DNA from: Hominenteromicrobium mulieris
GTDB lineage: Bacteria > Bacillota > Clostridia > Oscillospirales > Acutalibacteraceae
Length of the DNA: 24,000 bases
Assembly: GCF_020687165.1 (NCBI RefSeq)
Contig: NZ_JAJEQC010000005.1
Direction: 5' to 3' (one strand)
Shown: positions 1-24,000 of the stretch, in pieces
Layout of the letters: each line of letters begins with the position of its first letter
Numbering within the stretch: the stretch's first letter is position 1
Position numbers and translations under genes: made by a program
The notes under the pieces: generated by a model
The model's database searches: none
Told to the model about the DNA's origin: nothing
What the model saw: only the letters and a program-made list of their open reading frames with translations

Positions 1-1
1 A

Positions 2-3000
2 GGTCGTGTGAACAATGGAGCATACGTGCAAAGAGACAATTATGGCATGACTGAAGCTATGCGCCGCATCGTGGCTTACGGCTTTAACAACATAAATTCT
101 TTGCAGGACGGCAATAACGGTTGGTACAGCGCCGAAACCGCCAAAATGATGGTCACACAGCATCTTGTTTGGCTGGCGTCCGAAGGCTATATTACCGTAG
201 ACGGTACAAACTGGTCTTGGGGTTCCGGCATCGATAACGATGTTGAGCGCATGGCAAATCTGGCGTATAACAGTTCTGTTGTGCGCAGCTATTATGCGGA
301 GTTAAAAGATCGTCTTTTACGCTCTGAAATCGTCCCGTCCTTTGCAGGCAAAAGCAGCGACGGCAGCGATGCTCAGGAAATCGATTTACAGCTTGTAACC
401 GGTAAGTACACGGCTACTGTTACTGATACCAACGGCGTGCTGGATTTGTTCGATTTTCAGCAGGCAGGCTTTGATATTTCTCGTAACGGCAATACGCTGA
501 CGATTTCCACGAACACGCTGCCGGAGCAAGAGACAACGATTATCGGTGCAGGCTACACCGTCGGCGATAAAAACAGCATTGCCGTTTGGGAGGACAGAGA
601 CCAACAGGCCAACATTCAGCACCAAGCGACTTGTCCGGGCACAACGCAGACCATGGCGTACATCAAAATAAAAGGTGAAAAGCCTTCATATACAATCACG
701 CTCAATAAAACAAGCGCTGATTTGACGATTACTAACGGCAACCCCAATTACAGCCTTGAAGGCGCAGTATATTATGTTTATAAAGAAGCTGCGGAACCCG
801 ATTATCCGTATTGGGATTATGAGCCGTATGCGACCTTTACCACGGACGCGAACGGACACGCCGAACTTAGTAAGAAATTACAGTCAAGCAATTATGTAAC
901 TTTTGAAGCCGTAGCGCCGAAGGGCTACTGTGCAGACAGCAAAACCCATAAATTCACCGTCACGGGAGAAACAACGCTAAATGTTGTGGATGACCCGGGC
1001 ACAATCGTATTATCTGTTCATAAGAAAGACAGCGAGACGGATTCGGATCAGGCTTCAGGTAACGCTTCTTTGGCCGGAGCAGTATACCGTGTAAGCTATT
1101 TGGTCGATGGCCAAATGGTTTGTAAAGATATTACCACTAACAGCAAGGGCGTTACAGGATTAAATAAAATCCCCCTCGGCCAAATCACGGTTCAGGAAAT
1201 TACTGCACCGATAGGCTACAAGCTCGATCCGACTGTGCATACGTACAACATCACAACGCTCGGTACCGGTGATGTTTATGAACTCGAACCGGAAGACTTT
1301 ACGGAAGATGTCTTCAAGGGCAAAATTGCGCTGCACAAGCAGTATGAAACGCTCGACGACCGCGCAGAAGAACAAGGCGCAGAGTTTGATGTTTACCTCA
1401 AGTCTGCGGGCAGTTACGATGCAGCCAAAGAGACCGAGCGCGACCATATCACCACCGGCGCAGATGGCATGGCAACCACAAAGGACTTGCCTTACGGCAC
1501 ATACGTCGTGCATCAAACAAAGGGCGGCAACGGTCGTCAGCTTGTAGCCGATTTTGATGTTTCAATCTCCGAGGATGGCAAGGTTTACAGCTATGATCTT
1601 GTCAACGTACAGAAAAATGCACAGCTCAAGATCGTAAAGACTTCCGAAGACGGCGTAATCGAAGGCATTCACTTCCGCGTGACGCGCCTTGAGGATAGCT
1701 ATTCCGCAGAGTATGTAACGAATGCCGCAGGCGAAATCCTTACGGAAACACTTCCGATTTACGCGGACAAAGACGGCGCGAATAAGTATCAGTACAAGGT
1801 CGAAGAACTTGATACAGAGGAAACTTTCGGATATCAGCTTCCCGACTCGCAGACCGTAGAACTCAGCGAAGGCGAAATTGCTTCTGTAAGCTTCCATAAT
1901 GTGCCGATTGAAATCGGTACGAAGGCCACCGTTGAGGGAGAAAAAGAAGTTGATCCGCTCGATAAAGTTACGCTGACCGATACGGTATCATACACTGGCC
2001 TTGTTCCCGGTAAAGAGTACAAAGTAACCGGCGTACTGATGGATAAAAAAACCGGTGAAAAATTACTTGTGAATGGGAAAGAGATCACCGCTGAAACTAC
2101 CTTTATCGCAGAAACAAAGAATGGCAGCGTAGACGTTACCTTTATCTTTGACGCAACCGGTCTGCATGGTAAAGGAATCGTTGTTTTCGAGGATTTGTAC
2201 CGTGAAAACGCGCTGCTTGCTACCCATGCGGACATCAACGACGAAGGGCAGACCGTAAAGATTAAGAATCCTGAAATCGGAACAAAGGCAACAGCAGACG
2301 GCAAAAAAGAAATTACAGCGGATAAGATCACGATTACCGATGTTGTGAGCTATAAGGATTTGACCCCCGGTAAAGAATATAAGCTTACCGGTGTGCTGAT
2401 GAACAAAGCCACGAACGATAAGCTGCTCATCGATGGTAAAGAAATCACGGCAGAAGCTACCTTTACGCCAAAAGCTACCACCGGCGAAGTTGAGATGACG
2501 TTTACTTTCGACGCGCGTGAGCTGACGGTCGAAACTGAGGTCGTAGCTTTTGAAACGCTTTATCGCGACGGTATTGAAATTGCAGTACATGCAGACATCG
2601 AAGATGAGGGTCAGACGGTGAAGATTCTGCCGCTGCATGGCTCCATCAGCACGATCAAGGTCGATGCAGGAGACTCGCAGCACCGTCTTTCCGGCGCTGT
2701 GTTCGGCATCTATCGCGATGTAAACGGCGATGGTCGTTACACAGAGGGCATAGATACGTTTGTCGGCAATATGCGCGAAAAAGAAACCGGTGTGTATGAA
2801 CTTGATGGTTTGCTTTACGGCAAGTTTCTAATCCATGAGAAGCAGGCTCCGTCTGGCTTCTCACAGGATAAAAACTATTACAGCTTCGAAATCACAAGAG
2901 ACGGGGAAAAGGTGCAGTTTGAGGTTAAGCCCGGTATGAATTTCCCGAACAGCGCATTCCCAAAGACCGGCAGCAGTAATCACGGTGTTTATGCAGCACT

Positions 3001-3073
3001 GCTCGCTCTTGTGGTTTCCGGCCTCGGTTTAGGTGCTGTGATTTTTCACAAAGTCAAAAAAGCAAGTAAATAA
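2..3073 (+). CDS. Cell-wall-anchored multidomain surface adhesin, 5'-partial: Cna-B/SpaA-like domains, two Thr-Gln ester-bond (VaFE) domains and a C-terminal sortase signal
   Basis: The frame is open to the window edge (GGT CGT before the GTG at 8). Five motif blocks resemble Cna-B/prealbumin-fold domains (GAVYYVYKE, GAVYRVSY, GAEFDVYLK, IHFRVTR, GAVFGIYRD, each followed by a TxxxG...L.xGxY...E..AP.GY-type pattern). Two 121-aa repeats carry EIGTKAT...VvFE.LY...HADIxDEGQTV, matching the HxDxxDxxQ ester-bond signature. The C-terminus is FPKTG (2957..2971), then a hydrophobic helix (VYAALLALVVSGLGLGAVIF), then the basic tail HKVKKASK. Confidence 0.85.
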   Translation, partial: GRVNNGAYVQRDNYGMTEAMRRIVAYGFNNINSLQDGNNGWYSAETAKMMVTQHLVWLASEGYITVDGTNWSWGSGIDNDVERMANLAYNSSVVRSYYAELKDRLLRSEIVPSFAGKSSDGSDAQEIDLQLVTGKYTATVTDTNGVLDLFDFQQAGFDISRNGNTLTISTNTLPEQETTIIGAGYTVGDKNSIAVWEDRDQQANIQHQATCPGTTQTMAYIKIKGEKPSYTITLNKTSADLTITNGNPNYSLEGAVYYVYKEAAEPDYPYWDYEPYATFTTDANGHAELSKKLQSSNYVTFEAVAPKGYCADSKTHKFTVTGETTLNVVDDPGTIVLSVHKKDSETDSDQASGNASLAGAVYRVSYLVDGQMVCKDITTNSKGVTGLNKIPLGQITVQEITAPIGYKLDPTVHTYNITTLGTGDVYELEPEDFTEDVFKGKIALHKQYETLDDRAEEQGAEFDVYLKSAGSYDAAKETERDHITTGADGMATTKDLPYGTYVVHQTKGGNGRQLVADFDVSISEDGKVYSYDLVNVQKNAQLKIVKTSEDGVIEGIHFRVTRLEDSYSAEYVTNAAGEILTETLPIYADKDGANKYQYKVEELDTEETFGYQLPDSQTVELSEGEIASVSFHNVPIEIGTKATVEGEKEVDPLDKVTLTDTVSYTGLVPGKEYKVTGVLMDKKTGEKLLVNGKEITAETTFIAETKNGSVDVTFIFDATGLHGKGIVVFEDLYRENALLATHADINDEGQTVKIKNPEIGTKATADGKKEITADKITITDVVSYKDLTPGKEYKLTGVLMNKATNDKLLIDGKEITAEATFTPKATTGEVEMTFTFDARELTVETEVVAFETLYRDGIEIAVHADIEDEGQTVKILPLHGSISTIKVDAGDSQHRLSGAVFGIYRDVNGDGRYTEGIDTFVGNMREKETGVYELDGLLYGKFLIHEKQAPSGFSQDKNYYSFEITRDGEKVQFEVKPGMNFPNSAFPKTGSSNHGVYAALLALVVSGLGLGAVIFHKVKKASK
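1910..2626 (+). repeat. In-frame tandem duplication (about 363-nt period) encoding two T-Q ester-bond / VaFE domains inside the adhesin gene
   Basis: GAAATCGGTACGAAGGC starts at 1910 and GAAATCGGAACAAAGGC at 2273. The two 121-aa units align end to end (EIGTKATVEGEKE... and EIGTKATADGKKE..., both ending DEGQTVKI), with roughly half the residues identical by eye. Confidence 0.8.
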
Positions 3074-3100
3074 GTAAAACCGGCAATGTTGCCGATTCCT

Positions 3101-3196
3101 AAGCTACCCGTGCAGAGTGAGAAGGCCCATTACCGTTTGGTGATGGGCTTTTGTAATGCAGAGCGCCGGTCACAATCCCGGTGGGGCACTGCAAAT
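3101..3196. repeat. Direct repeat copy 1 (~96 nt) flanking the accessory cassette
   Basis: Hand alignment to 6290..6384 gives 8 substitutions and 1 single-base indel. The core GTGCAGAGTGAGAAGGCCCATTACCGTTTGGTGATGGGCTTTTGTAATGCAGAGCGCCGGTCACAATCCCGGTGGGGC is nearly identical in both copies. Confidence 0.9.
3125..3152 (+). terminator. Rho-independent terminator after the adhesin gene, lying inside repeat copy 1
   Basis: Stem GCCCATTACC / GGTGATGGGC (one G-U pair), loop GTTT, followed by TTTT. Confidence 0.7.
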
Positions 3197-3224
3197 TTAA
3201 TGTAATAGAAAGGTAAATGTTGAT

Positions 3225-3905
3225 ATGCATATTTTTGAAGAAGCAAGCCCAACGATTATAGGGCAGATGGTTACGCCTAAAAACATAGGAGACTTTTTTC
3301 TTGAATCATCGTACTACTTTTACTGCTGGGATGATCTTATGGAGTTGGAATACGGTCAGTGTGTTAGAAACAAGAAAAAATATTATTTTATCTCTGAGTT
3401 TGCTGAGGCAATTATGAAAAGAGGCTTTTTCTGCGACAAGCCTCTTTATGCGGAATTCACAGAAGAGCAAATTCAGAAGTATTTCAGCGGCGAGTATTCA
3501 GTCGGACAAATCTTTGCTCTTGCAATATCTCAAGCCCTTAATTTCACACCAGAACAAGTTGAAGTTTTGGAAGATAAAAACCTGAAATGCTTGGCCGTAT
3601 GGATTCTGTACGATATGGTATTGGGTACAGATGTGAGAGATATTAGAGAAATACTTAATAAACCGATTTTTATAGAAGAAAAGGAAAAGCAAATTCGGAA
3701 CTTGCATGGTAAAAGGCATTACTTACTCATTTCCCAAGAAAACTGGAAAATGGTAACAGAGTGGAACGCATGGAACAAGTGCGCCGATGACGGTACACTC
3801 AATTGTATTAAAAATTTGCGTGGTAATTTCCTTTGTTCGGATGCAGTTATGGATGATGACTATAATCTCATTGATACAAATGAAAATAGATACTTGAGCA
3901 TTTGA
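3225..3905 (+). CDS. Hypothetical protein (226 aa), AT-rich cargo gene with a weak Xre-like helix-turn-helix resemblance
   Basis: Complete ORF with a weak GAAAGG Shine-Dalgarno sequence about 11 nt upstream. The segment EEQIQKYFSGEYSVGQIFALAISQALNFTPEQV loosely resembles the recognition-helix region of Xre-family HTH proteins. I recognise no other motif. Confidence 0.5.
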   Translation: MHIFEEASPTIIGQMVTPKNIGDFFLESSYYFYCWDDLMELEYGQCVRNKKKYYFISEFAEAIMKRGFFCDKPLYAEFTEEQIQKYFSGEYSVGQIFALAISQALNFTPEQVEVLEDKNLKCLAVWILYDMVLGTDVRDIREILNKPIFIEEKEKQIRNLHGKRHYLLISQENWKMVTEWNAWNKCADDGTLNCIKNLRGNFLCSDAVMDDDYNLIDTNENRYLSI

Positions 3906-3912
3906 TTATAGA

Positions 3913-4683
3913 CTATATTAGAAGAATTTGTAAATTTGATGAATGACATAGTTTTGTGACCACATAGGGGCGACCACTTTTGGATTTTTGAAATTCTGAA
4001 AATAAGGCAACATAGCCTATTTGTTGTTTTAGGTATTTATACTCGACAGGGAGATATAAGAAAACTTTTTTAGAAATAAAGACGCGACATGCTAATGACG
4101 AAGAAGTATGTTCATTTGTTGCAATACGTCTGAGAAGTAGTGTGTGCCTATCGTCTTTGTTTTCCATTTCTATCGAGAATTTTCCATATCCTAATAGAGG
4201 AGTATTATAATCTTCATCTCGGAAACCCATTAAAAGATTCTTGGGCTGTAAGTGTTTTCCTTCTTGTGTAATTTGAGGTGGAGTTTTTTCAATATGAAAA
4301 TTAGTAGCGTGGTTAGTATTTGTTTTACATATAGAAGTTTTTTGTGGTTTGACATGAGAAATTCGCGTAAGAAGGCTGTGTAACTGACGTGATACATAGT
4401 CTCTATCTTCAGAGTTAAAAGAGTTCATAATTGTTTTTGCTCTATTTGTGGACAGATAAAGTTGGGCTAAGGGGCAATCTTCAGCATGTGATTGTTTCTG
4501 TGCAGTTCGCAAATATGCAGGTTGATCGTTTACATATGTAAGTTTAGCCTCTTTGCAGATAGGGCAGACCATGTACGGTTCATACTCAGCGCGAAATAAA
4601 GGAATATTGCGATATATTAGCGCTATTTGAAAAACAGAAAGTTCCGATTTTTTGTTTTCTAAGTAAGCATAATCAAATTTCAT
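3913..4683 (-). CDS. Hypothetical zinc-ribbon protein (256 aa), convergent with 3225..3905
   Basis: Complete ORF with a GAGG Shine-Dalgarno sequence upstream and its own near-consensus promoter. The N-terminal CPICKEAKLTYVNDQPAYLRTAQKQSHAEDC is a CxxC...HxxxC metal-binding pattern, reminiscent of the N-terminal zinc ribbons of CoiA-like or nuclease-associated proteins. I do not recognise the C-terminal 170 aa. Confidence 0.55.
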   Translation of the reverse strand: MKFDYAYLENKKSELSVFQIALIYRNIPLFRAEYEPYMVCPICKEAKLTYVNDQPAYLRTAQKQSHAEDCPLAQLYLSTNRAKTIMNSFNSEDRDYVSRQLHSLLTRISHVKPQKTSICKTNTNHATNFHIEKTPPQITQEGKHLQPKNLLMGFRDEDYNTPLLGYGKFSIEMENKDDRHTLLLRRIATNEHTSSSLACRVFISKKVFLYLPVEYKYLKQQIGYVALFSEFQKSKSGRPYVVTKLCHSSNLQILLI

Positions 4684-4733
4684 CTTCAGTATCGCCTCTA
4701 ATAGTCATATAACTGTTGGTAAATAACATAAAT

Positions 4734-4762
4734 ATTGTATCTAATTTGACTGTACAATGCAA
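4734..4762 (-). promoter_or_regulatory. SigA-type promoter for the 3913..4683 gene
   Basis: The minus strand reads TTGCAT (4762..4757), a 17-nt spacer, then TACAAT (4739..4734), about 50 nt upstream of the start codon at 4683. Confidence 0.6.
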
Positions 4763-4865
4763 TATAAAGTTTGACGGTAAGGAAAAAGCAGTACGTGGAT
4801 GTTCGTTGACGGGAAGACGCTGTACATAAGTAAAGCGTGACCGGCAATATTGCCGGTTTTATACG

Positions 4866-4899
4866 AAAAAGGAGCGTCCACAACTTTAGGGACGCTCCT
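4866..4899 (-). terminator. Rho-independent terminator of the dinJ-yafQ operon
   Basis: The minus strand reads AGGAGCGTCC, a loop, GGACGCTCCT, then TTTTT, about 30 nt after the toxin stop at 4929. Confidence 0.7.
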
Positions 4900-4928
4900 C
4901 GCAGATGGATAATGTTGAATTTGAACTT

Positions 4929-5201
4929 TCAGAACAGATCACTATGTGATCCGGTTCTGGTTAAGCAGAGGATGAGCTCATCGTTTTGAATTTCATAAAT
5001 TAGAAGCCAATCGGGGGTGATATGGCACTCCCTGCAACCGGCATAATTGCCAGACAAGTTGTGATCTCGATAATTTTCCGGCAAAGGCTTTTGTTCAGCC
5101 AGAATGGTGATAACCTCTTCCAGAAGCCGAATATCGTAACCCCTTTTGACGATTCGCTTGTAATCTTTTTTGAAGGTCGTCTGATACTTAATCGTCAGCA
5201 T
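4929..5201 (-). CDS. yafQ: Type II toxin, RelE/YafQ-family mRNA interferase (90 aa)
   Basis: MLTIKYQTTFKKDYKRIVKRGYDI...LPENYRDHNLSGNYAGCRECHITPDWLLIYEI..DELILCLTRTGSHSDLF is the characteristic YafQ/RelE pattern (F.KDxKR, DH.L.G....RECHI.PDWLLIY, RTGSHSDLF). The start overlaps the antitoxin gene. Confidence 0.9.
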   Translation of the reverse strand: MLTIKYQTTFKKDYKRIVKRGYDIRLLEEVITILAEQKPLPENYRDHNLSGNYAGCRECHITPDWLLIYEIQNDELILCLTRTGSHSDLF

Positions 5202-5460
5202 TCAGATCCTCCATCAGCTCTTTTACGGAGGAAAAACCTTTGCTCATTCCAATTCCGTTTTTTGCGTCTTCGATAGCTTTTCTTGTTACGGCGTTCGGTA
5301 CTTCGGCGCCGATTTCAAAAGGAATGCGATATTCGCGTACTGCTTTTTTTGCGAAAACGGTAAAAGCGGTCGTCATCGTCATGCCCATATCAGTGCAGAA
5401 AGCCTCGAATTGTGTTTTTAAATCGCTGTCCATGCGAATATTGACGTTTGTTTGTGCCAT
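5188..5460 (-). CDS. dinJ: Type II antitoxin, RelB/DinJ family (90 aa)
   Basis: An internal ATG at 5460 is preceded by AGGAGG (5474..5469). MAQTNVNIRMDSDLKTQFEAFCTDMGMTMTTAFTVFAKKAVREYRIPFEI matches the DinJ ribbon-helix-helix N-terminus. It overlaps the toxin start by 14 nt. The longer track ORF running to 5601 is a spurious N-terminal extension. Confidence 0.88.
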   Translation of the reverse strand: MAQTNVNIRMDSDLKTQFEAFCTDMGMTMTTAFTVFAKKAVREYRIPFEIGAEVPNAVTRKAIEDAKNGIGMSKGFSSVKELMEDLNADD

Positions 5461-5484
5461 TATACAACCTCCTTTGGTACTTAT

Positions 5485-5513
5485 ATTATAGCACTTTGTA
5501 ATGATACTGTCAA
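5485..5513 (-). promoter_or_regulatory. Perfect-consensus SigA promoter for dinJ-yafQ
   Basis: The minus strand reads TTGACA (5513..5508), exactly 17 nt, then TATAAT (5490..5485), about 25 nt upstream of the dinJ start. Confidence 0.75.
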
Positions 5514-5595
5514 TAAATTTTCGCACGATTGATGTGCAAAATGTAGATGATAATCGTAACATAATACAGATAAGAAAGAAAAGAGGAGCGAGAAT

Positions 5596-6291
5596 ATGCA
5601 AAAAGTTGTTGGATTTTTCAGTAAACCGGAAAATCTGTTTGTGCTGACACTTTTGATAGGGCTTTTTACGGGGACGTATAAGGTGGTGTCAAAGGCCTCA
5701 AATCACAACAATAGCTTGTATCAAAGGGTCAGCTCACCTATATGTTTCTATCTTAGGCTTTTTGGGTATGTATATACCCTTCCTTGGATAGGTAGTTTGT
5801 TGATTTCGGGAGGAAATTATGAAGAATGGTTGCAGGCATCAAAGAACACAGAGCCATATAGATTTTTCATAATTGGTTTGGTGATGATCTTCGGGAGTTA
5901 TGCGATGTATATTCCGGTGCTGCTTGAGCGCATTGCACGCGGGATTATGAATAAGGTTTCAATTAAAAATGATCTTGAACTCATCAATTCAAAATTTGGC
6001 ACAAGCTATACGGCAAGCGACTATATGTATGGTAAAGGGCACATTAAGCAAATTGTAACTTATATAAGCATAGGAGAAGAAAGTATTGCGGAGCTGATTT
6101 CAAACCCAAAACTTTCAGATGCAAAGAGAACTGTAATTCTTGACCTTCTTAGTCGTGGACTTACAGTAGACCAGATTAAGCCCTACATACAGTCGGACGA
6201 TCCGTATACAGCGGAACAGCTGCAATTTGAACTCTACAAATTGTTTTTTACCCAAATAGGGATCGTCAATAGCCGCAATATAACAAAATAA
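5596..6291 (+). CDS. Hypothetical membrane protein (231 aa): three N-terminal TM helices and a soluble C-terminal domain of about 110 aa
   Basis: There is a strong Shine-Dalgarno sequence (AAGAGGAG) 6 nt before the ATG. Hydrophobic segments are LFVLTLLIGLFTGTY, YLRLFGYVYTLPWIGSLLISG and FFIIGLVMIFGSYAMYIPVLL. I do not recognise the C-terminal domain; SIAELISNPKLSDAKRTVILDLLSRGLTVDQI is faintly HTH-like. It is transcribed divergently from the TA operon. Confidence 0.6.
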   Translation: MQKVVGFFSKPENLFVLTLLIGLFTGTYKVVSKASNHNNSLYQRVSSPICFYLRLFGYVYTLPWIGSLLISGGNYEEWLQASKNTEPYRFFIIGLVMIFGSYAMYIPVLLERIARGIMNKVSIKNDLELINSKFGTSYTASDYMYGKGHIKQIVTYISIGEESIAELISNPKLSDAKRTVILDLLSRGLTVDQIKPYIQSDDPYTAEQLQFELYKLFFTQIGIVNSRNITK

Positions 6292-6384
6292 CCTGCCTGT
6301 GCAGAGTGAGAAAGCTCATTACCGTTTGGTGATGGGCTTTTGTAATGCAGAGCGCTGGTCACAATCCCGGCGGGGCCTGTAAAT
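6290..6384. repeat. Direct repeat copy 2 (~95 nt) flanking the accessory cassette
   Basis: It aligns to 3101..3196 (see copy 1) and starts at the last bases of the stop codon of the 5596..6291 gene. Confidence 0.9.
6314..6341 (+). terminator. Rho-independent terminator inside repeat copy 2, after the membrane-protein gene
   Basis: Stem GCTCATTACC / GGTGATGGGC (two G-U pairs), loop GTTT, followed by TTTT. Confidence 0.65.
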
Positions 6385-6468
6385 AAAAGGAAAGGAGCAA
6401 GAAGCTACGCCGAGCATTCCGGCAAACAAAACTGTAAACTTATATTTTCGGCAAAGGAGAAAGGCAAA

Positions 6469-6720
6469 ATGAAAGAAATGTATGGTGTTGTGCTGCTGTA
6501 CACAGAAGGCATGGCAATTTGTGAAGATGACTGGGAGAACCTTTGGTGCGCTGAGATGCCAGAAGAATTTGTAACAGCAGGAGATGGCATTGAAATCGAC
6601 GGATTGACGCCATTAGAAGATCTTCCGATGGAGCAGCAAGTGCGTATTAAAAATGAGCTGGCTGCACTGCCGGAAGAATATCTGGACGTGCTGCGTAATT
6701 ATGGTGGAGGTGAGGAGTAA
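6469..6720 (+). CDS. Small hyperacidic protein (83 aa), function unknown
   Basis: AAGGAGAAAGG Shine-Dalgarno sequence. By hand count it has 21 Asp/Glu against 4 Lys/Arg. Its stop overlaps the ArdC-like start as TAATG, implying translational coupling. Confidence 0.65.
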   Translation: MKEMYGVVLLYTEGMAICEDDWENLWCAEMPEEFVTAGDGIEIDGLTPLEDLPMEQQVRIKNELAALPEEYLDVLRNYGGGEE

Positions 6721-7811
6721 TGCCCGGTTACGGAAAATATCGTTCACCAGAGGAAAAAGAAGAATTTGTAAAGCAACTGGGTGCAGACGCCAAGCAGCGC
6801 GTTATTGACCTTGCAGAAAACTGGGAAGCAGATGCAAAAGATGTTGCGGAATTTTTGATTTTTTCAAGCCGGTTCCCAGATTACAGCGTCCGCAACCAGA
6901 TGCTGATCTACAAGCAAAATCCGTATGCTATGTTTACTGCGGGATATAATCAATTTGAAAAAATGGGCTATACCGTACAAAAGGGCGAAAAAGGTATGCG
7001 TATATGGGTACCCCATAATATTACCTATTATCGTGGCAAAGAAAGTGAACCATGGAAGAGGCTGACGAAAAGCACACCAAAAGCAGTACGGGACATGATA
7101 AAAGCCGGAATGCTTGAGACACGTGAAGAATTGCAGTTCTATCGTTATGGAGTGGTCTTTGATATTGCACAAACGAATTGCCCTGCGGAAGATTACCCTA
7201 AATTAGTCGGTCTCGGCTGCGCAGATGAGCTGCACGCAGCGGCGTTTGACATTATCAGCGAATACAGCAACCGCTGCGGAATGCCGGTGCGGACGATTGA
7301 TTTAAAGAGCGTTGCGCTGCGCGGATATTACGAATCAGAGACATGCAACATTACGATTAACAGCCGCCTTGCTGATACACAGCGATTATCGACGCTGCTG
7401 CATGAGATGGCGCACGGCATGTTGCAACACGGTATGGATACCGGCAAAAGCCGTGCACAGCGTGAGTTTGAAGCAGACGCTTTATCCGTTATGCTTGAAT
7501 CCGCCATGGGTCTGCCAATCACTGACACACGTAAGGAGCACATGAGCGTGGAGTATAAGAACTACATAACCGAGCTTAAAACGGGCAAAACGGATGAAGA
7601 AAAAGCGGAAATCAATGAGCAGATCGATAAGGTTTTTAAACCAATCGGTGATCTATATAAGCGCCATGCGCCGCAGATTTTGGCAGCACTGCGCTTATCA
7701 GGCATTCAGCCGCAGCCGATAAAAACAGCGCAGGCAGCACCTGAACAGGAAGAAAAGACGCCGGAGCACATTATGGACAAGCCGAAAAGAAAAATGAATC
7801 GTTCACTGTAA
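6720..7811 (+). CDS. ardC: ArdC-like antirestriction protein: N-terminal ssDNA-binding domain (DUF1738-type) plus a C-terminal HExxH zinc metallopeptidase
   Basis: YSVRNQMLIYKQNPYAMFTAGYNQFEKMGYTVQKGEKGMRIWVP matches the ArdC-N pattern (YS.rN..LI..Q......t...W...G..V.KGEKG..I). LLHEMAHGMLQH followed by REFEADALSVML matches the ArdC-type protease domain. Confidence 0.8.
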   Translation: MPGYGKYRSPEEKEEFVKQLGADAKQRVIDLAENWEADAKDVAEFLIFSSRFPDYSVRNQMLIYKQNPYAMFTAGYNQFEKMGYTVQKGEKGMRIWVPHNITYYRGKESEPWKRLTKSTPKAVRDMIKAGMLETREELQFYRYGVVFDIAQTNCPAEDYPKLVGLGCADELHAAAFDIISEYSNRCGMPVRTIDLKSVALRGYYESETCNITINSRLADTQRLSTLLHEMAHGMLQHGMDTGKSRAQREFEADALSVMLESAMGLPITDTRKEHMSVEYKNYITELKTGKTDEEKAEINEQIDKVFKPIGDLYKRHAPQILAALRLSGIQPQPIKTAQAAPEQEEKTPEHIMDKPKRKMNRSL

Positions 7812-7833
7812 AGAGAAATGAACGTAGAAAGGA

Positions 7834-9813
7834 GTGAATTTTTTGGCAATATCGAGAGATCAGGTTGATGAGATCAAAAGCCGCGTGAGCATTATAGATG
7901 TTGCAGCAGAACGTGTGAATCTATCGCGGCACGGTTCAACCATGTCGTGCTGTTGTCCGTTCCATCAGGAAAAAACACCGTCATGCGTATTGTATGAGAA
8001 GACCAATTCCTTTTACTGCTTCGGCTGCGGCACGAGCGGCGACGTCATATCTTTTATTCGCGGTACGGATAATCTCAGTTACGTGGAGGCGGTGCAGCAG
8101 CTCGCCCAGCGTGCCGGAATAACGATTGATGCCAAAGGCGCACAGCTCAATCAGCGTGAGCAGGAGCTCAGAGATCGTATTCGTGCGTGCAACCGAGAGG
8201 CGGCACGTTACTTCTTCCGTTCGCTTACACAGGACGATGAAGGCAGTGTCGGGCGAACTTATTTGCTGAATGAACGCGGTTTGAGCATGGCCGCTGTACG
8301 ACATTTTGGTTTAGGTTATGCGAAGCCGGAAAGCTTTGGGCTTGTGAATTATCTGCGCGATAAAGGCTTTACGGATGATGAGATGATAACCGCAAATCTT
8401 GCGTACCAAAGTAAAACCGGGCACGTTATGGATCGGTTCCGAGACCGAATCATGTACCCGATTTTTGATACAGTCGGCAATGTAATTGCGTTTGGTGGAC
8501 GCGCCCTGAACAAAGAGGACAAGGCAAAATACATAAACACCAACACCACGCCGGTATTCAGAAAGTCCAATAATCTGTACGGATATAACTTCGCACGCAA
8601 GGCGCACAGCGACCATTTGATACTCGCAGAAGGGTACATGGACGTGATCGCGCTGCAAACAGCGGGCTTTGCTGGTGCGGTCGCTTCACTCGGTACATCG
8701 TTGACGGAGGAACAAGCAAAGCTGATTGGGCGGAGCTGCAAGGAGCTTACTATTTGTTATGACAGCGACAGTGCGGGCATCAGAGCAACGCAAAGAGCTA
8801 TACAGGTTTTGCGTTCTGCGTGCCCAGAGTTGCGCGTCAGCGTGGCTTCCTTGGGCGAAGGTAAAGACCCGGATGAGTTCATAAAAATGCACTCGGAGGA
8901 CGGAGCAGAACGTCTTGCTGAGGCTTTCAAAGCAGCGATAAGCGATACCGAATACCGGCTACAAATGTGCAAAAACGGGTTGGACATGAACGTGAATAAA
9001 GACCGTTTGACTTATGCCGTTGAAGCGGTGCGTGTGTTGGCGACGGTCGAAAACCCGGTGGAACAGGATTTATTTGCGGCACAAATTGCTGCGGAGGTCG
9101 GAGTTGGACGTGAGAGTATCTTAGCACAGGTGCAGGCAGCTGCGACAGACCCGGCAAATAAAACCGTGCCGGAAGAAATTAAAGACGAGGAAATTTTTGA
9201 GCCGGAAGAAGAACCTACACAGCGCTATCATGCGTTTATTCGCCCGGTTTCTGACGCAGAAAGTGAAGTGGTAGCCTTTGCGGATGTCATTATAAACGAA
9301 GACTACCGCATCAACGGCGTGCGTCTGGTGTTGGATGAACACAATCGATTTTCGGCCTTGATGCCCGCGTATCTTGCTAAAGATAGGCGTGAATGGGTTC
9401 CGTACGTCGAGCTGAAGCCGGAGATTGAAAGGGAAATGACGGCGTTCCTTGCACGTAATTTTGATTTCAACTCGGAGGTTGAAGTTATCGGCGGCGGTAC
9501 GGCGATAGACGTCGGAGAGACAAAGCTCACGCTGCGGAAGGCTGCAAACCGCAATACGGTTAAAGCGTATGCCGAGCTGCAAAACGATGTGTTTGCGCTC
9601 AAATACGGCAAGATCATGGAGGGCAAACGCGGGTATTTCTATTCACCGCCGAGCATGGGAACGTACACAGATCAGGACGGCAATAAGCAATATCAGTATG
9701 CGTATGGGTTTGCTTCCGCACCGGAGCGCACAAGAATTTCGGGAGAAATTAAGAAACAATACGAGCTCATGTGCAAAAAAAACAAGCGGGTCTATGAAGC
9801 AAAAATCAAATAG
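7834..9813 (+). CDS. DnaG-type DNA primase (CHC2 zinc finger plus TOPRIM) with a C-terminal tandem SpoVG-like extension
   Basis: CCPFHQEKTPSCVLYEKTNSFYCFGCGTSGDVISF is the CHC2 zinc finger. RDRIMYPIFDTVGNVIAFGGR is the primase core. LILAEGYMDVIAL and ICYDSDSAGIRAT are the TOPRIM motifs. The true start may be the TTG at 7843, 9 nt after AAAGGAG. See the findings for the C-terminal region. Confidence 0.85.
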   Translation: MNFLAISRDQVDEIKSRVSIIDVAAERVNLSRHGSTMSCCCPFHQEKTPSCVLYEKTNSFYCFGCGTSGDVISFIRGTDNLSYVEAVQQLAQRAGITIDAKGAQLNQREQELRDRIRACNREAARYFFRSLTQDDEGSVGRTYLLNERGLSMAAVRHFGLGYAKPESFGLVNYLRDKGFTDDEMITANLAYQSKTGHVMDRFRDRIMYPIFDTVGNVIAFGGRALNKEDKAKYINTNTTPVFRKSNNLYGYNFARKAHSDHLILAEGYMDVIALQTAGFAGAVASLGTSLTEEQAKLIGRSCKELTICYDSDSAGIRATQRAIQVLRSACPELRVSVASLGEGKDPDEFIKMHSEDGAERLAEAFKAAISDTEYRLQMCKNGLDMNVNKDRLTYAVEAVRVLATVENPVEQDLFAAQIAAEVGVGRESILAQVQAAATDPANKTVPEEIKDEEIFEPEEEPTQRYHAFIRPVSDAESEVVAFADVIINEDYRINGVRLVLDEHNRFSALMPAYLAKDRREWVPYVELKPEIEREMTAFLARNFDFNSEVEVIGGGTAIDVGETKLTLRKAANRNTVKAYAELQNDVFALKYGKIMEGKRGYFYSPPSMGTYTDQDGNKQYQYAYGFASAPERTRISGEIKKQYELMCKKNKRVYEAKIK

Positions 9814-9825
9814 TGAGGTGAGATT

Positions 9826-10572
9826 TTGCAGACGATTTATTTAGTTACCGGACTTCCTGGCGTCGGGAAGACGAGCTTTTTGCAGGTGCTTGAAGGCTTA
9901 AAGCTATTGCCGGAGTACAGCGTCACGCCGCAGAGAATCGCACGAATCTACAACAGTTCGGAAACGTATGCGATGCAAAAGCTTATTGACGACGGGCGCA
10001 GTTTTCTTTGTGAGCTACCGCTCGAGCAAGAAAAAATGGAACAGTTTTTCGGTTTACTTGAGGGCAAAACGTATGCGATAAACTGCTATTGTATGGGTCT
10101 GCCGGACGCAGCAGAAGCCATAGCGCGATTGGTGCGGCGAGATCGTACAGGTGTTCCGACTGCGAAAATTTTGGAAGATTTTGAACTGTTCCCGTCCAAT
10201 ATCCGGGAGCTTTCAAGGCGTGTAGAAAGCATCAAGTTCTTCGATAACACACATGGGTTTTGCTTGACCGGCTATTACAGTGCGGGAAAATTTATGCTTT
10301 CAGATGCCGGTCATTGCGTGCCGTGGATGCAAACCGTTAGAGCTGCACTGCTTCCGAATGAGCAGCAAATTACGCCGGAGAGTGTGTGGCAGACAGAAAT
10401 TTTTGAAAGAAAGGTAAAAGAAAATGAAGAAAAATCAGATGGAAATCGTGGTGAAGCTCAACGTAAGCGCGGAAAAAAGAAGGGCGCTCGAGATGTACTG
10501 CACGGACTTCGCGGGCACAATGCAAAAGGATTTGCAGGCAGCGGCGGAACAGATTTTAACGCAAAAATATAA
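9826..10572 (+). CDS. P-loop NTPase (small kinase / zeta-toxin-like fold, family uncertain)
   Basis: TTG start preceded by GAGGTGAG. The Walker A motif GLPGVGKTS sits at residues 9-17. The last ~50 aa (a Lys/Arg/Gly-rich tail) overlap the next ORF in another frame. Confidence 0.6.
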   Translation: MQTIYLVTGLPGVGKTSFLQVLEGLKLLPEYSVTPQRIARIYNSSETYAMQKLIDDGRSFLCELPLEQEKMEQFFGLLEGKTYAINCYCMGLPDAAEAIARLVRRDRTGVPTAKILEDFELFPSNIRELSRRVESIKFFDNTHGFCLTGYYSAGKFMLSDAGHCVPWMQTVRAALLPNEQQITPESVWQTEIFERKVKENEEKSDGNRGEAQRKRGKKKGARDVLHGLRGHNAKGFAGSGGTDFNAKI

Positions 10573-10657
10573 CAAGTCCGTGCCGAAAGCCGTGCGCGAA
10601 TACGTGGAGTTGTGCAGAGACGAGGAAAATTCTTCCGCTGCAACGAGCGAAAAGTAA
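10424..10657 (+). CDS. Small conserved-looking mobile-element protein (77 aa), function unknown
   Basis: MEIVVKLNVSAEKRRALEMYCTDFAGTMQKDLQAAAEQILTQKYNKSVPKAVREYVE has the look of a small helical protein family that I recall next to mob genes in clostridial conjugative elements. I cannot verify that recollection here. It overlaps the upstream ORF by 149 nt. Confidence 0.5.
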   Translation: MKKNQMEIVVKLNVSAEKRRALEMYCTDFAGTMQKDLQAAAEQILTQKYNKSVPKAVREYVELCRDEENSSAATSEK

Positions 10658-10939
10658 TCCACTTTTTCGCAAAACGCAGTGAAAAACTGCGGGAAACCTT
10701 CTCCTTAATCAGCAAATTTCTGTGTCTGCCGGACATGTTTTTGCGTGCGGCGGCGCAAAATTTTGGGCGAACTCCGTTCGTTTTTTTGCTATCAGCAAAA
10801 AAGATTTGCGGCGGAAGCCGCCCGGGCAAACAGAAAAAGCGCGAAACGCACTTTTTCTGTTTGCTTTCGCAAGCATACCATTCTTACGTAAGAATGGTAG
10901 ATCGGTGAAAATCACCGATTTTTTAGGGACACCCTAAAA
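10647..10939. promoter_or_regulatory. Candidate origin of transfer (oriT) and mob promoter region: a noncoding segment packed with inverted repeats
   Basis: At least eight hairpin-forming inverted repeats sit directly upstream of mobC and the relaxase gene:
- 10647..10670
- 10675..10691
- 10739..10760
- 10782..10802
- 10808..10821
- 10826..10864 (14-bp stem plus an inner 3 bp)
- 10876..10899 (perfect 24-bp palindrome)
- 10901..10919 followed by a T-run, and 10921..10939. Confidence 0.6.
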
Positions 10940-10945
10940 CCCGTC

Positions 10946-11395
10946 ATGCAGAAAGAAGTGAGACAAATAAGAAAAGGCGAATACAAATACCCTTACCGTT
11001 TAGAGTTGCGCTTAAATGAAACACAAATGGCACGTCTGCAATCCTTGGCGAGCAAATCCGGCTTATCGATGTCGGCGTATGTGCGGCAGCTTATCGACGG
11101 TGTGCTTCCGCAGGAACGCCCGCCGTTGGATTTTTATAAGATGCTGACAGAGCTGCGTTATATTGGCAACAACATGAACCAGCTTACACGCATAGCACAT
11201 GCGACCGGCAGAATCGACAGAGAGAAATTTGAGCGGCTGACCGATGAGATCAAGCCGCTGGCATCTATGCTGTATCGCTACGTTACGGAGCCAATCAAAC
11301 GCGACCCGATGACTTCGGAGCTTGGGACGTATATCCGTAAGTCCGACCAAAAGGCACTGAAAGAAAAACGGGAGGAAGAACGAAAGTGGCGGTAA
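10946..11395 (+). CDS. mobC: MobC-family relaxosome accessory protein (ribbon-helix-helix)
   Basis: LRLNETQMARLQSLASKSGLSMSAYVRQLI is RHH-like. LRYIGNNMNQLTRIAHATG matches the MobC motif (L..iG.NlNQiar). It overlaps the relaxase start by 10 nt. Confidence 0.85.
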   Translation: MQKEVRQIRKGEYKYPYRLELRLNETQMARLQSLASKSGLSMSAYVRQLIDGVLPQERPPLDFYKMLTELRYIGNNMNQLTRIAHATGRIDREKFERLTDEIKPLASMLYRYVTEPIKRDPMTSELGTYIRKSDQKALKEKREEERKWR

Positions 11396-11824
11396 CAAAA
11401 ATCTGGAAGATCAACGGCTGGATCGGCGACTGCCTGCTTTACATCGAAAATCCGAACAAGACGCAGAACCCGTTGGTGATCGGTGATCCGAAATTAAAAG
11501 AGGAAGAATACCAATCTCTGACGGATGTGATCGAGTATGCGGAAGACGGCAACAAAACCGTGCGGGATACTGAGCGTTTTGTGTCCGGCGTTAACTGCGA
11601 TGCAGAAACGGCGCGGCAGGAAATGATTTTAGCAAAAAATGCGTTCGACAAAAACGACGGCATTTGTGCCTACCACGCCATACAGAGCTTTGCGCCGGGA
11701 GAGGTCACGCCGGAAACGGCGCACGAGATCGGTATTCGGCTCGCAAAAGAAATGTGGGGTGAACGGTATCAAGTGCTTGTTGCAACGCATTTAGATCATG
11801 AGCATATCCACAACCACTTCGTTA
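11386..11824 (+). CDS. Relaxase (MobA/VirD2 family), exon 1
   Basis: GTG start. The N-terminus MAVTKIWKI... and the histidine motif VATHLDHEHIHNHFV are typical of relaxase/mobilisation nuclease domains. The coding sequence is broken after 11824 by GTGCG, the group II intron 5' end. The residues translated from 11825 to 11874 are read-through into the intron. Confidence 0.85.
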
Positions 11825-12379
11825 GTGCGCCCATAAGGGGCAGAGTAAATCCGCTTAGCAAGCGGCAGGTGTGAGGTTTCAGGCCTGTGGTCAACGGCTA
11901 ACCTGGCGGGGAAACCCAAAGGGGACAGCAGCATGACCGTAAAGCTGCAAGTTGGCAAGTTGCCGTGCCACGACTGAGCAGCAAGACCAAAAGTTCATAT
12001 AAGGATGAAACCTAAACTGGCTGAACGGCAGTCCGAGGGACATTTGTGGTGGTCGTAACGGAAGGCAGCTATACCCGTTACGCTGTGCATCTCACCTGTA
12101 GAAACATGAGCAGGATGAGCGAAACCGAATGCACAGTCCGTATGTATCAGCATAAAAGGACGAAAACCGCATCCGACAATGAACAATGCTTTTTTACTCT
12201 GCTGCTAAATGGGGATTGCCTAAGTTGGAACGCTCACAAGAGCTATGGGCGTAGGCCCTGAATATCCAATATGGCAACGGAGCCGCCGTAGTAGTCCGAG
12301 CGTATTAATGGCACGCACATGGCGAAGGGCGGCAGTTCATTCAATTCAATACAACAGAAAGGAAGGTGCGTGAGGCACT

Positions 12380-14197
12380 ATGAGAGATCCAGAAAATGTA
12401 TTGAACAGTCTGCAAGAACATTCAGCTCAATCCGGCTATGTCTATGACAGGTTGTACCGCAACCTGTTCAATCGGGAATTTTTCTTACGGGCATATCAGA
12501 ATATTTATGCCAGTCAGGGAAACATGACCGCAGGCACAGACGGAAAAACCATCGACGCAATGAGCCTTGAAAGAATCGACAGGCTTATTGCAACCCTGAA
12601 AGACGAATCCTACCAGCCCAAACCGTCCAGACGGACATATATCCCTAAGAAGAATGGAAAACTCCGTCCTCTGGGTATTCCGTCCATTGACGACAAGCTG
12701 GTACAGGAAGTTGTCCGTATGCTGTTGGAATCCATCTATGAGAACAGCTTTGAGGACGCCTCCCATGGCTTTCGGCCTGACAGAAGTTGTCACACAGCTT
12801 TGAGGATGATTCAAAATCGCTTTACCAGATGCAAGTGGTTTGTTGAGGGTGACATTAAAGGATTCTTCGACAATATTGACCACAATGTCATGATTGGCAT
12901 CCTTCGCAAGAGAATTAAAGATGAGCGTTTTCTGCGCCTTATCCGTAAATTTCTCAACGCAGGATATATGGAAGATAACCAACTGCATCAAAGCTACAGC
13001 GGCACTCCGCAGGGCGGCATCATTAGTCCCATTCTAGCCAATATCTATCTCGACCAGTTCGACAAATATATGGCTGAATACAAGAAACGGTTTGACCGTG
13101 GGAACAAGCGAGCCGTCAATGTGGAATACCATAAGCTGAGCGCAAAGAGAATCCGACTCAAAAGGAAGCTGGCAAAGGCACAGTCTGAGGAAGAAAAGCA
13201 ATCCCTTTTGGAAAGCATCCGGGAACTGGATAAGGTACACAAATCCATCCCCTGCAAAAATCCAATGGATACAAATTTCCGCAGACTGCAATACGTCCGT
13301 TACGCTGACGATTTTCTTATCGGTATCATCGGAGCCAAAGAGGATGCACAGGCTGTTAAGCAGGAAATCGGCGTATATATCGCCGAACAGTTGAAACTGG
13401 AACTGTCGGAAGAAAAGACGCTGGTCACTAAAGCAACAGACCGTGCAAAATTCTTGGGATTTGACATCAGGGTCACACCGCAGAGCAATCACACCAAAAA
13501 GACAAAAAGCGGTTCCACAGCCCGAAACTACAGCGGCCATGTAATGCTGGAAGTTCCGACTTCTGTCATTCAAAAAAAGCTGCTGGAACTGGGAGCCATG
13601 AGAATTGATGTTCGCAATGGAACAGAGATTTGGCAACCCACGTATCGTGGAAAACTTGTCGGACGAACAGACCTGAGTATCCTAGACCAGTACAATGGTG
13701 AGGTGCGGGGATTCTGTAATTATTATGCGATTGCAAACAATCGCTCTAAGCTGCACAAGTTCCGCTATATCATGGAGTACAGTTTCTATAAAACCTTGGC
13801 CTGTAAATACCGTACAACCAAAGGCAAAATTATTGCTCAATATCGTATTGTCAAGGACATCGGGGTAAAATTCCAGGACAAGCATGGAAATGAGCGCATC
13901 CGACTACTGTGGAAGGACAGTCTTGCAAGAGACCCCTATCCGCTGGGAAAAGAAGCAGATATTATCCATAAGCCGAAAGGCATCCTGAAAAAGCCCAGTC
14001 TCGGCGCACGATTAAAAGCAAATCGGTGTGAATGGTGCGGAAAAGAAACTTCAGCGTTGGTAATGCACCAAGTTAGAACGCTGAAAGAGCTGGATGAAAG
14101 CCAACCGTGGGCAGTTTTCATGAAGAGGATTAACCGAAAAACTTTGGTGGTCTGTGAAAGTTGTCACACGAAAATTCACGGTGCAGGCTGTGAATGA
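12380..14197 (+). CDS. ltrA: Group II intron reverse transcriptase/maturase with a C-terminal HNH endonuclease domain (605 aa)
   Basis: RT motifs TDGKTID, RPLGIPSIDDKLVQE, GTPQGGIISPILANIYL and YVRYADDFLIG are present. A maturase/X region follows (RGFCNYYAIANN). The C-terminus is a zinc/HNH module (CEWCGKE...HQV...VVCESCHTKIHG). Confidence 0.95.
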   Translation: MRDPENVLNSLQEHSAQSGYVYDRLYRNLFNREFFLRAYQNIYASQGNMTAGTDGKTIDAMSLERIDRLIATLKDESYQPKPSRRTYIPKKNGKLRPLGIPSIDDKLVQEVVRMLLESIYENSFEDASHGFRPDRSCHTALRMIQNRFTRCKWFVEGDIKGFFDNIDHNVMIGILRKRIKDERFLRLIRKFLNAGYMEDNQLHQSYSGTPQGGIISPILANIYLDQFDKYMAEYKKRFDRGNKRAVNVEYHKLSAKRIRLKRKLAKAQSEEEKQSLLESIRELDKVHKSIPCKNPMDTNFRRLQYVRYADDFLIGIIGAKEDAQAVKQEIGVYIAEQLKLELSEEKTLVTKATDRAKFLGFDIRVTPQSNHTKKTKSGSTARNYSGHVMLEVPTSVIQKKLLELGAMRIDVRNGTEIWQPTYRGKLVGRTDLSILDQYNGEVRGFCNYYAIANNRSKLHKFRYIMEYSFYKTLACKYRTTKGKIIAQYRIVKDIGVKFQDKHGNERIRLLWKDSLARDPYPLGKEADIIHKPKGILKKPSLGARLKANRCEWCGKETSALVMHQVRTLKELDESQPWAVFMKRINRKTLVVCESCHTKIHGAGCE

Positions 14198-14202
14198 ATA
14201 GA

Positions 14203-14236
14203 GAGCCGGATACAGCGAGAGTTGTAAGTCCGGTTC
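14203..14236 (+). ncRNA. Group II intron domain V (catalytic hairpin)
   Basis: GAGCCGGATACAGCGAGAGTTGTAAGTCCGGTTC is a 34-nt hairpin with the conserved AGC triad context, a GNRA-like loop region and the CGGTTC 3' arm, placed just after the IEP stop codon as expected. Confidence 0.85.
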
Positions 14237-14297
14237 GGGGGCGAGTGCCTGGAAACCTACCGCAGCAATGCGGCAAGGCGCTGGGTACTTAGCCTAC

Positions 14298-15343
14298 TCA
14301 ACTCGGTTTCGTTTCTGGACGGCAAACGCTTATGGAAAGAGAAAAACTATTGGCAAATGAGAACGGTTTCGGATGCACTTTGCAGAGAGTATGGTTTATC
14401 ACTTATCAAGCCGGTGCGCCGAGGTATGCCGTATGCAGCTTGGCAGGCAGAAAAAGAAGGAAAGCCGAACCGGCGTAAAGCGCTACGCGAAGACATAGAC
14501 CGCATACTCGCAAATGAAAATATAGAATCGCTCGAAGCTTTTTACGATACGCTGCGGGCGTACGGGTATGCCGTTATGACGGATCGAAAGTATGTTGCGA
14601 TTTGTCCGCCGGGCGGTGAACGAAATATTCGTTTGCAGTCGCTTGGAGAAAACTACGAGCCGGAAGCGCTGCACTTGCGCATTCTCCGTATCAAAGCAGA
14701 CCGACTGCTCGGTAAAACCAAAGTTATAGAACAGCCGATGACGCCCAAAAGGAAAATGCGCTTGCAAGGAACGGTACGTCGAAAATCTAAAGCGCATGGA
14801 ATACGGGCGCTTTATTATAAATGGCTTTATTATCTCGGTGTTTTTAAGCGGCGTCCCAAAGTATACGGCAGCGCGTTTGCCACGGCGCGTTGGCAACTGA
14901 ACGCATACATAAAGCAGTTCGATTATGTTGCGGCGCACAATATTAAAACGCGCGATGACGTAGAGCAACGGTTACGCGTAGTGCAGCACGAAATCTCCGG
15001 GCAGATTGATGAGCGGGAAGAAATAAGAGCAGTGCTGCGGCGTTTGGAGACAGGCGATGCTGAAATACAGGAGCAGCTTGAGAAAATCGAGAAGATCAAC
15101 GCACAACTCAAAAAGCTGCGGACAGAAGCAAAGCTGTGTGTGCAAATCCTCGAGCAGCAGCCGCAGATCAAATCCAAGATCGACAAAGCACATGAAGTAA
15201 AAACATTTGAAACAGAAAGGGGAAAAGAAAATGGACGAACAAGCGATCATCACCTTGAGCATCGAAGGAACGAAGCTGCTCCTACGCGGGAGCAAAGAAG
15301 TTCTGGCAGCGCTCGTAGCAGCGATCCGATACAGCGCAGATAA
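14298..15343 (+). CDS. Relaxase, exon 2
   Basis: Joining the A at 11824 to the TC at 14298 gives ...HIHNHFV-I-NSVSFLDGKRLWKEKNYWQMRTVSDALCREYGLS..., a typical relaxase continuation. 439 + 1046 = 1485 nt, which is 495 codons including the stop. The frame matches the track ORF 14357..15343. Confidence 0.85.
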
Positions 15344-16139
15344 AATGATCCCGGCGCGAAAATGCCGGGATTTTTTGACGAGTACATCGGAGGTGCGCTT
15401 TATCTCGATGAGCGATGAAGCCATCGAAACATTCAAAAAGGCTGCACGACCCTATGGCTTGCGGTACTTGCATTTGCACGACAGTAACGGAGATGGGTTA
15501 TCGACCTTAATGGTGCGCGGCGAAGATGCAGCAGTTATCAACCGCCTGATCGAGCGCAATAAACTGGCTGTGCTGACGGATGTTACACAGGCGGAAATCG
15601 AACGTGATCCGTCTAAGGCTGCGGACATCAACGAACCGATTCCGGAGGTTGTGATTGGAAAAGATCAAGTTCGAGTGCAGGATGCGGTTAAAGAGGCACG
15701 CGGCAGCGCACAAGACCTTTTAAAGCCGGAGCCAAACCCTACGAAAGGGCAGACGGAACAGAAAAGCCGTCTGTCCTCCAAAGGCTTGAAGACATCCGAA
15801 ATGGAACAAGAGGCTGAAGAACTTTGGGCAGATGTTACGGCGTCTATTGATAAGGACTTTGCAGAGCGAATCGAAGAAAAGCGTCAGCACAATTTTGAAC
15901 TTTATAACCAAGACGACCCGCTGCTCGGCGAGAAGGTTGTGAAAACCAAACGTACCGTGCCGGTACAGGACAAGCCATCTGTTATGAAAAAGCTGGAGGC
16001 TGCAAAAAACGTCAACACGCAAAAAGAAGCGAGAATTGCGGAAGCTGTGCGCCAGATGCAGGCAGGTGGACGTACTTCAAATACCGATAAGGTCATTCAG
16101 AAGACGCCGAAGGTGAAGCCGCAAAAGCTGAGAAGGTAG
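15231..16139 (+). CDS. pcfB: PcfB / DUF3801-family conjugation protein
   Basis: MDEQAIITLSIEGTKLLLRGSKEVLAALVAAI...FISMSDEAIETFKKAARPYGLRYLHL...TLMVRGEDAAVINRLIE matches the DUF3801 pattern as I remember it. The ATG at 15231 follows a GAAAGGGGAAAAG Shine-Dalgarno sequence. The gene overlaps the relaxase 3' end. Confidence 0.7.
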   Translation: MDEQAIITLSIEGTKLLLRGSKEVLAALVAAIRYSADKMIPARKCRDFLTSTSEVRFISMSDEAIETFKKAARPYGLRYLHLHDSNGDGLSTLMVRGEDAAVINRLIERNKLAVLTDVTQAEIERDPSKAADINEPIPEVVIGKDQVRVQDAVKEARGSAQDLLKPEPNPTKGQTEQKSRLSSKGLKTSEMEQEAEELWADVTASIDKDFAERIEEKRQHNFELYNQDDPLLGEKVVKTKRTVPVQDKPSVMKKLEAAKNVNTQKEARIAEAVRQMQAGGRTSNTDKVIQKTPKVKPQKLRR

Positions 16140-16140
16140 G

Positions 16141-17112
16141 ATGGTGTGTATGGCAATATCAAAAGAAGACATAAAACCTTTGGCTTGGTCGGCGGAGGAT
16201 GAACCAATGTTCCTTAAGGACGACGAAAATAAAGACGGAAAAAGCGGCAATGTTGCCGGTTCTGCGGATACGATTTTACGCACACGTCGCATTTTCAAAA
16301 TGAAGAAGAATTCCGGCGGCAGAAAAAAACAATCATGGAAAGCGCTGAATACACGTTGGCTAATGGCGCGGGATGAGATGTTCGTCAACGAGCGTTTCTT
16401 GGAGAAAGTGTTGCAGGTTATGGGACGTATGCGGTTTGGTGTCAAAAACTCAATGCTGATCGCATTGCAGAATGAGAAGGCAACACGTATTGCAACGGCT
16501 GCATCATGGCGCGGCTTAGGCGTGCAGCTTCTGCCGGGTGCAGAGGCAAAACCGATATGGTTGGATGCAGGAGCAGACACGCAGCGAAAAACCATAGTAC
16601 CGAGCAAATGGTATGACATTACGCAGACAGATGCCGGAGAAAAACTGACGCTGAAAGGTACGATCTATAACACGCTTGCCATTTGCAGGATCACTCTAAA
16701 TCAGATCGACGAGCTGAAAATCGTAGAACAACAAGGTGTGACGGGCATCCACTATGACCGTGAAGTACATGCGTATCTTGTGCAGCCGGGGCAGATGGAA
16801 AGAGCTATGCTTTGCTACGCCGCGCTTGAAGCATTGGCCGAAAAAGATTTTGCGCTGGTTTTTCAGGAGAATGAGAAAACAGCGCTGCCGGATACACCGG
16901 CAAATGAGATCATTGCAAAATGTGCAGCGTATATTGTATGCGTACATTTTGGCGTTTTGCCGCAGGAAGTGTGTGTGCGCGTCCCGACGGCGCTCGGCAC
17001 AGATAAAATTGAAAATCTGCTGCGGGCGTTATCCACAGCGCAGAGCATCGCAGCACAAGAAATTATGGTGATCGAAAATCGACTTCGGTCAAAGAAATGG
17101 AGGACAATATGA
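16141..17112 (+). CDS. Hypothetical protein with an ArdC-N-like (ssDNA-binding) segment and no protease domain
   Basis: FGVKNSMLIALQNEKATRIATAASWRGLGVQLLPGAEAKPIWLD aligns position by position with YSVRNQMLIYKQNPYAMFTAGYNQFEKMGYTVQKGEKGMRIWVP in the 6720 protein (shared pattern V.N.MLI..QN..A....A.......G.....G.....IW). The likely start is the ATG at 16150, after AAGGTAGGA. Confidence 0.55.
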   Translation: MVCMAISKEDIKPLAWSAEDEPMFLKDDENKDGKSGNVAGSADTILRTRRIFKMKKNSGGRKKQSWKALNTRWLMARDEMFVNERFLEKVLQVMGRMRFGVKNSMLIALQNEKATRIATAASWRGLGVQLLPGAEAKPIWLDAGADTQRKTIVPSKWYDITQTDAGEKLTLKGTIYNTLAICRITLNQIDELKIVEQQGVTGIHYDREVHAYLVQPGQMERAMLCYAALEALAEKDFALVFQENEKTALPDTPANEIIAKCAAYIVCVHFGVLPQEVCVRVPTALGTDKIENLLRALSTAQSIAAQEIMVIENRLRSKKWRTI

Positions 17113-17282
17113 TGAAAAATGAAAAAGAATTAGCGGCAAGAGGTTGCTTGTGTGTGGAACCGAGTTCACCGGAATGCAGCGTACCTTATATCGTTACAGA
17201 CCCCAAAGGCGAGTTGCGGCATTATGAGGAAAAAATAAAGGAAAACGGTTATAAAATAATTGTGAGCGAGTTCAAAAGATGA
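17109..17282 (+). CDS. Short ORF (57 aa) encoding a coupling-protein-derived fragment, probably a remnant
   Basis: PECSVPYIVTDPKGELRHYEEKIKENGYKIIV parallels LQCNSSYIIMDPKGELLRDIGNVFKAEGYKIRV in the full-length T4CP immediately downstream. There is no TM region or Walker A. A GGAGG Shine-Dalgarno sequence lies at 17099..17103, and ATGA overlaps occur at both ends (17109..17112 and 17279..17282). Confidence 0.45.
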   Translation: MMKNEKELAARGCLCVEPSSPECSVPYIVTDPKGELRHYEEKIKENGYKIIVSEFKR

Positions 17283-19072
17283 GAGGAAAAAATACATTAA
17301 CGGCTTGGATCATGGCAGGCATCGGGGCGGTATTTGTGCTTTGGCTTGCGGTGCTGATCGCGCCGTATGCAGAGGGCGGCTTGCCCGGGATTTTGCTGAA
17401 CATGAATGAGATCACTGCACATCCGTTTCGGTTGGAACTCTGTGCCGACACAGGAAAAGCCGTGGGCATATTTCTGGGCGGTTATGCGTTAGTGCTTTTA
17501 TACATATTTAGCTCACAGAAGAATTTTCGCCACGGCGAGGAACACGGTTCGGCAAAATGGGAGAATGTGTATCTACTGAACCACCGGCTCCACGACAAAG
17601 AACACCCGGATGAAAACCGCATCTTATCCAGACATTTGAGCATCACAACGGATCAGCGCAAGTTAGATAAAAACCTATTTACGCTTGTTATCGGCGGCTC
17701 CGGCTCGCGCAAAACACGAGCGTACGTAAAACCCAATTTACTGCAATGTAACTCATCTTATATCATCATGGACCCGAAAGGGGAGCTGCTCCGCGATATT
17801 GGCAATGTATTTAAGGCAGAGGGTTACAAAATCCGTGTCTTTGACCTTATTGATATGCTCAGCAGTTTTCGGTATAACCCATTCGTCTATTTTAAACGGG
17901 AAAGCGACATACAAGGCTTTATCACGAACTTATTTGCAAATACCGAGGATAAAACGAAACATGGTGGTGATGCCTTTTGGGACAAGACGGCGAAAATGAT
18001 GCTTTCGGCGCTCATGTATTACGTGTGGTATGAATGCCCGGAGACGGAAATGAATTTCGGAACAGTTATGGAGCTGATCCTTGCCGAGACCGTCGAAGAA
18101 GGCGATGAAGCCGGTATCTCTGCGACACAGGTGCTCATTGAGGAACTGCGTGCCAGAAGCCCGAGGCATATAGCGGTGCGCTACTTTGATGCTTACCGTA
18201 AGGGTGCAGGGGAGACGATCATGAGTATTCAGGAATCGCTTCTCAGCCGCTTGGAAAAGTTTTTGCTTGAAGACGTGGTAAACCTAACGACCGGTGATGA
18301 ATTGGAACTCGAAAAGATTGGCGAAGAAAAAACGGCGCTGTTTATCCGTATGCCGGACGACAACAGTTTCCATTTTCTGGCATCGGCGCTCATCACACAG
18401 CTTTTTCAGCTTATGATGGCACAGGCAGATGCACGCAGCACCGGCAGCTTACCCGTGCCGGTGCATTTTGTGCTCGAGGAAGCGCGAAATATTACGTTGC
18501 CGGACAGCTTCCAAAACTGGGTTGCGACGATGCGTTCGCGCAACATCACATTATCGATTATTCTGCAAAATATATCGCAGATCAAGCGTATGTTCCCGGA
18601 CGACTGGGAGTCCGTGTCCGGCATGTGCGATGAGATACTATATCTCGGCGGCAACGAGCAGAGCACACACGAATGGATTTCCAAAGCGATGGGACAGGAA
18701 ACGATCGATAACCGTAGCTACGGTACAACGCATAGTTGGACGAGCGGCAGCAACAGCACCAATGAGCAAAACAGTGGCCGCGCTTTGATGGATGTAACAG
18801 AGGTACGTCTAAAAAACAAGCTGCTGAAAGGCAAAATTGGCAGCGTAATTATGATCTTAGCCGATGAGCGGCCGATAATCGACGAAAAATACGACCTGAA
18901 CCGGCATCCGAGAATTAAGCTTTCGGCCGACGGCGGTGCGCCGCAGTATTCTTATGTTTCGTCAGCGCTTTTGCCGGAAACGAACACAATACAGATCAAC
19001 GAAACAGACGTTGATGAAGACGAGGTGGACGGTATGTTTACCTTTGACCTTCAAAATGTCGAACTAAATTAA
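17279..19072 (+). CDS. virD4: Type IV coupling protein (VirD4/TraG family)
   Basis: Two N-terminal TM helices (AWIMAGIGAVFVLWLAVLIAPY, GIFLGGYALVLLYIF). Walker A-like VIGGSGSRKT, then the DPKGEL motif, Walker B-like VHFVLEEARN, and SIILQNISQ (the SxxxQ motif typical of TraG/VirD4). Confidence 0.88.
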   Translation: MRGKNTLTAWIMAGIGAVFVLWLAVLIAPYAEGGLPGILLNMNEITAHPFRLELCADTGKAVGIFLGGYALVLLYIFSSQKNFRHGEEHGSAKWENVYLLNHRLHDKEHPDENRILSRHLSITTDQRKLDKNLFTLVIGGSGSRKTRAYVKPNLLQCNSSYIIMDPKGELLRDIGNVFKAEGYKIRVFDLIDMLSSFRYNPFVYFKRESDIQGFITNLFANTEDKTKHGGDAFWDKTAKMMLSALMYYVWYECPETEMNFGTVMELILAETVEEGDEAGISATQVLIEELRARSPRHIAVRYFDAYRKGAGETIMSIQESLLSRLEKFLLEDVVNLTTGDELELEKIGEEKTALFIRMPDDNSFHFLASALITQLFQLMMAQADARSTGSLPVPVHFVLEEARNITLPDSFQNWVATMRSRNITLSIILQNISQIKRMFPDDWESVSGMCDEILYLGGNEQSTHEWISKAMGQETIDNRSYGTTHSWTSGSNSTNEQNSGRALMDVTEVRLKNKLLKGKIGSVIMILADERPIIDEKYDLNRHPRIKLSADGGAPQYSYVSSALLPETNTIQINETDVDEDEVDGMFTFDLQNVELN

Positions 19073-19085
19073 AGGAGCGATTCAC

Positions 19086-19415
19086 ATGAGAAAGTTTAAT
19101 TTGAACCGAGTGGGAAAATACGCACGGTACGCATACTTTGCGATGGCAAGCGCAACGCTGCTTGCTATCCCCTGCTTTGCAAGCACCGGTGTGGCAGAGA
19201 TTGACACACCGATTAACAATTTGCTGACGATGTTTTTCGGGTTGCTGAAAGTAGTAGGTATATTTGTAGGCTTATTTGGTCTTGTGCAAATCGTCATGGC
19301 AGGATTTAGCCACGATTCTACGAAGCGCATTATAGGTGTTACGTGTATTATCGGTGGATTTACCCTTTGCTTCGCACAGCAGATTCTGACGTTCCTCGGT
19401 ATGACAACAGCATAA
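19086..19415 (+). CDS. Maff2-family small membrane protein (pilin-like topology)
   Basis: A signal-peptide-like N-terminus (ATLLAIPCFAST) is followed by two hydrophobic helices flanking AGFSHDSTKR. This matches my recollection of Maff2 proteins, which are encoded next to VirD4 in clostridial elements. Confidence 0.6.
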   Translation: MRKFNLNRVGKYARYAYFAMASATLLAIPCFASTGVAEIDTPINNLLTMFFGLLKVVGIFVGLFGLVQIVMAGFSHDSTKRIIGVTCIIGGFTLCFAQQILTFLGMTTA

Positions 19416-19431
19416 AAGGGAGTGAACTGCT

Positions 19432-20250
19432 TTGTATGAACTTGTGCTGCAATTTTTAACACAAATATTCGGCTTGATGTACTCGGTGCTGACGGAAGAT
19501 CTCTCAGATTTTAGCCCGCACGCATACGAGTATATTTCAATTCTGAATACGATATTGAAAGGGTTTGCATCATCACTGATGCTTGTTGCATTTTGCGTAG
19601 GGTACATACAATCCGCCGTGTCGCTGATCGAGCAAAAAACGCCGATTGCAATATTCAAAACCTTGGCGCGGCTCGTGATCGTCAATGCTCTGGTGGTACG
19701 CGGTACGGATATAATCCTCATGCCGATGTTCTCTGTTGTCCGCAGCTTAACAAGCCGCCTGATTGAGGCGATGGGCGGACAAGCCGGACTTCTTCCCAAT
19801 ATAGACGAAAGCTCACCGGGCGGTGTTGCCGGTGCGATAGGCGAGCTGCTGTCCATTAACATCCTGACCGGTATTTTATATATTGCGGTCATTATCAGCG
19901 GTCTGGTTTTGCTGCTGACGGTGTTCGGGCGTTTTCTCAAAGTCTATGTCTATATGTCGATAGCGCCGGTTCCGTTGGCGTTTTTTGCCGGTGGAAATGT
20001 AACCGCCATGTATGGCCGCAACTATATAAAAAACGTGTTCGGCGTTTGCATGGAAGCCGTTACGATGGTAATCGCCATACAGCTGTTTTGCGCGATAGCG
20101 GATGATGCTGTGATGACACAGGTAGGCGGGATGTTGGGCTTTCTGGGTACGATGGCGAAACCGGTCATGCTGCTTCTGTACTTGTCGTCTCTCAGCGCCA
20201 TTATAAAAGGTGCCGACAACATGACGCATAAGCTGTTGGGATTTGTGTAA
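19432..20250 (+). CDS. VirB6/TrbL-like polytopic membrane protein of the T4SS
   Basis: TTG start 9 nt after AAAGGGAG. It has five or more hydrophobic helices. Its size and its position between Maff2 and PrgI/VirB4 are as in clostridial T4SS modules. Confidence 0.6.
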   Translation: MYELVLQFLTQIFGLMYSVLTEDLSDFSPHAYEYISILNTILKGFASSLMLVAFCVGYIQSAVSLIEQKTPIAIFKTLARLVIVNALVVRGTDIILMPMFSVVRSLTSRLIEAMGGQAGLLPNIDESSPGGVAGAIGELLSINILTGILYIAVIISGLVLLLTVFGRFLKVYVYMSIAPVPLAFFAGGNVTAMYGRNYIKNVFGVCMEAVTMVIAIQLFCAIADDAVMTQVGGMLGFLGTMAKPVMLLLYLSSLSAIIKGADNMTHKLLGFV

Positions 20251-20269
20251 GGAAGGAGCGAAAAGAGTT

Positions 20270-20761
20270 ATGCAAATCAAAGTAAACCAAGAAATACGAG
20301 ATATTAAAGATGAGTTCCTATCCGGTTTATCTGTGCGTCAGACTATTTGGAGTGCTGCAGCGCTATGTGCGGGCTTTATCACTTTTTGGAATGTATATAC
20401 GCGTTTCGGCAGTACCGATATGGCATCGTTCCTTACGTTATGCGCAAGTGCACCGTTGGCCTTGATAGGCTTTTTTAAGTGGCATAAAATGCCCGCCGAA
20501 CGTGTGGCGTTATGCTGGCTGCATGCGCTCTTGATGCCTCGCAGGCTTGTTTTTAAGGGCAGCAATATACACGCAAATGAGATTGAACAGCTTTGCACAG
20601 CCGCACGTGCGGTCGAGCTGAATGAAATGAAGAACAGAAGGGAGAAAGGCAAAGATGCTTTGGAAAAAGACCTTGAGGGGCGCGGAGCAGTATCAACAGG
20701 GAAGCATGAAAATTCCGCGCAGCACGCAGGAGATGATCCCGGTCAAGCACATTCTGAATGA
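20270..20761 (+). CDS. prgI: PrgI-family (VirB3-like) membrane protein
   Basis: MQIKVNQEIRDIKDEFLSGLSVRQTIWSAAALCAGFITFW...APLALIGFFKWHKMPAERV matches the PrgI pattern (kdk...GLt.RQ, two TM helices, then G.p.E). The ATG at 20270 follows AAGGAAGGAG. The 3' end overlaps virB4. Confidence 0.7.
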   Translation: MQIKVNQEIRDIKDEFLSGLSVRQTIWSAAALCAGFITFWNVYTRFGSTDMASFLTLCASAPLALIGFFKWHKMPAERVALCWLHALLMPRRLVFKGSNIHANEIEQLCTAARAVELNEMKNRREKGKDALEKDLEGRGAVSTGKHENSAQHAGDDPGQAHSE

Positions 20762-23042
20762 TGGTACATTCGTACTTGACAGCGGAGAATATTCCAAAAT
20801 GTTTGCGTTTACGGACATCAACTACACGGAGCTGCGCGATGAAGAAAAGATGCGTCGGCTTGTGGATTATTCAGCACTGCTCAATTCTATCGATAAAGGC
20901 ATTTACGCGAAGATCAGTATTTTCTTTCGACCGATACGGCAGGAGCAGTTCGAGCGCGATGTGTTGATCCCGATGAACCCGGAAGATGAGTTGGATGATT
21001 ATCGGGAGAATATGAATACCGTACTGCGGGAACAGGTGCGCGGTACGCTCGGCATGACGAAGCAGGCGTATCTGACGATAACAGCAGGACGAAGAAATGA
21101 TGAAGATGCCGCAGCGTTTTTTGCTCGCGTGGAGGGAAACTTAATCAGCAGTTTTCAGGCGCTCGGCGTGGAGCTGCGTGCTGTGCCTTTGTCTGAACGT
21201 CTGCGTTTGCTACACGATATTTACCGGCCGGGTTTAGAGGAAACTTTCCGATATGATGCTCACGCAGAAAAAAAGCTCGGCATGAACTGGAAAGACAGCA
21301 TTGCACCGCTCAGTGCGGAAGCTCTCAATTCCTGTACGCATTTGAAGATCGGCGGCCGATACTGCAAAACGCTGTTCCTGAATGCCTATCCGATATATCT
21401 CAACGACCGCATTGTTTCGGATATTGCCTCTATCGGCAAGCCGATGATCTTTACAATCGATTTTCTGCCGATACCGAGCGCCGAAGCGATGGCGGAGGCG
21501 GAAAGCCGCAGTATGGCAATCGATACGAAAATCGTAAACTATACGCTGCACCAACAGCGCAACGGCAATTACAGCGGCAGCGTGCCGTATAAGCTGATGC
21601 AGCGTGCGGCAGGAGTACAGGAAGTCATGGAGGCTATACAGGAGCGCGACCAAAACTTATACCTTGTTACCGTCACCGTAGCACATTTTGCCGATACGCG
21701 GGAAGAACTGGAAAACGATGCTGAAAGCATCATGAGCAAAGGAAAATCCATTTCCTGCCAGTTTCTTCCGCTCCTTGCCCAGCAGTACGAGGGGCTGAAT
21801 ACGGCATTGCCTTTTGGGCGTCCGTTTATTCAGGCGGATCGATTGCTAACAACGCAGGCGCTTGCCGGTATTTGCCCGTTTGCAGCGCAGGAAATCTATT
21901 ATCCGGGCGGCTCGTGGTTCGGTATTAACGCAAAGACGAAACGTCTCATTACCATAAACCGCGATATGCTGATGAGCGGCAACAGCCTTGTGTTGGCGAC
22001 GACCGGCGGCGGTAAGTCGTTCCACATCAAGGAGGACGCTTTGCAGGTCGCACTGAAAGGGGAGGCAGACATATTTTTCGTTGACCCGGAGTGTGAGTAT
22101 GTTGTGGCGACACAAAGGCTTGGCGGAACGGTGATCTCCTTATCTCCGTCTACACCGCACAGGATCAATCCGCTTGAGATCAGTGCCGACCCCGATGACC
22201 GCAGCAGCGAACCGTTGAAAGAAAAGCTTGAATTTGTCATGTCTTTTTGCCGTATCTTGCTTATGGAAGATGGCAACGTGCTTGACGGCAAAATGAAAAG
22301 CCTTTTGGATCGTTGTGTGCGAAAGCTGTATGCACCGGTCGTGGCATCCGGTTATACAAAGCCGTCGCCGCTGCTTGGTGATCTGTACCGTATGCTGAAA
22401 GAGCAGGACGCACCGGAAGCACAGGAACTGGCGCTGCGCATGGAAATTTATACTGCGGGTTCTTACGATATGTTTGCGCAGTCTACGAACGTCGATACAC
22501 AGGCGCATATCATCGACTATGACCTTTCAAAGCTTGGTGAGGGTATGAACGCGGTCGGTATGCTCATTGTCCTTGAATCGATTTACAGCCGCCTAATGGA
22601 CAACTGGCGGAAAAAGAGGCACACGTACATTTATATCGATGAGATCATGACGATTTTTCGTAACCCATACGCGGCACAGTATTTTGCATCGCTTTGGCAG
22701 CGCATCCGCAAGCGCGGCGGTTATATCATCGGTGCGACCCAGAACACAACGGAAATACTAAACAGCCCGGAGGCACGTAAACTGCTTGAAAACAGCTACA
22801 TTATCACGATGCTGTACCAGTCTGCACCGGACAGAGACGTACTTGCGGAAATGTTTAGCCTGTCTGAGGCGCAGAAGCAGGCGCTTGCCAAGGAGCAGTA
22901 CGGCACAGGACTCATCAAGGTCGGCAGCACGATTGTGCCGTTTGAAAACGATTTCCCGACCGATAATCCCTTGTATCAGCTGATGTCCACAAAGCCGTCT
23001 GACGGATGGGGGCAAGAAGTAAATGAACATTACGACGTATGA
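20655..23042 (+). CDS. virB4: VirB4-family conjugal transfer ATPase (795 aa)
   Basis: AAGGGAGAAAGG Shine-Dalgarno sequence. The N-terminus STQEMIPVKHILNDGTFVL is typical of Gram-positive VirB4 proteins. Walker A is LATTGGGKSF and Walker B is TYIYIDEIMT, followed by GATQN. Confidence 0.9.
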   Translation: MLWKKTLRGAEQYQQGSMKIPRSTQEMIPVKHILNDGTFVLDSGEYSKMFAFTDINYTELRDEEKMRRLVDYSALLNSIDKGIYAKISIFFRPIRQEQFERDVLIPMNPEDELDDYRENMNTVLREQVRGTLGMTKQAYLTITAGRRNDEDAAAFFARVEGNLISSFQALGVELRAVPLSERLRLLHDIYRPGLEETFRYDAHAEKKLGMNWKDSIAPLSAEALNSCTHLKIGGRYCKTLFLNAYPIYLNDRIVSDIASIGKPMIFTIDFLPIPSAEAMAEAESRSMAIDTKIVNYTLHQQRNGNYSGSVPYKLMQRAAGVQEVMEAIQERDQNLYLVTVTVAHFADTREELENDAESIMSKGKSISCQFLPLLAQQYEGLNTALPFGRPFIQADRLLTTQALAGICPFAAQEIYYPGGSWFGINAKTKRLITINRDMLMSGNSLVLATTGGGKSFHIKEDALQVALKGEADIFFVDPECEYVVATQRLGGTVISLSPSTPHRINPLEISADPDDRSSEPLKEKLEFVMSFCRILLMEDGNVLDGKMKSLLDRCVRKLYAPVVASGYTKPSPLLGDLYRMLKEQDAPEAQELALRMEIYTAGSYDMFAQSTNVDTQAHIIDYDLSKLGEGMNAVGMLIVLESIYSRLMDNWRKKRHTYIYIDEIMTIFRNPYAAQYFASLWQRIRKRGGYIIGATQNTTEILNSPEARKLLENSYIITMLYQSAPDRDVLAEMFSLSEAQKQALAKEQYGTGLIKVGSTIVPFENDFPTDNPLYQLMSTKPSDGWGQEVNEHYDV

Positions 23043-24000
23043 GAACACGGTAAAGAAAGGCACGATCAAGGCACACGGGCGCAGTGACGGTTTACGGGAA
23101 ATGTCGGAGCAGCTCGCCGAGATGCAAAAAATCGTCACTGCACCGATGAGCGTCGATACGCCGGAGCAAGATGGGGACAAAGCGCCGGAAACGGCTGCGG
23201 CGGATCAAGTCGTCGGCCGTGCAAAATCGACGGCAGGGGCGGTCAGAGATGCTGTGACGAGTGAGATCAAGCGCGCTGTGCGAAAGAGTAAAAATAAACC
23301 CGTTGAACGAGGCGTGCAACCGTTGGCGAAGAGTTCTCCGTGGCGATCGACGTCGCGTGCAGGAAATACGGTGCAGGCATCGTATAAAGTTGCATCCAAG
23401 ACTGCGTATAGAAGCACCTCCGAAGCAGTGTCACATGCGGCACGCGCCGGTGCGCAAGCTGCACAGCAGGCAGCTAAGACGGCCACTGTGGAGACTGTAA
23501 AAGCTACGGCAACCGTAAGCGCCGGTGCAGCGACGGCGGGAACCAGCGTGGCCGTACAGGCTGCGGCCGAAACGGCTAAAAAGGTAACGGTCGGCACGGT
23601 GCAAAAAATACAGGAAAGTGCGCAGACGGCTACGGCTGTGCATGCGCACGATATGGCACGTGCGGCGCAGCAGCACGTAGCAAATAAAACGAAAGATGTA
23701 CCTGCGACGGACGCCAAAGGATTACCTAAAATTCTCATGGCAATTTGGATCGGCATGGTTGTGCTGTTATTAGTCTTTTCAAACAGCTTTGGCAGCTTAG
23801 CGAGCAGTGCCGGACGTGCGATAAATCTAAACGACCGCGTGGAATCCTACCGCGCATCCATTACATATTGGGCACAAAAAGACGGCATACCCGAATATGT
23901 TGAGGTTCTATTGGCGCTGTGTATGGCAGAGACCGGCATTTTGGATGACCCGGGAGACCCGTTTGCGTGTTCCGAATCCGGCTTGGCGGTAAAACAGCCG
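23023..24000 (+). CDS. T4SS-associated cell-wall hydrolase (VirB1/TcpG-like, lysozyme-like domain beginning), 3'-partial
   Basis: This frame is open from the ATG at 23023 to the window end and is absent from the ORF track because it has no stop. It encodes an Ala/Thr/Gln-rich low-complexity region, a TM helix (ILMAIWIGMVVLLLVF), then YVEVLLALCMAETGILDDPGDPFACSESG, which resembles the start of lysozyme-like/transglycosylase domains in conjugative hydrolases. Confidence 0.6.
   Translation, partial: MNITTYENTVKKGTIKAHGRSDGLREMSEQLAEMQKIVTAPMSVDTPEQDGDKAPETAAADQVVGRAKSTAGAVRDAVTSEIKRAVRKSKNKPVERGVQPLAKSSPWRSTSRAGNTVQASYKVASKTAYRSTSEAVSHAARAGAQAAQQAAKTATVETVKATATVSAGAATAGTSVAVQAAAETAKKVTVGTVQKIQESAQTATAVHAHDMARAAQQHVANKTKDVPATDAKGLPKILMAIWIGMVVLLLVFSNSFGSLASSAGRAINLNDRVESYRASITYWAQKDGIPEYVEVLLALCMAETGILDDPGDPFACSESGLAVKQP

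What the first reader, a model, noticed from the sequence alone, without database searches (positions are those of the whole stretch)
3225..4683. Convergent gene pair of unknown function with no terminator between the genes
The + gene ends at 3905 and the - gene ends at 3913. Only 7 nt separate the stops and there is no hairpin, so transcripts from either side must run antisense into the partner gene. The minus gene has its own near-consensus promoter (TTGCAT-17-TACAAT). It encodes an N-terminal CxxC...HxxxC zinc ribbon followed by about 170 aa I do not recognise. The plus gene has at most a weak Xre-like HTH. Both are strongly AT-rich relative to the backbone. A two-gene module combining a regulator-like protein with a Zn-ribbon effector-like protein, on a conjugative element, is a plausible abortive-infection, defence or exclusion pair. 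That reading is speculative.
Basis: partly seen in the sequence, partly recalled or inferred. Interest (0 to 1): 0.7.

Follow-up and report, generated by a model that had tools for sequence, protein, structure and literature searches.

The report
Opposed zinc-ribbon OB-fold gene pair
Two real but unnamed genes sit tail-to-tail on a gut-bacterial conjugative element; one encodes a zinc-binding protein with a nucleic-acid-binding barrel rather than a nuclease, it is found on the opposite strand to the same small partner gene in ten unrelated loci, and its function is still unknown.

Summary
ORFs + 3225-3905 (226 aa) and - 3913-4683 (256 aa) are 7 nt apart with no hairpin between them, in AT-rich DNA on a clostridial (Hominenteromicrobium) conjugative element.

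Both are real genes from two unannotated families.
- The 256-aa protein has about 137 full-length relatives at 21-37% identity. C40, C43, H66 and C70 are invariant.
- With that alignment AlphaFold gives pLDDT 90: an N-terminal zinc domain, a disordered linker and a C-terminal OB fold that resembles SSB and tRNA-synthetase anticodon domains. It is not a nuclease.
- The 226-aa protein belongs to a partner family (hhalign probability 96%).
- The partner lies next to the zinc-ribbon gene in 10 of 13 distinct loci, always on the opposite strand: tail-to-tail (33-nt overlap to 17-nt gap) or head-to-head (29-88 nt).

Terminator-like hairpins sit outside the pair, so each transcript should cross its partner gene antisense.

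No Pfam, NCBIfam, PHROG, PADLOC or PDB sequence match exists for either family. The defence reading is untested and unsupported. The partner also occurs alone as a backbone gene.

Best guess: a counter-transcribed nucleic-acid-binding protein and its partner that modulate the element's DNA transactions.

In passing: two twister ribozymes bracket the segment.

The parts
3075..3099 (-). Palindromic hairpin that reads as an intrinsic terminator only on the - strand. It would end Zn-gene transcripts after they have crossed the whole + gene antisense. It is related by inverted repeat to 4842-4861.
   Evidence: Listed as a - strand terminator. Inverted repeat I1, 20 nt, 95% complementary. dG -12.2 kcal/mol, z -4.1, U-rich tail on the - strand; weaker and without a U tail on the + strand.
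3111..3181 (+). Type-P5 twister ribozyme, copy 1, between the adhesin gene and the + gene (context)
   Evidence: Rfam RF02684, 49 bits against a gathering score of 37.6, E 1.4e-7. All variation among 5 copies keeps the pairs.
3225..3905 (+). Partner gene (226 aa), co-directional with the conjugation operon. It is a member of an unannotated ~170-230 aa family.
   Evidence: ORF. hhalign against the partner profile: probability 96.2%, E 2.7e-9. Family HMM hits next to Zn genes. pN/pS 0.16 against its 91.6%-identical homolog. The exact protein is indexed in 3438 assembly blocks.
3906..3912 (.). 7-nt spacer between the two stop codons, with no hairpin
   Evidence: Identical in 7 independent contigs.
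3905..3934 (-). Promoter-like site TTTACA-18-TATAAT (11/12). Its -10 overlaps the + gene's stop codon and it points antisense into the + gene. Significance unknown.
   Evidence: The overall count of sites equals the chance expectation, so this is only a lead.
3913..4683 (-). Zn-ribbon/OB-fold protein gene (256 aa): N-terminal C-C-H-C zinc domain (1-110), disordered linker (~110-145), C-terminal OB fold (~147-255)
   Evidence: ORF. 137 relatives by exhaustive phmmer. Invariant C40, C43, H66, C70, G167. AF2 pLDDT 89.9, pTM 0.77. Only OB-fold matches in PDB and BFVD.
4734..4762 (-). Candidate promoter of the Zn gene, TTGCAT-17-TACAAT (8/12, weak)
   Evidence: Read. Below the scanner threshold. 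Homologs in L040 and L009 have 10/12 sites in the same position.
4836..4864 (+). Hairpin ACCGGCAATATTGCCGGT followed by UUUUAU. It is terminator-like on the + strand, just beyond the Zn promoter, and would end + strand read-through after it has crossed the whole Zn gene antisense.
   Evidence: Inverted repeat I1. dG -14.2 kcal/mol, z -2.9. Not listed by the scanner because of its short U tract. Analogous antisense-strand terminators sit ~110 nt upstream of both Zn paralogs in L003.
4866..4898 (-). Intrinsic terminator of the relB-yafQ operon. It insulates the Zn gene from upstream - strand transcription (context).
   Evidence: dG -20.9 kcal/mol, z -4.4, U5 tail.
4929..5460 (-). relB-yafQ type II toxin-antitoxin operon (context; yafQ 4929-5201, relB 5188-5460)
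   Evidence: Pfam YafQ_toxin 2.8e-38, RelB 1.2e-13. Gene calls in L001. 12/12 promoter at 5513..5485.
6300..6370 (+). Type-P5 twister ribozyme, copy 2 (context)
   Evidence: Rfam 44.1 bits, E 2.5e-6. Part of the 88-nt direct repeat 6289-6376.

Best explanation
The pair is one copy of a conserved two-gene module of clostridial mobile elements that has not been described.

Shown:
- The - gene encodes a cytoplasmic protein with an N-terminal Cys2-His-Cys zinc domain, a disordered linker that is basic in the family consensus, and a C-terminal OB fold. This is the architecture of a nucleic-acid (most likely single-stranded DNA or RNA) binding protein, not an enzyme.
- The + gene encodes a small, non-enzymatic-looking partner. 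It is part of the element's forward-strand conjugation operon.
- The two genes lie on opposite strands in all ten loci where they are adjacent. Either their 3' ends abut or overlap, or their start codons are 29-88 nt apart.

Inferred:
- There is no terminator between them, and terminator-like hairpins sit just outside the pair. Each mRNA should therefore extend across the other gene as antisense RNA.
- Expression of the Zn/OB protein would then be anti-correlated with operon (and partner) transcription, as in an excludon-type or prgQ/prgX-type switch.
- The partner probably binds or counteracts the Zn/OB protein.
- The most likely role is modulation of the element's own single-stranded DNA transactions (transfer, rolling-circle replication or establishment), or of a competitor's. 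It is unlikely to be a nuclease-type defence effector.
For: Family and structure:
- 137 full-length relatives.
- Invariant C40, C43, H66, C70 and G167. A KRxPRKRID basic motif and a K.FYG.V...W patch are conserved in the family.
- AF2 model with pLDDT 89.9 and beta1-3/alpha/beta4-5 topology.
- All top Foldseek matches are OB folds: AspRS/LysRS/AsnRS N-domains, SSB, PriB, MCM-N, phage SSBs, LEF-3.

Partner homology:
- blastp E-values from 1e-46 to 5e-6 among neighbours.
- Alignment A4.
- hhalign probability 96.2%.

Adjacency, always on opposite strands:
- Convergent: window (7 nt), L003a (1), L008 (1), L009 group (6), L013/L044 (17), L040 group (33-nt overlap).
- Divergent: L004 (43), L006 (29), L010 (58), L013/L044 (88), L046/47 (31).

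Geometry:
- No junction hairpin.
- Flanking hairpins.
- In L040 the Zn gene is the only counter-oriented gene in the operon, and the first strong terminator for its strand lies beyond both partner paralogs.
- Identical antisense-strand terminators lie upstream of both Zn paralogs in L003.

Maintenance:
- The pair was intact in all 26 contigs read in an unbiased sample; the DNA of 7 distinct places was checked, with 0 to 9 nt differences.
- pN/pS 0.16 for the partner.

No conserved catalytic-type residues in the partner: only M1, C46 and L128 are invariant.
Against: - There are no transcript or biochemical data. Antisense overlap is inferred from sequence only.
- The Zn promoter here is weak (8/12). 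The + strand hairpin at 4840-4860 has only a 4-U tail and was not called by the scanner.
- OB-fold matches are modest (E 2e-3 to 5e-5, TM to target at most 0.54).
- The window protein has replaced 4 of 6 conserved residues of the beta1-beta2 patch (K163L, F165G, V169F, W173M) and lacks the PRKRID motif.
- The partner occurs without any Zn gene within 8 kb in a very common related element.
- Zn genes occur without an adjacent partner in L003b, L012 and L018.
- The locus sample is small (13). It was found with a sequence pattern that favours one branch of the family.
- L044 shows no clear flanking terminators.
Confidence: 0.4

Rival explanations
1. Defence, abortive-infection or exclusion pair. 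The Zn/OB protein senses or sequesters invading phage or plasmid single-stranded nucleic acid, and the partner regulates or neutralises it.
For: - The pair lies in a variable, AT-rich segment next to a RelB-YafQ toxin-antitoxin.
- Other family members sit next to RelB-YoeB (L043), next to MazF plus a pemK RNA with an AAA_15 ATPase nearby (L010), and in a prophage position after the tail-fibre genes (L018).
- The module is exchanged between diverged backbones.
Against: - No PADLOC match for the window proteins or across 62 + 8 family members.
- No enzymatic effector domain in either protein.
- Most contexts are conjugation operons rather than defence islands.
- The partner is a stand-alone backbone gene in more than 1000 blocks.
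- The family was absent from the phage collection and from IMG/VR pattern scans.
Confidence: 0.2
2. Establishment or anti-defence function. The protein would bind single-stranded DNA and coat or protect the transferred strand in the recipient, like plasmid SSB or ArdC, with the partner as co-factor.
For: - The OB fold resembles SSBs.
- The segment lies directly upstream of ArdC-N/M78 and a DnaG-type primase.
- In the sister element L002 the same position carries ParB_N, DUF7768 and ArdA.
- L008 has SSB next to the module.
Against: - The Zn gene is transcribed opposite to ArdC, the primase and the rest of the operon, unlike leading-region genes, which share one orientation.
- No SSB-type acidic C-terminal tail and no Pfam SSB hit.
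- Many family members are not near anti-restriction genes.
Confidence: 0.12
3. Toxin-antitoxin-like addiction module in which the Zn/OB protein is toxic and the partner is the antidote, with antisense transcription as the control layer.
For: - Independent loss-of-function alleles of the Zn gene exist in otherwise identical islands: Q54*, Q74*, an 11-nt deletion, frameshifts and 5' deletions. The partner stays intact in all of them.
- The partner can occur as an orphan.
Against: - Those alleles were found by looking up a truncated product, so the sample was biased. In an unbiased sample the Zn gene was a 256-aa call in all 26 contigs read (7 distinct places shown, 19 similar ones collapsed), and the exact partner protein is in 3438 blocks against 33 for the commonest truncation.
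- yafQ is also broken in one contig.
- The Zn gene exists without an adjacent partner (L012, L018).
- The genes are not co-directional, and both proteins are 2-3 times larger than typical type II components.
- No Pfam toxin or antitoxin hit.
Confidence: 0.08
4. The two genes are unrelated neighbours and the tight convergent junction is an accident of insertion.
For: - The homology breakpoint with the Zn-less relative lies at 3875, inside the last 10 codons of the + gene. The Zn gene therefore arrived by recombination.
- The partner has a Zn-independent life.
Against: - Ten distinct Zn genes at 20-37% identity have a partner-family gene as immediate neighbour, always on the other strand.
- The probability of 10 of 10 opposite orientations is about 1e-3 even with random orientation.
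- Breakpoints in two lineages show that the partner's 3' end travels with the Zn gene.
Confidence: 0.05

Closest known systems
OB-fold accessory proteins of Gram-positive conjugative elements: PrgE of pCF10 (PMC11137577); OrfL/OrfM of ICESt3 (PMC12614216)
   Same: They are small OB-fold proteins encoded by Firmicutes conjugative elements. They bind DNA weakly or atypically and act with a partner (OrfL-OrfM form a complex) in DNA processing.
   Different: - No sequence match.
- Those proteins lack the N-terminal Cys2-His-Cys zinc domain.
- Their genes are co-directional members of the transfer operon, whereas this gene is counter-oriented.
- The window already carries a separate DUF3801 protein (15207-16139). 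From my own memory, not tested here, DUF3801 is the HelP family of ICEBs1.
Bacterial and phage single-stranded DNA-binding proteins (SSB, PriB; T4 gp32 as a zinc-containing OB protein, the latter from my own knowledge)
   Same: The C-terminal domain superposes on SSB and PriB OB folds. The combination of zinc site plus OB fold recalls gp32, RPA70 DBD-C and the MCM N-domain.
   Different: - No Pfam SSB hit.
- No acidic C-terminal tail.
- The zinc site is in a separate N-terminal domain rather than inside the barrel.
- The TM-score to targets is at most 0.54.
Excludon-type loci and the prgQ/prgX convergent-promoter switch of pCF10 (from my own knowledge of the literature)
   Same: Neighbouring genes lie on opposite strands and their transcripts overlap, so that transcription of one side opposes the other. 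In pCF10 this controls conjugation.
   Different: - Overlap here is inferred from the absence of a junction terminator and from flanking hairpins. It has not been measured.
- The proteins are unrelated to PrgX.
- No peptide pheromone system is evident.
Type II toxin-antitoxin modules (for example the adjacent RelB-YafQ)
   Same: Two-gene accessory module on a mobile element, with a possibly antagonistic pair.
   Different: The genes are on opposite strands, the proteins are much larger, no known toxin or antitoxin domain is present, and there is no evidence of toxicity.

Membership tests
Known or candidate anti-phage defence systems (PADLOC-DB 2.0) | A protein matches a PADLOC model | tested here: not met
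   0 hits for either window protein. Across 62 Zn-family and 8 partner-family members there are only single-member hits with E > 9e-4.
Type II toxin-antitoxin | Co-directional bicistronic operon of two small proteins with a recognised toxin or antitoxin domain | tested here: not met
   The genes are on opposite strands in 10 of 10 loci. The proteins are 226 and 256 aa. No Pfam or NCBIfam toxin or antitoxin hit.
Type II toxin-antitoxin | Toxicity of one component, neutralised by the other | not testable with these tools
   Loss-of-function alleles exist but are rare in an unbiased sample.
SSB family (Pfam PF00436) single-stranded DNA-binding proteins | Sequence match to the SSB model; acidic C-terminal tail | tested here: not met
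   No Pfam hit. The C-terminus is ...SSNLQILLI.
OB-fold nucleic-acid-binding superfamily (fold level) | Five-stranded beta barrel with a helix between strands 3 and 4, and structural similarity to known OB folds | tested here: met
   AF2 elements E162-176, E179-185, E197-203, H205-216, E221-233, E241-245 at pLDDT 89-98. The top 50 PDB matches and most of the named BFVD matches are OB folds, with probability up to 1.0.
OB-fold nucleic-acid-binding superfamily (fold level) | Actual binding of ssDNA or RNA | not testable with these tools
   Needs EMSA or similar.
Zinc-ribbon or treble-clef type zinc site | Four conserved Cys/His ligands in CxxC ... HxxxC spacing | tested here: met
Xre-type HTH regulators (PF01381), for the + protein | Significant match to the HTH_3 model | tested here: not met
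   E 0.26, 11.8 bits against a cut-off of 23, in 1 of 8 family members. The best PDB sequence hit for this region has E 0.77 (2o38_A). The region is the most conserved part of the family, so an HTH is possible but unproven.
Excludon-type or convergent-transcription switch | Opposite-strand neighbours with no terminator between them and terminators beyond the partner gene | tested here: met
   window; L040; L003. Not clear in L044.
Excludon-type or convergent-transcription switch | Overlapping antisense transcripts and reciprocal expression | not testable with these tools
   Needs strand-specific RNA-seq or Term-seq.
Twister-P5 ribozyme (context elements 3111-3181 and 6300-6370) | Score above the Rfam gathering threshold, with stems preserved among copies | tested here: met
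   49 and 44.1 bits against 37.6. 27 predicted pairs, none broken in 5 copies. Self-cleavage not tested.

The most novel reading that the evidence does not exclude
The Zn-ribbon/OB-fold family and its partner are a new kind of control module of Gram-positive conjugative elements. A single-strand-binding inhibitor (of transfer, replication or superinfection) is encoded antisense inside the conjugation operon. Operon transcription then silences it, and its own transcription silences the partner, giving a bistable on/off switch built from mutual full-length antisense RNAs and a protein-protein antagonism.
Probability: 0.25. Interest if true: 0.7.

Novelty: new variant of a known kind. Interest (0 to 1): 0.55.

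Why it matters
The exact partner protein of this pair is indexed in more than 3400 blocks of public assembly data, mostly human-gut metagenomes, yet both families are annotated only as hypothetical proteins. No Pfam, NCBIfam, PHROG or PADLOC model covers them.

If the counter-transcribed Zn/OB protein controls transfer or replication of these elements, it would be a new handle on horizontal gene flow in gut Clostridia. It would also be a clean natural example of gene control by obligatory antisense overlap.

The work also changes where to look. The 'effector' is a nucleic-acid binder rather than a nuclease, so binding and interaction assays are the informative experiments, not only toxicity and plaque assays.

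Tried and rejected
1. The word-indexed homolog search found only near-identical copies of both proteins, which wrongly suggested orphans. The exhaustive phmmer search corrected this for the Zn protein.

2. The single-sequence AlphaFold model was useless (pLDDT 30) and cost one of two structure jobs, so the partner's structure could not be predicted.

A hand-made degenerate DNA pattern gave 15 loci, of which L005, L007, L014, L015 and later L020 were chance hits.

5. I considered that recurrent nonsense, frameshift and deletion alleles of the Zn gene meant it is toxic or counter-selected. I rejected this after an unbiased sample taken via the partner protein showed intact Zn genes throughout.

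6. I considered the twister-bounded segment to be a simple cargo cassette. This is only partly right: plus226 and TM231 are backbone genes in relatives, and the insertion proper is the Zn gene plus relB-yafQ.

7. The 264-aa counter-oriented gene in the Zn-less relative L021 is an unrelated lipoprotein-like protein.

8. Plasmid and phage collections:
   - The Zn-family member P0046 has two weak Streptococcus salivarius megaplasmid hits annotated 'hypothetical protein' and no phage match.
   - plus226 has no plasmid match.

9. Twisters are not a feature of other Zn-family loci.
Full report
**Observation**

The window has an ATG ORF on the + strand at 3225-3905 (226 aa) and an ATG ORF on the - strand at 3913-4683 (256 aa). 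The stop codons are separated by the 7 nt TTATAGA.

The terminator scan finds nothing at the junction. Folding 66-nt and 111-nt stretches centred on it, on either strand, gives energies no better than shuffled sequence.

GC drops to 0.35-0.41 over 3001-5000, against 0.45-0.52 in most of the window.

The surrounding genes are those of a Gram-positive conjugative element:
- a TQ/SpaA adhesin (8-3073)
- ArdC-N plus an M78 peptidase
- a DnaG-type primase
- NikA
- a relaxase split by a group II intron
- DUF3801
- the coupling protein
- PrgI
- VirB4

It is an 8/12 match and below the scanner's threshold. The scanner itself finds as many sites as shuffles do, so it counts for little.

**The 256-aa protein**

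No Pfam, NCBIfam, PHROG or PADLOC model matches it. The word-indexed search found only near-identical copies.

The exhaustive phmmer search found 137 representatives with E <= 1e-3. Nearly all are 245-270 aa and aligned end to end at 21-37% identity.

In a 62-sequence alignment:
- C40, C43, H66, C70 and G167 are invariant.
- The N-terminus MKF, P41, K148 (in a KRxPRKRID motif), D158, F165, Y166, C199 and V207 are nearly invariant.

With this alignment AlphaFold2 gives mean pLDDT 89.9 and pTM 0.77:
- a beta/alpha N-terminal domain carrying the four zinc ligands
- two helices
- a low-confidence linker (about 110-145)
- a C-terminal barrel with strands 162-176, 179-185 and 197-203, short helices 205-216, then strands 221-233 and 241-245

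This is the OB-fold topology. Foldseek against the PDB returns only OB folds over about 100-110 residues: the anticodon-binding domains of Asp-, Lys- and Asn-tRNA synthetases, SSB, PriB, the MCM N-domain and OBodies. Against viral models it returns phage SSBs and baculovirus LEF-3. E-values are modest (2e-3 to 5e-5) but the hits are unanimous.

There is no nuclease or other enzymatic fold. No member of the family hits a Pfam domain consistently.

The window protein keeps 23 of 31 strongly conserved positions. All conserved positions of the zinc domain but one (A56, consensus P) are kept. Four of six positions in the barrel's K.FYG.V...W patch have changed.

**The 226-aa protein**

This protein also has no family match. 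The HTH_3 hit has E = 0.26. It is under purifying selection: against a 91.6%-identical homolog there are 32.5 synonymous and 22.5 non-synonymous differences, giving pN/pS 0.16.

**Co-occurrence**

I collected loci encoding Zn-family members in two ways:
- a degenerate DNA pattern for MKFE[ED]A[YF]...CPxxC
- exact-protein look-ups

In most loci the Zn gene has an immediate neighbour of 170-230 aa. These neighbours are homologous to each other (blastp E-values from 1e-46 to 5e-6) and align over their full length with the 226-aa protein. A profile built without the window protein matches it with hhalign probability 96.2%, E 2.7e-9.

A family HMM finds the partner next to ten distinct Zn genes.

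| Arrangement | Locus | Distance |
|---|---|---|
| Convergent | window | 7-nt gap |
| Convergent | L003a | 1-nt gap |
| Convergent | L008 | 1-nt gap |
| Convergent | L009 group | 6-nt gap |
| Convergent | L013/L044 | 17-nt gap |
| Convergent | L040 group | 33-nt overlap |
| Divergent | L004 | 43 nt between start codons |
| Divergent | L006 | 29 nt |
| Divergent | L010 | 58 nt |
| Divergent | L013/L044 | 88 nt |
| Divergent | L046/47 | 31 nt |

Three Zn genes lack an adjacent partner:
- a second paralog in L003
- L012, a recombinant whose breakpoint lies 22 nt past the Zn stop
- L018, in a prophage

The two genes are never co-directional. In L040, which carries the closest relative of the window protein, the Zn gene is the only counter-oriented gene in a run of T4SS, surface-protein and sortase genes.

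The conserved feature is opposite-strand adjacency.

**The partner also lives alone**

A 91.6%-identical copy of the + gene is listed in more than 1000 assembly blocks. There it follows two sortase genes, precedes SpoVG, and has no Zn-family gene within 8 kb.

Homology between that element and the window stops at 3875, ten codons before the stop. The Zn gene therefore arrived with the last codons of a partner gene.

The downstream membrane protein gene (5596-6291) is also a backbone gene in that relative. The inserted material proper is the Zn gene plus relB-yafQ.

**Transcription geometry (inferred)**

Two related palindromes, an inverted repeat that is 20 nt long and 95% complementary, bracket the pair.
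- The one at 3075-3099 is a terminator only on the - strand.
- The one at 4840-4860 is followed by UUUUAU only on the + strand. It lies just beyond the Zn gene's candidate promoter.

A strong - strand terminator at 4866-4898 ends the relB-yafQ operon.

Read-through from the + gene would therefore cross the entire Zn gene and its promoter before stopping. Transcripts from the Zn promoter would cross the entire + gene before stopping.

The same logic is visible elsewhere:
- In L040 the first strong terminator for the Zn strand lies beyond both partner paralogs.
- In L003 identical opposite-strand terminators sit about 110 nt upstream of both Zn paralogs.
- L044 is unclear.

**A tested idea that failed**

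Looking up a 171-aa truncated product revealed independent disruptions of the Zn gene in otherwise identical islands:
- Q54* and Q74*, each the only difference in 3301 nt
- an 11-nt deletion
- two different 5' deletions
- frameshifts

This suggested counter-selection. But the sample was chosen by the truncation. A sample taken through the exact partner protein (3438 blocks; 26 longest contigs read) showed a 256-aa Zn gene in every case. The seven distinct places whose DNA I compared differ from the window by 0 to 9 nt, even where the adjacent adhesin gene has diverged to 62-66% ungapped identity.

The pair is therefore maintained, and the broken alleles are a small minority.

**Interpretation**

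- *Shown:* a conserved module of two unannotated families; a zinc domain plus OB fold; obligate opposite-strand arrangement; no junction terminator.
- *Inferred:* nucleic-acid binding; mutual antisense control; functional antagonism between the proteins; a role in the element's DNA transactions.

The defence/exclusion reading is not excluded. It has no positive evidence beyond neighbouring toxin-antitoxin genes, and no PADLOC support across either family. The establishment/anti-defence and toxin-antitoxin readings are weaker still, for the reasons listed under the rivals.

**Comparison with what is known**

The nearest functional analogies are the OB-fold accessory proteins of Gram-positive conjugative elements: PrgE (PMC11137577) and OrfL/OrfM (PMC12614216). 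Overlapping-transcript switches such as excludons and prgQ/prgX are a further analogy, from my own knowledge. It is a member of none of them by sequence.

NCBI annotates both proteins as hypothetical proteins of Hominenteromicrobium sp..

**Verdict**

This is a real, ordinary-looking but uncharacterised module. It is more interesting for its conserved counter-transcription than for any defence role. Interest is moderate.

Noticed in passing
window 3100-3187 and 6289-6376 (ribozymes 3111-3181, 6300-6370, + strand): An 88-nt direct repeat (92% identical) contains two type-P5 twister ribozymes. They bracket the AT-rich segment holding the pair, relB-yafQ and a membrane-protein gene. All differences among five copies preserve the predicted stems. 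Sister elements have one twister (L002, L029, L032), or none but a tRNA gene at a comparable operon position (L021/L022 8968-9040). The segment is essentially identical (0-9 nt differences in the pair) in contigs whose adhesin gene is only 62-97% identical. The role of bacterial twisters is still described as largely elusive (PMC6765202).
   Followed up: partly
window 11386-15343 (RT/maturase ORF 12380-14197; domain V-VI 14201-14297): A group II intron (Rfam 57.5 bits; RVT_1, maturase and HNH domains) interrupts the MOB relaxase gene, whose N-terminal part is 11386-11874.
   Followed up: no
window 4929-5513: The relB-yafQ toxin-antitoxin operon has a perfect 12/12 extended -10 promoter (5513..5485) and a strong terminator (4866-4898). 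The same order, relB-toxin-Zn gene, occurs in L043 with a YoeB toxin instead, although the Zn proteins are only 37% identical.
   Followed up: partly
window 3905-3934, - strand: Promoter-like site TTTACA-18-TATAAT (11/12). Its -10 overlaps the stop codon of the + gene. It would start an RNA antisense to the whole + gene.
   Followed up: no
window 7834-9813: The DnaG-type primase carries a weak C-terminal SpoVG-like region (residues 563-643). In related elements SpoVG is a separate gene right after the partner gene (L021 8692-8964).
   Followed up: no
L003 2870-6903: One Clostridia MAG contig carries two full Zn-family paralogs and a truncated third. Identical 28-nt terminator hairpins lie upstream of both full copies.
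   Followed up: partly
L010 7287-7859: A pemK RNA motif (Rfam 58.4 bits) and a MazF-like toxin gene lie convergent to a Zn-family gene. An AAA_15 ATPase gene is nearby.
   Followed up: no
proteins P0008 and P0010 (database copies of the + protein): The apparent truncated variants end or start in translated Nextera adaptor sequence (LSLIHI, MCIRDS). They are contig-end artefacts, not real alleles.
   Followed up: yes
L029 and L032 versus window 4457-4481: Two different recombination or deletion junctions inside the Zn gene join the adhesin-twister-partner block to other backbone genes (a lysozyme/M23 protein in L029; the coupling protein two genes away in L032). The relB-yafQ operon, the membrane-protein gene and the second twister are lost.
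   Followed up: partly

What the first reader, a model, noticed from the sequence alone, without database searches (positions are those of the whole stretch)
11386..15343. Complete, apparently mobile group II intron splits the relaxase gene inside its catalytic histidine motif
Excising 11825..14297 (GTGCG...CCTAC) joins ...HLDHEHIHNHFV to INSVSFLDGKR... in frame (439 + 1046 nt = 495 codons). Without splicing, translation ends 16 codons into the intron, so an active relaxase, and hence transfer, should depend on splicing. The intron keeps RT, maturase and HNH domains and a canonical domain V.

As I recall, the lactococcal Ll.LtrB intron sits in the homologous HIHN/HII codons of the ltrB relaxase. 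This insertion point is about 10 nt further downstream in the same motif. That suggests either independent targeting of the same conserved DNA or a related lineage with shifted exon-binding sites.

Candidate EBS1 complements to the exon end TTCGTTA are TAACGG (12056..12061) and AGCGAA (12118..12123). I cannot decide between them without folding.
Basis: partly seen in the sequence, partly recalled or inferred. Interest (0 to 1): 0.6.

Follow-up and report, generated by a model that had tools for sequence, protein, structure and literature searches.

The report
Mobile intron splitting a relaxase gene
A complete self-splicing mobile (group II) intron interrupts the DNA-nicking relaxase gene of a gut-bacterial conjugative element just after its catalytic histidines, so the element can only make its transfer enzyme after RNA splicing; it is a clean new example, at a slightly shifted site, of the well-known Ll.LtrB arrangement.

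Summary
Confirmed. Window 11825-14297 is a 2,473-nt group II intron: GTGCG start, Rfam domain V/VI, and an intact 605-aa RT-maturase-HNH protein. It splits a PF03432 relaxase gene. Removing it joins exons into 495 codons. At least 18 intron-less contigs carry exactly the 11824|14298 junction.

The intron has Ll.LtrB-like (IIA) architecture. Its EBS2 and EBS1 loops align with those of a lactococcal Ll.LtrB-family intron, but it sits 10 nt further downstream (HIHNHFV|IN versus HLHN|H).

It belongs to a clade of at least 20 introns (66-91% nt identity). All occupy this same codon position in relaxases only 27-54% identical to each other, so the clade homes to this motif.

TAACGG lies in a covarying helix and AGCGAA is invariant. 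EBS2 is GTGGT (12046-12050) and EBS1 is ACATGA (12104-12109). This EBS1 pairs with only 4 of 6 exon bases here, so this is a non-cognate site.

Kinship with Ll.LtrB versus convergence is unresolved.

The scan has noted the same kind of thing (introns in catalytic motifs of mobile-element genes) on other DNA, but not this site. Verdict: new member of a known kind.

The parts
10946..11395 (+). MobC/NikA-like relaxosome accessory gene. Its end overlaps the relaxase start (context).
   Evidence: Pfam NikA-like 2.8e-14 and MobC 1.7e-5.
11386..11824 (+). Relaxase exon 1: 146 codons plus 1 nt. It encodes PF03432 profile positions 1-100, including HLDHEHIHNH.
   Evidence: Pfam Relaxase 1.7e-29. The boundary is set by empty-site contigs.
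11813..11817 (+). IBS2 (ACCAC, exon positions -12 to -8; the Asn-His codons).
   Evidence: Pairs with EBS2 in 94 of 95 cells over 19 introns. Compensatory changes are seen in L015 and L016.
11819..11824 (+). IBS1 (TCGTTA, exon positions -6 to -1).
   Evidence: Only 4 of 6 positions pair with this intron's EBS1. Positions -1 and -2 are mismatched.
11825..14297 (+). Group II intron, 2,473 nt, IIA-type architecture, Ll.LtrB/LtrA-like lineage.
12046..12050 (+). EBS2 (GTGGT).
   Evidence: Complementarity scan. It aligns with EBS2 ATGTG of the pSK11P Ll.LtrB-family intron.
12054..12082 (+). Covarying hairpin next to EBS2 (CGTAACGG pairs with CCGTTACG).
   Evidence: RNAalifold on 19 introns: 6 of the 7 predicted pairs show compensatory changes.
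12091..12119 (+). EBS1 hairpin. The loop is 12100-12109, delta is A12103, and EBS1 is ACATGA at 12104-12109.
   Evidence: Folds. The register is fixed by L004 and L018 (6/6 pairs) and by compensatory changes in L006 and L009. It aligns with EBS1 GTTGTG of pSK11P.
12380..14197 (+). Intron-encoded protein, 605 aa: RT, maturase (X) and HNH endonuclease domains.
   Evidence: Pfam. LtrA (PDB 5g2x) matches at E = 8e-147 over the full length. YADD and two CxxC pairs are present, and dN/dS is 0.05-0.06 against relatives.
14203..14236 (+). Domain V (34 nt, with AGC at its base).
   Evidence: Rfam RF00029 alignment.
14291..14291 (+). Predicted branch-point A, bulged in domain VI, the 7th nucleotide from the 3' end.
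   Evidence: Rfam RF00029 alignment. This is an inference from the model's structure line.
14298..15343 (+). Relaxase exon 2: 2 nt plus 348 codons including the stop. T14298 is delta'.
   Evidence: PF03432 positions 99-132 lie at its start. The junction is confirmed by intron-less alleles.

Best explanation
Window 11825-14297 is a full-length, ORF-containing group II intron with Ll.LtrB-like (IIA) RNA architecture and an LtrA-like RT-maturase-endonuclease protein. It sits in the MOBP-type relaxase gene of a conjugative element in a gut Clostridia genome.

Transcription of the mobC-relaxase operon gives a pre-mRNA. Ribosomes reading that pre-mRNA stop 16 codons into the intron. With help from its own maturase, the intron excises as a lariat and ligates the exons to restore the 494-aa relaxase. 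Relaxase supply, and hence transfer of the element, should therefore depend on splicing.

The excised RNA-protein particle recognises intron-less relaxase genes in two ways. It base-pairs through EBS2 (GUGGU with the Asn-His codons), EBS1 and delta. The protein is inferred to contact the flanking DNA. The particle then re-inserts 10 nt downstream of the classical Ll.LtrB position.

Shown here: the anatomy, the exact empty site, the clade-wide use of this site, and purifying selection on the protein. Inferred: splicing and retrohoming of this particular copy, and the dependence of transfer on splicing.
For: - Boundaries and frame restoration.
- Domain V/VI at 57.5 bits.
- Intact IEP domains and motifs.
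- LtrA is the best PDB match over the full length (E = 8e-147).
- The exact empty site occurs in at least 18 contigs. The intact homologue P0003 reads HNHFVINSVSF with PF03432 1-132.
- Twenty related introns sit at the same codon position. The 16 with readable flanks are in relaxases only 27-54% identical to this one, while intron nt identity is 66-91%.
- These introns form one clade (SH-aLRT 100).
- IEP dN/dS is 0.05-0.06.
- EBS2 and EBS1 lie at positions homologous to those of the pSK11P Ll.LtrB-family intron.
- The Ll.LtrB site HIHN-H / HLHN-H is documented in PMC5072309 and seen in pSK11P.
- An intron 99.96-100% identical occurs in contigs whose adjacent exon 2 differs by 4-7%.
Against:
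- EBS1 ACAUGA pairs with only 4 of 6 IBS1 bases here. The mismatches are at -1 and -2, next to the splice site, so splicing may be inefficient.
- The intron is single-copy in its genome.
- At least seven other relaxase genes in that genome carry the same motif unoccupied. Three of them have the same predicted pairing as the occupied site.
- The identical intron in diverged backbones could come from homologous recombination rather than homing.
Confidence: 0.85

Rival explanations
1. The intron is real but is stranded at a non-cognate site. Poor EBS1-IBS1 pairing at -1 and -2 makes splicing rare or inaccurate. The relaxase gene is then effectively silenced and this copy of the element is largely immobile. 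On this reading the intron acts as a brake or an inactivating insertion, not a neutral passenger.
For: - Pairing is 4/6, with both mismatches next to the 5' splice site, whereas relatives at cognate sites show 6/6 (L004, L013, L018).
- The intron is single-copy despite equally good vacant sites in the same genome.
- Deletion derivatives that lack oriT, mobC and relaxase exon 1 recur in several samples, so loss of transfer function is tolerated.
- Ll.LtrB is known to restrain relaxase expression (PMC6003770; abstract only).
Against: - Other clade members also sit at 4/6 sites (L007, L010, L015), so such sites are commonly occupied.
- The same 100%-identical intron lies in at least three exon-2 variants of the element across many samples.
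- The IEP, domain V and domain VI are all intact.
Confidence: 0.2
2. Evolutionary rival A: the clade at the +10 site and Ll.LtrB descend from one relaxase-homing ancestor. The 10-nt shift arose by change of the EBS1/EBS2 loops and of the protein's DNA contacts.
For: - Both have the same IIA architecture with EBS loops at homologous positions.
- The constrained tree with LtrA plus the +10 clade is not rejected and is marginally better (AU p = 0.53).
- Both target the same motif of PF03432 relaxases.
Against: - LtrA is only 43.8% identical to this IEP. Clades that target DUF3852, tyrosine integrase and DUF4134 genes are 53-59% identical to it.
- The free tree gives no support for sisterhood, and LtrA sits on a long branch.
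Confidence: 0.4
3. Evolutionary rival B: convergence. Within a large LtrA-like family, each clade homes to one conserved motif of a conjugation gene. On this reading, two clades independently settled on the relaxase histidine motif because it is conserved and always carried by transferable DNA.
For: - In the tree, the named target genes each map largely to one clade: relaxase, DUF3852 and DUF4134 need 1 change each, integrase needs 2.
- Targets are all conjugation or integration genes.
- The nearest relatives of the +10 clade by identity are not relaxase-homing.
Against: The branching order at the base is unresolved.
Confidence: 0.45
4. The presence of one identical intron in diverged versions of the element reflects homologous recombination between elements (exon-2 cassette exchange), not recent retrohoming.
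For: - The divergent patch starts at variable distances from the intron (+26, about +155, about +283). In L084, L085 and L087 it ends again near or within about 0.3 kb of the gene's end.
- The upstream flank is 99-100% identical in L084, L087 and L088.
- Chimeric relaxase genes made by recombination at identical introns are described for lactococci (PMC7947834).
Against: - L083 and L086 carry the intron on a downstream backbone that matches the intron-less L002 type.
- Across the clade the intron clearly moved between unrelated relaxases.
Confidence: 0.4

Closest known systems
Ll.LtrB (Lactococcus lactis pRS01 / sex factor, in ltrB) and its near-twin Ef.PcfG (Enterococcus faecalis, in pcfG)
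   Same: - Both are IIA-type ribozymes with GUGCG 5' ends.
- EBS2 and EBS1 loops lie at homologous positions.
- The RT-X-HNH protein resembles LtrA over its full length.
- The host gene is a PF03432 (IncP/MOBP-type) relaxase of a Gram-positive conjugative element, preceded by mobC.
- The insertion is in the catalytic histidine motif, so relaxase synthesis needs splicing (PMC7947834, PMC5072309).
   Different: - The site is 10 nt downstream (HIHNHFV|IN versus HIHN|H). It falls in codon phase 1 instead of between codons, and all three His codons are in exon 1.
- The IEP is only 43.8% identical to LtrA and the 5' ribozyme region about 48%.
- The EBS sequences differ: GUGGU / ACAUGA here against AUGUG / GUUGUG.
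- Hosts are gut Clostridia and Peptoniphilaceae, not lactic acid bacteria.
- This copy sits at a site with only 4/6 EBS1 pairing.
Other LtrA-like group II introns in conjugation genes (for example the pAW63 / Bacillus cereus-group introns, PMC1196294; Bacteroidetes CTn introns)
   Same: They belong to the same broad IEP family at 47-59% identity. They show the same habit of sitting in conserved motifs of genes on transferable elements.
   Different: They target other genes: DUF3852, the tyrosine integrase ...TTQIYA| motif, DUF4134, the TraG P-loop, YWFCY and an SNF2 gene.
Chimeric relaxase genes generated at identical introns (LaRoche-Johnston et al. 2020, PMC7947834)
   Same: Here too exon 1 and the intron are 99-100% identical between contigs, while exon 2 belongs to different sequence types.
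   Different: The switch points lie 26-283 nt inside exon 2 rather than demonstrably within the intron. No RNA-level trans-splicing evidence is available.

Membership tests
Group II intron (catalytic RNA) | Domain V/VI with the catalytic AGC helix and a bulged branch-point A close to the 3' end | tested here: met
   RF00029 matches 14201-14297 at 57.5 bits against a gathering score of 40, covering model positions 1-77. The bulged A is at 14291.
Group II intron (catalytic RNA) | Consensus boundaries: 5' GUGYG and 3' AY | tested here: met
   GTGCG at 11825 and ...CCTAC ending at 14297. Both are fixed independently by empty-site contigs.
Group II intron (catalytic RNA) | Exon-binding sites that pair with the 5' exon and covary with it | tested here: met
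   EBS2-IBS2 pairs in 94/95 cells, with compensatory changes. The EBS1 register is supported by 6/6 pairing in L004, L013 and L018 and by compensatory changes in L006 and L009. In this copy EBS1 pairs at only 4/6.
Group II intron (catalytic RNA) | Self-splicing / lariat formation | not testable with these tools
Mobile group II intron (retroelement) | Intron-encoded protein in domain IV with RT (YADD), maturase X and En (HNH) domains, all intact | tested here: met
   Pfam RVT_1, Intron_maturas2 and AI2M-like HNH. YADD at 308, CxxC at 550 and 592, no stops. Full-length alignment to LtrA.
Mobile group II intron (retroelement) | Occupied and empty versions of the same site; related copies at homologous sites in unrelated genes | tested here: met
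   Empty sites. Twenty relatives at the same codon position, in relaxases 27-54% identical where flanks could be read.
Ll.LtrB family / IIA (mitochondrial-like) class | LtrA-like IEP and IIA-type domain I, with EBS2, EBS1 and delta placed as in Ll.LtrB | tested here: met
   LtrA is the best PDB hit. The EBS loops align with those of the pSK11P intron. The delta-delta' A-U pair is present. No curated class reference set was available, so the class label rests on this comparison.
Ll.LtrB family / IIA (mitochondrial-like) class | Same homing site as Ll.LtrB (between the Asn and His codons of HxHN|H) | tested here: not met
   The site is 10 nt downstream. It works like Ll.LtrB but is not an Ll.LtrB variant: the IEP is only 43.8% identical.
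MobA/VirD2-like (PF03432, MOBP-type) relaxase as host gene | A complete nuclease domain with the HxD...HxH motif is restored after intron removal | tested here: met
   Exon 1 covers profile 1-100 and exon 2 covers 99-132. The intact homologue P0003 covers 1-132 at 139.9 bits.

The most novel reading that the evidence does not exclude
A widespread clade of gut Clostridia introns reached the relaxase histidine motif independently of Ll.LtrB. It tolerates poor EBS1 pairing: EBS2 on the invariant Asn-His codons, plus protein contacts, would do most of the targeting. One intron lineage can therefore invade relaxases that are only about 30-40% identical. Once in place, the intron serves as portable homology that shuffles relaxase exon-2 cassettes between conjugative elements. 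The shared deletion breakpoint 17-20 nt upstream of the homing site in two independent derivatives would then mark an intron- or relaxase-linked fragile point.
Probability: 0.25. Interest if true: 0.55.

Novelty: new member of a known kind. Interest (0 to 1): 0.35.

Why it matters
Ll.LtrB in the ltrB relaxase is the textbook case of a retroelement riding on, and throttling, a conjugative element. This locus shows the same strategy in abundant human- and animal-gut Clostridia, carried by a distinct and well-populated intron clade that uses a neighbouring position in the same motif.

It gives three things:
- A natural series of intron-target pairs, with 4/6 to 6/6 EBS1 pairing, for studying how much base-pairing homing and splicing really need.
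- Candidate targetron scaffolds native to hard-to-engineer gut anaerobes.
- A practical annotation warning: intron-split relaxases are called as two ORFs (162 aa and 328 aa), so the element can be mis-scored as lacking an intact relaxase.

It does not reveal a new mechanism.

Tried and rejected
- Rfam D1-D4 class models gave nothing significant. RF01998 scored 16.5 bits, E = 7.5, so the class was set by comparison with a real Ll.LtrB-family intron instead.
- A blind complementarity scan for EBS1 did not beat shuffled exon assignments, because the U-rich IBS1 pairs with many segments. The register was fixed by homology, hairpin position and compensatory changes.
- Alternative registers for EBS1 in this copy's 10-nt loop were examined by eye and gave no better pairing than 4/6.
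- The best plasmid hit (E. faecalis pGTC3, H2) was checked as a possible Ef.PcfG, but it sits in an SNF2 gene, not a relaxase.
- Staddon et al. 2004 (PMC412114) is not held.
- The fusion contigs L092 and L093 were considered as intron retrotransposition followed by recombination. This was rejected because 17 nt of exon 1 remain and the left flanks do not match the EBS sequences.
- L092 and L093 were also considered as spliced-RNA products. This is not required, since intron-less DNA alleles with the same exon-2 haplotype exist.
- No second copy of the breakpoint sequence exists in the window.


Full report
**1. Observation**

The sequence is as described. Exon 1 ends ...CAC TTC GTT A at 11824. 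The intron begins GTGCGCCC at 11825 and ends ...TAGCCTAC at 14297. Exon 2 begins TC AAC TCG at 14298.

Joining 11386-11824 to 14298-15343 gives 1,485 nt, or 495 codons including the stop. The product reads ...ATHLDHEHIHNHFVINSVSFLDGKRLWKEK.... Without splicing, the frame runs 16 codons into the intron and stops (ORF 11386-11874, 162 aa).

Rfam places domains V and VI at 14201-14297: RF00029, 57.5 bits against a gathering score of 40, full model. Domain V is 14203-14236 and the bulged A of domain VI is 14291.

The 605-aa ORF at 12380-14197 has RVT_1, Intron_maturas2 and AI2M-like HNH domains. It carries YADD and two CxxC pairs.

**2. The boundaries are proven by empty sites**

A protein search with exon 2 found full-length, uninterrupted relaxases. 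The closest is P0003, a 494-aa cluster of 796 member sequences. It reads HLDHEHIHNHFVINSVSFLDGKR without a break and carries a complete PF03432 domain, profile 1-132 at 139.9 bits.

Its contig L002 aligns to window 10698-11824 and then straight on to 14298-21343 at about 95% identity.

An exact search for the 30-nt ligated junction in public metagenome contigs returned 16 further contigs. All have normal exon 1 and exon 2 on either side, and L094 is 100% identical over 980 nt of the upstream flank.

No base is repeated across either border, so the insertion point is unambiguous.

The window's exon 1 covers profile positions 1-100 and exon 2 covers 99-132. All three histidines of HxD...HxH are in exon 1, and the intron lies two codons plus one base after the last one.

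**3. What kind of intron**

The best solved-structure match of the intron protein is LtrA of Ll.LtrB, over its whole length (E = 8e-147). Other group II reverse transcriptases match only in the RT domain, at about 1e-44.

I fetched a real Ll.LtrB-family intron from Lactococcus cremoris SK11 plasmid 3, pSK11P. It is 2,492 nt long and sits at ...HLHN|HIVLN. That is the site PMC5072309 gives for the family ('HLHN-H and HIHN-H').

Here the site is HIHNHFV|IN, which is 10 nt further downstream and in codon phase 1.

The 5' 550 nt of the two introns align at about 48% identity. In that alignment the lactococcal EBS2 (ATGTG, intron position 223) and EBS1 (GTTGTG, position 279) fall on GTGGT (222-226) and ACATGA (280-285) of this intron. 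The two introns therefore share the IIA layout and differ in the guide sequences.

**4. Exon-binding sites**

Twenty related introns were recovered from reference genomes. For those with readable flanks I located the ends and the flanking exons.

EBS2 is GTGGT at window 12046-12050.
- It pairs with exon positions -12 to -8 (ACCAC, the Asn-His codons) in 94 of 95 cells across 19 introns.
- Compensatory changes occur in L015 and L016.

Six of its seven predicted pairs show double changes that keep the pair. It is not EBS1.

It is not EBS1 either.

EBS1 lies at the 3' side of the terminal loop of the hairpin 12091-12119.
- The register is fixed by L004 (AGAUGA with UCAUCU, 6/6), L013 (6/6 with two G-U wobbles) and L018 (6/6).
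- It is also fixed by compensatory changes at -4 (L006, L008) and at -1 and -2 (L009).
- The preceding A pairs with the invariant T at +1, which gives delta-delta'.

In the window, EBS1 is ACATGA (12104-12109). It pairs with only 4 of the 6 IBS1 bases (TCGTTA), with mismatches at -1 and -2. Three relatives (L007, L010, L015) are in the same situation.

So this copy sits at a near-cognate site, not a cognate one. Its EBS1 would fit an ...ATC ATG type site better.

**5. A homing clade**

All 20 closest relatives lie at the same codon position of a PF03432 relaxase: H-x-H-N-H-x-x|x-N, phase 1. Their IEPs are 66-95% identical to this one and their intron sequences 66-91.5%.

Where flanks were available, in-silico splicing gives an open frame through the junction in every case except the 3'-truncated L019.

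The host relaxases are only 27-54% identical to the window's relaxase. Examples:
- Merdimmobilis hominis: 41% relaxase identity, 91.5% intron identity.
- Blautia wexlerae: 31% relaxase identity, 90% intron identity.

That contrast is the classic signature of horizontal movement of the intron between genes.

The IEP is under strong purifying selection, with dN/dS 0.05-0.06.

In a tree of 72 related IEPs, the relaxase-site introns form one clade (SH-aLRT 100). The other clades largely map to one target gene each. Those targets are DUF3852, the ...TTQIYA| motif of Bacteroidetes tyrosine integrases, DUF4134, the TraG P-loop and YWFCY.

**6. Relation to Ll.LtrB**

LtrA is only 43.8% identical to this IEP. 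It is more distant than the clades with other targets, which are 53-59% identical. In the tree it is a long branch with no supported partner.

An AU test does not reject a tree that unites LtrA with the +10 clade (p = 0.53).

I lean slightly to convergence.

**7. This copy and its population**

The intron is single-copy in its 2.85-Mb genome. That genome holds at least seven other intact relaxase genes with the same motif unoccupied. Three of them have the same predicted pairing as the occupied site: EBS2 5/5, EBS1 4/6, delta paired. Activity in this host is therefore not evident.

On the other hand, the intron is 99.96-100% identical in seven metagenome contigs whose exon 2 differs from the window by 4-7%.
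- The divergence starts 26 to about 283 nt after the 3' splice site.
- L083 and L086 carry the intron on a downstream backbone that matches the intron-less L002 type.

This fits recent homing. It also fits exon-2 cassette exchange by recombination, which is described for lactococcal relaxases in PMC7947834. I cannot separate the two.

**8. Mechanism**

- Shown: complete ribozyme landmarks, an intact IEP, exact frame restoration, and site-specific occupancy across a clade.
- Inferred from the Ll.LtrB paradigm (PMC7947834, PMC5072309, PMC6003770, PMC7293003): maturase-assisted lariat splicing restores the relaxase mRNA. Relaxase level, and therefore conjugation, depends on splicing efficiency. 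The excised ribonucleoprotein retrohomes into intron-less relaxase alleles met after transfer.
- Weak point: EBS1 pairing at -1 and -2 is the main reason to doubt efficient splicing of this copy.

**9. Not done**

**10. Verdict**

The core interpretation is supported, the EBS1 proposals are refuted, and the true sites have been located. This is a new, well-populated member of a known kind. It is a useful comparative system but not a new mechanism.

Earlier notes of this scan describe the same kind of intron in other catalytic motifs on other DNA. None describes this site.

Noticed in passing
window 3111-3181 and 6300-6370 (+): Two near-identical type-P5 twister ribozymes (RF02684, 49 and 44 bits, both above the gathering score) lie about 3.2 kb apart on the same conjugative element. 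In L093 a 97-nt stretch matches the first copy at 93% identity.
   Followed up: no
L092 (SRR32733673) and L093 (ERR11504298); window 5948 / 10295 joined to 11806-11808: Two independent deletion derivatives of the element keep only the last 17-19 nt of relaxase exon 1 plus exon 2, with no intron. Each is fused in frame to a different upstream gene. They share the same right breakpoint, 17-20 nt upstream of the homing site, with TAT microhomology. The cause is unknown.
   Followed up: partly
L112-L117; window 8505/14432, 5888/14627, 7330/14813: Further deletion derivatives remove oriT, mobC, relaxase exon 1 and any intron. They recur in several samples and show 0-5 nt microhomology. L117 is 100% identical to the window on both sides. 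Only in-frame fusions to exon 2 could be seen, because they were found by a protein search.
   Followed up: partly
window 14298-15600 versus L083-L089, L002: Relaxase exon 2 (the C-terminal domain) is a mosaic hot spot. Contigs that are 99-100% identical upstream and in the intron differ by 4-7% in exon 2, and some return to about 100% identity downstream.
   Followed up: partly
L025-L047; L052, L056, L060-L063, L074-L075, L081-L082; L048-L050, L059; L057-L058; L068-L069, L073: Sister clades of this intron each home to one conserved motif of another conjugation or integration gene. These are DUF3852 (...AYFD|YRKHGQFEW), the Bacteroidetes tyrosine integrase just after the catalytic-Tyr motif (...TTQIYA|), DUF4134, the TraG P-loop ATPase and the YWFCY protein. 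Most of the insertions whose frame was checked are in codon phase 1, but L068 is in phase 2.
   Followed up: partly
own genome G000:C33:95399-96358 (outside the window): A second reverse-transcriptase gene (44% identical in the RT domain, 642-aa open frame) lies about 82 kb downstream on the same contig.
   Followed up: no
own genome: L118-L123, L125 and three more loci: This 2.85-Mb genome carries about ten additional PF03432 relaxase genes, so it hosts many conjugative or mobilisable elements.
   Followed up: partly
window 11386-11874 and 14357-15343: Gene callers split the interrupted relaxase into a 162-aa ORF and a 328-aa ORF. Clusters of the 328-aa product hold hundreds of database members. 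Intron-split relaxases are therefore probably under-counted in surveys of mobile elements.
   Followed up: no
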